Part shown: positions 1-64,000 of the stretch, piece by piece
Layout: each line of letters starts with the position of its first letter
Numbering within the stretch: the stretch's first letter is position 1
Origin: Candidatus Latescibacterota bacterium
GTDB taxonomy: Bacteria; Latescibacterota; UBA2968; UBA8231
DNA: 64,000 nt
Assembly (NCBI GenBank): GCA_965200315.1
Contig: OZ241362.1
Coordinates: forward strand, 4,032,001-4,096,000
Direction of reading: 5' to 3'
Notes under the pieces: model-generated
The model's database searches: none
The model's input: only the letters and a program-made list of their open reading frames with translations
What the model was told of the DNA's origin: nothing
Position numbers and translations under genes: made by a program

Positions 1-1
1 C

Positions 2-952
2 GAACTGACCGGCACCCAGTTTACCAGCATCATCCGCGCCGAAATTTTCATGGTGCCCATCGTGCTCTTCACCAGTTTTCTCTACGGCTCCTATATCTGG
101 AAACTGGCACCAATCCCCTCGGCCTCCTACCCCTATGCCCAGCTAATCTGGCGGCTGCGCGCCTACCAGCAATGCCTCTTTATCACCGGCACCATGCGCA
201 GCGAACTGGCCATAGACCAAGATCGGGCGGGGTGGACCCCTGCTAACCTGATTGAAAACGAGTGGTGGTACTGGCGGGTGCGGCTGGTGGATCAGGAGTG
301 GCTGGACTCCAACGGCAAGCGCGGCCAAATCGGGCCGTGGATGCCGACCCAAGTTTTCTACTCGTACTTCGAGCAAGGGACACCCGATATCGTTGTCGAG
401 CGCTATCTGCGCGACGCGCAGCTAGCCGAAGAGGAAATTGTCGAGGGCCTGCCAGCGATTGCGCCACTGGAGCCGGCTATGGACGCCGTCATCCGCGCTC
501 CCCGTCCGACCCTCGAAGTGCAAGTCGAGCGGGCCGTGCCAGCGGGATGGTCTTTCTACTTTGAAGTTGATACCGATCCGCTCTTTACCAGCTCTTGGAT
601 CCAGCGCTCCACCGATGAGCCTTGGCTCTTTAAGGCCCTAAAAGAAGAGGTCATCGCCTTTGGGGCCATCTTCGGGCTGGTGAGCTTCATTCTGCTGTCC
701 ATTCTCGGACTGCCGATCCTGCTGATCTTTGGCTTCGTGCGCTCGCTGACGACCCTGCCGCATTTCGTGGTGACTGAGATCATCGGTGCGCTCTTAGCTC
801 GCTACTACTTTTGGAACAAGTACGGGCGGCAGGAATGGCGGCAGTTTGCCCCTATTCTGGCAGTGGGCTTTTCCTGCGGCATGGCACTGATGGGTATGGC
901 GTCGGTGGGGATCGCCCTGATCCAGAAATCGGTCTCGGTGCTGATCTTCTAG
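2..952 (+). CDS. OPT-like/peptide-transporter-type multi-pass membrane protein, 5'-truncated by window edge
   Basis: Frame open from nt 2 (ELTGTQFTSIIRAEIFMVP...). Hydrophobic helices plus motifs IWKLAPIPS.SYPYAQ and LAVGFSCGMALMG. Soluble insert at about 194-619. Confidence 0.6.
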   Translation, partial: ELTGTQFTSIIRAEIFMVPIVLFTSFLYGSYIWKLAPIPSASYPYAQLIWRLRAYQQCLFITGTMRSELAIDQDRAGWTPANLIENEWWYWRVRLVDQEWLDSNGKRGQIGPWMPTQVFYSYFEQGTPDIVVERYLRDAQLAEEEIVEGLPAIAPLEPAMDAVIRAPRPTLEVQVERAVPAGWSFYFEVDTDPLFTSSWIQRSTDEPWLFKALKEEVIAFGAIFGLVSFILLSILGLPILLIFGFVRSLTTLPHFVVTEIIGALLARYYFWNKYGRQEWRQFAPILAVGFSCGMALMGMASVGIALIQKSVSVLIF

Positions 953-953
953 C

Positions 954-1949
954 ATGAGCGACTGGGTAGATTTCGCTTGGCAAGGGCTGCGGCTGTCCGT
1001 GCCCGACGACTGGAACCTCGGCCGAGTTGACGGGGACTTTGAAAAGGGCTATGCCCGCCTCGACGACGCCGAAATCGTGCGCGCCGAAATCGAATGGCGG
1101 CGTCTCAAAGGCCGCGGCGAGGCCCTGCGCCTGACCGAACTGGTAGATCGCTACTTGGCCAACCTGCAAAAGAAGGCCCAAAAGGTCGATGCCCCCTTTG
1201 AGGTTCAGCGCCGCGCTCGATTCCTCAAAAACAAGAAATTCCTCGAAGGCCGCGAATACGAGGTCTTCATCTGGGAGGCTGACTTCCGCGCGTACAACCT
1301 AGCGCTCGCCTTGGAGTCCGGCCGGGTTGTGCTCCTGAGAGTGCTGGCCAAGCTAGACGAGTTTTTGCCCGAGCAAGCCGAGGCTGTGTTTAGCTCGCTC
1401 GTCGATCAAGAAGCCAAGGCCGCTCATTTGTGGAGCGTGTACGGCTTGCGGTTTTTTGCGCCCAGCGACCTTAAGCTACAAAGCCATTCCCTCAAGTCGG
1501 GCCATATTGAGCTAGAGTTCTCTCTCGGCAAACAGGTTCTAAAAGTGCATCGATTGAGCATGGCCCGGATCATGCTCAAAGACGCGCACATCCAAGACTG
1601 GTATCCGGTCTTTTTTAAGAAACAACTGCGCGACTTCGTGGTGGACATTATTCCAGAAGCCGTGCAGGAACACGAGGGCATTCGCATCGAAGGGCGGCCG
1701 CGCAGCCGCTGGCGTCAGCTACTGAGGCCCCTACCCTTTATGAATCCGAGGCCGCGCCTATACATGCGGGGGCGCGTCTGGCGCGATACCAGCATCGACA
1801 AAATCGCCATCATCGAGCACCTCTACCGCAAGAAAGACGCAAAAGACGACGAGCTAGTCGCCAAGGTAGTAGATGGGCATTTTATCAAAAAACAAGGGAC
1901 CCAAGCTGAGCCGGGCCGCCATGCTGGCGTCGCGGCCAACGCGCAATGA
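954..1949 (+). CDS. hypothetical protein with two internally repeated domains (PsbP/Mog1-like starts)
   Basis: 331-aa ORF starting 1 nt after the upstream stop. Repeated motif WQGLRLSVPDDW / VYGLRFFAPSDL. Confidence 0.7.
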   Translation: MSDWVDFAWQGLRLSVPDDWNLGRVDGDFEKGYARLDDAEIVRAEIEWRRLKGRGEALRLTELVDRYLANLQKKAQKVDAPFEVQRRARFLKNKKFLEGREYEVFIWEADFRAYNLALALESGRVVLLRVLAKLDEFLPEQAEAVFSSLVDQEAKAAHLWSVYGLRFFAPSDLKLQSHSLKSGHIELEFSLGKQVLKVHRLSMARIMLKDAHIQDWYPVFFKKQLRDFVVDIIPEAVQEHEGIRIEGRPRSRWRQLLRPLPFMNPRPRLYMRGRVWRDTSIDKIAIIEHLYRKKDAKDDELVAKVVDGHFIKKQGTQAEPGRHAGVAANAQ

Positions 1950-2322
1950 GTCCCTGCGCTGGGAAGACAACGACAACGGCGAGACCCAAGTATTCATAAC
2001 GCGCCAGAACACCTGGAAGGTGCGGCTGTTGTCCAAGTTTTTCTATATCCCCAAGCAGCGCAAAATCACCCTCGACGAAGTCGGCAGCGAGGTCTGGCGG
2101 ATGTGCAACGGCCGCAACTCGGTTGGCGATATGATCGCAGAGCTCAGCGACAAGTACCAGCTCAACCGCAAAGAGGCCGAGGTCTCCCTGCTCCAGTATT
2201 TGAAGACCCTTGGGCAAAAGCGCTTTATCGGCTTCGTACTAGAGGGCGACAAGAGGCCGCCTGATCGCGGCGCGGCCAGCGGAAAAAAATGGCAAAACAA
2301 ATCGAGCGGGGCGAGCAATTAG
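1873..2322 (+). CDS. PqqD family (RiPP recognition element-like) protein
   Basis: ITLDEVGSEVWRMCNGRNSVGDMIAELSDKY...SLLQYLKTLGQKRFI matches the PqqD three-strand/three-helix pattern. Confidence 0.8.
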   Translation: MGILSKNKGPKLSRAAMLASRPTRNESLRWEDNDNGETQVFITRQNTWKVRLLSKFFYIPKQRKITLDEVGSEVWRMCNGRNSVGDMIAELSDKYQLNRKEAEVSLLQYLKTLGQKRFIGFVLEGDKRPPDRGAASGKKWQNKSSGASN

Positions 2323-2909
2323 CTCGTCCCTTTTTTCGTCTGCATCCGCACCGAGTCGCACACTTCCTCTCCCACTTGCTCAATCCCGCACTGCTGGCAT
2401 TCTTGGTCTTCGGCGTCCAAGCGCATGTGCTGGGCGACTGGTTCGCCGGTTCGGTGGCCATTGGAACCTTCTCTGTGGTGCCCGGATTGCTACTCTGGCA
2501 CTTGGTGCGGGCGGGCTATCTCGACAAAGCCTATACAGACGACCGCAACAAGCGCGCTACCCTGCTCTTGCTGGGCGCTCTTTGCTACACCTTGGGGGCG
2601 GCGGCTCTCTACGGGGTCGGAGCTCCGCCCCTGATGCTGGTCACGGCCGCGTCCTGTGCCGTTAGTACGCTCTTGGTTTGGTGGATCAATCGCTCCTACA
2701 AGATCAGCATCCACGCGGCTGGTGTCGGGGGGGCGACCTGCGTATTGTTGGTCAGCGTCGGCAGCGTAGCGTGGCCCTTCTTACTCAGTTGGCCCGCTGT
2801 CGCTTGGGCGCGGCTTTACTTGCGGGCGCATACTCCCATGCAGGTCGTCGCGGGCGGCGCGCTGGGCGCGGGGAGTACGGCCATGCTGTACAGTGCTTTC
2901 ATATTGTGA
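2289..2909 (+). CDS. PAP2-superfamily membrane protein
   Basis: Multiple TM segments. KISIHAAG and WARLYLRAHT..QV..G are PAP2-like C2/C3 motifs. Confidence 0.65.
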   Translation: MAKQIERGEQLARPFFRLHPHRVAHFLSHLLNPALLAFLVFGVQAHVLGDWFAGSVAIGTFSVVPGLLLWHLVRAGYLDKAYTDDRNKRATLLLLGALCYTLGAAALYGVGAPPLMLVTAASCAVSTLLVWWINRSYKISIHAAGVGGATCVLLVSVGSVAWPFLLSWPAVAWARLYLRAHTPMQVVAGGALGAGSTAMLYSAFIL

Positions 2910-2918
2910 GCGCGGCAG

Positions 2919-5057
2919 ATGAACCAATCGTATAAAGGCTTTATAGATCGCCTGACCTACCACAACCCGGAAAACGGCTATACCATTGCGCGCTTAGTCG
3001 TTGAGGGCCAGCGGGAGCGGATCGCAATCGTGGGGGCGATTGCCTCCATCCAAGAGGGCGAGAGCGTCGAAGTCGAAGGCGTGTGGACCCAGCATCCCAA
3101 ATACGGCAAACAGCTCAAGGTGGAGCGCTATAAGGCCGTTTATCCCTCGACTCTCGAAGGCATGCAAAAGTACCTCGGGTCTGGTTTGATCAAAGGCGTC
3201 GGGCCGAAGTCGGCCAAGCGCATCGTCGATCACTTTGGCGCGGAAACGCTCGACATCATCGACGCAGATGCCCGCCGGCTAGAGGAAGTGCCCAAGCTGG
3301 GCAAAAAGCGGGTCGAGCTGATTGCCGCGGCTTGGGACGAGCAGCGGCAAATCAAGGACGTGATGGTCTTTTTGCAGTCGCACGGGATTACCACCGGCTA
3401 CGCGGTAAAAATTTTTAAGACCTACGGCCAAGAGGCCATCCAAAAGGTCCGCAGCGATCCCTATCGCCTAGAGCGCGATGTGGATGGGATCGGCTTCCGC
3501 ATCGCCGACCGCATTGCCCAGTGCTTGGGCCTCGGCCGCGACGCCCCCGAGCGCGTACAGGCCGGCATCCGCTACCTGCTCTCCGAAGCGGCCGACGAAG
3601 GCCACGTGTACCTGCCGGCCGTCGAAATGATGGAGCGGGCCATCGAAATTTTGGACATCAACGCCGAACTGCTGCCGCCGGCATTGGAGGCCCTGCGCAC
3701 TGACGACGGCGTAGTCACCGAAGACATGCACTACTATCTGCCGCCGCTCCACCGCGCCGAAGTGGGTGCCGCATCGTCGCTAAAGCGGCTTTTGCGAGCA
3801 CCAGCCGAAGAATTGGCCGTGCCCTCAGAAGCTGAAGACGAGCTGGAATTGGCTCCGGCGCAAAGACAGGCTGTGGAACTGGTCGCCACGAGCAAGGTGC
3901 TGGTGCTAACCGGCGGGCCGGGCACCGGCAAGACTACGGTCACGCGGCGCATTTTGCACCTGTTGGAGGAAGGCGGCCTCAAGGTCGCGCTGTGCTCGCC
4001 TACGGGCCGCGCTGCCAAGCGGTTGAGCGAGGCCAGCGGGCGCGAGGCCAAGACCATTCATCGGCTGCTCGGATTTCAGCCGGGCGAGCGGCAGTTCAAA
4101 AAGGGCTACGACGACCGCCTGGAGCTCGACGCGCTGATCGTCGATGAGGCTTCCATGATCGACGTGGTGCTGTTGAACGCACTCCTGCGCGCCCTGCCCG
4201 ACCGCGCTCGGCTGATATTAGTCGGCGACATCGACCAGTTGCCTTCGGTGGGGCCGGGCAACGTGCTCCGCGACATCATCGACTCCGCAGAAGTGCCGGT
4301 GGTGCGCCTGACGCAAATTTTTCGCCAAGCTCAAAAAAGCCACATCATCCGCAACGCGCACCGCATCAACAGCGGCGAAATGCCCGTTATCGACAACCAT
4401 GCGGCAGCGGATTTCTACTTCGTCCGCGAGGGCGACCCGAAAAAAGTGGTCGAGCTGGTGGAGGAGTTGTGCGCCACGCGGCTGCCCAGCTATCGGGGGT
4501 GGGATCGGCGCAGCGACATCCAAGTGCTGTCGCCCATGTACCGCGGCGAGACTGGCGCACTCAACCTCAACCAGCGGCTGCAACAGTGCCTCAATCCGCA
4601 CGGCCAAGCGCACCGCCATCGCGGGGCCGAGTTCCGGGTGGGTGACAAGGTCATGCAGGTCAAGAACAACTACGACAAGGGCGTTTTTAACGGCGACATC
4701 GGCACGGTCGAGCGGCTCGATGCCGAAAAGCAGGTACTCTACGTGCGCTTTGACTACACCCTCGAATACGATCAAGTCGATCTCGACCAGCTTACCCTCG
4801 CCTACGCCATCAGCATCCACCGCTCTCAGGGGTCGGAATTTCCCGTGGTGGTGCTGCCGCTGACGACTCAGCACTACATTATGCTACAGCGCAACCTGCT
4901 CTACACGGCCATTACCCGCGCCAAGCAAATGATCGTCATCGTCGGCACCCCCAAGGCCCTCAAGCTAGCCATTGCCAACGACAAGGTCGCCCAGCGTTAC
5001 ACCACGCTCAAGGAGTGGCTGCGCGGCGAGGTCGGCACGGTGCTGGAAGCGGGTTGA
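2919..5057 (+). CDS. recD2: ATP-dependent RecD-like DNA helicase RecD2
   Basis: N-terminal OB/HhH region (YLGSGLIKGVGP), Walker A GGPGTGKT, DEASM, GDIDQLPSVGPG, HRSQGSEF, LYTAITRA. Confidence 0.95.
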   Translation: MNQSYKGFIDRLTYHNPENGYTIARLVVEGQRERIAIVGAIASIQEGESVEVEGVWTQHPKYGKQLKVERYKAVYPSTLEGMQKYLGSGLIKGVGPKSAKRIVDHFGAETLDIIDADARRLEEVPKLGKKRVELIAAAWDEQRQIKDVMVFLQSHGITTGYAVKIFKTYGQEAIQKVRSDPYRLERDVDGIGFRIADRIAQCLGLGRDAPERVQAGIRYLLSEAADEGHVYLPAVEMMERAIEILDINAELLPPALEALRTDDGVVTEDMHYYLPPLHRAEVGAASSLKRLLRAPAEELAVPSEAEDELELAPAQRQAVELVATSKVLVLTGGPGTGKTTVTRRILHLLEEGGLKVALCSPTGRAAKRLSEASGREAKTIHRLLGFQPGERQFKKGYDDRLELDALIVDEASMIDVVLLNALLRALPDRARLILVGDIDQLPSVGPGNVLRDIIDSAEVPVVRLTQIFRQAQKSHIIRNAHRINSGEMPVIDNHAAADFYFVREGDPKKVVELVEELCATRLPSYRGWDRRSDIQVLSPMYRGETGALNLNQRLQQCLNPHGQAHRHRGAEFRVGDKVMQVKNNYDKGVFNGDIGTVERLDAEKQVLYVRFDYTLEYDQVDLDQLTLAYAISIHRSQGSEFPVVVLPLTTQHYIMLQRNLLYTAITRAKQMIVIVGTPKALKLAIANDKVAQRYTTLKEWLRGEVGTVLEAG

Positions 5058-5194
5058 GTTGAGAGTCAGAATTGTTCGCTGGTGAACTTATTGACTGACG
5101 TTGCGCTGCTTGTGCCGCGAGCGTGTCCAGTGATTCGCCGGGGCCACTTCCTACACCCAAATGCACAACATGACTTATTGAAGGGGTATATTCG

Positions 5195-5974
5195 ATGAAT
5201 GAGTACCATGCTGCCAATAGGAAACGCTGGAATCTAGCCGCGCCTCAATACGCGGAAAAGCACGACCAAAATGGCACTTGGCGGATTGCCCATCAGCGAC
5301 CAGAAGTCGTCTTCCGCGAGCGAGAATTGGAGCTGATGGGCACGGTCCGCTGCCGAGACGTTTGCGTTCTCGGCAGCGGCGATAACATCGCCGTATTCGC
5401 CTTGGCGGGAATGGGTGCCCATGTAACCTCGGTTGACATTTCTAGCGAGCAACTAAAGGTGGCGCGGCAACGATCAACGGAACTCGGATTGACCGTTCAG
5501 TACGTCGAAGCAGATGTTGTGGACCTTAGCGGTCTAGAGAGTACAGCATTCGATCTCGTTTACACCGGCGGTCACGTCGGCGTCTGGGTCTCCGATCTCC
5601 GAGCGTACTACCGAGAGGCCATTCGCATTCTTCGCTCAGGAGGCCTGCTCCTGATCAACGAATATCATCCCTTCAGGAGGATCTGGAAGGACCAAGAAAC
5701 GGCGTTAGAGGTTGGGTTCAGCTACTTTGACAATGGACCACATAAGTACGGCCCTTCAGCAGAGCTGCTAGAACGGTCATCTGGAAATGTAGTGCAGTAC
5801 GAATTTCACTGGACGGTTTCCCAGTATCTCAATGCCGTTATCGAGCAAGGAGTAGAGCTGGTCAAGTTTGAAGAAATGGGCGACGACGCCGAAGGCTGGG
5901 AGTACGCTCCCCTTGAAGGATTGCCCCAAATGCTGGTGATCGCTGGCCGGAAGATGCCCGCTTCGGCTTCTTAA
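5195..5974 (+). CDS. class I SAM-dependent methyltransferase
   Basis: VCVLGSGD, VTSVDIS, FDLVYTG, ILRSGGLL..EYHP. GC appears lower than in flanking genes. Confidence 0.85.
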   Translation: MNEYHAANRKRWNLAAPQYAEKHDQNGTWRIAHQRPEVVFRERELELMGTVRCRDVCVLGSGDNIAVFALAGMGAHVTSVDISSEQLKVARQRSTELGLTVQYVEADVVDLSGLESTAFDLVYTGGHVGVWVSDLRAYYREAIRILRSGGLLLINEYHPFRRIWKDQETALEVGFSYFDNGPHKYGPSAELLERSSGNVVQYEFHWTVSQYLNAVIEQGVELVKFEEMGDDAEGWEYAPLEGLPQMLVIAGRKMPASAS

Positions 5975-6090
5975 AAGTTCGTTCGGAGATGGCCTTAACC
6001 GCGCGCCTGATCCAGCGTCAAAAAATGGCGTGTAGAGCACGTCTTCTTTTGCCAGTAGGCGCGTCGGCAGCCACTTTGCGCGGAAGGTAC

Positions 6091-7560
6091 TCACGCGACG
6101 GAAACCTTGTCGTCCTCAACCGTTACCGCGCCGTCCTGCACCAGCTTTTTCAGCACAGATCCTACCTTGCGATTCGCTTTGGCCGTTAGGTGGCGAAAGC
6201 CCATCAGCGACAGGGCCGCAGAAATGGCCTCTTCTTCCGCCAAGCTAAAGGCCGCACGGATTACCGCGAGCAAGGCCGCGCCAATTTCCTCGTCGGGCAC
6301 CAACTCGATTTTCTTGGCGGCGGGTGGCAGGTCCGAGCGGTCGCGCACCCTCACCGGCTCGTCGCTATCGGCAAACAGGAAGTCGCCTTTGAGGTGGAGG
6401 AAGCCGTTCCTTTGACCGTATGCAGCGGCCCGTTTTATATGCTCTAGCATTCGCGAACCCACGCGGGCAAAACCGGCCGAGTCAGCGAGCCGCCGCGCCG
6501 CCTCTGTCAGGTGAACCGGGCCTTCAATGCCGATCACCTCGCGCATGGCTTGGGCGACATCCTCTAGGGCCAACTCGTGGAGCTCGTCGAATTCGTCAAT
6601 GCCCAAATCGCCCGTGGCCAACACATAAGCGGCGGCCTGCAAGTTGTTTTCCGTCGGCTCACCGCGCTCGATGCGCTTGGGTTGCGCTGCGGAGCGGGGC
6701 TGTTCGGCGTGTGTTTCTTTCGCCTCGTAAAAGCGCAGTGCTTGCTCAATGGAATCCTTGAGGCGGACGCTTTCTCCATGGGTATTGCGGAACCAGTCAG
6801 TACTCCAAATGCGATGGAAGCGCCAACCCAAGCCCTCCAGCACACTCTGGCGCAAACGGTCGCGGTCGCGGGCCGTTGCCGAGCTGTGGTAAGTCGCGCC
6901 ATCGCACTCTACCCAGCGCGGCTGACGATCCACGCCATCGGCCACTTCTTTTAAGTACCTATCAATGTCTAGCTCTTCCCCGAACTCCGGCAACGCTATC
7001 TCGAACTCGCTTTTTAGTTTGTTGGCAAGCGTCAGATTCGCACCGAGAAAGGCCTGCGTGTACGCCACCTTGTAACGCGCTCTCGCACTGCCGCGCTCCA
7101 AGGCGACCGGCACTAATACGAGCGGTGCTTTGCGGGGCGTGGAGGAGTTTTCGTCTTCATACCAAATCAAGAAGCCCAAGGCCAGATACAAAAGATCGAC
7201 GCCCTGCTCTTGGTAGTAGCCCTCGGCCTCTGCGCTGATCTTGATCAGTCTTTTATCCAGCGCGTCCTCGGCGAGTTTGGTTTGCAGGCGGTTATCGGTA
7301 TGGCGGCGGTCTCCGTATTGGTCTTCCAAAATTTTGGGCAGTGCCTGCGGGTCGCTTTCGTCCTCCAGCGACGCGGGCAGCGGGATAAAAGCCATGGGCT
7401 TTTGCTCGGCGACCAATATCTGAAATACCTCCCGCGCCCGCTCGTCGATCACTTCGAGCGTTTTCGCGCCGGAACGAAAATTGAGCAGCGTGTTGCCACG
7501 CAGGCCCATATCCAACAATTCCGCCCGGCTGACTTCCAGTTTCTCTGCTAAAAGTTGCAT
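6091..7560 (-). pseudogene. DUF4011-helicase-Vsr-like nuclease-DUF3320 (Hhe-type defence) gene with in-frame deletion of the helicase core
   Basis: DUF4011 N-terminus (LLDMGLRGNTLLNF...LYLALGFL.W...APLVLVPV) joined directly at DRQPRW|VECDGATYH to the nuclease tail (RDRDRLRQ.VLEGLGW.FHRIWSTDW) and a wHTH-like C-terminus. Only 489 aa, with no Walker motifs. Confidence 0.75.
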
Positions 7561-7871
7561 GTTAGTGGTAACTCAGGAGTGAGGCGTGGCTTTTGAGGCG
7601 TTGCGAAAATGGCATATAGAATGCGCCTTTCTTGGTCCGCTAGGCGCGGAAGATGGCGGCGGGCACTTTGTCCGGCGCGGCGACCCCCAAAACCCGTCGA
7701 GCCCTATAGCGGTCCTAAATCACTTGCGGCGTTTGCCGGGTTGTGCTCTCATCGACTTGGCCCGGCCGGTGCCTAATGGTCCGTCCGTGCGTCCTTGGGG
7801 AGGACCCCGCGATGCGCCGCATCGCACGAATGAGGTAGGCTTGCTATATCATCGTTAGCGACCGGGGCCCT

Positions 7872-8600
7872 CTACAAGGTGTCGCGCAACAGCCAGCGCA
7901 CGGCGTTTTGCTGCAACTTCTCGTAGGCCGGGTTCCACAGCGCGGGGATGGTGTGTCCCGGTGATAGATAGCACACGCGGCCCGCGCCGTACTCGTAAGC
8001 CCAAGCCGCCTCGCACGTGGTGCCCAAGTCCTGCCAAGTATGCCCATCGTCGTTGACGCTGACGGCCAAGACCTCGGCTGGGTCCTTGTCGTAGTGCATG
8101 AAGTGCTGCTCGTCCTCGACGACAAAGTCCTCCACGCCGTGCATTATGGGGTGATCTGGGCGCGTGATGTGAACTCGGTAGGGACGCACCGGTGGATGCC
8201 CTTGCGTAGTGGCCCCTAGCACGTGGCGGAAGTCGCTACTGCCCGGGGCGATGTACGTGGAATTGTGGTAGAAAAGAGCCGCTCCACCCGTCTCCACAAA
8301 GCTCCGCACGGCGCGGCCTTGGGACTCGGTAATCCACTGTACGGGACGGGATTCCTCAGCCTCGACGGGCGGCTCGCTGACAGACGCAGCCTCTAGGCCA
8401 TAGCCATTGGGCCAGATCATGCCGTCGCGGAAGACGATCAGCAGCCGGTAGCTCGACAGATGTCGGGCGTTGAGTAGGGTGAGCTCGTCGGTAAAGTCAA
8501 CGGACAATCCTATGCCTTGGACCAAGGTGCGGCCCAAAGCCGTGCGGATGTAATCAGACGTGTGATAGCGGTCGCCCACTAGGGCAAAGGCCGTAGCCAT
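7872..8600 (-). CDS. ThuA-like (class I GATase-like) domain protein
   Basis: FVETGG, HPP..PY.V....PDHPIM.GV.DF...DEQH, YGAGRVCYLSPGH, NAVRWL. Confidence 0.8.
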   Translation of the reverse strand: MATAFALVGDRYHTSDYIRTALGRTLVQGIGLSVDFTDELTLLNARHLSSYRLLIVFRDGMIWPNGYGLEAASVSEPPVEAEESRPVQWITESQGRAVRSFVETGGAALFYHNSTYIAPGSSDFRHVLGATTQGHPPVRPYRVHITRPDHPIMHGVEDFVVEDEQHFMHYDKDPAEVLAVSVNDDGHTWQDLGTTCEAAWAYEYGAGRVCYLSPGHTIPALWNPAYEKLQQNAVRWLLRDTL

Positions 8601-8614
8601 GAATCGCCTCCTCC

Positions 8615-10102
8615 TTAGAACCGTTCCAACTCCGGGAACTTTTCCTCGCCTCTATGCACGTGCATGGCCCCACCCTCGGCGCACCGCCGCAAGGTGGGAA
8701 ACACCTTGCCCGGATTCAACACCTGCTGAGGGTCAAACTCGGCCTTGACTCTCTCCTGGGCGTCCAAATCCGCGTCCTTGAACATGCACGGCATTAAATC
8801 CCGCTTCTCAATGCCAACCCCGTGCTCCCCACTCAACACGCCCCCCACCTCGACGCAGAGCTTCAGGATCTCGGCTCCTAGCGACTCGGCCTTCGCCAGA
8901 TCGCCCTCGACATTGCTGTCGTACAGCACGAGTGGGTGCAGGTTGCCATCGCCCGCGTGGAAGACGTTGGCCACCCGCAGGCCATACGCGGCCGATAGCT
9001 CGCCGATTCTCTGTAGCACCTGCGGCAGCGCACCCCGCGGGATGGTCCCGTCCATGCAGTAGTAGTCGGGGCTAATCCGACCCATGGCCGGAAAGGCCGC
9101 TTTGCGGCCGGCCCACAGCTTTTGCCGCTCGGCCTCGGTTGTGGCGCGGGAAAGCGCGGTCGCGCCGGTCTGCCGCAAGAGCGATTCCAGCGTGCGGCTT
9201 TGGCACTCGACCTCGCTTTGCGGCCCGTCCAATTCGACCAGCAAGAGCGCCGCGACCCCGAGTGGATAGCCCGCGCCGACAAAACCCTCAACCGCTTCCA
9301 CAGATAGCTGATCCATGATTTCCATGCCAGCTGGCACCATGCCTGCGGCGATGATCTCGGCCACGGCCTGGCCGGCCGCGGCGACCGAATCGTACACGGC
9401 CATCACGGCTTGCGCCACTTCTGGCTTGGGCAAGATCCGCAGCGTGGCCTCGGTGGTAATGGCCAACAGCCCTTCCGAACCCGTCAGCAATCCGAGCAAG
9501 TCGTAGCCCGCTTGGTCCATACCCTTGCCGCCGACCCGCACGACCTCGCCATCGGCCAACACCACCTCCAAGCCGAGGAGGTTGTTGGTCGTCGTGCCGT
9601 ACTTGAGGCAGTGTACCCCGCCTGAATTTTCGGCTATATTGCCGCCGATCGAGCAGGCTATTTGGCTCGAAGGATCGGGCGCATAGTAGAAGCCGCTTCG
9701 CTCCACCGCTTCGGTCACGCCTCGGTTGGTCACGCCCGGCTGCACGGTCACCGTGCGGTTTTGCAAGTCGATGTCGAGGATCGCTCGCATCCGCGCCGTG
9801 CTCAACACCACCCCATCTTCCCTCGGCAGGGCACCCCCCGAAAGCCCGGTGCCGGCACCCCAAGGGACGATGGGAATGTCGAGTTGGGAGCACGACCGGA
9901 GTACGGCCGCGACCTGCTCGGTGTTATCTGGCAAAGCGACCAGCATGGGCCGCTGGCGATACGCCGACAGGCCGTCGCATTCATAGGCGACTACGTCCTC
10001 GCGACGGTGAATGATCTGATCGGCGCGCAAGTGTTCGCGCAGGCGGCCAATGAGGGCTTCGCGGCGCTTGAAGCGGGTGGGATCGGGGGGGGGAAGTTGC
10101 AT
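8615..10102 (-). CDS. glcD: glycolate oxidase subunit GlcD-type FAD-linked oxidase
   Basis: GAGTGLSGGA, YAPDPSSQIACSIGGNIAENSGGVHCLKYG, NVFHAGDGNLHP, GEHGVG.EK. Confidence 0.9.
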   Translation of the reverse strand: MQLPPPDPTRFKRREALIGRLREHLRADQIIHRREDVVAYECDGLSAYRQRPMLVALPDNTEQVAAVLRSCSQLDIPIVPWGAGTGLSGGALPREDGVVLSTARMRAILDIDLQNRTVTVQPGVTNRGVTEAVERSGFYYAPDPSSQIACSIGGNIAENSGGVHCLKYGTTTNNLLGLEVVLADGEVVRVGGKGMDQAGYDLLGLLTGSEGLLAITTEATLRILPKPEVAQAVMAVYDSVAAAGQAVAEIIAAGMVPAGMEIMDQLSVEAVEGFVGAGYPLGVAALLLVELDGPQSEVECQSRTLESLLRQTGATALSRATTEAERQKLWAGRKAAFPAMGRISPDYYCMDGTIPRGALPQVLQRIGELSAAYGLRVANVFHAGDGNLHPLVLYDSNVEGDLAKAESLGAEILKLCVEVGGVLSGEHGVGIEKRDLMPCMFKDADLDAQERVKAEFDPQQVLNPGKVFPTLRRCAEGGAMHVHRGEEKFPELERF

Positions 10103-10105
10103 TGG

Positions 10106-11110
10106 TTAGTAGCCCAAGTCTTTGGCGTACGCAAAAAGCGCGGGGGTGCCGCCGGTATGAAGAAAGATAAGGCTCTGCTCAGGACGCCACCAACCAGCAC
10201 GCACGTGCGCCAAAAGCCCGGCCATGGCTTTGCTGGTGTAGGACGGATCGAGCAACAGTCCTTCTTGCTGCGCCAACAGGTGCAGAGCTTCATGGCTCTC
10301 TGGCGTGACCATGCCGTAGTCCGGGCCGACAAAGGCGGCGTAGCTTTCAAAATCCTCCGCTTTCAGCAAGAGGTCTAGCCCTAAGACTTCGGCGCATTCC
10401 CGCCCCAGCGCAGCATGTCCCTCTGCCGCTTGCTGGTCGTCGCGCGGCGAGGGACTGATGCCCACCACCCGCATATCGATGCCCAGCGCCTTGAACGCCA
10501 CCACCAATCCCACGTGGGTATGAGCACCCGAACACAAATAGATCGCCGCTGGCTCAACGCCCTGTTCTTCGCATTGGGCCAAAAGTTCCAATGCCCCATC
10601 GACGTACGCTACACTGCGGAAGATGCGTGCGTCCGAGCTAGTGTGGAAGGGACGGTGGCCGGCCGCGGTCAGTGCGGCCATTTTCTCGGCCACGGCCTGC
10701 GCCTGCTCATCGGGTGCAGGCAAGTCCACCTCCGCGCCAAAGAGGCGGGTCAACAGCAGGTTCCCCTGCGTCTGGGCGTGGGCGTCGTCGCGGCCGACGA
10801 CCACCGCAGACAGCCCCAATTTTGCGGCCACTGCAGCCGTCTGCCGCGATTGATTCGACTGGGCGGCGGCCGAGTGTACCAGCACGTCGCAGCCCTGCTC
10901 TACGGCTTGGGCGATCTGGTATTCAAACTCGCGGATCTTGTTGCCGCCGAAGGCTAAGCCGGTCAAGTCGTCGCGCTTGACCCAGATTTGCGGGCCGGTT
11001 AGGTGGGTGCTGAGGCGTTTTAGTTCCTCCAAGGGCGTGGGCAAGGACGCTAGTTGCAACCGCGGCAAGGCGGCCAACCGCTCTTTCAGTTCCTCTCGGC
11101 TAATAGTCAT
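10106..11110 (-). CDS. PLP-dependent D-cysteine desulfhydrase/ACC deaminase family enzyme
   Basis: PTPL, VKRDDLTGLAFGGNKIR, QSN, LLDPSYTSKA, FLHTGG. Start chosen at MTISREE, which follows a GAGGA RBS. Confidence 0.88.
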   Translation of the reverse strand: MTISREELKERLAALPRLQLASLPTPLEELKRLSTHLTGPQIWVKRDDLTGLAFGGNKIREFEYQIAQAVEQGCDVLVHSAAAQSNQSRQTAAVAAKLGLSAVVVGRDDAHAQTQGNLLLTRLFGAEVDLPAPDEQAQAVAEKMAALTAAGHRPFHTSSDARIFRSVAYVDGALELLAQCEEQGVEPAAIYLCSGAHTHVGLVVAFKALGIDMRVVGISPSPRDDQQAAEGHAALGRECAEVLGLDLLLKAEDFESYAAFVGPDYGMVTPESHEALHLLAQQEGLLLDPSYTSKAMAGLLAHVRAGWWRPEQSLIFLHTGGTPALFAYAKDLGY

Positions 11111-11255
11111 AGCTTCCTCTTTTTGTTTGTTTTGCCGTGTGGTTTCAATACAACGATTAAACAACCACCGGGCAAACTCATCATTTACTTCGGCTTGCCA
11201 CATTTGCCCTTTTGCTAAAAACCCTTAATTTCTAAACAGTGAGGCCCACATAACC

Positions 11256-11336
11256 TTCTACCCCTTTCTACCCCTCACTCTTCCCCAGTACAAATCGCTG
11301 TTCAAACATTCCCCAGTACAAATCACTGTTCAAACA
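11256..11336. repeat. short tandem duplications in a divergent promoter region
   Basis: TTCTACCCCT x2 (11256-11275) and the 28-mer TTCCCCAGTACAAATC(G/A)CTGTTCAAACA x2 (11281-11336, one mismatch). Confidence 0.9.
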
Positions 11337-11351
11337 AGATATAGGCCCGTT

Positions 11352-13643
11352 TTGGATCTAGTCGAACCAATACCCGAACGCCTATTGCCCCACATCCGCG
11401 GCGAATTGCAACCCGGCGAGCTACTCATCGTCCTTCTAGCCGCCGACATTCGCCCTGACGGGCAATACGGCGATTCTTGGTTTGCTCTCACCGACGAGCG
11501 GATGCTCGTCTTTCATCCCAATGGCACAGACAAGCCCGAGACCGTGCGCCTCGGTTTGGACGAAGTGCAAGGCATCCAGACCCGCAACTACGTGGGTAGT
11601 GGCGCACTCGTCGTCGAGCTGGAGGACGAAACTGTCGAGCTGTTGCGCTTTTCGCAGAGTGCGTACTACAAATTCTCCGGCGTACCCCAAGCCATCGAGG
11701 GCGCCGGCCTAGTCGAGGAAGAAGACGCAGACGAGGACGGGGTGCTGCATGTCGATCCCGTCAGAGTAGTAGAGCACTGCCCCACCTGCGGCCGCGCCCT
11801 CCGCTCCGGCTCCAAAGTCTGCCCCAACTGCCTGCGCCAGACCGAGACCTTCTGGCGGTTGTTTTCCTATATCAAGCCCTATAAAAGCCAAGCCCTGCTC
11901 GGGTTCACGCTGACGATTGTGCTGACGGCCATTGGCCTGCTGCCGCCCCAGCTCAACCGCATCCTCATCGACGATGTCATCGTCCCGGTCCTCGTCCAAT
12001 ACGAAGCCGCAGGTATCGCCGCGGGCGAGACGACTACGCCCCCCGCCGCGAGCGTCCCACTTCTGCTGTCGGTCGTGCTCGGCCTACTCGGCGTCTATCT
12101 CGGCCGCGGCATCATCAGCGGCGTGCGAATGTACGCCTTGGGGTGGCTCGGCCAGCGCGTTGTATACGATTTGCAAATGCAAATTTTCCAACACTTGCAA
12201 TTGCTGTCGCTGACGTTTTACAACACGCTCAGCACCGGTCGGATCATGACTCGCGTCACCAGCGATACCGAGCGCATGCGCAGATTTATCACTTCGGGAT
12301 TCCAAGACATCGTCATCGACGGGCTGACCATCGTCGGCATCTGCGTGATGCTATTTGTAATGAATTGGGAATTGGCACTTTTGTCGCTGATCCCAATCCC
12401 CTTCATGATCATCGGCACCATCATCTACCGCAGTCGCATCCACTGGATTTTCCACCGGATATGGCGTCGAATTTCCACCCTCAACGCCATGCTCGCCGAC
12501 ACTATTCCCGGCGTCAAGGTCGTCAAAGCCTTTGCCCAAGAAAACCGCGAGCTCGAGCGCTTCAACGAGCGCAACATCGACCTGCGCGACTCGCAGATGA
12601 CCTCGTTCAAGATGCGGTCCTATTACATTCCGACGATCTCCTTTACCACCTCGGTCGGCTCGATCATCCTGTGGTGGTTCGGCGGCAATCGGGTACTCGC
12701 CAACACCCTGACCCTCGGCGACCTCCAAGCATTTATCGCCTATATGATGATGTTCTACGCGCCGGTGCGCTCGCTGTGCAACCTCACCGAACAGCTAGAG
12801 ACCGCAGCAACAACGGCCGAGCGCGTCTTTGAGATCATCGATACTGAGCCCGAAGTCCAAGACGACCCCGACGCCATCGACCCTGGCCCGATTACTGGCG
12901 CGGTAGAATTTCGCAACGTCAGCTTCACGTACGACGGCTCAGCGCGCATTCTCGACCACATCCACTTTAAGGCCGAGCCCGGCGAGATGATCGGCATCGT
13001 TGGCCCCAGCGGCGCGGGCAAGTCAACCTTGGTCAACCTCATCTCGCGGTTCTACGATGCCACCGACGGCCAAGTCCGCATCGACGGCCAGCCCATTACC
13101 CGACTCAAGCAGCAGGCACTGCGCAGCCAAATCGGCGTGGTCTTGCAAGAGCCGCTGCTCTTCCAAGGTTCCATCGCCAGCAATATCGCCTACGGCCACC
13201 CCAACGCGACGCGCCAAGAAGTCATCGAGGCAGCCCGTGCGGCCAACGCCCACAAGTTCATCATGAATTTTCCCGATGGCTACGACACCCAAGTCGGCGA
13301 GCGCGGCGGTCGGCTCTCCGGCGGCGAGCGCCAGCGCATTTCCATTGCCCGCGCCCTGATCGGCAACCCGCGCATCCTGATCCTCGACGAGGCCACGGCC
13401 TCGGTCGATACCCAGACCGAATTTGAGATCCAAGAGGCACTCGAGCGGCTAGTAGCTGGCCGCACCACCTTTGCCATCGCTCACCGACTCTCGACGCTCA
13501 AAAACGCCGACCGCCTGCTGGTGTTGCAAAGAGGGCGCGTCGCCGAGGTCGGCACCCACGAAGAGTTGCTCAATATGGAAGACGGCGTCTATCGCCGGCT
13601 GGTCGATATGCAAACCGAAATGGCGAAAGTACGGGCGTTATGA
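11352..13643 (+). CDS. ABC exporter (TMD-NBD fusion) with N-terminal PH-like domain and zinc ribbon
   Basis: GPSGAGKS, LSGGERQR, ILDEAT, IAHRLST, six-TM domain, CPTC...CPNC. TTG start. Confidence 0.9.
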   Translation: MDLVEPIPERLLPHIRGELQPGELLIVLLAADIRPDGQYGDSWFALTDERMLVFHPNGTDKPETVRLGLDEVQGIQTRNYVGSGALVVELEDETVELLRFSQSAYYKFSGVPQAIEGAGLVEEEDADEDGVLHVDPVRVVEHCPTCGRALRSGSKVCPNCLRQTETFWRLFSYIKPYKSQALLGFTLTIVLTAIGLLPPQLNRILIDDVIVPVLVQYEAAGIAAGETTTPPAASVPLLLSVVLGLLGVYLGRGIISGVRMYALGWLGQRVVYDLQMQIFQHLQLLSLTFYNTLSTGRIMTRVTSDTERMRRFITSGFQDIVIDGLTIVGICVMLFVMNWELALLSLIPIPFMIIGTIIYRSRIHWIFHRIWRRISTLNAMLADTIPGVKVVKAFAQENRELERFNERNIDLRDSQMTSFKMRSYYIPTISFTTSVGSIILWWFGGNRVLANTLTLGDLQAFIAYMMMFYAPVRSLCNLTEQLETAATTAERVFEIIDTEPEVQDDPDAIDPGPITGAVEFRNVSFTYDGSARILDHIHFKAEPGEMIGIVGPSGAGKSTLVNLISRFYDATDGQVRIDGQPITRLKQQALRSQIGVVLQEPLLFQGSIASNIAYGHPNATRQEVIEAARAANAHKFIMNFPDGYDTQVGERGGRLSGGERQRISIARALIGNPRILILDEATASVDTQTEFEIQEALERLVAGRTTFAIAHRLSTLKNADRLLVLQRGRVAEVGTHEELLNMEDGVYRRLVDMQTEMAKVRAL

Positions 13644-14143
13644 GCGAGACACGCGGTTATTCGTACGGGGATTTTCTGCTCGACCCGCAAAAGATGCACT
13701 TCAGCCGCTCCGAGCGCGGCAGCTTGATCCTCAAGCTCGACAGCGAGGAATACACCGACCTTAAGATCCGCCGCGCCTTCCCGTTAGAAGAGTCCGACCG
13801 CTATATCGGCGTCTTTGCCGCCGAAGACCAAGAACTCGGCATAATCGAAGACCCGCAACAACTCGACGACCAAAGCCGCCAAGCACTTCTAGACGAACTC
13901 GACAAGATCTACTTTCAACCGCAGGTCCTCGCTTTCAATAGCCTCGACGAGGAGTTCGGAGTGCTGCGCGGCCAGATCGAAACCACCAGCGGCCCCCGCC
14001 AGCTCGAAATCCGCGGCTATCGCACCAATGTGCGCATGCTCTCCGGCAGCCGGGCCATCATCGAGGATGTCGATGGCAACCGCTATCTGATCGCCAACTG
14101 GCGGGCGCTGCCACAGAAGACGCGCGAGATTCTGGGGCTTTAA
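13640..14143 (+). CDS. DUF1854 family protein
   Basis: RRAFPL....YI, ELG.I, ELDKIYFQP, IIEDVDGNRYLI. ATGA-coupled to the ABC gene. Confidence 0.8.
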   Translation: MSETRGYSYGDFLLDPQKMHFSRSERGSLILKLDSEEYTDLKIRRAFPLEESDRYIGVFAAEDQELGIIEDPQQLDDQSRQALLDELDKIYFQPQVLAFNSLDEEFGVLRGQIETTSGPRQLEIRGYRTNVRMLSGSRAIIEDVDGNRYLIANWRALPQKTREILGL

Positions 14144-14220
14144 TGGGGAGGGGCGGAGTTATCCGCCCAATGATGCACGCGCTGCTTGAAAATGGCCTTG
14201 TCGGTGGTCGTTGTGCTCAT
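14141..14220 (-). pseudogene. 5' remnant of a YgjP/M48-like metallopeptidase gene following hsdR
   Basis: MSTTTDKAIFKQRVHHWAD starts 8 nt after the hsdR stop and is then truncated. The position is typical of type I R-M loci. Confidence 0.45.
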
Positions 14221-14228
14221 TGGATCGC

Positions 14229-16035
14229 CTATCTCTTATTCAACCGCGTGAACAGCGCATCTACGATTGGGGTGACTCGGTCGAAGTCGTCTATTTCTGC
14301 TAAAACTGCGAACGTAATTTCTTGACGCAGTTCGCGCCGTTCCGTTTGGCTCTCCTGCCAGTTCGGATGGGCAGCGAAAGCCGCCGCGACCTTCTTGCCG
14401 ATAGCTTTGGCATTACCGACCTTGGCATCGCGCAGGCTCGCATAGACAAAATAGGTCCTGTCGTCGAAACCTAACGCCGCCTGCTCGCTTTTCTGTTGCT
14501 CGTTTCTCTGCTGCTCAACCACTAGTGCGTTTAGAGTCTCTTGGGTGTTGAGCTGACCTTCCTCATAGCGTTCTTGGATGGCTCTTGCCCGTTCGGCCAA
14601 GTCCAAGAGTAGCAGAGCGTCGCTACTATCTTCGGCTGCCTGCTCCATGCTCTTGACCAAGTTGATGATCTTCGTCCCCTCGCCGCCCGACTTCTCGGCG
14701 ATTTGCTCCATCGTTTTTGCGTCGATCTTTACAGTTTCGAAGACCGGCTGGATGTAGCTCGTTCCAACGTGCTTCTGCACCGATTCGTTGGTCTTTTTCT
14801 GCAAGGCGCGATCTACATACACCCCTTGCTGATATGCTTTGCGGACTGTGTCGTAGATGGCTGAGAGCGTGGCATAGTTATCGATGAACGGGCCCAAGAA
14901 GGCATCCGGCGAGAGGATCTCATAGAGTATTTCGATCTCTTTATATTCCTTAAAAAATTCCTCGCGTCGTTCTTTGTCATGGAAGTGCTCAATTAGGGCG
15001 TTGACGTCGCGGTCATTGAATCTGTCGCTGATCTTTGTTCAACTCTTCAACGTCCGTCACCCCTTCTGCCTCGGGCAATGCCCAAAACTCTTTTTCCATC
15101 AACTCTGCATTTACCTGCATCTCGTTAGGGGCCAAGTTGTAGAACAGCGGCAGAGTCGTCTGATCGGCAATACTCTCGGCGATGGAGTATTTGTGCAGAT
15201 ACCCCTTGTCATCCTCACAGCCAAAGGTTCTGAACGTACCCTCGCCATACGTCGTTTTGTCGATTGGCGTCCCAGTAAAGCCGATGTAGGTGGCATTGGG
15301 CAGGCCGGCCATCAGAAAGCTGCCTAAGTCGCCGCCAGTGGTGCGGTGCGCCTCATCAATCAGCACGAACACGTTGGACCGCTCGTTGACCTTGGCTGGC
15401 ATGTCGCGGAATTTGTGGATGGTGGTAACAATGATGCCCCGATAGTCGTTATTGAGCAGATTGACCAGTGTGCTGATTCGGTTGGCATGTTTTACATTGC
15501 TCAGCCCCAGTGACGCCAAATTCTTGCACATCTGGTCTTCTAGTTCATTGCGGTCCGCCATCAGCAAGATGGAGGGCTTTTCGCTTGCAGGTGCCTTGAA
15601 CAGCCGTTCTGCGGCCTTGATCATAGTGAAGGTTTTACCGCTGCCCTGAGTATGCCAGACCAAGCCACGTGTGCGTTCGGGATCCAAGCAACGGTTGACC
15701 ACTCGCTCCACGGCTCCTGTTTGGTGTTGGGCCAAGATGTACTTGTTGAGTTCTTCGTCTTTCTCAGCGAAGACGATAAAGTGCTGGAGCAGGTCAAGGA
15801 TATGCCGACGGTCACAGAAGCTCTTGACTTTGGCCTCCAGTAGTCCAGCCTTTTCCTGTTTCCAGTTGAAGATGTTGCGGCGCACAGTGTTCCACGTCAC
15901 ACCGTAGGAGAAGCCGATGGCGTCTGTTGCGGCGAAAATCATCTCTGGCACGAACAGTTCGGGGGTTTCGTTGTGATAGCGGCGGATCTGATCTACACCG
16001 AGGGCGATGGCCTCATTCTTAGTGGAGTTCTTGCA
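14229..16035 (-). pseudogene. hsdR: type I restriction subunit HsdR remnant (N-terminus and helicase domain 2 deleted)
   Basis: CKN...GVDQIRRYH, WHTQGSGKT, LIDEAHR, GFTGTPI. Jumps out of frame at about 15032 into the C-terminal region (YEILSPDAFL). Confidence 0.85.
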
Positions 16036-16049
16036 TTTCGGCCACAACT

Positions 16050-16618
16050 TTATGAATCCAAAGTCCGCTAGGGGCAACATCACTGACACGAAGTACTTCC
16101 CAACTCTCCGGCACAGGTCCAATTTCCGTCTGTTTTTGCGGTTCGCCTCGTGTACCTTCGGTAAAGAGCTTGTGCATGAGAGCTTTCTTCAATTCGGCTG
16201 TGGTCTGAATAATCCGCTCTTGGGCTCCAATTGCCCGCTGTACCGTCGAAAGAACGTGCGTGATCTTCTTTTGTTCGGAGAGTGGAGGCACGGCAATCGG
16301 CAACTCGGCCAGCTTGGAGCGGGAAAGATTTGGAATCGTCGTGACGTTGCCGCGGCCGAAGTAGAGCTTCCCAACGTCAAAGGCATACCAGAACCAGTAC
16401 ACCACAAATTGGGGATCGACACGACCATTCAGCGACCGAAGCCGGTGAAGATGGTTTTGGTAGTAACAACTCCCGGCCTCGCCTCGCCAGAGGGCCGTGC
16501 GGCCGATGGAGCCACCTTCGCAGACAAGGAGGTCATCTGGTAGCAGCGCGAGTCGAGATTCCTCCATTTCAGTGAAGTTCATCTGATCGAGTTTTACAAG
16601 ATCGAGCCTGTTCCAGAC
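16050..16618 (-). pseudogene. hsdS: type I specificity subunit HsdS internal fragment
   Basis: GGSIGR..LW, YQNHLHRLR, IAVPPLSEQKKI..L, ELKKALMHKLFT.G, TEIGPVPESWEV. Confidence 0.85.
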
Positions 16619-17520
16619 CTCCTTTTTGCCAGCGCAGAGAATGAGGCCAAGCGGCGATTCTTCGCCAGCCTGCTGCTCGTGCTTGGCAAGCCAGCGGAGG
16701 TAAAGTTCCATCTGACCTTTGTACTCGGCCTTGAAATCGCCGAGCTTGAGATCTATGGCGATGAGGCGGCGCAGACGGCGATGGTAAAACAGAAGGTCGA
16801 GGTAAAAGTCGTCGAAATCAATCTGAATGCGCTTCTGACGGCCGAGGAAGGCAAAGCCATCGCCGAGTTCGAGTAGAAAGGTCTCGATTTCGCGCAAGAT
16901 GGCATCCTCAAGATCGCGTTCAAGATAGCGATCATTGAGGCCAAGAAAATCGAGCACATAAGGGTCTTTGAAAACAAGGGTAGGCGTGAACCGGTCGTCC
17001 TCTCGCAATTGAGTCAGTTCAGCACGAGCGACTTCTTCAGGCTTCCGGGAAATAGCGGTGCGCTCGTAGAGCATGGAGCCAATCTTGTCGCGCAAGGTGC
17101 GAACGCTCCAGCGTTCGACGCGGCACATCTCGGCGTAAAACTCACGCTGGAGGGGTTCCTTGAGAGGAATCAGAGCCAGAATGTGTGTCCAGCTTAATTG
17201 TCGTATCAGCGATACGACAATCTCAGGATCAGGAAAAACCTCGGCAAACTGCATCATGCGTCGTAGATTTTTTCCGAGAAGCTGGTCCCGTAGGCGAGCG
17301 ATAATTGTCTCCCCAGCGTAGAGACAATCTTTTTTCCGTAGTCGGCTCGTTGTCCCTGAAGAATCTCGCTCTGAATCCGCTTGCCAATTCTCCAATAGAG
17401 GCTCGTCATCCCCGCATTGACGGTCTGAGCAACTCCCGCACGGGTCTGCTCAATCATGCTCTGCACATCGGCAAGCAAGCCGTCCGAAGTGTCGATAATG
17501 TCGAGATATTCGTCGCTCAT
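16619..17520 (-). pseudogene. YhcG/DUF1016 PD-(D/E)XK nuclease, frameshifted and 3'-truncated
   Basis: LYWRIGKRI, LSWTH, KDPYVLDFL, DLLFYHRRLRRLIAIDLK.G.FK.EYKGQMELYL. One base is missing in the A-run near 17270. Fused in frame to the hsdS fragment after LCAGKK. Confidence 0.85.
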
Positions 17521-17594
17521 ACCCGATTATCCTGAGAATCTACTGGTGAAGTGCCTAGATTCAGTCCCATGCTTCCCCTTCAACCTTCTTTGCA

Positions 17595-17844
17595 TCACCG
17601 AGTCACCCCCAGTTGCTCAAGCATCTTCTTCAATTCCCTGTCCGTCTCCCGCGCCTCCGCTTCCACATCTTCCAACTCATCGAGAATCTCTCCAATGGGC
17701 CGATAGATCGCACAGTCGCTTAGCAAATACCAACGGCAAAATGAAATCCTTGTACTTAGCGGCGTCCTGCGCCCCACGAATGCTACACGCCGCATCCCAC
17801 AGCCACGATTCGAGCGACTTATCGCTCACATTATTTTCTGCCAT
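17595..17844 (-). pseudogene. hsdM: type I methyltransferase HsdM reduced to its first about 46 and last about 36 codons
   Basis: [34 protein letters not shown] joined out of frame at about 17706 to [20 protein letters not shown]. Confidence 0.85.
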
Positions 17845-17877
17845 TAATCCCTTCCTTTGAGCGCAAAAAACGTCCAC

Positions 17878-18687
17878 TCAAGCGGCAAAATACGCCCGCA
17901 TCTTCTCCAAACCGATCCGGGCGACATCCTCCGGCTCCGGCTCCCACAGCCCCGGATTAAACAGCTCCAGCGACACAAACCCCTCGTATCCTTGCGCTCT
18001 CGCCAGCCGCTCGATCTCGCGCAACGGCCCGACTCCATCGCCCGGCATCACTCGGTCGGCGTCGCTTTGTTCGGCAAAAGGCTTGTCGCCGGGAGCATCG
18101 TTCCAGTGCCAGACCGCGACCTTGTCGCCGGGCACCTTGGCGATGCTCGCAACCGGGCCGCCGCCGCGTAGAATGTGGAACGGGTCCATGATCAGACTTG
18201 CATCTGGATGGTCGGCATCCTCGGCGATCTGCCACGCCTGATCGATGGTGTACACGCTTTGCACAAAGCCCAAGTACTCCATCGCCGGGCGCACGCCGAT
18301 TTCTTTGCCGATCTCCAGTAACTCGCGATAATCAGCCCCGCCTCGACTCAGGTCGCAGGCATCCAGCGGCGGGCTGGCGACTATAAACTCGGCTCCTACC
18401 GCTACTGCCTGCGCCATCCGCCGCCGAACCTCCTCCAATGCCTGCTCCCGCGCCGCGCCCTCAGCCCCCAACCAACCGTGGAGTGCAATGACGGTCGGCA
18501 CCGCTAACCCGTAGTCGGTCAGTGCCTGCCGCACGTCCGCGAGCACGCCGCCTTGCTGCTCGTGCGCGGTCAAGTCATCGTTCCACAGCTCAATGCCCTC
18601 GTAGCCAGTCTGCCCGGCGATGCGGATTTTCTCCATCAGCGATGCCGGGCGAATTGTCGATGTGTTGAGTGCGTATTGCACCGTCAT
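17878..18687 (-). CDS. sugar phosphate isomerase/epimerase (xylose isomerase-like TIM barrel)
   Basis: GYEGIELW, AMEYLG, DPFH, HWND, DRVMPGDG, GYEGFVSLELF. AGGA RBS. Confidence 0.85.
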   Translation of the reverse strand: MTVQYALNTSTIRPASLMEKIRIAGQTGYEGIELWNDDLTAHEQQGGVLADVRQALTDYGLAVPTVIALHGWLGAEGAAREQALEEVRRRMAQAVAVGAEFIVASPPLDACDLSRGGADYRELLEIGKEIGVRPAMEYLGFVQSVYTIDQAWQIAEDADHPDASLIMDPFHILRGGGPVASIAKVPGDKVAVWHWNDAPGDKPFAEQSDADRVMPGDGVGPLREIERLARAQGYEGFVSLELFNPGLWEPEPEDVARIGLEKMRAYFAA

Positions 18688-18709
18688 GTTGCTTCCTTTC
18701 TCGTTCTTG

Positions 18710-19732
18710 TTAAGCCACACATAAAAAATCTCTTCCCTCTACCAATTCCAAGCCAGCCAACGCCTCTCGAATCAGTGCCCGCGCCCCCCGCGACGCCACA
18801 GCCGCCAATAGAATCGGCCGCTCGTAGCGCGTCCACCACGCCAGCAAGTCATCCGGCCCGATCACGGGCTTGCGCCGCAAGGTGCCGCCGATTTTCTTGG
18901 GCGCGATATCGACAAATACATCGGGAGCGCGTCCTTTGCGCTCCAAGTGCTTGGCGAGCCGGCGGCCGGTCTTGCCCGCGCCCCAGACGGCCAGCCCGTC
19001 CCGCCCTTGCAGCGGCCCAGCGCAAAGATAATGCGCTTTGGCGCGGAGGAAATTCTCCACCGAGTAGCGGCCCTGCACGTGTGTAGCCCGCCGCGGATGC
19101 TCGCGCCAGTAGTGCAAAACCTCCGGCACCTTGGCAAAGCGCTTGCCCGTCGCTCGATAGCGCAACCACAGATCGTAGTCTTCCGGCCATCCCCGGTCTT
19201 GGTAGCCCCCTAAGTCCACCAATTCCTCGCGGCGCATCATGGCCGACGGATTGGCGATGGGACTTTCAATAAAAAACTCTCGTTCAATCGCCGTGCTATC
19301 CACCAAGCCGTTTAACCAAGCCTCGTACACCAACATCCCCTCCCCGGTCTCTTGGCGCGGAAATATCTCCACCAAGCAACTCACTACGCTCAAGTTGGAA
19401 TCCCCTTCCAACCACGCGAGTTGTTTTTCCAAACGCTCGGGATGCATCCGGTCGTCGGCGTCCATCCGCGCCACGTACGCGCCCCGACACAAGGCCAAGC
19501 CCCGGTTAGGAGCTTCGACAATACCTTGGTGGTCGGATAGCACCGCCCTAAAGCGGGAGTCGCGGCGACTCCATTCCAACAGCATGTCGCCGCTCTCGTC
19601 CTCCGAGCCGTCGTCTATGGCCACGACCTCAAAATTTTCGCAACTCTGGGCTCGGATGCTCTCTAGCGTTTCCACTAGCGTGGCGGCTGCGTTGAACACC
19701 GGCAGTAGTACCGATATGCGGGGTGTTTTCAC
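18710..19732 (-). CDS. GT2 glycosyltransferase with C-terminal Rossmann-like domain (QTGAL/B3GNTL1-like)
   Basis: SVLLPVFN, IDDGSED, ARMDADD, PEDYDLW, then VWGAGKTGRRL. GTG start at VKTPRIS assumed. Confidence 0.85.
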   Translation of the reverse strand: MKTPRISVLLPVFNAAATLVETLESIRAQSCENFEVVAIDDGSEDESGDMLLEWSRRDSRFRAVLSDHQGIVEAPNRGLALCRGAYVARMDADDRMHPERLEKQLAWLEGDSNLSVVSCLVEIFPRQETGEGMLVYEAWLNGLVDSTAIEREFFIESPIANPSAMMRREELVDLGGYQDRGWPEDYDLWLRYRATGKRFAKVPEVLHYWREHPRRATHVQGRYSVENFLRAKAHYLCAGPLQGRDGLAVWGAGKTGRRLAKHLERKGRAPDVFVDIAPKKIGGTLRRKPVIGPDDLLAWWTRYERPILLAAVASRGARALIREALAGLELVEGRDFLCVA

Positions 19733-19790
19733 GATTGCGAGTGTGCAAGAGCTTGACATTTTTCCGCTCAATGCCCGATTTTTAATCCCT

Positions 19791-20552
19791 ATGATACATC
19801 TCAAATCAGCCTTGGAAATCGACCGCATCCGAGCCAGTTGCCGCATCGCCGCCGAAGCCATGCTCCGCGTCGAAGAGGCCCTCGCGCCCGGAGTCACAAC
19901 CCTCCACCTCGATCAAATAGCCGATCGCTACATCCGCAGCCAAGGGGCCGTCGCCAGCGCCTTGGGCTACCGCGGCTTTCCCCGCAGCATCTGCGTCTCG
20001 GTCAACGACGAAGTCGTCCACGGCATCCCCGGGGACCGCGTCCTGCAAGCGGGAGACATCCTCGCCGTTGACATTGCCGTTAAAAAGGATGGCTTTCACG
20101 GCGACATGAACGTCACCATGAAAGCCGGCTGCGTCGCCCCCAAAGCCCAGCGCCTGCTCGACGCCACGCGCCAGAGCTTGGAGGAGGGGTTGGCTGCCTG
20201 CACACCTGGACGACGCCTCGGCGATATTGGCCACGCCATCCAAAGCTATGTCGAAGCGCACGGCTTTTCCATCGTGCGCACGTATTGCGGCCACGGCATT
20301 GGCCGCAACTTCCACGAGGAGCCCCAATTGCTCCACTACGGCAAGGCTGGTACGGGCCGCCGCCTGCAAAACGGCATGGTATTTACCATTGAGCCAATGG
20401 TCAACGAGGGCGCACACGATACGCACGTGCTCGATGACGACTGGACGGCCGTCACTGCCGACGGCAAGCTCTCGGCCCAATACGAACACACCGTGGCCGT
20501 CACCCACGACGGGCCGGACGTGCTGTCGCGCTTTGCCGATCTGCCGTACTGA
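19791..20552 (+). CDS. map: type I methionine aminopeptidase
   Basis: CVSVNDEVVHGIP, DGFHGD, GHGIG..FHEEP, FTIEPM, SAQYEHT. Confidence 0.96.
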   Translation: MIHLKSALEIDRIRASCRIAAEAMLRVEEALAPGVTTLHLDQIADRYIRSQGAVASALGYRGFPRSICVSVNDEVVHGIPGDRVLQAGDILAVDIAVKKDGFHGDMNVTMKAGCVAPKAQRLLDATRQSLEEGLAACTPGRRLGDIGHAIQSYVEAHGFSIVRTYCGHGIGRNFHEEPQLLHYGKAGTGRRLQNGMVFTIEPMVNEGAHDTHVLDDDWTAVTADGKLSAQYEHTVAVTHDGPDVLSRFADLPY

Positions 20553-20610
20553 TCTTGCTCAGCGGTGACATTTTCTTATTTTTTTAAGTTCATCTCACAA
20601 GGAGAACAGC

Positions 20611-20904
20611 ATGGCAAGGCCGAGAAAAGTCCAATCTAACAGCGACGATGACAACGCTGACTTTCCGTTTGATCCCGGTACGCAGATCGAGTTGGAAATG
20701 GAAGACACCTGCTGCGTCACTGGCGAGCCAGTTGATTTCAGCTTTTGTCGCTTTCCCGACTACAAAAATGGCACGATGATGGTCATGTCCAAGAGCGAGA
20801 TGCTCACACACCTGTGCGCTGGCGACTCCATCACCAAATTCAAAGAAGTGCTAGTCGAGCGCCACGGCGAGGAAGTCTTAGCGGAGCACTACTCCAACTA
20901 CTAA
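20611..20904 (+). CDS. hypothetical 97-aa protein
   Basis: Strong AAGGAG RBS, own AT-rich upstream region, and a terminator directly after. Confidence 0.75.
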   Translation: MARPRKVQSNSDDDNADFPFDPGTQIELEMEDTCCVTGEPVDFSFCRFPDYKNGTMMVMSKSEMLTHLCAGDSITKFKEVLVERHGEEVLAEHYSNY

Positions 20905-20926
20905 AACAACGCCCTATCACCTATAT

Positions 20927-20969
20927 GCAAAAGAAGGGATGGTTCCATGCGGACCATCCCTTCTTTTGC
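20927..20969. terminator. bidirectional intrinsic terminator
   Basis: Perfect 17-bp inverted repeat GCAAAAGAAGGGATGGT...ACCATCCCTTCTTTTGC between convergent genes. Confidence 0.85.
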
Positions 20970-20983
20970 TATATGCCGATGTC

Positions 20984-21547
20984 CTATGAGCGAGCCAACA
21001 AGGTCTCTATATCCTCGCTGAATACTCCACGGGGATTGAGTTGGCCTCTCTTGTCGCGCGGCACGCCTATGTGCCTCTTGTACACGCGGCCTTGGCGATC
21101 AAAAATAAAGGTGAGCGGCACGCCTACCCGCGCCAAGTTTCCTTTGTAGAAGGCGCGGAGTAACTCGTGTTGGCCATCGTGAACCACCGGGTAGTTAATG
21201 GCCAAGCGCTCGACAAACTCGCCTATTAGGGGTAGGACGCGTTCGGGGGGACCTTGATCTAGGGAAATGCCAATAATCGCCACCTGTTCGGGGTCGTACT
21301 CATTGCCCATCTCGACTAAGGCTGGGATCTCGAAGCGACACGGGCCGCACCACGTCGCCCAGAAGTTGACCAGGACTACCTTGCCCTCGTAATCGCGCAA
21401 ATCCAAACTCTGGCCCTGATAGTCGCTCCACTTAGCAGCCTGCGGAGGAAAGAGCTTGGCTTCTTCCGGCTCGGACTCGGAGGAGCCACAGCCCAACGCT
21501 AGAAGTGCCAACCCGATTGCAAGCCCTTTGATCGCCATTGCGCGCAT
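20984..21547 (-). CDS. TlpA/ResA-family thiol-disulfide oxidoreductase lipoprotein
   Basis: Lipobox LALGC and GKVVLVNFWATWCGPC. Confidence 0.9.
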   Translation of the reverse strand: MRAMAIKGLAIGLALLALGCGSSESEPEEAKLFPPQAAKWSDYQGQSLDLRDYEGKVVLVNFWATWCGPCRFEIPALVEMGNEYDPEQVAIIGISLDQGPPERVLPLIGEFVERLAINYPVVHDGQHELLRAFYKGNLARVGVPLTFIFDRQGRVYKRHIGVPRDKRGQLNPRGVFSEDIETLLARS

Positions 21548-21562
21548 AGTTACGTCCTGTAC

Positions 21563-24500
21563 TTAACTGGAGTAGCCTGAGGGAGCCACGGATACTTGCC
21601 TTTTGGGATTCAGCCAGGTGGAGCGAGGGCCGATCAATTCCTCAATGCCGAGCAGCAAATCGTCGCAGGGATTGACGCGAATGGTCCTTGAGCGCACCAT
21701 TTTGTCCTGCTCGCCGCCGTTTTGGAGCCGGAGCCACAACTCGCAATCGCCCGTGTAGCGCTCGCACAGTTGGCGCAACCGCCTGAGCAGGGGGTCGCCC
21801 ACTTTCTGGTAGGGCAGCGACAACGTGACCGACTCGGTGAGTTCCGCTCGCGCCGATTTGAGGGGCAGCGCACGGTCGGCCTGTAAACTCAGGCGTCCAT
21901 TGCGCTCGCAAACGCGGCCCTCTACGAGGATGGTTTCGCCTTCCACGAGTAGCTGTTGGTGGTTGGCGAAGGCTTCGGAGAAAAACGCGATATCGCCCGT
22001 GCCATTGAGGTCTTTGAGCGTGACAAAGGCAAAGGGATTGCCTCGGCGGTCAAAGAGCTTGCGCACCTCCTCGACTAGGCCACCGACTCGCAGCGACGCG
22101 CCGTTGAGCTGCCCATCTATCTCGTTTAGAGGTCGCACGAAGTTTTTGAGATCGCGGGTGTAGGGCTTGAGTGGATGGCTGGAGATATAAAGGCCCAATA
22201 AGTCGCGTTCCTTGGCCAGCTTTTCGCGCTCGGACCACTCCTCGACCTCGGGCAAGTCCTGTACTATCAGTTCGGACGAACCACCGCCGTCAAAAAGGCT
22301 GATCTGCCCCTTTTCTCGGTCTTCTTGGGCCTTACCCGCAGCCTTTAACGCCAGATCTAGCGCCTCCATTTTCTGCGCACGATGGCCTTCAAGGCTGTCT
22401 AATGCGCCAGCAGCAATCAGACTCTCAACCACGCGCCGGTTGACCGCGCGCGAATCAATGCGCTCGCAGAACTCGAAGAGAGTGGCAAACGGCCCGTCTG
22501 CAATCCGCGTACCGACCATGTTCTGCACTGCGCCTTCGCCGACGTTCTTGATCGCCGCTAGGCCGTAGCGAATGCCTTCGTCTGTCGGCGTGAAGTTGAG
22601 CGCACTCTGGTTGACATCGGGCGGCAGGACCGGGATGCCCATGCGACGGCATTCGTCGAGCAATACAGTCAGCCGGTCGGTGCTGGAGCGCTCAATGGTC
22701 AGGCTAGCGGCCATGTACTCTTGGGAATAGTTGGCCTTGAGGTACGCGTCTTTGTACGCACCTTCGGCATAGCAGACCGAGTGCGACTTGTTGAAAGCGT
22801 AGCCGGCAAAAATCTCGATCTCGCTAAAGAGCTTGTTGGCCAACGACTTTTCCACCCCGTTTGCAACGCAGCCGCCGACGAAGTCCTTTTTGACCTTGGC
22901 CATTTCCTCGGGCTTTTTCTTGCCCATCGCCTTGCGCAAAATATCGGCTTGGCCGAGGGTGAAACCGGCCAGCTCTTGGGCGATGCGCATGACCTGCTCC
23001 TGATAGACCATAATCCCATAGGTCGGCTCCAAAATCGACTTCAACTTGGGGTGATCGTAGGAGACGGCCTCTTCGCCGCGCTTGCGGGCGATAAAGGTCG
23101 GTATATTGTCCATTGGCCCCGGGCGATAGAGGGCATTCATAGCGATAATGTCTTCTATGGTGTCCGGCTTGAGCTTGCTCAGGTATTCGCGCATCCCCGC
23201 AGACTCAAACTGGAAAACGCCGATCGTCTCGCCGCGTCCGAACAGGTCGAACGTGGCCCGGTCGTCCCACGGAATGGTTTCCAAATCAAAGTTCGGCTCC
23301 TTGAGTTGAATCAGGCGCACGGCCTCATCGACCAGCGACAGCGCGGTCAAGCCCAAGATGTCCATCTTCAGCAAGCCGAGGTCCATGCAGGTCTCGCCGA
23401 CGAACTGGGTGGTTATAGTCCCGTCTTTGGGGGCGCGATACAGCGGCACGTAGTCGGTCAGCTCGCCGGGAGCGATGATGACCGCGCAGGCGTGGACCGA
23501 AGCGTGGCGCGCCATGCCCTCCAGCTTGCGGGCGTATTCAACCAACTTGCCCTCGTTGCCGGGCGCTTGGGCCACCTGCTGTAGCTCGGGCACCCGCTCA
23601 ATGGCTTTGTCGAGGGTAATTTTCAGTTCGGTCGGTACCTGCTTGGCAATGCGATCAACCTCGTCAAAGGGCATGCCCAAGACCCGCCCGACATCGCGCA
23701 CCACCGCTTTAGCCCCCATAGTCCCAAATGTGATGACCCGCGAGACGTTGCCCTCGCCGTACTTATCCACCACATAGCGCAGCACCTCGTCGCGCCGGGT
23801 GTCGTCAAAGTCAATGTCGATATCGGGTGGCTCAATGCGCTCGGGATTGAGGAAGCGCTCAAAGATCAGGTCGTATTTGATGGGATCTACATTGGTAATG
23901 CCGAGGCAATACGAGGCCAAGCAGCCAGCGGCCGAGCCGCGTCCCGGCCCCACGGAAATGCCCTGACTACGGGCGTAGTTGACAAGGTCCCAGACGATGA
24001 GAAAATAACCGGAAAAATCCTGACTGGTGATGACATTTAGCTCGTAGTCAAGCCGATCCTGCACGGCCGGATCGACGGTGCCGTAACGCCGCTCCAAGCC
24101 CTCCTGCGCCAGTTGCGTCAGATAGTCGTCGCTGGAATTGTAGCCAGCCGGGATCGAAAAATCCGGCATATAGGTCTTCCCGAACTCCAGCTCGACGTTG
24201 CACTTATCGGCAATCTCGAGAGTCCGCTCCAGCGCGTCGGGCAAATCCGCAAACAGCGTTCGCATCTCTTCGGGACTCTTCATGTATAGTCCGTCGGGAT
24301 AACACAGGCGATTTTTCTCGTCAACCGTCTTGTTCATCTGAATGCAGATCAGGGCGTCGTGGGCGTCGTGGTCGGTGGCGCGCAGGAAGTGGAAGTCGTT
24401 GGTGGCCACCAGCGGCACTCCGAGCTTGCGATGCAGCTTGAGCAGGCCGTCGTTCACCTTGGCTTCAGGGTCGATGTCATGGCGCTGGATCTCCAAGTAG

Positions 24501-25021
24501 TAGTCGTCGCCGAAGATGTCCATAAACTCGCGGGCGACCTTTTCGGCTGCGGCGAGCCCCTCGCGCTGGATCAGGTGCGGAATCTCGCCGCCAATGCAGG
24601 CCGACATGCAAATCAGGCCCTCGGCGTGTTCGCGCAAAAGCTCCTTGTCTATGCGGGGATTGTAGTAGTAGCCTTCGAGATAGCCCTTGGAGACGAGCTT
24701 GGTCAGATTGCGGTAGCCAGTGGCGTCTTTGGCCAGCAAAATTAGGTGATTAGAGGCGTGAGTTAGACCTCGGGCGGCCTGGCGCAAGTGGCGGCTATCA
24801 ATCGCCACATAGACCTCGCAGCCGATGATGGGCTTAATGCCAGCGTCTTGGCAGGTCTTGTAGTGTTCGATGACGCCGAAGAGGTTGCCGTGATCTGTAA
24901 GGGCCAAGGCGGGCATGCCCTGCTCGGCCGCCAACTCGGCCATCTCACCTACCCGGCACCCTCCATCAAGCAGACTGTATTCGCTGTGACCGTGTAAATG
25001 GACGAAACCAGCCGAAGCCAT
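21563..25021 (-). CDS. dnaE: DNA polymerase III alpha subunit
   Basis: PHP domain HLHGHSEYSLLDG, PGRGSAAG, PDIDIDF, GLLKMDILGL, YAFNKSH. Confidence 0.97.
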   Translation of the reverse strand: MASAGFVHLHGHSEYSLLDGGCRVGEMAELAAEQGMPALALTDHGNLFGVIEHYKTCQDAGIKPIIGCEVYVAIDSRHLRQAARGLTHASNHLILLAKDATGYRNLTKLVSKGYLEGYYYNPRIDKELLREHAEGLICMSACIGGEIPHLIQREGLAAAEKVAREFMDIFGDDYYLEIQRHDIDPEAKVNDGLLKLHRKLGVPLVATNDFHFLRATDHDAHDALICIQMNKTVDEKNRLCYPDGLYMKSPEEMRTLFADLPDALERTLEIADKCNVELEFGKTYMPDFSIPAGYNSSDDYLTQLAQEGLERRYGTVDPAVQDRLDYELNVITSQDFSGYFLIVWDLVNYARSQGISVGPGRGSAAGCLASYCLGITNVDPIKYDLIFERFLNPERIEPPDIDIDFDDTRRDEVLRYVVDKYGEGNVSRVITFGTMGAKAVVRDVGRVLGMPFDEVDRIAKQVPTELKITLDKAIERVPELQQVAQAPGNEGKLVEYARKLEGMARHASVHACAVIIAPGELTDYVPLYRAPKDGTITTQFVGETCMDLGLLKMDILGLTALSLVDEAVRLIQLKEPNFDLETIPWDDRATFDLFGRGETIGVFQFESAGMREYLSKLKPDTIEDIIAMNALYRPGPMDNIPTFIARKRGEEAVSYDHPKLKSILEPTYGIMVYQEQVMRIAQELAGFTLGQADILRKAMGKKKPEEMAKVKKDFVGGCVANGVEKSLANKLFSEIEIFAGYAFNKSHSVCYAEGAYKDAYLKANYSQEYMAASLTIERSSTDRLTVLLDECRRMGIPVLPPDVNQSALNFTPTDEGIRYGLAAIKNVGEGAVQNMVGTRIADGPFATLFEFCERIDSRAVNRRVVESLIAAGALDSLEGHRAQKMEALDLALKAAGKAQEDREKGQISLFDGGGSSELIVQDLPEVEEWSEREKLAKERDLLGLYISSHPLKPYTRDLKNFVRPLNEIDGQLNGASLRVGGLVEEVRKLFDRRGNPFAFVTLKDLNGTGDIAFFSEAFANHQQLLVEGETILVEGRVCERNGRLSLQADRALPLKSARAELTESVTLSLPYQKVGDPLLRRLRQLCERYTGDCELWLRLQNGGEQDKMVRSRTIRVNPCDDLLLGIEELIGPRSTWLNPKRQVSVAPSGYSS

Positions 25022-25323
25022 GACCACCTCCGCTACCTGTATGCGCTAGAAAGAACTTCTGGACTTAGAGAACACGACCGAACAACGGACCGAACTGCCT
25101 AGGGAAGGGCGTCGCCTTGGGTGAAGCATAGCCAATTCAAAAGGGGATGTCAATGGCTCACAGAGGAGATTATTTTTTATAAAATGTTATTATTATTTTA
25201 TTTACGAAAAGAGAAATTTGTTGTATCCTGCTGACAAAACAGACTGTACCCACCTGCGCTGCGAACTTGTCGCAGGACACAGACCGGTCTATCTTTAGAT
25301 TCTTTACCGAGGAGATATATCTG

Positions 25324-25572
25324 ATGATCGACAAAGAACTGTTGGCGATTCTCGCCTGCCCCGAGACTAAAGAGCCAGTCGCGCTCGCCGAGGAAGAACT
25401 TATCGCCGCGCTCAACAGCCGCATTGCACGCGGGGAAGTCAAAAATCGGGCCGGTAAGCATGTAGCAGGCAAGATCGACGGCGGCCTAGTGCGCGCAGAT
25501 GGCGCGTACCTCTATCCGATCCAAGACGAAATCCCCATCCTGCTTCTCGACGAGGCCATTCCACTCGGCTAG
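25324..25572 (+). CDS. Trm112-like protein
   Basis: MIDKELLAILACPETK...YPIQDEIPILL.DEAI. GAGGAG RBS. Confidence 0.85.
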   Translation: MIDKELLAILACPETKEPVALAEEELIAALNSRIARGEVKNRAGKHVAGKIDGGLVRADGAYLYPIQDEIPILLLDEAIPLG

Positions 25573-25585
25573 TGCCCCGCACAAA

Positions 25586-25615
25586 AAAGGGACTGTGCGC
25601 TTATACAGTCCCTTT
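25586..25615. terminator. intrinsic terminator for the tRNA-Leu transcript (probably bidirectional)
   Basis: AAAGGGACTGT...ACAGTCCCTTT stem with a U-tract on the minus strand. Confidence 0.8.
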
Positions 25616-25630
25616 GTCAACTTACATGTA

Positions 25631-25715
25631 TGGTGCCGAAGCGGGGATTCGAACCCCGACGCCGTAAGGCACTGCCCCCTCAAGACAGCGTGTCTACCAA
25701 TTTCACCACTTCGGC
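25631..25715 (-). tRNA. tRNA-Leu (GAG)
   Basis: GCCGAAGTGGTGAAATTGGTAGACACGCTGTCTTGAGGGGGCAG...GGTTCGAATCCCCGCTTCGGCACCA. Long variable arm, and the usual position after secG. Confidence 0.96.
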
Positions 25716-25733
25716 AAAAACTAGTTTGGCCTG

Positions 25734-26123
25734 CTACTGAGCCTCAGCCGGTGGCTCCTCAGTGGTCGAGGTCTCAGCCGACTCTTCCTGCTCACCCAGC
25801 AAGTGCTCTGCTTCCGGGATGGCGGGCACCGCCGGCACCTGTTCCTCGGCCATCGTCCGTTGCGTCGCCGTCGTCGGAGTGGTCTCGGCCGTTTGAAAGG
25901 CCACGGACTGCACCAAACAGCTAAGCATAAAAGCCGTGGCCAAAACGGTCGTGGCCTTGGTCAGAAACGTAGCTGCGGTGCGGCCACCCAACACCGAGGA
26001 AGAGGCTAAGCCACCGCCGATTGATCCGGCCAAGCCGCCCCCCTTGCCCGCCTGCAAGAGCACGGTCACGACTAGGAGTACGCAAATCAGCACGTGAAAA
26101 ATAGTAAATAGAATCTCAAACAT
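25734..26123 (-). CDS. secG: preprotein translocase subunit SecG
   Basis: VLLQAGKGGGLAG, FLTKAT. tpiA-secG-tRNA-Leu synteny. Confidence 0.93.
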   Translation of the reverse strand: MFEILFTIFHVLICVLLVVTVLLQAGKGGGLAGSIGGGLASSSVLGGRTAATFLTKATTVLATAFMLSCLVQSVAFQTAETTPTTATQRTMAEEQVPAVPAIPEAEHLLGEQEESAETSTTEEPPAEAQ

Positions 26124-26208
26124 GATCTTATGATGGTTTCCAAGTTTTGGTAATTTTAAGAATTACCTCCACCTCAATTCGTAATTCCTAATTGAGATAA
26201 ATTTAAGG

Positions 26209-26961
26209 CTAAAGAGCGGCCTTCACAATAGCGGCAAACTGCCCGGCGTCCAGCGCAGCACCGCCGATCAAGCCCCCGTCGATGTTGTCTTGGGCAAAAA
26301 GCTCGGCTGCGTTTTCGGGTTTGACGCTGCCGCCGTACTGGATGCGCACCTCGTCAGCGGCTGATTTGCCCAAGCGCCCAGCGAGGAAATGGCGGATCAT
26401 CGCATGCACCTCTTCGGCTTGCACAGCCGTCGCCGTCACACCGGTCCCAATCGCCCAAACCGGCTCGTACGCCCACAGTACCCCCCTAGCTGCTCTCGCC
26501 TCAATCCCGGCTATAGCACTACCTACTTGGCCGAGGACGACCTCTTCAATTCGGCCAGCTTCGCGCCCTTGCAGGGTCTCTCCGACGCAGACGATTGGAC
26601 ACAGACCGGCTTGGAGGGCGCAGGCTAGCTTGCGGTTGACTAGCGAGTCGTCCTCGCCGCAAAACTGTCTTCGCTCGGAGTGCCCCAACAACACGTAAGA
26701 GCAACCAGCCGCCAAGAGCATGTCGGAGGATATTTCTCCGGTGAAAGCTCCCTGCCGCTCCGAGTGCATGTTCTGACCCCCCAGCCCAATGGCGCTGTCG
26801 GCAAGGGCGGTGCGCACGGTTTCCAAGCAGGTAAACGGCGGACAGACTACTACTTCTACGTCGAGCCCCGCGACGAGCGGCTTGATCCCTTCGACCAGTT
26901 CGACGGCCTCAGCAGCAGTCTTGTGCATCTTCCAGTTGCCAGCGACAATGGGCCGGCGCAT
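26209..26961 (-). CDS. tpiA: triosephosphate isomerase
   Basis: AGNWKM, GHSERR, AYEPVWAIGTG, YGGSVKP. Confidence 0.97.
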   Translation of the reverse strand: MRRPIVAGNWKMHKTAAEAVELVEGIKPLVAGLDVEVVVCPPFTCLETVRTALADSAIGLGGQNMHSERQGAFTGEISSDMLLAAGCSYVLLGHSERRQFCGEDDSLVNRKLACALQAGLCPIVCVGETLQGREAGRIEEVVLGQVGSAIAGIEARAARGVLWAYEPVWAIGTGVTATAVQAEEVHAMIRHFLAGRLGKSAADEVRIQYGGSVKPENAAELFAQDNIDGGLIGGAALDAGQFAAIVKAAL

Positions 26962-26962
26962 C

Positions 26963-28168
26963 TCAGTTTTCCTCATCGTCCAAAGCCGCTACCCCAGGCA
27001 AGACCCGCCCGCTCATGCACTCCAGCGAAGCCCCGCCTCCAGTGGAAATATGAGTCATCGCTTGGGCTAAGCCGGCCTGGGTTATAGCCGCGGCCGTGTC
27101 CCCACCGCCAATAATGCTCACAGCACCCTCGCGGGTGGCTGCCGCTAGGGCTTGGGCGATCTGTTGGGTCCCTTGGGCAAAGGGCACCATCTCGCACACT
27201 CCGAGAGGGCCGTTCCACACTATGGTGCCCCCTCGGGCGATCTGGTCGGCATAGCACTGCCGGGTCTGGAGACCGATGTCCATGCCCTGCCAACCGCGTG
27301 GTATGGCGTCGCGCTCAACCACTTGCGCGTGAGCGTCAACGGCAAAGCGGTCGGCGACCACGCAATCTGCGGGAAGCTGGAGATCCAATCCCTCCTTTTC
27401 GACTCGGGTCAATAGTTGCCGGGCCGTATCTAGGCACTCTTCTTCGAGCAGCGAATCCCCAATTTCCAGCCCCATGGCTTTAAAAAAGGTATAGGCCATG
27501 CCGCCGCCGATGAGCAGGGTATCCACTCGGTTGAGCAAGTGCTCAATCAGCGCGATCTTACCCGAAATTTTGGCCCCGCCCAAAACGGCGATAAAGGGCC
27601 GCTGCGGGCAACGCAGGGCCTCGTCGAGATAGGAAATTTCCCGCTCCATCAACAGGCCGCTAACCCCCACGCCCATACAGCGCGGCACCCCCTCAGTCGA
27701 GGCGTGGGCCCGGTGCGCCGCCCCAAAGGCGTCGTTGATATACGCATCGCCTAGCCCGGCCAACTGCTGGGCAAAAGTCCACTCGTTCTGCTCCTCTTCC
27801 GAGTGAAAGCGCACGTTCTCTAAGAGCAGGACCTGCCCCGGCTGCAAGGCAGCGGCTTGGGCTGCGACCTCGGCACCCACGCAGTCTGGAGCCATGCCCA
27901 CCGCACGGCCCAGCAACTGGCTCAGGCGCTCGGCTACCGGAGCTAGCGATAACGCGGGTATTCGCTGGCCGCGGGGGCGACCCAAGTGCGACATCAGAAG
28001 GACGGACGCACCCTGCGCCAACAAATGCTCGATCGTTGGTAGAGCGGCGCGAATCCGCGTGTCGTCAATGATTCGGCCGTTCTCGTCGTCGAGCGGCACG
28101 TTGAAATCCACTCGCACAAGGATCCGCTTGCCAGCGACATCGAGGTTTCTGATGGTGCGCTTAGCCAT
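26963..28168 (-). CDS. pgk: phosphoglycerate kinase
   Basis: RVDFNVP, SHLGRP, LLENVRF, GGAKISGK, ISTGGGASLE. Confidence 0.97.
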   Translation of the reverse strand: MAKRTIRNLDVAGKRILVRVDFNVPLDDENGRIIDDTRIRAALPTIEHLLAQGASVLLMSHLGRPRGQRIPALSLAPVAERLSQLLGRAVGMAPDCVGAEVAAQAAALQPGQVLLLENVRFHSEEEQNEWTFAQQLAGLGDAYINDAFGAAHRAHASTEGVPRCMGVGVSGLLMEREISYLDEALRCPQRPFIAVLGGAKISGKIALIEHLLNRVDTLLIGGGMAYTFFKAMGLEIGDSLLEEECLDTARQLLTRVEKEGLDLQLPADCVVADRFAVDAHAQVVERDAIPRGWQGMDIGLQTRQCYADQIARGGTIVWNGPLGVCEMVPFAQGTQQIAQALAAATREGAVSIIGGGDTAAAITQAGLAQAMTHISTGGGASLECMSGRVLPGVAALDDEEN

Positions 28169-28172
28169 GCTA

Positions 28173-29225
28173 TCAACCGAAAAATACCGTAGCTAGGTCG
28201 TATAGCTCTTGGTCAACTACCTTGAGCTGATTGACCGCATCGGCGAGTGGGATCGCCACGATTTCATTGCCTTGCAGACTCACCATCTTGCCAAAGTCGC
28301 CTTTATGCACCAAGTCGATGGCGGCAATGCCAAAGCGCGTCCCCAAGACGCGGTCGAAGGCCGTGGGCGTCCCCCCGCGCTGCAAATGCCCGAGCACTGT
28401 AACCCGCGTCTCGTAGCTGGTTGCCTCCTCGACCGCGTTGGCGACGAGTTGGCCGACGCCACCCAGCTTGACGTGGCCGAATTCGTCGAGCCCCCCTTCG
28501 GAGACCACGTATTCTTTCTCCCCGCCCTCCTCGGAAATCAATTGCGCTCCCTCGGCCACCACCACAATTGAAAAGTCCTTGCCGCGTTCGTGTCGCTTGC
28601 GGATGGTGCTGACGATTTCCTCGATGGTGTATTTCTGCTCGGGGATGAGGATCATATCCGCGCCACCGGCCAAGCCAGCGTGAAGGGCGATCCAACCGCT
28701 GTGCCTCCCCATGACCTCGATGACCATCACTCGGTTGTGCGATTCGGCTGTGGTGTGAATTCGGTCGATGGCCTCGGTGACGATATTGACCGCCGTGTCA
28801 AAACCAAACGTGTAGTCCGTGCCATTCAGATCGTTGTCAATGGTCTTGGGCACGCCCACGACTGGCACACCCATGTCCGTTAGCTTGTTAGCTACCCCTA
28901 GCGTGTCCTCGCCCCCGATGGCCACGAGCGCGTCTAACTTTATCCGCCGCATGTTATCGACGACGATTTCGCCGCCATCTTCCTCTTTGAACGGGTTAGT
29001 GCGCGACGTGCCGAGGATGGTGCCGCCCTTGGGCAAGATACCGGAAATCTCTTCCAGTCCCAACGGCTCCCAGTCGCACTCTAACATCCCTTTCCAGCCC
29101 TTGAGAATGCCGCGAAAGCGATATCGATATGCCGTAATGCCCTTGCGCACTACAGCGCGAATGACGGCATTGAGCCCCGGACAGTCGCCTCCTCCGGTCA
29201 ATATGCCGATCGTTTTTTCGGCCAT
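28173..29225 (-). CDS. pfkA: 6-phosphofructokinase, group III (mixed ATP/PPi type)
   Basis: TGGGDCPGLN, GGEDT, PKTIDND, EVMGR, GHLQRGG. Confidence 0.93.
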   Translation of the reverse strand: MAEKTIGILTGGGDCPGLNAVIRAVVRKGITAYRYRFRGILKGWKGMLECDWEPLGLEEISGILPKGGTILGTSRTNPFKEEDGGEIVVDNMRRIKLDALVAIGGEDTLGVANKLTDMGVPVVGVPKTIDNDLNGTDYTFGFDTAVNIVTEAIDRIHTTAESHNRVMVIEVMGRHSGWIALHAGLAGGADMILIPEQKYTIEEIVSTIRKRHERGKDFSIVVVAEGAQLISEEGGEKEYVVSEGGLDEFGHVKLGGVGQLVANAVEEATSYETRVTVLGHLQRGGTPTAFDRVLGTRFGIAAIDLVHKGDFGKMVSLQGNEIVAIPLADAVNQLKVVDQELYDLATVFFG

Positions 29226-29314
29226 AATTCGGATTCCTTGGCTCTCGGCCAACTTTGGTCCAGCTTGGAGTATGGGGGATTTCAAAAGTGTCTGAATGTA
29301 GGAGTTTGTTAGAA

Positions 29315-29998
29315 TTAGGTCAACAGATCAGACTCGTCCGCGCCCGAGCGCGCTAAGACAACGGCCCACAGGCGGTCGCCCCCCACGGCTTGGGCACAGG
29401 CGGTCATGGTCTCCCCAGTCGTCCACACGTCATTTACGATCCCGATTCGAGCATCTGCAGGCGGCGCGGCGCCTAAGGCAAACGCCCCGGCGAGATTGGC
29501 GCGGCGTTCTTCTGCCGACAACAGGGCCTGTTGCCGCGTGTTTTTCTGCCGCCGCACGATCCGGGAGCACACCGGCACCCCGAGCACGGCCCCCAACCCA
29601 GCGGCTATTTCCGCGCTCTGATTGAACCCGCGCTCCCGCAGCCGAGCCGGGTGCAAAGGCACGGGCAACAAGCAGTCCAACGGGGCGAGTTGCTCGGCCA
29701 AGCACTGCCCCATGCGCTCGCCCAACGCCCTTCCTAGCCGCACTTGGTTGCGAAACTTAAGCGCGTAAATGGCCTGTTGCAGCGCACCGGTGAAAGGCCC
29801 CAAAGAGACGACCTTTTCAAACGCACCTCCTCCGTCCTTGGTCTGAGGATGCGAGCAGGGCGACACAATCTCGGCCCAGCACGACTCGCACAGCAGTTCG
29901 GCGGCCTCAATGTTCGCTTCGCAAACCGCACAGTGCGGCGGATAGGCAAAGTCCAACAGGGCACGGCCCCACGTCTGTAGTGTTTCCATTTTGCCCAT
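29315..29998 (-). CDS. ComF family protein (zinc ribbon plus PRTase)
   Basis: CAVC...CESC, PVPLH..R..ERGFNQ, IVNDVWTTGET. Confidence 0.85.
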   Translation of the reverse strand: MGKMETLQTWGRALLDFAYPPHCAVCEANIEAAELLCESCWAEIVSPCSHPQTKDGGGAFEKVVSLGPFTGALQQAIYALKFRNQVRLGRALGERMGQCLAEQLAPLDCLLPVPLHPARLRERGFNQSAEIAAGLGAVLGVPVCSRIVRRQKNTRQQALLSAEERRANLAGAFALGAAPPADARIGIVNDVWTTGETMTACAQAVGGDRLWAVVLARSGADESDLLT

Positions 29999-30034
29999 TT
30001 TGTCCCTCCAAGGTCGCATTGTAGGGGCTCCGCA

Positions 30035-30358
30035 GTGCGTTGTATGCCATACAGAAAAAAACGTGCCAATCTAGTGATCAGGCTTGAAGATGTTGACAGC
30101 CGCCAAGGTAGAGCGGTTTTTAGAAGCGGATACTTCCAAGGCTTAGAAAGCGAAGTGGCCATTCTGGTTATCCCCGTAACTGAAGAGCACACTAGGATAG
30201 GAGGAAGCGTCATCCTACCTCGCCAGCAACTTCTGAACAAAATGCTCTATACCGGCATGAGCCGGGCCAAGGCAATGCTCATAATCGTTGCCGATGAGAG
30301 CTACGAAAGAACCTTGGAGAGGCAGCAGACAATAGGACACCCACCATCCCACAGCTAA
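30035..30358 (+). pseudogene. C-terminal fragment of an SF1 (UvrD-like) helicase
   Basis: Only motifs V and VI (FQGLES, LYTGMSRAK) remain. Low GC. Confidence 0.6.
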
Positions 30359-30843
30359 TTCAGGTTTTCAAGATGCTTCGCGAGCTTTGTCCCGTCGGCC
30401 CCATCGTCATAATCTTTATGCTTTGCCCACTCGAAACACCGCTGGGCGAGGACAGTCCTGTCGTTCAAGAATAGTGATTGTACTCCGAGGTAGTAGAAGT
30501 AGGTAGCACTTTCAGGATGATTGCTATCTTTCATCCTGTTGACAACCTCTTTATCGTCAACCGTGTCTTTGACTCTGACCCAAATGCCCGCCATGCCCGC
30601 CGCGGCCCCAATTCTGCCATCCACTAGTTCGATAGCTCTTTCAACCGCGCCTTGGCCTCCCTATGCGAATTTACGATCCATGAAGTCGGCCTCATAATCA
30701 GGACAGAGCCTGACGGTGCTGTCATAGTTCTCGATCGCTTGTGCCTCATCACCTAAATCGTTGTAGAGGCCGCCCATGTTGAGATAACTTATAGCATGGC
30801 TAGGGCTGAGCCGCAGCACTTCCGTGCAGCTACAGTTCATCAT
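30355..30843 (-). pseudogene. TPR-repeat protein remnant with an in-frame TAG at 30661-30663
   Basis: LRLSPSHAISYLNMGGLYNDLGDEAQAIENYD...RLCPD is a TPR. The same frame continues past the stop into the 30355-30624 ORF. Confidence 0.6.
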
Positions 30844-30907
30844 TTTCCGTTCAATAATATAGAGTGAGCCTAATACACTCCCTAACCCCTTAAAACGAGG
30901 ATCAATT

Positions 30908-33796
30908 ATGCCCCTCCTATACGCGCTCTTCTTTCTCGCCTTGGCCGAGGCCCTACCCGCCGAGTACAAACTACTCCACGGCCCAGACCCCAAAGACCCC
31001 ATGGCGGCCCACATCTACCAGTTGGACAACGGCCTGACAGTCTATTTAACCCAGAACACAGAAGAGCCGCGCTTCTACGCCGAAATCGCCGTCCGCGCCG
31101 GTTCCAAACACGACCCCCAAGACGCCACCGGCATCGCCCATTACCTAGAGCACATGCTCTTCAAGGGCAGCAAGAAAATCGGCACTCTCGACTACGAAAA
31201 GGAGCGGGTCCACCTCGACCGCATTGAGGTGCTCTACGAGCAGCACTTTGGCGAGACCGACCCGGAAAAAAGGGCCGCCATCTACGCCCAGATCAACGCC
31301 GAAAACCAACTCGCCGCCCAATACGCCATTCCCAACGAACTCGACCGCCTCTACACCGCAATGGGCGAGCGCGGCCTCAACGCCCATACTTGGGTTGAGG
31401 AAACCGTCTATAAAGTGGAACTGCCGGCCAATCGTCTGGCCCAATGGGCCAAGGTCGAGGCCGAGCGCTTTCACGAGCCGGTCTTCCGCCTCTTCCAAAC
31501 CGAGTTGGAAACCGTCTATGAGGAAAAAAACCGCTCCCTCGACAACAAGCGCCGCGTCATCTACAAGGCCGTGCAGGAGCATTTCTACAAGGTCCATCCC
31601 TACCGTATCACCACGCTAGGCACCGTAGAGCACCTGAAAAACCCCTCGCTAGAGCGCATGTACGAGTTTTACAACATGTATTACGTGCCCAACAACATGG
31701 CGATCTTTATCTCCGGCGACATTGACATTGACGAGACCATCCAGCTCATCGACCGCGAATTTTCGCTCTGGCAGCGCAGGGAACTGCCCCCATTTCCCGA
31801 GTACAAAGAGCCTGAGATCGACGGAGCAGAACGGGTCGCGGTCAATTATCCCGGCGAGGAATACGTGCTGTTGGCCTTTCGCACGGCCGAGCGGTCGCAC
31901 GAGGACGCCGAGACCTTGCAAATCCTCGATATGATCCTCGACAACGCCACGGCCGGGCTGATCAACCTCAATCTCAATCAGCAGCAGAAGGTGCGCGAAG
32001 CTGGCTCGTACCCTTATCTACTCAACGACTACGGCGCCCAGTACTTGTGGGGCATTCCCAAACAGGACCAGACCCTCGAAGAAGTCGAGGCCCTGCTCTT
32101 GGAGCAGATCGACCTGATTAAGGAGGGGCAATTTGAGAACTGGATCATTCCGGCCATTGTCACCGATTTCAAGAAGAGCGTAAAGCAGGGGCAGGAAAAC
32201 AACAGTTCTCGCGTCAGTTCCATGCGCGAGGCGTATCTCGGGTTTGAGGAATGGAGCCACGCGGTACGCGCCCTCGACCGCATGGCCGAGATCGACAAGC
32301 AAGACGTCGTCGAAGCCGCCAATAAGTACTTCAACGGTGCATACATTGCCGGCTACCGCCGCGACGGCGAACAGGACATCCCCGAAATCGACAAGCCGCC
32401 CATCGACAAAATCGACATCGACGCCTCGCGCCAATCGGCCTTTTTCGCCGAGGTCATGGCCATGCCCTTTGCCGAGGTCGAGCCAGCCTACCTCGTGCCT
32501 GAGCGCGACTTCACCACCCGCGAATTGGCGAGCGGTAGCAATCTCTACTACGCCCGCAACCCGCTCAACGACCTCTTCGACTTTTCTATCGCGATCGACA
32601 TCGGCTCCCTAACCGAAAAACGCCTGCCCGTCGCCCGCGAACTGCTCGACAAGTCGGGCACCCCGCGCTTTACTTCCGAAGACCTGAAAAAGGAGTGGTA
32701 CAAACTGGGCACCGACTTTAGGATGAGCGTCGGCGACCAAGAGACCACGATTTCCATATCGGGCCTCGACGAAAACTTCGCCGCGTCGCTCGCCTTGTTG
32801 TCCGAACTGATGCACGGCCCGACCACCGACGACGCCACGCTCGCCGAGCTTCAGTCCATCATCATCGCTCGGCGCGATGACGCCCTCAAGGATCATCGCA
32901 CCATCCACGAAGCACTCTACCGCTACCATCGCTTAGGCGACATGGCGTACTACCGCCGGGTGTTGTCCAACGAGGAAGTTCGCGCCCTAGGGCGCGAGGA
33001 GTTGCTCGACTTGTTGAGCGGCTTGCTCTCCTATAGCCAGACCCTCAGCTACACCGGGTCGCAAACCATTGAGGACTTACAAGCCAGCCTCGCCCAGCAC
33101 TACCCGCTGCCTGAGTCTCCAGTCGAGCCGCCGCCCTATCAGGTCCTAGAGTTTACCCAGCCCGAAAAAACTCAGCTCTACTTCTTCGACAAGGAAATGG
33201 CCCAAGCCTTAGTGAGGATCGAATACGTAGATGTGCCCTACCAAGAGGCACTCGAGCCAGCCGTCGAGCTGTTCAACGACTACTTCTACGGCGGTATGGC
33301 CGGCATCGTATTCCAAGAAATCCGCGAAGCACGGGCCTTGGCCTACTCGGTGGGTGCCCTCTACTTCAACGGCCGCGACAAAGCCGACTACAACTACATG
33401 GTCGGCGGCATGGGCACTCAAGCCGACAAGACGCCCGAAGCGGTTGCGGCCTTCGTCGGCCTGCTCGACGACATTCCCTCCTCGCCCGAGCGCTTTGCCG
33501 CCGCCCAACTCTCAGTACTCAACAAATACCGCACCGAGCGCCTCGGGTTCCGCTCGGTGTTGGGGGCCGTGCGCGGCTGGGAGCGCAAGGGGCTGACCGG
33601 CGACCCGCGCTCCTGGCGCTTTGAGCAAATTCAAGCCAGCGGCCTCGACGAAGTACTCGAATTCTACCGCCAACACGTCCAAGGACGCCCCAAGCTGATT
33701 TCGATCACAGGCGACAAGAGCAAAATGGACCTAGAGGCTCTAGCAGAGCAGGGCGAGCTCGTCGAACTGGGCTTGAAAGATCTGTTCGCTTTCTGA
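30908..33796 (+). CDS. M16 (insulinase) family zinc peptidase, probably exported
   Basis: HYLEH inverzincin motif, NAHT, YYVPNNM, EIREARALAYS. N-terminal signal-like segment. Confidence 0.92.
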   Translation: MPLLYALFFLALAEALPAEYKLLHGPDPKDPMAAHIYQLDNGLTVYLTQNTEEPRFYAEIAVRAGSKHDPQDATGIAHYLEHMLFKGSKKIGTLDYEKERVHLDRIEVLYEQHFGETDPEKRAAIYAQINAENQLAAQYAIPNELDRLYTAMGERGLNAHTWVEETVYKVELPANRLAQWAKVEAERFHEPVFRLFQTELETVYEEKNRSLDNKRRVIYKAVQEHFYKVHPYRITTLGTVEHLKNPSLERMYEFYNMYYVPNNMAIFISGDIDIDETIQLIDREFSLWQRRELPPFPEYKEPEIDGAERVAVNYPGEEYVLLAFRTAERSHEDAETLQILDMILDNATAGLINLNLNQQQKVREAGSYPYLLNDYGAQYLWGIPKQDQTLEEVEALLLEQIDLIKEGQFENWIIPAIVTDFKKSVKQGQENNSSRVSSMREAYLGFEEWSHAVRALDRMAEIDKQDVVEAANKYFNGAYIAGYRRDGEQDIPEIDKPPIDKIDIDASRQSAFFAEVMAMPFAEVEPAYLVPERDFTTRELASGSNLYYARNPLNDLFDFSIAIDIGSLTEKRLPVARELLDKSGTPRFTSEDLKKEWYKLGTDFRMSVGDQETTISISGLDENFAASLALLSELMHGPTTDDATLAELQSIIIARRDDALKDHRTIHEALYRYHRLGDMAYYRRVLSNEEVRALGREELLDLLSGLLSYSQTLSYTGSQTIEDLQASLAQHYPLPESPVEPPPYQVLEFTQPEKTQLYFFDKEMAQALVRIEYVDVPYQEALEPAVELFNDYFYGGMAGIVFQEIREARALAYSVGALYFNGRDKADYNYMVGGMGTQADKTPEAVAAFVGLLDDIPSSPERFAAAQLSVLNKYRTERLGFRSVLGAVRGWERKGLTGDPRSWRFEQIQASGLDEVLEFYRQHVQGRPKLISITGDKSKMDLEALAEQGELVELGLKDLFAF

Positions 33797-33802
33797 GTCC
33801 TA

Positions 33803-33831
33803 TTGACAAAGCCCCCCCCACCGTCTAGCTT
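33803..33831 (+). promoter_or_regulatory. sigma70-type promoter of tRNA-Met
   Basis: TTGACA-17 nt-TAGCTT, 14 nt upstream of the tRNA. Confidence 0.65.
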
Positions 33832-33845
33832 TTAAACAAGTTTTT

Positions 33846-33922
33846 GGCGGCGTAGCTCAGTTGGTTAGAGCAGTGGAATCATAATCCATAGGTCGGGGGT
33901 TCGAGTCCCTTCGCCGCTACCA
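33846..33922 (+). tRNA. tRNA-Met (CAT), elongator type (Ile2 not excluded)
   Basis: GGCGGCGTAGCTCAGTTGGTTAGAGCAGTGGAATCATAATCCATAGGTCGGGGGTTCGAGTCCCTTCGCCGCTACCA. Confidence 0.95.
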
Positions 33923-33960
33923 CATTTTCCGTCGCTAATTTTGGCGGTTTGTCGTTTAAC

Positions 33961-33995
33961 ACAAGCCCCCGGGGATCACCTCCTCGGGGGCTTGT
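33961..33995. terminator. GC-rich hairpin after tRNA-Met
   Basis: ACAAGCCCCCGGGGA-TCACC-TCCTCGGGGGCTTGT. Confidence 0.7.
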
Positions 33996-34033
33996 CGCAT
34001 GGGCCACCTAGATGATGCGGGCGAGTTGCAGCC

Positions 34034-34452
34034 TCAGCCCGTTATCTCCAACAGTTCAACCTGTCGCCGTTCCTTCCTCGCCAGATCCGCCGCCGCCAGA
34101 ATCTGAACGCATTCCCTGCCGTCATACATCGTGATCGGCATCTCTTCCCCGTTGGCCAAGGCGTCGAAGAATTTGCAGAACGCGCTGTATCCCGGTGGGA
34201 CGAAGCTGCGGTGAAATTCTGACAAGGGTTGCCAGGCTTCTGTTTCCCTTGTGTAGAGCATCAGCGTGGCCGGGTCGCCGAAATCCAGCTTGGTGGAAGG
34301 ATGGTCGCCCCTGACTTGGACCAACGCGCCTTTGTGACCATAGATCTCGGTGGCTAGGGGAGCCCGAGTTTCCGTCTCGCTCGTATGGAGAGTTACGATT
34401 GGACCATTGGCGTAGCGGAAGACAGCGGCATTGTTGTCCTCAACCGGGAGTC
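34034..34452 (-). pseudogene. C-terminal half of a Gfo/Idh/MocA oxidoreductase
   Basis: PVEDNNAAVFRYANG...EIYGHKGAL...FFDALANG..MPIT..DG...VQILAAA. The Rossmann N-terminus is missing. Confidence 0.7.
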
Positions 34453-35530
34453 CTTTGTTGGCCGAGCACTTCCGCTTTTTGCACATTGCTCTGGCTGCCT
34501 GGCGCGTCACGGGCGAGGCGCGCTACCGCGACTGGGTGCTGCGCTATGGGCACAAGCGGGCCGAGCGGTTGCTCGCGGCGGACGAACGGATGCCCGTGTG
34601 GTGGGATATGGACGGGCGTGGATTGCAGCCGGAGGATTTGCAGACCCGCGCAGAGCGGGGGATGGCCGGCAACAACCACCACATCGCCGGCGACCCGCTC
34701 GCTGGCATCGAAAATCTGCTGACGTCGGGTGCGGTCTACGCGCTGGGCGATCTCTTTTTGCTGGAGGGCGACGAAATCTTTCGCCGCACGGCCAAGAGAA
34801 TCGTCGAGCCGCTAATCGGCCAATTGCTCGATCCCTACGCCGACCCGGCCGCGGCCGCGCTCTCCTACTATCGCCGGACCTTCGCCGATTCCTCGCTAGA
34901 CGACGCGATGTGCGCGGTGCTGGCGCGACAACCTGCCGAGTCGGAAGCACCGTGGGCGATGGTCTTTCCCCAAGAGCAGAAGCGTCGCGAGCCGGGGGTG
35001 GGCAAACGCAACGACATGATCTACTGGGGCCATCGGGCGGAAGATGGCTCGGTGCAGCTCTCGCACGAACCAAGCACGGCGGCATTGACGCTAGGGTATC
35101 AATTGACGGGCGAATGGACCATGGCCCGGCGGGCGCTGGGAGCGGCGGCGGCCAAATTCGCCATGGCCCGGCGGGTGTTGCGCGGCGGGCGCGAACACGC
35201 CGATATGGGCGGGGCGATTTGCTCGGTGGCCGCAGGGCATGGGCGCAATTGGGGCTGTGGGGCGCGGTGACGGGTTGCTACGGGCCGTTGTTGATGGGCA
35301 CGTGCGAAGTACAAGGCGCGGTGGTACCGCTGGTCGAGTGGGCCGAAGGCCATTTACCCGAACAAATCTTGACGCTTTTACAACCGCCGGTCAGTGGACC
35401 GGGAACAGCGCTGTTTTACAATGGGGGAGAGGAGCGGCAGGTGCTGGGGTGGCACTTGGCAGGAGCGGCCGATTGGCAGCGCGTTGAGCTGGTCTCGGGC
35501 GAGGCGCGAGAATACCCACTGGAGGAGTAA
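34450..35530 (+). pseudogene. 5'-truncated, frameshifted hypothetical (alpha/alpha-barrel-like) gene
   Basis: LAAWRVTGEARYRDW and LFLLEGDEIFR repeats. A 2-nt shift near 35260 links it to GAVTGCYGP...EYPLEE. Confidence 0.55.
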
Positions 35531-35674
35531 TCATGCGCCTGTACACCTACCTGCTAAAGCTCCAACTGCTCAACGCGCGGGCCCACCGCTTCGAGTCGGC
35601 CCGCTACCCTGTGCGCGATGTGGCCGTCCAAGAGCCCGATTCACACGGCTACGGACGCGACGTGGGGGGCTAGA

Positions 35675-36082
35675 TCAACTACTCGTGCGGAGGCGATTGA
35701 GGGCGCGTGATAGCGCCACTTGAGCGCGCCCTACGTCAATCTCCTCTTGTCCGGCGCGCGCTTGGGTGAGGCGTTCCTCAGCGCGCTGGCGCGCAGACTC
35801 GGCCCGCTCAACGTCGATTTCCTCGACGCGCTCAGCCGTCTCAGCTAGCACCGCAACCTGCTCGTGCCCTACCTCGACAAAACCACCGCTGATGGCCATT
35901 TGGACCTCGTTGCCATCCTCCTCGACAAAACGCAACCCCCCTATCTGTAACGAGGTTAAAAGCGGTACGTGTCCGGCGAGGACGCCGAAACTCCCTTCGC
36001 TACCGGGCGCTTGCAGGCTGGCTACCTGACCCGAGTAAGCCACCCGCTCTGGCGTGACGACTTCTAAGGAGAAGGCGGGCAT
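35675..36082 (-). CDS. atpC: ATP synthase F1 epsilon
   Basis: LEVVTPER, GVLAGHVP, ISGGFVEV. Confidence 0.95.
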   Translation of the reverse strand: MPAFSLEVVTPERVAYSGQVASLQAPGSEGSFGVLAGHVPLLTSLQIGGLRFVEEDGNEVQMAISGGFVEVGHEQVAVLAETAERVEEIDVERAESARQRAEERLTQARAGQEEIDVGRAQVALSRALNRLRTSS

Positions 36083-36085
36083 GGA

Positions 36086-38366
<2,281 letters not shown>

Positions 38367-38369
38367 CGC

Positions 38370-39902
38370 TTAGTCAGCTCCCGCAGAGGGACGGAAGCCA
38401 CCCTTGAATTCTTCGATCGCCGCGTCGAGCTTTTCCCTAGTTTCGTCACTCAAATCGCGACTCTCGTAGATCTCCCTCATAAGCTCGGACTGGCGATCCC
38501 GCATGTAGGCCAGCAACTCGGCCTCAAAGCGGCCTATGTCGGTCGTGGGCAGATCGAGTACGTGGTCGATGATCGACAGCGAGACCGTTAGTTCGGCCAG
38601 CGACTGCGGAGAGTACTGATCCTGCTTGAGGATTTCCATCAGCTTCTCGCCGCGATTGAGCAGATTGCGCGTGGATTGGTCCAAGCCCGAAGTGCCGAAC
38701 TGAGCAAACGCCTTGACTTCGTTGTAGCGCGAAATATCGCCCTTGATGGTCTTGGCCACTGCTTTCACCGCCTTGGTCTGGGCATCGCTGCCCACGCGCG
38801 ACACCGAGGCTCCCACGTCCATGGCCGGCCTGTTCCCCGAGTAGAACAACTCGGGTTTGAGCAGGATCTGGCCATCGGTAATCGAGATGACGTTGGTGGG
38901 TATAAAAGTGGATACGTCGCCTTCGAGAATCTCGATAATCGGCAGGGCAGTCAGCGATCCGCCGCCCTTCTCATCGCTCATCTTGGCGGCGCGCTCCAAT
39001 AGGCGCGAGTGCAAGTAGAACACGTCGCCCGGATAGGCTTCGCGGCCCGGGGGGCGGCGCAAGATCAGCGACATCTCGCGGTAGGCCCAAGCCTGTTTGG
39101 ACAGATCGTCGTAGATGATCAGGGCGTGCTGACCATTGTCGCGGAAGTACTCGCCCATCGAAGCACCGGCATAGGGTGCCAAAAACTGCAAAGGTGCCGG
39201 ATCGGATGCCGTGGCCGAGACCACGATAGTGTATTCCATGGCACCATTGGCCTCCAGTTCGGCCACCAATTTGGCCACGGTTGAGGCCTTCTGGCCGATG
39301 GCCACGTAGATGCACTTGACGTCTTGGTCGCGCTGATTGATGATGGTGTCAACGGCAATGGCCGTCTTGCCAGTCTGGCGGTCGCCGATGATCAACTCGC
39401 GCTGACCGCGACCAATGGGAACGGTCGAGTCGATGATTTTAATGCCCGTCTGCAGGGCCTCGCTAACCGGCTGGCGGTCGATGACGCCCGGAGCTTTGCG
39501 CTCGACCGGCACACTCTCGTCAGCTTGGATGTCGCCCTTGCCGTCAATGGGCATGCCCAAGGGATTGACGACCCGGCCTAGGAGGGCCTCGCCCACTGGC
39601 ACTTCGACGATGCGGTCGGTGCGCTTTACTTGGTCGCCTTCGTTGATCAGGGTGTCCTCGCCGAAGAGCACACAGCCGACGTTGTCTTCTTCGAGGTTGA
39701 GGGCCATGCCCATAATGCCGTGGGGGAATTCCACCAATTCGGTGGCCCGCACATTGCTCAGACCGTGGACGCGGGCCGTGCCATCGCCGACATAAAGCAC
39801 GGTACCTGCCTCGAATACGTCTATTTCTTTTTCAAAGCCCAGTAGCTGTTGCTTGAGAATTTGGGAAATCTCATCGGGCTGAACCATCGTTTCGGTGGCC
39901 AT
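38370..39902 (-). CDS. atpA: ATP synthase F1 alpha
   Basis: [31 protein letters not shown]. Start at [13 protein letters not shown], which follows AGGAGG. Confidence 0.97.
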
Positions 39903-39916
39903 AGATCCTCCTGTGC

Positions 39917-40453
39917 CTAACCGGCCAGACGCGCTTGTAGGCGCTCTAGATAGGTATTCACGCTGCCGTCGAATACGGTGTCGCCGACGCGAACGATCGC
40001 GCCGCCCCGCAAACTGGCATCGACTTGGACATCCAAGCGCACTGTGCGGCCGCTGCGGTGTCCTAAGCGCTCCCGCAGGCGCTGGCACTGCTCCTCACTC
40101 AACGCCACGGCCGAGCGCACCTCAGCACTGATTATGCCCTCGCGCTCGGCGGCCTGATCGAGAAAATTTTCGAGTGCCGCTCCGATAATAGAAGCGCGGC
40201 CCCTGACAGCCATGAGCCGGAGAAAATTCAGGGTCAGCACCTCGACCTTGCCGCTGAAGAGCTCCCGCAGGACATTGGCTTGCGCTTGGCTGTCGGCTAG
40301 AGGATTGACCAAAAACTCGGCCAACTCGCCGGATTGGCGCACGGTCTCCAAAAGCCGCTCGACGTCGCGCTGCACCGCTGCGGTCGCGCCCGTTTCATCG
40401 GCGGCCTCCAGCAGCGTAGCCGCGTAGCGTCGCACTACTTCGGGTGCGTTCAT
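39917..40453 (-). CDS. atpH: ATP synthase F1 delta
   Basis: RRYA..L, VD.SL.GG..VRVGD.VFDGSV. Confidence 0.93.
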
Positions 40454-40475
40454 TGTCCTACTCGCGCGATGGCGT

Positions 40476-40967
40476 TCAATTGGATTCGGGAATTCTGGCT
40501 ATAAAGTCGTCGACGAGGCCGCGGTTCTTCTCATCGTCCAAATTGGCGTCGATCAGCGCACCAGCGGCTTGAACCGCGAGATTGGCCGTCTCGCGGCGCA
40601 GCTCGGCAATGGCAGCGCGCTTCTCGCTTTCGATACTGGTCCGCGCTTGGTCGAGCATCCGCTCGGCCTCTTCCCGCGCTTGGGAGACGATTGTCTGCCG
40701 CACGTTTGCCCCAGCCTCGCGGGCCTCGGCGACGACCTGCCGCGCCTCTTCATCGGCCGCGGCGAGCTTCTGCTGGTGCTGACTCAGAAGCTCTTCGGCC
40801 TCTTGGCGCGCCTGATCGGCCGCGGCGAGCGCGTCGCTGATGCGTTTCTCTCGCTCGTCGAGAGCCGCCAAAAGCTGGGGCCAAGCGAATTTTTTGAGGA
40901 CGAACAGCACCACCAAGAAGGTGATGATCGTCCATATTATGAGCCCCGCATGGGGATCAAGTAACAT
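40476..40967 (-). CDS. atpF: ATP synthase Fo subunit b
   Basis: N-terminal TM (IWTIITF..LKKFAW) followed by a coiled coil. Confidence 0.93.
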   Translation of the reverse strand: MLLDPHAGLIIWTIITFLVVLFVLKKFAWPQLLAALDEREKRISDALAAADQARQEAEELLSQHQQKLAAADEEARQVVAEAREAGANVRQTIVSQAREEAERMLDQARTSIESEKRAAIAELRRETANLAVQAAGALIDANLDDEKNRGLVDDFIARIPESN

Positions 40968-40977
40968 GGCGCTTGTA

Positions 40978-42068
<1,091 letters not shown>

Positions 42069-42127
42069 GTACTGCCTTGTGAAATATCCAAAAATAGGAG
42101 GGAATCTGTCGCAGTAACCAACCGATT

Positions 42128-42156
42128 AAATTAATTAGACCGTAAATTCCTGTCAA
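42128..42156 (-). promoter_or_regulatory. possible internal promoter upstream of atpB
   Basis: Minus strand TTGACA-17 nt-TAATTT in an AT-rich gap. Confidence 0.5.
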
Positions 42157-42172
42157 CACCTCACGGGCACTT

Positions 42173-42463
42173 CTAGCGCTTTGAACGGCCTTGTAACTTG
42201 AGTACGTAAAAAATTTCAACCGCGAGAAAAAGCAAGTACGCAGCCACTAGCGCGACGAAGTAACTTTCGGCATGGATCTCAGCCCATCTGAGCACCACTA
42301 CCGACAGGACAGCCACCGCGATCAACCTCGCGATCATCCCCCCGAAAAAGGCGATCATAAAGGTTTGCATGCCCTTGCCCCATCCCCAGCGAATCGCCGC
42401 CAGCGCGAGCGCACCGTTGACTCCGGCGACCACCAATCCAGCGGCGATGCTGTCCCAATTCAC
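42173..42463 (-). CDS. atpI: ATP synthase accessory membrane protein (AtpI-like)
   Basis: Small three-TM protein in the atpI position, GG...RL motif. Confidence 0.7.
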   Translation of the reverse strand: MNWDSIAAGLVVAGVNGALALAAIRWGWGKGMQTFMIAFFGGMIARLIAVAVLSVVVLRWAEIHAESYFVALVAAYLLFLAVEIFYVLKLQGRSKR

Positions 42464-42702
42464 GGTCCGTCCTCCCGCTTGCGCCGCTCATCTAAGTCCA
42501 TCAGCGTCCGATAGAGTTTGTAAAACCCACCCCCCGCGCCGAGCAGGGTCCCCAACACGAGAAAGAGCGGCGTAGTTGCAAATTTGCCGTCGAGCCACCA
42601 GCCAAGAAACACAAAGATCAGGATCGTCGCCGCGAATTGAATCCCCAGACTGACGTAAGGGCCAATATCGGCATACGCCCTAGTCTTTTTTTGGGCAACC
42701 AT
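42460..42702 (-). CDS. AtpZ/AtpI (ATPase gene 1) family protein
   Basis: SLGIQFA, GWWLD.KF.T.P.F...G.LLG. Confidence 0.85.
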   Translation of the reverse strand: MVAQKKTRAYADIGPYVSLGIQFAATILIFVFLGWWLDGKFATTPLFLVLGTLLGAGGGFYKLYRTLMDLDERRKREDGP

Positions 42703-42768
42703 ATTTTCTACGAGCAAATAAAAACGGCGGACCACCGTCCGCCGCTATATCAAAGCTGCCGATAGTGC

Positions 42769-42972
42769 TCAGTTCGTCTTCGACTCGGCATCCCCGCACG
42801 AACCGGGAGCCTGACCGCACTCGCACATAGGCTCGCCCAACGCATCGCGCATAGTGCCCAGCCCGCCGCACGAGCCTTGGAGGCGGCGATTGCTGAAGAT
42901 CACGCCGACAGCCATGGCGGCCATGATTAGCCCAAAAACAGCGAAAGTGGCGATAAGCATGCTCGCAGTCAT
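42769..42972 (-). CDS. nqrM: Na+-NQR maturation factor NqrM
   Basis: One TM then GSCGG...CEC...C, directly after nqrF. Confidence 0.88.
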   Translation of the reverse strand: MTASMLIATFAVFGLIMAAMAVGVIFSNRRLQGSCGGLGTMRDALGEPMCECGQAPGSCGDAESKTN

Positions 42973-42989
42973 CTTGTATTCCTCCCGAC

Positions 42990-44228
42990 TTAAAACTCGT
43001 CGAAGCGGATCATTTCCTCTTCAATGCCTAGATCATCGAGCATCCCGAGCGCGGATTGGAGCATCAGCGGCGGGCCGCACAGGTAATATTCGACGTCTTC
43101 AGGGGCGGGGTGATCCTTGAGATAATGGTCGTACACCACCTGGTGAATAAAGCCTACATAACCGTCCCAATGGTCCTCTGGCCGCGGCTCGGACATGGCA
43201 ATGTGGAAGGTGAAGTTGGGAAACGCCTCTTCGATCTTGCGGAAGTGGTCCTCGTAGAAGACCTCGTTGGGATTGCGCGCCCCGTACCAATAGGACACCT
43301 TGCGCCCGGTCTTGAGCGTGTGGAAGAGGTGGTATAGATGCGAGCGCAAAGGCGCCATGCCCGCGCCACCGCCGATATAGACCATTTCGCGGTCGGTCTC
43401 CTGAATGAAAAATTCGCCGAAAGGACCCGAGACGGTCACCTTGTCGCCCGGCTTGCGGCTGAACACGTAAGAAGAGGCGATGCCCGGCGGCATGTCTGCC
43501 CAGCCACCCTTTTCGCGGTCGGGCGGCGGGGTGGCGATGCGGATGTTGAGCATGATGATGTCGCCCTCGGCCGGATGATTGGCCATTGAATAGGCGCGGA
43601 AGACGGGCTCGGTATTGACGAGTTTGAAATCCCAGACGTTGAAGCGATCCCAATCGGGGTGGAAGCGCTCGTCAATCCCCTCAAAATCCTTGAAGTCGCA
43701 CTCGAAGGGCGGCACTTCGATCTGGATAAAACCGCCGGGCTGGAAATCGAGCGTTTCGCCCTCGGGGAGCTTGACGACAAATTCCTTGATAAAGGTAGCC
43801 ACATTGTCGTTGGAGACGACTTCGCATTCCCACTTTTTGACCGAGAACACTTCGGGCGGCACTTCGATCTTCATGTCCTGCTTGACGTTGACTTGGCAGG
43901 AAAGCCGCACGCCCTCGCGCGCCTCGCGCTTGGTAATGTGGCTGGTCTCGGTCTGCAAAATATCGCCACCACCCTCGTAGATGTTGACCTTGCACTGGGC
44001 GCAGGTACCACCGCCGCCGCAGGCCGAAGACACGAAGACCTTGTTGTCGGCCAGCACGTTGAGCAGCTTGCCTCCTGCTGGAACGGAGAGGGCCTTGCTT
44101 TCGTCGTCGTTGATGAGGATTCGCACGTTGCCGCTAGGCACCAGCTTGGAACGGGCCACCAAGATGATAGCTACCAAAGCCAATACTACGCCGGTGAACA
44201 TGCCGACGCCGGAAATAACTTCAGTCAT
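42990..44228 (-). CDS. nqrF: Na+-NQR subunit F
   Basis: [34 protein letters not shown]. Confidence 0.96.
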
Positions 44229-44244
44229 AAGACGCTTTTCCCTT

Positions 44245-44856
44245 TTAGAGCTGAATACCGGAAAAGGACATAAAGGCCAAAGACATCAGGCCCACCGTAA
44301 TGAAGGTGATCCCGAGGCCGCGTAGCCCGGGAGGCACATCGCTGTACTTCATCTTCTCGCGGATGCCCGCCAGCGCGACGATGGCCAGTGCCCAGCCGAA
44401 GCCCGAGCCAAAGCCAAAGATCGCGCTCTCGCCGAAGTTATAGTCGCGCTCGACCATGAACAACGAACCGCCCAAAATCGCGCAATTGACGGTAATCAAG
44501 GGCAAGAAAATGCCCAGCGCATTGTAGAGGGCCGGCACGAACTTGTCGAGAAACATCTCGAGGATCTGCACCATGGCGGCGATGATGCCGATGTAGCTAA
44601 TCAGCCCCACAAAGGTCAGATCTACCCCACTCAAGCCCGCCCACGCCAGAGCATCTTCCTTGAGCAGGTACTGGTAGATTAGGTTGTTGGCTGGAACGGT
44701 AACCGTCTGCACCACGATTACGGCGATCCCAAGCCCGAACGCCGTCTGCACCTCCTTGGAGACGGCCAGAAAAGTACACATCCCCAAAAAGAAGGCCAGC
44801 GCCATGTTCTCGACGAACACGGACTTCATAAATATGCTCAGATAGGCTTCGACCAT
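44245..44856 (-). CDS. nqrE: Na+-NQR subunit E
   Basis: [29 protein letters not shown]. Confidence 0.96.
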
Positions 44857-44862
44857 GTTCGG

Positions 44863-45486
44863 TTACTCCTTCCCGACCTGCTCGGGCTTCCAAGTCCTGA
44901 GCGCCCATATAAACAAGCCAATGATGAAAAACGCGCTCGGCGGCAAGAGCATCAGGCCGTTGGGCGCGTACCAACCTCCCTCGGCTGCCAAGGCGAACAT
45001 TGGTACTCCAAAGAGCGAACCCGATCCGAATAGCTCGCGCAATATGCCGACGACCAGCAGAATGACGCTGTAGCCCAAGGCATTGCCCAAGCCGTCGAGA
45101 AAGCTCAGCCCAAGACCGTTCTGCGAGGCGAAAGCCTCGGCCCGCCCCATGATAATGCAGTTGGTGATAATCAGGCCGACGAAGACCGAGAGCTGTTTGC
45201 TGATATCAAAGGCATAGGCGCGCAGGAATTGATCAACGATAATCACCAGCGAGGCGATGATCGTCATCTGCACGATAATGCGGATATTGGCCGGGATGAA
45301 GTTGCGAATCAAGCTGACGGCCATGTTGGAACAACAGAGTACGAAAATGACCGCCAAGCACATGGTAACGGTGGTCTCCAACTTGGTCGTCACCGCCAGT
45401 GCCGAGCATATACCAAGGCTCAGCAAGGCAATGGGATTGTAGTCAAAGAGCGGCCTGAAGAGGACGTCTCTTGGTTTGTCAGCCAT
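44863..45486 (-). CDS. nqrD: Na+-NQR subunit D
   Basis: [32 protein letters not shown]. Confidence 0.96.
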
Positions 45487-46278
45487 TTAACTAACTCCTC
45501 GTTCTTTGAGCTTGGCCAGATACGGCCCAAAAGCTTCCGCACCCAGCCAGTAGCGCAGCATGTCCCGGACGCCGCGCGAGGTAATGGTGGCACCCGACAG
45601 CCCATCGACCTGATACTGGGTTTCGGGCCGCCCCAAGACGACCTTGCCCCTGATCACCTCGATGCGCACAGCACCGCTTTCGTCGAAGGCCTTTTTGCCG
45701 TCCCAGAGTGCCTTCCAGCTCGGGTTGTCAACCTCACCTCCCAAACCCGGAGTCTCGGCGTGCTCGTAGTACACCAGCCCGCGAATGGTATTGAGGTCCC
45801 TAGAATCGAGGGCCACAAATCCATAGAGCGTGGACCATAGCCCTAAGCCGTGAACGGGCAGGATGACCTTTTTGATCTTGCCCTTTTGCGAGACCAAGTA
45901 CACCGAGGCATGGAGCGCGCGGCGCTTGACGTTGGCGATGTCCACATCGGCCGGAACCAACTCGCTCCGCGCCGGATCCTTGGCCGCCCGCCGCTGGTCG
46001 TACTCAATCGGGTCCACGCCATCGACGTATTCTCCGGTCGCCAGATCGACGACGCGGGTATTTATACTTTGGTACAACTCCTCAATGCGCTCGCCACTGG
46101 CGACCTCGCCGGATTTTAGCAGGCCCGCGGCCATCAGAATATTGCGCTTCTTGTCGAGCGTCTTGTTGATTGCTTGGGTCGGCCGCAGCGACACCGCCGC
46201 CGCCGATACCAGCACCGAGCAGACGAGGCAAACGCCGAGTGCCACGCCGAATGTTCTACCTACTGAATCTCTAGCCAC
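45487..46278 (-). CDS. nqrC: Na+-NQR subunit C
   Basis: GLGLWS, ETPGLGGEV, DGLSGATIT (FMN site). Confidence 0.95.
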   Translation of the reverse strand: MARDSVGRTFGVALGVCLVCSVLVSAAAVSLRPTQAINKTLDKKRNILMAAGLLKSGEVASGERIEELYQSINTRVVDLATGEYVDGVDPIEYDQRRAAKDPARSELVPADVDIANVKRRALHASVYLVSQKGKIKKVILPVHGLGLWSTLYGFVALDSRDLNTIRGLVYYEHAETPGLGGEVDNPSWKALWDGKKAFDESGAVRIEVIRGKVVLGRPETQYQVDGLSGATITSRGVRDMLRYWLGAEAFGPYLAKLKERGVS

Positions 46279-46292
46279 TTTGTCTATCTCTC

Positions 46293-47510
46293 CTAAGAGC
46301 TGACAGCAGTGCGGGCCAGCCTGCGCTTAATGTTGGCTTGTATTACCACGTGATCGATTGCGGGCGCGAAGACATTGCCAAAGAGAATGGCCAGCATTAC
46401 GCCCTCGGGGAAGGCCGGATTGACCACGCGAATCAGCACGGTCATAAAGCCTATGAGTGCCCCGTACGCCCAACGGCCGGCCGGGGTCATGGAGGCCGAC
46501 ACTGGGTCCGTCGCCATATAAACGCAGCCAAAGGCATATCCGCCCAGCACCAAATGCCAAGCCGCGTTCATCTCGAACATCGGGTTGGTATTGCTGCCAA
46601 TCGCGTACAGCAACTCGGCGCAGACGACCGTGGCCGCCGTCATGCTGACGATAATTTGCCAAGAGCCGACCCTAGTCGCGATGAGGATGGCTGCGCCGAT
46701 CAGACAAGCTAGAGTCGATGTTTCGCCCATGGACCCGGGGATCGTGCCCAAGAAAGCCTGCGTCCAAGTCACCGAGCTGGTAAAGGCCGCCATGCCATCG
46801 GCCGCAGCAGCCCCTAGCGGGGTAGCGGACGTAAAGCCGTCGACCGCGACCCAAACCGCATCGCCGGTGATCTCGACGGGATACGCAAAATAGAGAAAAG
46901 CCCGCCCGGTCAGCGCTGGATTGAGGAAATTTTTACCGGTGCCGCCGAAGACCTCTTTGCCCAGTACTACACCGAAACTAATGCCAATGGCCACCTGCCA
47001 CAGTGGAATCGTCGGCGGTAGGGTCAAGGGAAAGAGCATGCCCGTGACCAAGAAGCCCTCGTTGATCTCGTGCTTGCGAACCATCGCGAAAAGCCCCTCC
47101 CACAAGCCGCCCACCATATTGCACACCAAAAAGACCGGAAAGAAATAGAGGAAGCCGTGGAATACATTGGCCAACGGGTTATGGGGATTGTAGCCGATGC
47201 CGAGGATGTCGATGATGATCCCGCGCCATTCGCCCGTCGTGGCGGCCCCCATCTGCTGCATGGCCAGATTGGCCTGATAGCCAGTGTTCCACATGGCCAT
47301 GAAGATGCAGGGCAAGAGCGCGACGACGACCGTAATCATGGTGCGCTTGAGGTCAATGCTGTCGCGCACGTGCGTCGGCCCCTCAGTGACGCGACCGGGC
47401 GTATATAAAAATGTATCGGCTGCCTCGTATAGAGCGTAGAATTTTTCCAGCCGTCCTCCCTTGTGGAAGAGAGGCTCGGCTTGGTCGAGCAGATCTCGCA
47501 ACACCTTCAT
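46293..47510 (-). CDS. nqrB: Na+-NQR subunit B
   Basis: [36 protein letters not shown]. Confidence 0.96.
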
Positions 47511-47519
47511 TGAATGCGT

Positions 47520-48866
47520 CTATCCTTCTCTTTCAATTCTGTCCAAATTTCGTCGCAGCATGGGGCCATATTCGTACTTGCCGGGACACGCAAAAGTACA
47601 AAGCCCTAAGTCTTCCTCGTCTAGCTCCAGACAGCCGAGAGCTTGGGCGCGGTCCGTATCCTCGACGATAATGGCGCGAAGGAGAAAAGTCGCGAGGATG
47701 TCCAGCGGCATCACCTGCTCGTACGAGCCGATTGGCACCATGGCCCGGTCGCTGCCCTCGATCGAAGTAGTAAAATCGAAAAGTCGGTTGGGCAGCAGCT
47801 TGGAGGCAAAGACATTCTTGATGGAAAACTTATCGACGCCCGGTTTCTGCCACCCTAAGAACTCGCGCTCGCGGCCCTCGGCGAGCACCGAAACCTGCGC
47901 GTGGTAGCGGCCGAGAAAGTCCAAGGGGCCGGACGCTACCCGACCCGCTAGCACCGACCCGGCAATGATCCGATTCTCGCCCGGCTTGAGCTGGCCCGCC
48001 GTCAGCTCGCTCAGGCAGGCCCCTTGGCGGGTGCGCACCAAGCGCGGCTGTTCCACTTGGGGACCGCCCAAGGCCACGATGCGCTCGGTCCACAACGAGC
48101 CGGTGGCAAAGAGCTTACCGCAGGCCACCACGTCTTGGTAGCCAATGTACCAGACCGTTTTGGCTGCGCCGACCGGATCGAGAAAGTGGATGTGGGTGCC
48201 GGGCAATCCCGCGGGATGCGGGCCGGCAAATTCGACGACTTGGGCACCGTTGGCCGCGATGCTCGCATCGGGTGCCGTGCACACATAGACCGGCCCATCG
48301 GTGAGCTTACCCAGTATGGTCAAACCCCGAGCAAAGTCGTCTTCGTACTCGCGGAGCACGACTTGGGGATCGGCCGCGAGGGGATTGGTGTCCATCGCGG
48401 TGACGAAAATCGAGTGCGGCGCGCTGTCGGGCACGGGCACTTTGCTGTAGGGCCGCGTGCGCAGCGTGGTCCAAAGGCCAGACGCCACCAAGGTTTTGCG
48501 CACCTGCTCGCGGCTTAGCTGATCGGGTGCCGTGCGCGCGTACTGCTCAAAGCGCTCTTCCTCGTCTCCTGCGACCTCAATGACGACCGATAGCAAAGCG
48601 CGTTTGGTCCCGCGGTGGACACCGATCACTTTGCCGCTCGCCGGCGACGTATAGCGCACGCCCGGGAGACTCTTGTTTTCGAAGAGCAACTGCCCTTTTT
48701 TAACCGAATCGCCCTCGTTTACGGCCATCGTCGGCCGCAGGTCGATAGCGTCCGGTCCCAAGACGGCCACCTGCCCAATCGCTGGGCCGTCTTCGATCAC
48801 TTGCTCCGGCGCACCAGCAATGGGCAGGTCTAATCCTTTTTTTATTACAATTTTGCTACTGGCCAT
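47520..48866 (-). CDS. nqrA: Na+-NQR subunit A
   Basis: [37 protein letters not shown]. Confidence 0.96.
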
Positions 48867-49180
48867 TATGAGTGCCGCGCAATCCCCTTTCAAAAGTTAA
48901 ATATCACTAAACTGGCCGGTTTAAGCCAGCCAGTCCCATCCGTCAAAAAAACAGGATATTAATTCGTCGTTAAAGAGTCTTTATGTCTCATAATCGGCCA
49001 GATATTCAAAGCGCGGGCGCGCCTTCCAGCCCGTTTCCCTCCGCAAACAGCCTAAAAATAAAAGCCAAGAAGCGCGATGGAGCAAGCCATTTGCGCGACA
49101 GATGCGCTCCTACCGAACTTGCCAAACTGGGTGAAACCTCGGATTTTAGACGCTCATCCACCAAACTGATCAGAGGATTT

Positions 49181-50185
49181 ATGAGCCTGAATACGCCCAC
49201 AACGCGCGAGGAAATCGTCGCCCTCTACAAAAGTCCCATACTCGACCTCGTGTACCGCGCCGCCACCGTTCATCGCAAACACCACGATCCGCGGCAAGTA
49301 CAAGTCTGCACCCTGCTGTCGATCAAGACCGGCGGCTGTCCTGAAAATTGCAGCTATTGCTCTCAGTCGGCCCACTTTGATACGGGCCTCGAACGCCAAG
49401 ACCTGCTGTCGCTAGACGCCGTCCGCGCAGCCGCCGAGCGCGCCGCAGCCGCCGGAAGCACGCGCTTCTGCATGGGCGCGGCCTGGCGCCAAGTCCGCGA
49501 TGGCGCGGAATTCGACCGCGTGTTGGACATGGTGCGCACGGTCGCTGCCACCGGCATGGAAGTCTGCTGCACGTTGGGCATGCTCACCGCCAACCAAGCC
49601 CGCCAGTTGCGAGAAGCTGGACTCCACGCGTACAACCACAACTTGGACACCGGGGAAAACTACTACCCCGAAATCGTCTCCACCCGCACCTATCGCGACC
49701 GCCTCAAAACCCTAGGCCACGTCGGTCGCGCCGGGCTATCGGTCTGCTGCGGCGGCATCTTGGGCATGGGCGAAAGCGACGAAGACCGCATCGACCTGCT
49801 CTGCGCGCTCTTGCAGCTACCAACGCCGCCGGAATCCATACCGGTCAACTCCCTAGTACCCATCGCCGGTACGCCGCTGGGCGGCCGCGAAACGGTGACC
49901 GCATGGGAGCTCGTCCGCATGATCGCCTGCGCTCGCATCCTCTTTCCCTCGGCTATGGTGCGCCTCTCGGCCGGCCGCGATCAGCTCTCGACAGCCGAAC
50001 AAGCTCTGTGCTTTTTGGCCGGAGCTAATTCCATCTTCTCGGGCGACCGCCTGTTGACTACTCCCCACCCTGGCACCGACGCCGACCAAGCCCTCTTCGA
50101 CTTGCTCGACCTAGAAGCGCGGCCGCCGCAGGGGGCTTCAGAGCGCGTCGAGCAGCTCGCAGAAGCAGTCGTAGATCGAAGCTAA
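49181..50185 (+). CDS. bioB: biotin synthase
   Basis: CPENCSYCSQS, YNHNLDT, VRLSAGR, GANSIF.GD.LLT. Confidence 0.96.
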   Translation: MSLNTPTTREEIVALYKSPILDLVYRAATVHRKHHDPRQVQVCTLLSIKTGGCPENCSYCSQSAHFDTGLERQDLLSLDAVRAAAERAAAAGSTRFCMGAAWRQVRDGAEFDRVLDMVRTVAATGMEVCCTLGMLTANQARQLREAGLHAYNHNLDTGENYYPEIVSTRTYRDRLKTLGHVGRAGLSVCCGGILGMGESDEDRIDLLCALLQLPTPPESIPVNSLVPIAGTPLGGRETVTAWELVRMIACARILFPSAMVRLSAGRDQLSTAEQALCFLAGANSIFSGDRLLTTPHPGTDADQALFDLLDLEARPPQGASERVEQLAEAVVDRS

Positions 50186-51409
50186 CTGCTGCCGCTCAAT
50201 GCAGTAGGGCGGCAGCACGTACACGCTGTTGCCTAGGGGCCGCAGCAGGAATCCCCGCGCCAAAAATCGCTCCTTCAGCAGCGGTCCCACCCCTTCCTCA
50301 CCTTCGACAATCACGTCCGCCGCCACAATCGTACCGCACACCCGCACCCGCTTGAGCCGCTGGTGGCCGCGCAGGCGCACCCCTTCCTCGCGCTGCCAAG
50401 CTGCTAGGCGGCGGAAAGGCTCGCTAGCGAGCAGATCCAGCGAGGCCAGCGCAGCCGCGCACCCCAAGGGATTGGCCGTATAGGAATGCCCGTGATAGAA
50501 GGTTTTAGCAGGGTCGTCGCTATAGAAGGCTGAGAAAACCCGCTCGCTGCAAACGGTGGCTGCCATAGGCAGAAAGCCGCCGGTCAGCCCCTTGGCCAAG
50601 CAGATGATGTCCGGTTGGGTCGCGGCTTTCTCACAGGCAAAGAGCACCCCGGTGCGGCCAAATCCGGTCAGCACCTCGTCGTAGATGGCCAACACGTCGC
50701 GTTGGCGCAAAAGCGCCTGCACGGCCGCGAGAAAATGCGGGCGGCACATCCGCATACCCCCAGCACCCTGCACCAGCGGCTCGAGTATCATGGCCGCGTA
50801 CTGGCTAGGCCGGTATGCCAACAGCTCCTCCAACCGCACAAGTGCCTGCGCTTCTTTAGCCTCTACCTCCCCATCGCCTTCCCAAGTGGCCGGAAAGGGC
50901 ACGGCGTCCGTCGGAAAGAGCAAGTCGGCAAAAGGGCGCGTAAAAAGCGAGCGTTCCCCCACCGACATCGCCCCAAGTGTGTCGCCGTGATAGGCACCCT
51001 CAAAACGCAGAAAGCGCCTGCGATCTCGCTCGCCTTGGTTGCGCCAAAACTGATAGGCCAGCTTGAGCGCGACCTCCACGGCCGTCGAGCCATCGTCCGA
51101 GTAGAAGACCCACTTTAGTGGCGCCGGCAAGGCATCCACCAGCCGCCGGGCCAACTCTTCGGCCGGGCGATGGGTAAATCCAGCCGCTATTACCTGTTCC
51201 AACTCTTTGGCCTGCTCGGCCACCGCGGCGGCGATTTCGGGCTGACCGTGGCCGTGCAAGGTCACCCACCAGCTCGAAATGCAGTCGAGGAGCTGCCGAC
51301 CATCCTCCAACTCTAGCACGGCCCCGCGACCAGTCCGCACTTGCTGCACCGGCAGCGCCGCCTTCATCTGGGTGAAAGGCGACCACACGTGGGAAGTACG
51401 CTCAGTCAT
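50138..51409 (-). CDS. bioA: adenosylmethionine-8-amino-7-oxononanoate transaminase
   Basis: WSPFTQM, SSWWV..HGH, YHGDT, DEVLTGFGRTG, AKGLTGG, HSYTANP. Confidence 0.95.
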   Translation of the reverse strand: MTERTSHVWSPFTQMKAALPVQQVRTGRGAVLELEDGRQLLDCISSWWVTLHGHGQPEIAAAVAEQAKELEQVIAAGFTHRPAEELARRLVDALPAPLKWVFYSDDGSTAVEVALKLAYQFWRNQGERDRRRFLRFEGAYHGDTLGAMSVGERSLFTRPFADLLFPTDAVPFPATWEGDGEVEAKEAQALVRLEELLAYRPSQYAAMILEPLVQGAGGMRMCRPHFLAAVQALLRQRDVLAIYDEVLTGFGRTGVLFACEKAATQPDIICLAKGLTGGFLPMAATVCSERVFSAFYSDDPAKTFYHGHSYTANPLGCAAALASLDLLASEPFRRLAAWQREEGVRLRGHQRLKRVRVCGTIVAADVIVEGEEGVGPLLKERFLARGFLLRPLGNSVYVLPPYCIERQQLASIYDCFCELLDAL

Positions 51410-52025
51410 GGCGACCAAAATAGCGAACAAAAAGCGCCCGGACCTTGGCGGGAGACAGCTCCATCCGACGGTCAATTGCAGCCAGCACAGGTACCTCTCC
51501 GTAGTGCGCGATAGCTTGGCAGTTGGCTGGATTGGAAGGACCGTTGACCACCACGCCCAAGAGCGGGCAACCTCGGCGGCGCAATTGGTCTAGAGTCAAT
51601 AGCGTATGATTGATGGTGCCCAATTCGCTACGCGCTACTACCAGCACCGGCAGTCCCAGATCGACCATCAAATCGACCATCAGGTGCCGGTCGTCGAGCG
51701 GCACCATAACCCCGCCAGCCCCTTCGACGATCAAGCGCTTCTGCTTGGGCAGTGCAAAGCAACTCATATCGATCCGCACGCCCTCGCGCCGGGCCGCCTC
51801 GTGCGGCGACAGAGGAGCGTGCAAGCGATAAGTCTCCGGCAGAACGCGCTCGGCTGGTAGGCCAGTGACGCGCCGTACCCAATCGGCGTCCGCATCGGCT
51901 CCGCTTTGCACGGGCTTCCAATAGGCGGCCTCCAACCCCACGGCCAGCAAAGCCGCGACATAGGACTTGCCAACGCCCGTATCCGTGCCGGTGACGAACA
52001 AGCGCGTGGGCAGTTCAGCCGCCAC
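51402..52025 (-). CDS. bioD: dethiobiotin synthase
   Basis: FVTGTDTGVGKS, KPVQSG, VEGAGG, LGTINHTLL. Confidence 0.95.
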   Translation of the reverse strand: MAAELPTRLFVTGTDTGVGKSYVAALLAVGLEAAYWKPVQSGADADADWVRRVTGLPAERVLPETYRLHAPLSPHEAARREGVRIDMSCFALPKQKRLIVEGAGGVMVPLDDRHLMVDLMVDLGLPVLVVARSELGTINHTLLTLDQLRRRGCPLLGVVVNGPSNPANCQAIAHYGEVPVLAAIDRRMELSPAKVRALFVRYFGRHD

Positions 52026-52821
52026 AGCCCCTCGTTTTCTCTACGGATAAATAATGAATAACGCACGTGATCTCCACGCCGTTGGGGCAGTCGCTATCCC
52101 AGCCGCGCAAGAGCTGGCGCAATTGCGCTGGATCAAGGGCACTCAGCCGCATCGGCGTGTGGGCACCCGTGCGCTTGAGGTGGCGCAAAAAGGCGCACGC
52201 GGTTGGAAAGCGCAGCACGATCACTTGCTGCCATTGGCGCACTGCGACCGGCTCGGCCGCGAATGCGCGGGCGACAGAGGCTAAGTCGGGCAAGTCATTG
52301 GCACTACAGGGGACGCCTTGGCGCACACATTGGCGGTGCCATTCGGCGTATGAACCTGCCCCCGGATAGGAGCAGAGCAATCGCCCGCCGGGTTTGAGCG
52401 CGGCCAATAGCTGATGCAGCCCAGCTCGCAAATCGGCAAACCAGTGGACCACAAAGCTGGCGCAGATCAAGGCGTAGCGTCCCTCGCTTCCTAGCTGCTC
52501 CCCATCCAAGACTCGGTAGCAGATGTCTGGATGGGCGGCCTCGGCGGCCATTTTTTGCCGACAATACGCGACCATGGTTGGCGCAAGGTCGGTCAACTCC
52601 AAGCGACGCCCGGGGAAGAGCGCGGCCAGGGGTGCGCTCAAAAATCCCGTGCCGCATCCAATTTCGAGCACTGGGCCTTCCACTAGATCTTCGGCGCACT
52701 CGGCAGCACATTTGGCCAAAGTAGCAGCCCCAGCGCGCTGCTCCTCGGCGTGGCAGTCGTACGTCGAGGCGCTGCGAGAGAAATTCTCCACGACGCGCGC
52801 TTTGAAACTCGCTTCCGTCAT
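52015..52821 (-). CDS. bioC: malonyl-ACP O-methyltransferase
   Basis: FSR.A.TYD..A..Q, LEIGCGTG, bio operon context. Confidence 0.85.
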   Translation of the reverse strand: MTEASFKARVVENFSRSASTYDCHAEEQRAGAATLAKCAAECAEDLVEGPVLEIGCGTGFLSAPLAALFPGRRLELTDLAPTMVAYCRQKMAAEAAHPDICYRVLDGEQLGSEGRYALICASFVVHWFADLRAGLHQLLAALKPGGRLLCSYPGAGSYAEWHRQCVRQGVPCSANDLPDLASVARAFAAEPVAVRQWQQVIVLRFPTACAFLRHLKRTGAHTPMRLSALDPAQLRQLLRGWDSDCPNGVEITCVIHYLSVEKTRGCGG

Positions 52822-53477
52822 ACAGGATGTATCCCGCGCCAAGCCCGTTCAACTCGTTCCCAACACGCACAGGGATGCGTCAGGGGCAGCGCGTGACCCG
52901 CCTCCGCGACGATCTCAAGTGCGCTGTTGGGCAGTAGCTCGCGCAACTCCTCGGCCCGCTCCACAGGCACCACGCGGTCGCGACTGCCGTGCAAAATGAG
53001 CACCTGTGCTGCAGCCGGTATCGCGGCTAGTTCAAGCACGCTCTCCTGCAACAGTTGCAAATCGCGGCGCAAACCGTCGGCATCAATAGCCCCAGTCCAG
53101 TGCCTATCTGCTGGTGCGCCACAACGGGCGTAAAAATCGGCCAACAAGGCCGCTGGCTCGCGCTCCAAGCGCGCCAGCATCTGCTCCACTGTGCGGCGCG
53201 AGCGCCGGGCTTGGCGGGCACACGACGAGTGAAAGCTGCCAAAGCCGCTGATGACCACGATCAACTCCGCCGCACCCATCTGCGGCAACAACAGGTGCAA
53301 GCCGAGGGAGTGCGCCAAAACGATGCGCGGCTGGGCCGCAACCGCCACGGCTGAGCCAAAGTACCCTCGGTCCGGGCAGTGCAGCGCAAAGTTAGCAGGT
53401 AAGACATCCCGCCAGCGATCCCAGCACCAAGCGCCAAAGCCCCACCCGTGTTGGGCCACCACGTCAACGACGGCCAT
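52818..53477 (-). CDS. pimeloyl-ACP methyl ester esterase (BioH/BioK-like alpha/beta hydrolase)
   Basis: HGWG, AHSLG nucleophile elbow, HGSRD, AGH. Lies between bioF and bioC. Confidence 0.8.
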   Translation of the reverse strand: MAVVDVVAQHGWGFGAWCWDRWRDVLPANFALHCPDRGYFGSAVAVAAQPRIVLAHSLGLHLLLPQMGAAELIVVISGFGSFHSSCARQARRSRRTVEQMLARLEREPAALLADFYARCGAPADRHWTGAIDADGLRRDLQLLQESVLELAAIPAAAQVLILHGSRDRVVPVERAEELRELLPNSALEIVAEAGHALPLTHPCACWERVERAWRGIHPV

Positions 53478-54630
53478 TGCGCCACCTCTGTAGCAATTCA
53501 ATTAGCATATCGAGGTCGCTCCGCTGGTGCAGAACACTGAGCGCCAAGCGAATCCTCGCCCGGCCCGGCTCGACCGTCGGAGGACGAACGGCTACCGCTA
53601 GGACGCCGTTTTCTTCTAGATAGACATTCAGAGCCAGCGCCTCGCCCTCCGCACCCACCATCAGCGGCACGATCTGCGCGGTCGCCGCGCCCGTGTCCCA
53701 GCCTTGCGCCCTGAGCGCGTCGCGCAAATAGTCGGCATGGGCGAGCAATGTTCGGCGCGCTGCATCCATCTGCGGCACCAACTCTAGCGCTGCATCCACC
53801 GCGCCCAAGACAGCGGGTGGCAGCGCGGTCGTGTAGATAAACCCCGGGCAGCAGTTGACCAAGTACTCCCACAGCTTCTCGCCGCAAGCCACGTACGCCC
53901 CAAAAGACCCAAGCGCCTTGCCAAACGTGCCAACGCATACGTCCACGTCCTTGCCGCACGTCAGCCCCATTCCCCGCTCGCCCAAAACGCCCGTGGCGTG
54001 CGCTTCGTCGATGACCAGCAGCGCGTCGAATTCCCCAGCCAACTCGACGAGCGCGTCGATGTCGCTGACGTCGCCGTCCATGCTAAACACCGATTCGGTG
54101 ACAATCACCCGGCGCGAGTGCGCCGCTCCCGCGCTTTCTGCCAGCAGGGTGCGCAGGTGCTCCAAGTCGCCGTGGTGGTAGCGCCGCGTCCGACAGCGCC
54201 CCAAGACCGCTCCTTGCACCAAGCTATTGTGGCAGAGCCGGTCGAGCAGGATGAGCGCGCGCCGGTCGACCAGCGTCGGCAGCAGCGAAACGTTGGCCTG
54301 ATATCCAGAATTGAGCACCAGCGCCCGCTCGGTCTGCTTGAGTTTGGCCAAGGTCTGCTCCACCTGTGCAAAGCCCGGCTGAGAGCCACAAATCAAGCGC
54401 GCGGCCGTGGCACCGGCCCCGTAGCGCTCGGCGCACTCAATGGCCCGCGCCTGCAACAGCGGGTGCGACGCCAAGCCGAGATAGTCGTTGGAACTAAAAT
54501 TGACCAACTCGCGGCCATGGGCGCGAACGCGCACACCGCCGCACGGCTCCCAAGTTCGCAACGACCGCATCTGCCCGGCTTGTTGTCGCCGCGCCAATTC
54601 GGCGTGAATAAAATCGAATTTCGCCTGCAT
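53464..54630 (-). CDS. bioF: 8-amino-7-oxononanoate synthase
   Basis: NFSSNDYLGL, ESVFSMDGD, DEAHA, GTFGKALG, RPPTV. Confidence 0.95.
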   Translation of the reverse strand: MQAKFDFIHAELARRQQAGQMRSLRTWEPCGGVRVRAHGRELVNFSSNDYLGLASHPLLQARAIECAERYGAGATAARLICGSQPGFAQVEQTLAKLKQTERALVLNSGYQANVSLLPTLVDRRALILLDRLCHNSLVQGAVLGRCRTRRYHHGDLEHLRTLLAESAGAAHSRRVIVTESVFSMDGDVSDIDALVELAGEFDALLVIDEAHATGVLGERGMGLTCGKDVDVCVGTFGKALGSFGAYVACGEKLWEYLVNCCPGFIYTTALPPAVLGAVDAALELVPQMDAARRTLLAHADYLRDALRAQGWDTGAATAQIVPLMVGAEGEALALNVYLEENGVLAVAVRPPTVEPGRARIRLALSVLHQRSDLDMLIELLQRWRNGRR

Positions 54631-54737
54631 AAGGGTGAAGCTGTGCCAAATGGTCCGCCTAGGCAAGCTGCCTATAGACTTGCCGCACAAGGTCCGCCGC
54701 TCTATACTATCGCCTGTAAACTTGCTCCTTGGCTGCC

Positions 54738-55622
54738 ATGGCGACGACCAATAAAATTACCATTTCTTCGCTCCAGTCCAAAAAGGAGCGGGGCCAGAAG
54801 ATCTGCATGTTGACGGCCTACGACTACCCCACGGCCGCGCTGCAAGACGAAGCCGGCCTCGACGTGATCTTGGTCGGCGACTCTGTGGGCACCAACGTCT
54901 TGGGCTATCGCGGCCCGCAACAGGTGACCATGGACGACATCCTACATCACCTGCGGGCGGTGCGCCGGGCAGTGCGCCGGGCCTTTCTCCTCGCCGATCT
55001 ACCCTTCATGTCCTTTCAGCCGTCGGTCGAGACCGCGGTCAAAAACGCCGGGTGCTTGGTGCAAGAGGGCGGGGCCGAAGGCGTCAAATTAGAGGGCGGC
55101 CTGCCGGTCTTGCCCCAGCTAAAAGCCATCGTTGACGCCGGCATTCCGGTCGTCGGCCACCTCGGATTTACCCCGCAGTCCCAAGCCCGCGAATTCTACC
55201 TGTTCAGCGACCGGCGCGGCACGGTCCCCAAGTTTCACGGCAAGGGGCCAAAGGGGGCCAAAGCCCTCGTCGAGCAGGCCCTGCATTTGGAGGACGCCGG
55301 CGTGTTCTCCTTGGTTTTGGAGATGGTTACTGAAGAGGCCGCCCAAGCCGTCGCCGAGCGGCTCAAAATTCCGGTCATCGGCATCGGCGCTGGCCGCTAT
55401 TGCGACGGCCAAGTGCTTATTGTCCACGACCTCGTCGGCCTCAACAAAGAAGCCCTAATCCTGACCAAAGCCTACGGCCAAACGCGCCAAGATTGGCTCG
55501 AAATGTTCAAAACGTACTGCCGAGAAGTCGCCGAAGGCCGCTTCCCAACGGCCGAAAACACAGCGCACATGGCCCCGGAAAAACGCGCTCAACTAGACCC
55601 ATTGCTCAGCGATAACGGATAG
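54738..55622 (+). CDS. panB: 3-methyl-2-oxobutanoate hydroxymethyltransferase
   Basis: MLTAYD, LVGDS, VKLEGG, GHLGFTPQ, IGIGAG..CDGQVL. Confidence 0.95.
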   Translation: MATTNKITISSLQSKKERGQKICMLTAYDYPTAALQDEAGLDVILVGDSVGTNVLGYRGPQQVTMDDILHHLRAVRRAVRRAFLLADLPFMSFQPSVETAVKNAGCLVQEGGAEGVKLEGGLPVLPQLKAIVDAGIPVVGHLGFTPQSQAREFYLFSDRRGTVPKFHGKGPKGAKALVEQALHLEDAGVFSLVLEMVTEEAAQAVAERLKIPVIGIGAGRYCDGQVLIVHDLVGLNKEALILTKAYGQTRQDWLEMFKTYCREVAEGRFPTAENTAHMAPEKRAQLDPLLSDNG

Positions 55623-55653
55623 GATCGCTAATCCTTCGAGAGGAAAATTTCCC

Positions 55654-57156
55654 ATGCGCTTACTCTACGCTGCCGCTCTGATTTTGTTGACCACCGCCCC
55701 CACTCTAGCCCAAGATGCCGAACAAAACTGGATTCAAACAATAGACGGTCTTTTCGCCGATACCGTGTCTCTGATGGGAGGCGTTCTCTTCGCCGACCTA
55801 GGCACAAAAATTCCCCTCATCATCTGGGTGCTCGTCCTAGGCGGTATCTACTATTCGTTCTATTTCGGCTGGATCTCCCTGCGCGGGTTCCGCCACTCCA
55901 TCGATGTCATCCGCGGCCGCTACGACGACCCCAACGATCCGGGCGAAATTTCCCATTTCCAAGCCCTCACCAGCGCCCTGTCGGCTACCATCGGCCTCGG
56001 TAACATCGCCGGCGTCGCCATTGCTGTCAGCTTGGGCGGGCCGGGTGCGGTCTTCTGGATGCTCCTGACCGCCTTGTTCGGCATGTCATCCAAGCTCGCT
56101 TCCTGTACCCTAGCCGTCATGTACCGCAAAATTCACCCCGACGGCCGCATCGCCGGCGGGCCGATGTACTACCTAGAGAACGGGCTTGCTAGCAAAGGAC
56201 TCAAGTCGTTGGGCCGCGTCTTCGCCATTTTGTTCGCCATTTTTGCCATCGGTGGCGCCCTCGGCGGCGGCAACATGTTCCAAGTCAACCAGACGATCGA
56301 GATCCTCTCCACCGTATCCCCGGCTGTAGGAGACTACAACTGGGCCTTCGGCATCCTCTTCGCCTTGCTGGTTTCCTTGGTCATCATCGGCGGCATCAAA
56401 CGGATCGGCCGCGTCACCTCGCGGATCGTGCCCTTCATGTGCTTGCTCTACGTGGCCTTCTCGCTTCTCATCATCCTGTCGAACATCACCCAAGTGCCCG
56501 CCATGATCGCGACTATTTTCCGCGAAGCATTCTCGCCGCAAGCTATGTACGGAGGCTTTTTGGGCGTCCTTATCATGGGCGTCAGGCGAGCAGCCTTCTC
56601 CAATGAGGCCGGCCTTGGCTCTGCGGCCTTTGCCCACGCTGCGGCCCGCACCAACGAGCCGGCCCGCGAGGGTATGGTCGCCATGATCGGCCCGTTCATA
56701 GACACGATCGTGATATGCTTGATGACCGCTTTGGTCTGCATGATCACCGGGGTGTATACCGACCCCCAGTTCCAATCAAGCGATAGTATCGTGGGGGCCA
56801 AAATGACCGCTGCGGCCTTTGATTCATTCCTGCCTGGTGCCCGCTACGTCCTCGCCATTGGCGTCATGCTCTTTGCGTACTCGACCATGATATCGTGGTC
56901 GTACTATGGGGAGCGGGCGTGGGAGTACCTCTTTGGCAACCGCGTCGTCCTCATCTACCGGATCATCTTCGTCGGCTTCGTCTTCCTAGGCTCAATTATC
57001 ACGCTTAGGAACGTACTCAACTTTACCGATATGCTCATTTTGAGCATGGCCTTTCCCAACATCATCGGCGGCATCATCCTCAGCCCGCAGATCAAGGCGT
57101 GCCTGCAAGAGTACTGGGGCCGGCTGAAAAGCGGCCAGATGAAGCGCTACAAGTAG
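55654..57156 (+). CDS. alanine/glycine:cation symporter (AGCS) family
   Basis: ALSATIGLGNIAGVA, GGPGAVFWM, GGPMYY, FSNEAGLGS. Confidence 0.93.
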   Translation: MRLLYAAALILLTTAPTLAQDAEQNWIQTIDGLFADTVSLMGGVLFADLGTKIPLIIWVLVLGGIYYSFYFGWISLRGFRHSIDVIRGRYDDPNDPGEISHFQALTSALSATIGLGNIAGVAIAVSLGGPGAVFWMLLTALFGMSSKLASCTLAVMYRKIHPDGRIAGGPMYYLENGLASKGLKSLGRVFAILFAIFAIGGALGGGNMFQVNQTIEILSTVSPAVGDYNWAFGILFALLVSLVIIGGIKRIGRVTSRIVPFMCLLYVAFSLLIILSNITQVPAMIATIFREAFSPQAMYGGFLGVLIMGVRRAAFSNEAGLGSAAFAHAAARTNEPAREGMVAMIGPFIDTIVICLMTALVCMITGVYTDPQFQSSDSIVGAKMTAAAFDSFLPGARYVLAIGVMLFAYSTMISWSYYGERAWEYLFGNRVVLIYRIIFVGFVFLGSIITLRNVLNFTDMLILSMAFPNIIGGIILSPQIKACLQEYWGRLKSGQMKRYK

Positions 57157-57159
57157 AGT

Positions 57160-58953
57160 TCAGGGAGCGTCTCCACCTTCCAACCACTCGCGGTCTGCGG
57201 CCAAGTAAATCTCCTCGACCTCCAAGTCGGCAAAGGCCGCAGACCAGCGCTGCCAATCCGCCCGCTCCTCCTGTTCCTGCACCCGCAGCCGAGCCACAAA
57301 GGCAAAGCGATTGAGCGCGAACGTCAGGGTGGTGACCTTGCCCCCCCTCAGATCGACCTCCACCTGTTGGGTCTGCCCGCCATAGCTCAACTCGACCCAG
57401 TGCCGACCAGACGGCAGATTGTGGAAAAGCAATCCCTGATAGCCGCGCTTGAGCAATTCGAGCGAGTAGCGGCCGTCCAAGCGCACGGTGATATCCTCTG
57501 TGATCTCGTTGCCGATGGGGGCCAACACCAAGGCCAACCAAGCGTCTAGATCGTCGAATAGCAACTCGTCGGCGGCGGCGGTGGTGATGGCCAGCGGAGC
57601 CTCTTGCACCATGGCCACGGGCCTTTGGCCCGGCATCCAAGCCGGCGGTGGCAATTGGGGTGTGATGCCGCTTTTGCGCGTCAGCGCATAGACCAAGATA
57701 TTGGTCCCCGCCATCAGTGCGTAGGTCGTCGGCTGCGTGCTTTCTCCTTCTGTGTTGAAGCTGGCCTGCCAATAATTCCCCAACCATAAGTCGCTCAGCA
57801 CAGCCACCAATTCGCCGTCCAACTCGACTCCCCACAGTCCTTCTGGCGGTGGCAACCCTTCACCCACAGCACTGGGCCCGGAGCCGGTGGCCGCTTGTGC
57901 TTCCTGCAAGGCCAAAGTCTCATAGCGATTGTTGACTGGATAAGACCAAGAGGGATTGTCTCCGGCGTCCTCAATGCGCGATTTGTCCTCTCCGGGAAAG
58001 CCGCCGCCGAACTCGTAAAAGGAGTGATATATCGGATGTGAGGTCGGAATGGGTGCCAAGCGCGCCTCAGGCCCCAAAATTTCGCGCATCTGGTCCTTCA
58101 TTTCGCGCAAATAGAGGTTGGTCCGGCGGCTGGTACCCTCGATAAACAGGAACCCTCCCCCGCGCAGATAGCGGCCCAAAAGCGCCTTTTCCTCCGGGCT
58201 GAACTTGGTCAGGACATTCTCGTCGTACGCAGACAAGGAGTCTTCAAAGAAGAAGTGGATGGGATCCTTGAGCAGTTGCTCCGACAGGAAGTACTCGTAG
58301 GTCTTGTCCCTCACCTGCGCCAGTAAGTGGGTATGGTCGCGCACGTAGCGGCTCAGGGCGTCCAGCACCCCCCGACCCGAACCAGCCCCATAGACTCGTA
58401 ACTGGGTAAAGTTCACGTAGCCAGACAAGTCGCGCCGAGTCGCCCGACTGGGGATGATGGCGGCGTGATCTTTGTTGGCCCGTGCCATGTCCTCTATCCG
58501 CAACAGATCCATCGAGGCAACGCCCATGCTATCGGCCAAACCCAACGACGAAGGCGAGATCATCTTTTCGCGCTCCAAAATTGGTTCATCTTCCTTCGCA
58601 CCGATGGCCGTCTCGCCCAACGCCAAAGGGGCCATCGGTGTATCTATCTCGGGCGGAGTCGTCTCGCTTTCTAGATTGGGGTCGCGGACAGCCACGGGCG
58701 GCTGGTCGGCCCGCAGATACTCCATCTCCACTTTCAACGCCTCTACGTCCAAGCGAGGCAGGGGAGTCAGGCGGCGGGGCTTAAACTGCGGCGGGATGCG
58801 GGCGAGGCGCACGCGAAAGGCCTCTGCGTCCAATTCGTCGCGCCACAGGTGATCTCCTAGGTAAAGCGCGGTGAGATGCAGCAGCAGCGACGCTAGCAAA
58901 CAAATATAGGCGGTTCTATGTCTATGCACTGAGAGCCTCTCTTTCTGCGCCAA
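57160..58953 (-). CDS. membrane-anchored DUF4159-domain protein
   Basis: N-terminal TM (SLLLHL), Pro-rich stalk, YL.GGGFLFI, IP..HPIYHSFY.F, GTNILVYAL, beta-rich C-terminal domain. TTG start is uncertain. Confidence 0.7.
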   Translation of the reverse strand: MAQKERLSVHRHRTAYICLLASLLLHLTALYLGDHLWRDELDAEAFRVRLARIPPQFKPRRLTPLPRLDVEALKVEMEYLRADQPPVAVRDPNLESETTPPEIDTPMAPLALGETAIGAKEDEPILEREKMISPSSLGLADSMGVASMDLLRIEDMARANKDHAAIIPSRATRRDLSGYVNFTQLRVYGAGSGRGVLDALSRYVRDHTHLLAQVRDKTYEYFLSEQLLKDPIHFFFEDSLSAYDENVLTKFSPEEKALLGRYLRGGGFLFIEGTSRRTNLYLREMKDQMREILGPEARLAPIPTSHPIYHSFYEFGGGFPGEDKSRIEDAGDNPSWSYPVNNRYETLALQEAQAATGSGPSAVGEGLPPPEGLWGVELDGELVAVLSDLWLGNYWQASFNTEGESTQPTTYALMAGTNILVYALTRKSGITPQLPPPAWMPGQRPVAMVQEAPLAITTAAADELLFDDLDAWLALVLAPIGNEITEDITVRLDGRYSLELLKRGYQGLLFHNLPSGRHWVELSYGGQTQQVEVDLRGGKVTTLTFALNRFAFVARLRVQEQEERADWQRWSAAFADLEVEEIYLAADREWLEGGDAP

Positions 58954-59156
58954 TCAGTGCGTACGAGTGGCAGTATGGCAGTATTATAATATAACTGATT
59001 GTAACAAAACGGTTTTTTGCCAAGAAAACACGTGCTTGTTATCTTTTTCGACTTGAAACGGGTGGCTTAGGATTGTCAGTACTCCCTCCGCGGCGGCCTC
59101 CCCTTGCTACTGCAAGAGGAGCGGATTGACAACTACGCAAAGGAATTGTTTCAGCC

Positions 59157-61817
59157 ATGAGCAACGCCCAAGAAATACAAGCCGAAATAAGCGAGTGGCT
59201 CGAATCCCTCGATTACGTGTTAGCCCATAGGGCGCCTGCGCAGGTCCTCAAGCTCCTGCAACAGCTCCAAGCCCACGCCGCAGAAGCCGGCGTCGGCACG
59301 CCTTTCAGCGTCAATACGCCCTACATCAACACCATTTCCCGCGATCAGCAACCCCCCTATCCGGGTAGCCGCGAGATCGAGCGGCGGATCAAAAGCATCG
59401 TGCGCTGGAACGCCATGGCCATGGTCGTGCGCGCCAATCGCGACCACTCCAACCTCGGCGGCCACATCTCGACCTACGCCTCTTCAGCCACCCTCTACGA
59501 GGTCGGCTACAACCACTTTTTCCGCGCCCCCAGCAACGGCCATTCCGGCGACCAAATATACTTTCAAGGGCACGCTGCTCCCGGCATGTACGCCCGCGCC
59601 TTTCTCGAAGGGCGTCTCAACGAACACCAGCTCGAAAACTTCCGCCGCGAGTTGCAAGAAGGCGGTGGTCTCGCCTCCTATCCGCATCCTTGGCTGATGC
59701 CGGACTTTTGGCAGTTCCCAACCGTGTCTATGGGCCTAGGGCCAATCCTTTCGATCTATCAGGCGCGCTTCAACCGCTATCTCGAAAACCGAGGCCTCAA
59801 GCCCGTTGACGACAGCAAAGTGTGGGCCTTTTTAGGCGATGGCGAGTGCGACGAGCCTGAGAGCTTGGGGGCGCTCACCCTTGCTGCACGCGAACAGCTC
59901 AACAACCTCATCTGGGTCGTCAACTGCAACCTACAGCGCCTCGACGGCCCGGTGCGCGGCAATGGCAAGATAATACAAGAACTCGAAGCGGTCTTCCGCG
60001 GCGCTGGCTGGAACGTCATCAAGGTGATCTGGGGCGACGACTGGGATCCGCTCTTGGAACAGGACACCGACGGCAGCTTGGCCCAGCGCATGAACGAGGT
60101 CGTCGATGGCCAGTACCAGAAATACTCGGTCTCCGACGGCAGCTACATCCGCCACGACTTCTTCGGCACCGACCCAAAACTAGCTGCCATGGTCGAGGCC
60201 TACTCGGACGAACAACTCCAGAAAATGCGGCGCGGCGGCCACGATCCAGAAAAGGTCTATGCCGCCTACCAGCAAGCCATCGCCGACAAAAGCGCACCCA
60301 CCGTCATCCTCGCCAAGACCATCAAGGGCTACGGCATGGGCGAAGCCGGCGAGGGCAAGAACATCACCCATCAGCAAAAAAAGCTCAACGAGGACGAGAT
60401 CCGCCTTTTCCGCACCCGCTTCGGCATCCCCATCTCGGACGACGAGGTCGCGGAGACGCCGTTTTACCGCCCCCCAGACGACAGCCCAGAAATCCAGTAC
60501 ATCCGTCAGCGGCGAGAAAGCCTCGGCGGTTACGTACCCCAGCGGCAGATCACGGCCCCGCCACTGACCATGCCGCCGGAAACGCTGTGGGACGAATTCA
60601 AAAAGAGCTCGGTCAAGCGCGCGTTTGCCACGACCATGGCCTTTGTCGCGGTCATGCGCAAACTCATGCAAGACAAGCAAATCGGCAAATTAGTCGTCCC
60701 TATCGTCCCCGACGAATCGCGCACCTTCGGCATGGAGCCGCTCTTCCGCCAGTTCGGAATCTATTCGAGCCTAGGCCAGCTATACGAGCCGGTTGACAAA
60801 GACGTCATCACCTACTACAAAGAGGCCAAAGACGGCCAGATACTCGAAGAGGGCATCACCGAGGCCGGCTCTATGTCCTCCTTTATCGCGGCCGGCTCGG
60901 CCTATGCTACCCACGGCATCAACACCATCCCCTTCTTCATCTACTACTCAATGTTCGGGATGCAGCGGATCGGCGATTTGGTTTGGCTAGCCGGCGACAT
61001 GCGGGTCAAGGGCTTCATGGTCGGCGGCACGGCCGGGCGCACCACGCTCAACGGCGAGGGGCTGCAACACGAGGACGGGCACAGCCACCTCTTGGCCTAT
61101 CCCGTACCCAATCTCGAAGCCTACGATCCGGCCTTCGGCTACGAAATCGCCGTCATCATCCGCGAGGGTATCCGCCGCATGTATGTCGAGCAGGAGGACG
61201 TGTTCTACTACCTGACGGTCGAAAACGACATCTATCCCATGCCGGAGATGCCCGACGGCGTCGAAGAAGGCATTCTCAAGGGCCTGTACAAGTTCAAGCC
61301 CTCGGCCAAGAAACGCACCCGTCTCAAGGCCCACCTCTTCGGCAGCGGCGCGATCATCAATAGCGCCCTCAAAGCTCAGGCCCTCCTCGAAGAAAAATAC
61401 CGAGTCAGCGCGGATGTCTGGAGCATCACTAGCTACAAGGCCCTGCACCGCGACGCCCTCGACGCCGAGCGTTGGAACCGTATGCACCCCGGCGAAAAGC
61501 CCCGTCTCAGCTACATCGAACAATGCCTCGCCAAGGAGCGCGGCGTATACATCATGGCCTCGGATTACGTCAAGGCCCTCCCGGAATCCATTGCCCGCTG
61601 GTTTCCCAACCCGCCCGTCTCCCTCGGCACCGATGGCTTCGGCCGTAGCGAAACCCGCGAGGCCCTGCGCGATCACTTTGAGGTTGATTATCGCTTTATC
61701 GCCCTAGGTGCCTTGAGCGCGCTGGCGCGCGAGGGGCAGATCGAATGCGACGTAGTCGTCCAAGCCATGCAAGACCTAAAGATCGATCCAGCAAGACCCA
61801 ATCCCATTTACCTGTGA
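59157..61817 (+). CDS. aceE: pyruvate dehydrogenase E1, homodimeric type
   Basis: GGHISTY, PTVSMGLGP, GDGE.DE, NCNLQRLDGPV, GEGLQH.DG. Confidence 0.97.
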   Translation: MSNAQEIQAEISEWLESLDYVLAHRAPAQVLKLLQQLQAHAAEAGVGTPFSVNTPYINTISRDQQPPYPGSREIERRIKSIVRWNAMAMVVRANRDHSNLGGHISTYASSATLYEVGYNHFFRAPSNGHSGDQIYFQGHAAPGMYARAFLEGRLNEHQLENFRRELQEGGGLASYPHPWLMPDFWQFPTVSMGLGPILSIYQARFNRYLENRGLKPVDDSKVWAFLGDGECDEPESLGALTLAAREQLNNLIWVVNCNLQRLDGPVRGNGKIIQELEAVFRGAGWNVIKVIWGDDWDPLLEQDTDGSLAQRMNEVVDGQYQKYSVSDGSYIRHDFFGTDPKLAAMVEAYSDEQLQKMRRGGHDPEKVYAAYQQAIADKSAPTVILAKTIKGYGMGEAGEGKNITHQQKKLNEDEIRLFRTRFGIPISDDEVAETPFYRPPDDSPEIQYIRQRRESLGGYVPQRQITAPPLTMPPETLWDEFKKSSVKRAFATTMAFVAVMRKLMQDKQIGKLVVPIVPDESRTFGMEPLFRQFGIYSSLGQLYEPVDKDVITYYKEAKDGQILEEGITEAGSMSSFIAAGSAYATHGINTIPFFIYYSMFGMQRIGDLVWLAGDMRVKGFMVGGTAGRTTLNGEGLQHEDGHSHLLAYPVPNLEAYDPAFGYEIAVIIREGIRRMYVEQEDVFYYLTVENDIYPMPEMPDGVEEGILKGLYKFKPSAKKRTRLKAHLFGSGAIINSALKAQALLEEKYRVSADVWSITSYKALHRDALDAERWNRMHPGEKPRLSYIEQCLAKERGVYIMASDYVKALPESIARWFPNPPVSLGTDGFGRSETREALRDHFEVDYRFIALGALSALAREGQIECDVVVQAMQDLKIDPARPNPIYL

Positions 61818-61831
61818 GTTTAGAGCACCCC

Positions 61832-63109
61832 ATGCCCTTACAATTTGCTTTGCCCGACTTGGGAGAAAACATCGAAAGTGGCGATGTAATCCGCATCCTC
61901 GTCGCCGTCGGCGACCACCTCGCCGAAGACCAGACCGTCATCGAGCTTGAAACCGATAAGGCCGTCATTGAGGTGCCCTCCTCCATAGACGGCACCGTTA
62001 CCGAAATTCTCGTCCAACAAGGCGACACTATCGCTGTCGGACAGCCCATCCTCGAAGTCGAGGCGGCCGCAGCCGAGGCTCTAACTGTCGAGGAGACATC
62101 CCCCGCGCCTGAACCGGCGACAGCGGAACCGGCCTCTACCCCGCCCCCACAAGAACAAGCGATCGCCCCGGTTGTCGAAGAAGATCCTCCCGCGCCTACG
62201 CCTACTTCTCCAGACGGCCCCGTCCCAGCCGCGCCATCGACCCGCCGCCTAGCCCGCGAGATCGGTGTCGATATCGCGCAGGTCCAAGGCACGGGGCCGG
62301 GCGGCAGGATCTCAATCGACGACGTCAAGGCGCACTCAAAAAAGCTGCACGCAACGCGAGCGGCTACCCCAGCCGCAGCCGCCTCGCTGCCCGACTTCAG
62401 CCAGTGGGGTGCTGTCGAGCGCCAGCCCATGACCAAAGTGCGCGAGATAACCGCCGAGCGCCTTGCGCAGGCTTGGGCCACCATCCCGCAGGTCACCCAG
62501 TTCGATAAAGCCGACATCACCAGCTTGGAAAAGTGGCGCGCAGCATACGGCAAGAAAGCCGAGGCAGCCGGCGGCAAGCTGACGCCAACCGCGATCCTCA
62601 TCAAAGTACTCGGCATCGCCCTCAAGGTCTTCCCGCAGTTTAACGCCAGCATCGACGTGGCCCAGCGGGAAGTCGTGTACAAACGCTACTTCCACATCGG
62701 CATTGCCGTCGATACCCCTCACGGCCTGCTCGTGCCGGTGGTGCGCGACGTGGATCAAAAGAACATCATCGATCTAGCGGTAGAGCTGAGCGAACTGGCG
62801 CAAAAGACGCGCGAGCGCAAGATCGGGCCGGCCGACATGCAGGGCGGCTCCATGACCATCAGCAATGTCGGCACCATGGGCGGCACGGCCTTCACGCCCA
62901 TCGTCAATCCGCCCGAAGTGGCCATCCTCGGCGTGGCGCGCTCGCAAGTCGAACCCACGTATATCGACGGCCAGCTTGAGCCGCGCACCCACCTCCCCCT
63001 GTCGCTGTCCTACGATCACCGCCTGATCGACGGGGCCGATGGCGCGCGCTTCCTCCGCTGGGTCTGCACAGCATTGGAAGATCCCTTTATCGCGCTCTTG
63101 GAAGGCTGA
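61832..63109 (+). CDS. aceF: dihydrolipoamide acetyltransferase E2 (single lipoyl domain)
   Basis: ETDKA, GTGPGGRI, YDHRLIDG. Confidence 0.95.
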   Translation: MPLQFALPDLGENIESGDVIRILVAVGDHLAEDQTVIELETDKAVIEVPSSIDGTVTEILVQQGDTIAVGQPILEVEAAAAEALTVEETSPAPEPATAEPASTPPPQEQAIAPVVEEDPPAPTPTSPDGPVPAAPSTRRLAREIGVDIAQVQGTGPGGRISIDDVKAHSKKLHATRAATPAAAASLPDFSQWGAVERQPMTKVREITAERLAQAWATIPQVTQFDKADITSLEKWRAAYGKKAEAAGGKLTPTAILIKVLGIALKVFPQFNASIDVAQREVVYKRYFHIGIAVDTPHGLLVPVVRDVDQKNIIDLAVELSELAQKTRERKIGPADMQGGSMTISNVGTMGGTAFTPIVNPPEVAILGVARSQVEPTYIDGQLEPRTHLPLSLSYDHRLIDGADGARFLRWVCTALEDPFIALLEG

Positions 63110-63116
63110 GGCAGCT

Positions 63117-64000
63117 ATGGACAAGGCCCAGCTAGCGGTCATCGGCGGTGGCCCGGGCGGCTACGTCGCTGCCTTTAAGGCTGCGGACTCGGGGTTGGAT
63201 GTCGCATTAATCGACCCAGAAGCCCATCCCGGCGGCGTTTGCCTCTACCGAGGCTGCATCCCCTCCAAGGCTCTCCTGCACATTTCCAAGCTGCTCTACG
63301 AAGCCAAGGAAGCCGAGCATTGGGGCATCCAATTCGCCGCGCCCGAGATCGACCTCGACAAGTTGCGCAGTTGGAAGGATGAGGTCGTCGCCAAGATGAC
63401 TCAGGGCTTGGGTCAACTCGTCAGGGCGCGCAAGCTGACCTACGTGCAGGGACGCGCCCGCTTTGTCGACTCCCACACGCTGCAAATCGACAAAGCCGAC
63501 GGCAGTCAAGGCACCTTGCAGTTTGAGCACACCATCCTCGCCACTGGGTCGCGCCCAGCCGTGCCGGCGCTCTTCGACCAGCCAAACGACCGCGTCATGG
63601 ATTCGACCGCCGCTGTCGCACTCTCCGATATACCCGCCTCCATGCTCGTCGTCGGCGGCGGCATCATCGGCATGGAACTAGGGCAGGTGTACTCAGCCCT
63701 GGGGACCCAAGTTTCGGTCGTCGAAATGCTTCCCGGGCTGATCCCCCCGGCCGACCGCGACTTGGTCAAACCGCTGCACAACAAGGCCGCCGAGCACTTC
63801 TACGAGATCATGCTCAGCACCCAAGTGACTGCGCTCGCCGAGAGCGACGATGGCTTAGAGGTACAATTGCAGAACAGCGACGGCCAGTGCTTTTCCAAGA
63901 CCTACGCCAAAATCCTGCTCGCCGTGGGCCGGGTTCCCAATAGCCGAGACTTGGGTTTGGAACACACCGCCGTCGGCCTCGACGAGCGCGGCTATGTCCA
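63117..64000 (+). CDS. lpdA: dihydrolipoamide dehydrogenase, 3'-truncated by window edge
   Basis: Own translation from ATG 63117: IGGGPGGY, GGVCLYRGCIPSK, LATGS, GGGIIG.E. Confidence 0.95.
   Translation, partial: MDKAQLAVIGGGPGGYVAAFKAADSGLDVALIDPEAHPGGVCLYRGCIPSKALLHISKLLYEAKEAEHWGIQFAAPEIDLDKLRSWKDEVVAKMTQGLGQLVRARKLTYVQGRARFVDSHTLQIDKADGSQGTLQFEHTILATGSRPAVPALFDQPNDRVMDSTAAVALSDIPASMLVVGGGIIGMELGQVYSALGTQVSVVEMLPGLIPPADRDLVKPLHNKAAEHFYEIMLSTQVTALAESDDGLEVQLQNSDGQCFSKTYAKILLAVGRVPNSRDLGLEHTAVGLDERGYV

Follow-up and report, generated by a model that had tools for sequence, protein, structure and literature searches.

Type VII ABC systems include MacB, LolCDE and FtsEX, and in mechanotransmission systems the permease bears a large extracytoplasmic domain. 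The OPT/YSL transporters are represented structurally by barley Yellow Stripe 1 (YS1), which we take to be a member of the OPT superfamily. Among soluble proteins, PsbP, Mog1, DcrB and EagT6/SciW (DUF1795) consist of a single domain, whereas Tli4/TplEi and PA3488, immunity proteins of the T6SS, carry two tandem domains of that same fold. PqqD-like proteins serve as beacons for peptide natural-product clusters; to our knowledge every characterised PqqD or RRE protein binds a free precursor peptide, and the PqqD domain has so far been known from the synthesis of peptide antibiotics and cofactors alone. Known RREs are described as taking up free peptides as an added β-strand (PMC7470986), and discrete RREs are given as 110 aa or fewer (PMC12710340). 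In the RRE-Finder study, about half of the ~8,000 proteins that score best with the discrete lasso-RRE model are reported to be without lasso enzymes (PMC7470986).

The locus described here, from a Candidatus Latescibacterota genome, brings relatives of these proteins together. It lies at the 5' edge of the window, that is, the whole 64,000-nucleotide stretch of DNA that was analysed, and comprises the following features:

2..952, + strand, 3' part of the gene for a membrane protein of predicted OPT fold (ORF open at its 5' end, 316 aa)
954..1949, + strand, gene for a 331-aa protein (ORF with ATG start)
1873..2322, + strand, PqqD/RRE-family gene (ORF with ATG start, 149 aa)
2308..2336, + strand, intrinsic-terminator-like hairpin (consensus scan, fold z-score and comparison of loci)

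The original prediction of three tightly coupled genes holds, with a gap of 1 nt (position 953) between the first two ORFs and an overlap of 77 nt (1873–1949) between the second and third. It also placed the 5' part outside the window, and the membrane-protein gene does start 1,472 bases before it; the complete gene (G000:C1:4030529-4032952; L003 14529..16952) encodes 807 aa, of which the window holds the 3' 316 codons. As had been proposed, a larger transport operon ends with these three genes, and the peptidase-like/FtsX gene anticipated upstream was found. A DUF6785/6784 membrane protein is also encoded upstream of the three genes, outside the window. At the downstream end, a hairpin with a 9-bp stem (7 GC pairs; fold z-score −2.4) holds the PqqD TAG stop in its loop and is followed by a run of six T residues. 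Hairpin and T-run recur at the PqqD stop in 28 of the 32 closer loci that could be evaluated, with complementary changes in the stem, and this conserved putative terminator closes the operon. RNA-library contigs of two runs stop at 2311, a weak indication of the same boundary; runs X3 and X4 have little or no contig cover past 2311, which is not taken as silence.

The upstream FtsX gene encodes a protein of 1597 aa in which an M28-like ectodomain is fused to a MacB/FtsX permease (FtsX E 3e-15 and MacB_PCD E 6e-7, both scoring above cut-offs). Compared with YwaD and AAP, and at residues that we take to be M28 metal ligands, the ectodomain reads AYYD for AHYD, Glu or a gap for the bridging Asp, and HH for the EE pair, the last two ligands falling outside the aligned part. 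A canonical M28 aminopeptidase was therefore rejected as an identity for the giant subunit, since metal and catalytic residues are altered within the part that aligns. Orthologues of the ATPase and small FtsX subunit that accompany this permease in other lineages are encoded as an adjacent pair at 4.512-4.514 Mb, 480 kb from the locus, with identities of 67% (ATPase) and 53% (small FtsX). The ATPase encoded there would power the permease of this operon. The transport system is ATP-driven and of the MacB/FtsX type, which goes beyond the original view of the locus. Both motor genes are single-copy, like the 331-aa and PqqD genes (one each), against five OPT-fold loci and seven giant FtsX frames in the same genome. 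The likeness to MacB, LolCDE and FtsEX lies in the FtsX and MacB periplasmic-core domains, the small FtsX partner, the ATPase and the large extracytoplasmic domain of the permease. The differences lie in the ectodomain, a remodelled M28-like domain joined by fusion, and in the accompanying genes, which encode OPT-fold permeases and the cytoplasmic PqqD/PsbP-like pair. A literature search found no paper on such an ABC and OPT machine.

The 807-aa protein had been called OPT-like, a description that stands for its fold and is weak for its sequence. Its AlphaFold model (pLDDT 76, pTM 0.73) has barley YS1 (7wsr/7wst) as the sole significant match in the PDB (E 4e-9, prob 1.00, TM 0.65 on target), the next-best entry reaching E 0.026, and an OPT/Yellow-Stripe membrane fold is confirmed at the level of the predicted structure. 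By sequence, Pfam OPT (PF03169) scores 21.7 bits against a cut-off of 25.8 on the window fragment, over its last 80 residues only; it does not match the full-length protein or four orthologues, and a PDB profile search with the family returned nothing meaningful. The similarity to barley YS1 is confined to the overall fold, as the two proteins share 12% sequence identity, and the protein described here differs further in a β-rich insertion of ~120 residues modelled at 559-681 and in the position of its gene inside an ABC operon. Atlas look-ups placed PF03169 in 15% of one neighbouring cluster (score 0.75), which is weak support for OPT and a lead only; unnamed clusters with the labels Gemmatimonadota, Armatimonadota and Poribacteria also came up, again as leads. 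The 807-aa protein and the 652-aa membrane protein are not similar in a pairwise comparison, and OPT-likeness of DUF6785/6784 is therefore not claimed.

The 331-aa protein, predicted to have tandem domains, is indeed modelled as two PsbP/Mog1-like domains (pLDDT 87, pTM 0.82). A Foldseek search with this model retrieved Tli4/TplEi, PsbP, PA3488, EagT6, SciW, Mog1 and DcrB; 18 PDB matches reached E <= 1e-3, almost all of them Tli4/TplEi, PsbP and PA3488. Tli4/TplEi align along the whole length (E 1e-5), while PsbP aligns to one domain (TM 0.5-0.68 on target). The model confirms a tandem PsbP/Mog1/DUF1795-like fold, in a protein that belongs to no Pfam or NCBIfam family, gave nothing meaningful in a PDB profile search with its family, and has no detectable sequence relationship to proteins of the Tli4 or PsbP type. 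The wider family, with 1524 representatives at 50% identity, has its own motif set of CxxC, WxC and a C-terminal CH, which motif counts show to be absent from the protein of this lineage; with the Cys/His set lost in this genome, its role may have drifted. Since the N-terminus (MSDWVDFAWQG) contains no hydrophobic signal segment, the protein is read as cytoplasmic. A T6SS immunity protein of the Tli4 type was ruled out by the missing signal segment and by neighbours that are transporter genes; the Pfam-scanned ORFs of both flanks include no T6SS or effector gene.

The matches to EagT6 and SciW, proteins bound to transmembrane domains, bear on a reading in which the 331-aa protein shields hydrophobic or amphipathic segments of the giant subunits before their insertion and PqqD holds a targeting peptide, the pair acting outside the mature machine. 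This reading is modelled on the Eag/SciW chaperones of T6SS effectors; in its favour, a single pair could look after the many large paralogues in the membrane, and the pair can be encoded away from the machine. We consider it quite unlikely, as the EagT6/SciW matches (E 6e-3 to 2e-2) are weaker than those to Tli4 and PsbP, and the tight translational coupling to the OPT-fold gene, across a 1-nt gap, suggests stoichiometric co-production.

Assignment of the 149-aa protein to the PqqD family is borne out by Pfam PF05402, which matches residues 65-119 with 44.1 bits (cut-off 23.4 bits; E 2.7e-11). A profile of 25 orthologues matches the solved RRE/PqqD structures TbiB1 (E 3e-6), 9x90, 5sxy and 3g2b, with a lasso PqqD chaperone and PqqD itself among the matches, and on this basis the protein probably adopts the PqqD winged-helix fold with its β3/α3 groove. 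The alignment shows the groove-forming helix to be nearly invariant across phyla. Orthologues can be aligned from residue 1-12 onwards, including those from lineages whose genes do not overlap, which supports the long start. Alignments further reveal that the N-terminus is extended by a conserved basic segment (residues about 8-25) and that the C-terminus carries an ASGK(A/K)W tail specific to Latescibacterota, and these additions make the protein longer than discrete RREs. It resembles PqqD and lasso B1 proteins such as TbiB1 in its Pfam family and in being small and stand-alone; in contrast to theirs, its locus has no precursor gene, radical-SAM enzyme, leader peptidase or cyclase; its partner is a tandem PsbP-like protein, and its gene is linked to those of ABC/OPT transporters. 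Every NCBIfam PqqD subfamily model scores it below cut-off (TIGR03859, 29.9 bits against 46; the lasso model NF033536, 30.1 against 80), and a search of the genome turned up no further PqqD.

The absence of PQQ and RiPP enzymes nearby, part of the original prediction, extends to all Pfam-scanned ORFs over ~16 kb upstream and ~18 kb downstream, and RiPP enzymes, radical-SAM or other, are missing beside the genes both here and in the annotated distant loci. A PqqD of the PQQ pathway was rejected, with no pqqA-E genes in the ~34 kb around the locus and TIGR03859 below its cut-off; elsewhere in the genome the PqqE family gives generic radical-SAM matches only (60 bits against a 381-bit cut-off, >0.5 Mb away), and PqqC was not found, in a search run without a positive control. 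The 1-nt gap and the overlaps leave no intergenic room for a precursor peptide gene, and with no maturase here or in annotated distant loci an RRE of RiPP biosynthesis was likewise rejected. A cryptic arrangement can still be envisaged, in which PqqD is the RRE for a precursor encoded elsewhere with its maturase and the ABC/OPT proteins are an exporter or immunity system. Membership of the PqqD family speaks for it, as does the statement in PMC7470986 that ABC transporters are common in RiPP clusters. It appears highly improbable in view of the lack of a precursor-sized gap and of a maturase in the ~34 kb here and in the annotated distant loci, of the generic and remote PqqE-family matches, and of the single-copy presence of the pair in most genomes of the phylum. 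Natural-product clusters are expected to be patchy in their spread. The lack of precursor room, the lack of RiPP enzymes and the near-universal single-copy presence together argue that this is not a RiPP cluster.

The transporter-hypothetical-PqqD order was predicted to be conserved, and it is kept well beyond Latescibacterota. Within the phylum the 331-aa gene is present in 132 of 151 genomes, PqqD follows it on the same strand at 80/80 loci, and an OPT-fold gene lies directly upstream of the pair at 66 of the 79 evaluable loci. The 331-aa and PqqD genes overlap by 77 or 71 nt in several families, and are read on this account as translationally coupled. At distant metagenome loci, PqqD follows the 331-aa homologue in 12 of 13 evaluable cases and the OPT-fold gene lies directly upstream in 13 of 14, the homologue being 23-33% identical. 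The gene order in these distant lineages is giant FtsX, OPT, 331-aa, PqqD, small FtsX and ABC ATPase, with the small FtsX after PqqD at all 11 evaluable loci and the ATPase at all seven that reach far enough. The ABC and OPT machine is near-universal in Latescibacterota and occurs in at least Armatimonadota-labelled genomes too.

The two proteins are also joined in P0264 (452 aa), where the 331-aa family (residues 13-307) is fused to a PqqD of this type (E 5e-22) that retains its extended N-terminus. P0264 comes from one 4-kb contig, and overlapping genes could fuse by a single indel; a search for fused forms of 581-2000 aa found none, which is weak evidence. Complex prediction for the 331-aa and PqqD proteins gave a score of 0.01, which counts neither for nor against an interaction. 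Family f10 lacks the 331-aa gene in all 13 genomes, and in five of these, 93-97% complete, the OPT-fold family was not found (0/5, positive control 5/5) and a PqqD search gave 26-bit generic matches only. This co-absence is a single lineage event. Three further genomes without the pair are 81-91% complete, and there it may merely be unassembled.

Linkage to the transporter is not complete, and the exceptions suggest a reading in which the pair does some other cytoplasmic job and, in some lineages, merely sits beside the genes of the transporter. At 13 of the 79 Latescibacterota loci the pair is separate from those genes and has variable neighbours, and one distant family member (L121) is found without PqqD in a cell-wall context, beside RodA and a TPR protein. 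Such a housekeeping role is nevertheless very unlikely, slightly more so than the chaperoning of giant subunits, given that the gene order is kept in other lineages at 23-33% identity, that at the distant loci the pair has the OPT gene on one side and the FtsX/ATPase genes on the other, and that pair and OPT-fold family are missing together in f10. We are fairly confident that, in its function, the pair is part of the machine.

The gene content, folds, synteny, co-occurrence, one fusion and operon end observed here lead us to favour, tentatively and at somewhat short of an even chance, the reading that the three genes end the operon of an undescribed envelope machine in which the 331-aa and PqqD proteins are an adaptor or regulator module rather than part of a RiPP or PQQ pathway. 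Such a machine would combine one or two OPT-fold permeases with a type VII (MacB/FtsX-type) ABC motor whose giant permease carries the remodelled M28-like ectodomain, and the pair would be its fixed two-protein cytoplasmic module. Binding of the two proteins to each other and to the machine is inferred, as are the ligand of the PqqD groove and the cargo. The adaptor mechanism itself is a little more doubtful: the RRE-type groove of PqqD may clamp a short, conserved stretch of peptide that the machine itself exposes in the cytoplasm, with the invariant N-terminus of the OPT-fold subunit as candidate ligand or, alternatively, the tail of an FtsX subunit, and the tandem scaffold would couple this contact to the ATPase/FtsX core. 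In such a scheme one motor set could serve the several paralogous giant-FtsX/OPT modules in the genome. Counting against this reading are the non-obligatory linkage (13/79 loci apart, L121, and motor genes 480 kb away), the loss of the Cys/His set from the 331-aa protein of this genome, and the binding of free precursors by RREs, which favours a cargo- or precursor-binding role.

In the latter case, which corresponds to the original prediction, PqqD would bind the transported peptide where it meets the OPT-fold permease in the cytoplasm, either once imported or ahead of export, and the scaffold would hand it on. The synteny speaks for this as it does for the adaptor reading, the permease fold is that of an oligopeptide/metal-chelate importer, the giant subunit has a peptidase-like ectodomain, and the β-strand addition of free peptides by RREs (PMC7470986) offers a precedent. 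This cargo-binding role is a serious though rather unlikely alternative. The pair is single-copy against five to seven paralogues of the cargo-facing parts, the groove helix is near-invariant across phyla, which points to one constant ligand, and neither this operon nor the annotated distant loci encode a peptide-processing enzyme. We also know of no characterised OPT transporter that needs a cytoplasmic chaperone. Both the copy numbers and the groove helix fit a constant machine ligand, as in the adaptor reading, somewhat better than a free cargo peptide.

A more specific form of the adaptor reading, which we regard as speculative, is that the PqqD and PsbP-like pair is a docking clamp that fastens one shared ATPase/small-FtsX 'power pack' onto any of several paralogous giant-FtsX/OPT 'heads', holding them by a conserved peptide tag in the cytoplasm. 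If so, this would be a modular ABC importer with swappable heads, widespread in uncultured phyla, and the RRE/PqqD fold would have been recruited out of peptide natural-product synthesis.

Our results define a large protein family that has no Pfam model and add cytoplasmic parts to a widespread ABC and OPT machine. They also give part of the lasso-enzyme-less proteins found by RRE-Finder a home as a transporter accessory module, and such a locus should therefore not be counted by genome miners as a RiPP cluster. Knowing the cargo would help to explain the nutrition of these uncultured heterotrophs.

Three tightly coupled genes had been described at the start of the window and ORF calling reproduced them exactly, with a 1-nt gap at the first junction (2..952 and 954..1949) and a 77-nt overlap at the second (954..1949 and 1873..2322). 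The operon's 5′ part had been placed beyond the window, and it could be read on the same contig, a single one of 5.36 Mb. The features are listed below (L003 is the locus cut around the operon; window position equals L003 position minus 16000).

Features of the operon and its surroundings
L003 6839..7228, same strand as the 331-aa/PqqD pair: NusG_II protein (Pfam scan of ORFs)
L003 7162..7752, same strand: Hpre_diP_synt_I-family membrane protein (Pfam scan)
L003 7783..9741, same strand: DUF6785 and DUF6784 membrane protein, 652 aa (Pfam scan)
L003 9722..14515, same strand: giant FtsX protein, 1597 aa, with M28-like domain (248-333), MacB periplasmic core (1018-1204) and FtsX domain (1320-1431)
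L003 14529..16952, same strand: complete 807-aa membrane protein (ORF)
Window 2..952, + strand: 3′ part of the OPT-fold membrane protein (ORF, open at its 5′ end)
Window 954..1949, + strand: 331-aa protein (ORF)
Window 1873..2322, + strand: PqqD protein, 149 aa (ORF)
Window 2289..2909: 206-aa membrane protein with weak PAP2-like matches, sharing 34 nt with the 3′ end of the PqqD gene (ORF and Pfam)
Window 2308-2330: terminator-like hairpin, 9-bp stem with the PqqD stop in the loop, then a T6 run

Upstream, the block ends at a divergent RelA/SpoT gene. The NusG_II and Hpre_diP_synt_I genes (L003:6839-7752) also precede the operon in the same-family loci L020, L024 and L025. Downstream, the 2289..2909 ORF is followed by a RecD2-type helicase gene, and both follow PqqD throughout the window's family; several genera carry an extra 1.6-kb stretch between PqqD and these two genes. 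The 206-aa ORF begins within the PqqD gene and runs across the hairpin, and its real start may be further downstream. Further along, a DUF4011/MTES_1575 nuclease-like/DUF3320 protein (window 6091-7560, − strand) and, at 15013-17395 (− strand), a SWI2/SNF2-ResIII ATPase with a neighbouring DUF1016-YhcG nuclease that carries a fused piece of a type I specificity domain look like restriction or defence remnants.

The hairpin has a fold z-score of −2.4. Loci L030-L091 were compared for a hairpin and T-run located at the PqqD stop or immediately beyond it. Of the 32 evaluable closer loci (L030-L062), 28 have one, with stems that vary yet stay complementary; among the 29 more distant loci (L063-L091) only seven do. 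In one study, RNA-library contigs from four runs span both gene junctions, and in two of the four a long contig ends at 2311; these ends fit the terminator as a weak hint. Contigs are no proof of a transcript or its end, and such libraries may hold DNA.

The product of 1873..2322 belongs to the PqqD family, as predicted (PF05402, 44.1 bits against a cut-off of 23.4 bits), and its scores against the NCBIfam PqqD subfamilies (PQQ, lasso, GeoRSP and others) are all under their cut-offs. Discrete PqqD-like proteins are treated only in RiPP or PQQ settings in passages of two papers, which also describe many such proteins without the expected enzymes (PMC12710340, PMC7470986). A cryptic RiPP system would suit this family membership; no radical-SAM, cyclase, YcaO or PQQ gene was present among the ORFs scanned over ∼16 kb upstream and ∼18 kb downstream, in keeping with the earlier view of the window, and we regard such a system as highly improbable. 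Our literature searches returned no paper linking PqqD to FtsX or covering DUF6785. Among the matches listed, those for PqqD with MacB were Pseudomonas genome reports; judged by titles and abstracts, those for PqqD with Latescibacter held none on this system, and those combining at least two of FtsX, M28 and oligopeptide transporter were unrelated.

Within Latescibacterota, 58 of 61 related genomes carry the 331-aa gene, as do 132 of 151 sampled across the phylum. It never occurs more than once per genome; in G034 and G112 its one copy is split over two contigs. It is followed by PqqD on the same strand in all 80 loci from species genomes. Of ten loci examined, four have the two genes overlapping by 77 or 71 nt, five have a gap of 19 to 123 nt, and one has a gap of 814 nt that holds an inserted ORF. 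A 271-aa ORF lies between them in genome G056 (L018:3185-4000, − strand). An OPT-fold gene is directly upstream of the 331-aa gene in 66/79 evaluable loci (L074 is truncated; the spacer in L070 measures 2 kb), including the divergent L096 and L101 (38% identity), and adjoins it by coordinates in G063, G065 and G072, from three further families. In the other 13 the pair stands apart from the OPT-fold gene with varying neighbours, and the module of DUF6785, giant FtsX and OPT genes forms its own block elsewhere; the giant FtsX and OPT genes were paired in all four such genomes examined, with DUF6785 in three and two giant genes in tandem in its place in G042. In that genome's locus L027 (G042:C2:730500-750400), two giant M28-like/FtsX genes lie in tandem upstream of a single OPT-fold gene.

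Such separation is what would be expected if the pair were unrelated to the membrane system, a reading on which co-occurrence also bears. The 331-aa gene was absent from all 13 genomes of family f10, and a profile search found no OPT-fold family member in five of these (93–97% complete), the same profile finding OPT in 5/5 genomes of five other families; PqqD gave only generic matches of ∼26 bits in three of the five. In three related genomes without the 331-aa gene (81, 91 and 82% complete) PqqD was not found either, and OPT-fold paralogues were found in all three. This co-absence reflects a single loss at the level of a lineage together with three genomes that are incomplete, and it supports the link without being strong.

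Sixteen metagenome loci of distant family members, 23–33% identical to the window's 331-aa protein, were also examined (L123 was left out as the same contig as L071).

Gene order in the distant loci (evaluable loci)
OPT-fold gene directly upstream of the 331-aa gene: 13/14
PqqD downstream of the 331-aa gene: 12/13
Small FtsX-only protein (∼220 aa) after PqqD: 11/11
ABC ATPase after the small FtsX: 7/7

The conserved order of transporter, hypothetical protein and PqqD anticipated beyond the phylum is thus borne out, with L121 the exception for both of the first two counts. All six loci long enough upstream (L113, L117, L118, L122, L124 and L125) carry a giant M28-like/FtsX gene. From this neighbour order we derive the full ancestral set as (DUF6785), giant FtsX, OPT, tandem PsbP-like protein, PqqD, small FtsX and ABC ATPase. 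Lineage-specific insertions interrupt this order in L125, where a thioredoxin/AhpC-like 497-aa gene (4519-6012) separates giant FtsX from OPT and an uncharacterised 325-aa ORF (8007-8984) separates OPT from the 331-aa gene. No small FtsX or ATPase follows PqqD in any Latescibacterota locus compared. Clear orthologues of this motor form an adjacent pair in the source genome at 4,512,261-4,513,723, ∼480 kb away among unrelated neighbours; identity is 67% for the ATPase (E = 2e-108; next best 59%) and 53% for the small FtsX. We consider it probable that the pair is part of this proposed type VII ABC and OPT membrane machine and not of a RiPP pathway; that it is unrelated to the machine is improbable.

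The membrane protein had been called OPT-like, which held for the fold and not for the sequence. Its 807-aa model (pLDDT 76, pTM 0.73; beta-rich insertion at 559-681) has as its sole significant PDB matches barley Yellow Stripe 1 (E = 4e-9, probability 1.00, TM 0.65; next E 0.026), which we take to be a member of the OPT superfamily; the OPT call by sequence was under threshold, and we therefore class the protein by its fold and do not count it in the Pfam OPT family. At the alignable metal and catalytic motifs, the M28-like domain of the giant FtsX differs from YwaD and Vibrio aminopeptidase (AHYD to AYYD, bridging Asp to Glu or a gap, EE to HH), with the ligand roles of these residues as we presume them. 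Nicalin, which is inactive, is among its matches, and the domain is unlikely to be a canonical aminopeptidase.

For the 331-aa protein, Pfam and NCBIfam scans gave no match, and 40 diverse family members gave none in Pfam either. Its model (pLDDT 87.3, pTM 0.82; last 19 residues disordered) contains two similar sheet-plus-helix domains, agreeing with the tandem-domain description. Foldseek searches against the PDB matched two-domain T6SS immunity proteins TplEi/Tli4 over the whole length (E = 1e-5), PA3488, many PsbP chains (TM 0.5–0.68 on target) and, more weakly, EagT6, SciW, Mog1 and DcrB. Because of these matches, the modelled protein is assigned as a tandem PsbP/Mog1/DUF1795-like scaffold, a fold that serves protein or peptide binding. 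The EagT6 and SciW matches would accommodate an Eag-like assembly chaperone, which, with those matches among the weaker ones, we think rather unlikely. No hydrophobic segment is found at the N-terminus, and we read the protein as cytoplasmic from its sequence.

When 1.84 billion representatives were searched with a profile, 1524 proteins scored E ≤ 1e-3; 796 of them reached 1e-10 and 209 reached 1e-30, most being full-length (∼300 aa). Taxon labels recovered from 20 clusters were limited to 'bacterium' and Armatimonadota. By simple pattern counts, 95 of 133 full-length representatives have all of the wider family's CxxC, WxC and C-terminal C-H/Q motifs and four have none; of 40 Latescibacterota sequences, 22 have all three and 11 have none, the window's protein being among the latter. 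The motifs likely form a structural metal site. An invariant Arg/Pro-rich loop (GRPRSRWRQLLRPLPF-NPRPR, residues 247-268), of lower model confidence than the remainder, is specific to Latescibacterota. At L121:8983-9945, on a metagenome contig, a 30% identical member has a RodA/FtsW gene on one side and a TPR protein on the other; a LON substrate-binding-domain gene is upstream, and PqqD and transporter genes are absent; because of this neighbourhood, the family may have a second, cell-wall-linked context.

The original prediction read the PqqD protein as a cytoplasmic chaperone of cargo peptides, and this is a live rival, if a less likely one: according to passages of PMC7470986, every characterised RRE binds free peptide. 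We tentatively favour instead an adaptor or regulator, whose RRE groove would grip an unvarying stretch of peptide within the machine. This is because the pair is single-copy like the motor, unlike the multi-copy cargo-facing parts, because the helix of the groove hardly varies between phyla, and because the two genes are coupled and, in one instance, fused. The source genome has one 331-aa gene and one PqqD, five OPT-fold loci and seven giant open frames with an FtsX domain (1487–2128 aa); one OPT-fold paralogue lies within an open frame of 1080 aa and has a larger insertion (paralogue sites are G000:C1:374638-377793, in the source genome, and four other places). In alignments, PqqD orthologues of all lineages share the third helix KEAE-x-S-L-L-x-Y-L, nearly invariant, and a basic N-terminal extension, P-(K/R)-(L/I)-(S/T)-R...P-x-R-N; the C-terminal tail ASGK(A/K)W is confined to Latescibacterota. 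The fusion is P0264, a 452-aa representative from one 4-kb contig (331-aa family at 13-307, PqqD domain at 378-438), whose C-terminal half aligns with window PqqD residues 12 to 138, N-terminal extension included (E = 5e-22), and which may be an assembly or frameshift artefact. OPT-fold orthologues have an invariant G-F directly before the first helix, inside a conserved acidic N-terminal segment. In the proposed machine, of which the pair may be a cytoplasmic accessory module, this segment would be a candidate docking peptide for PqqD.
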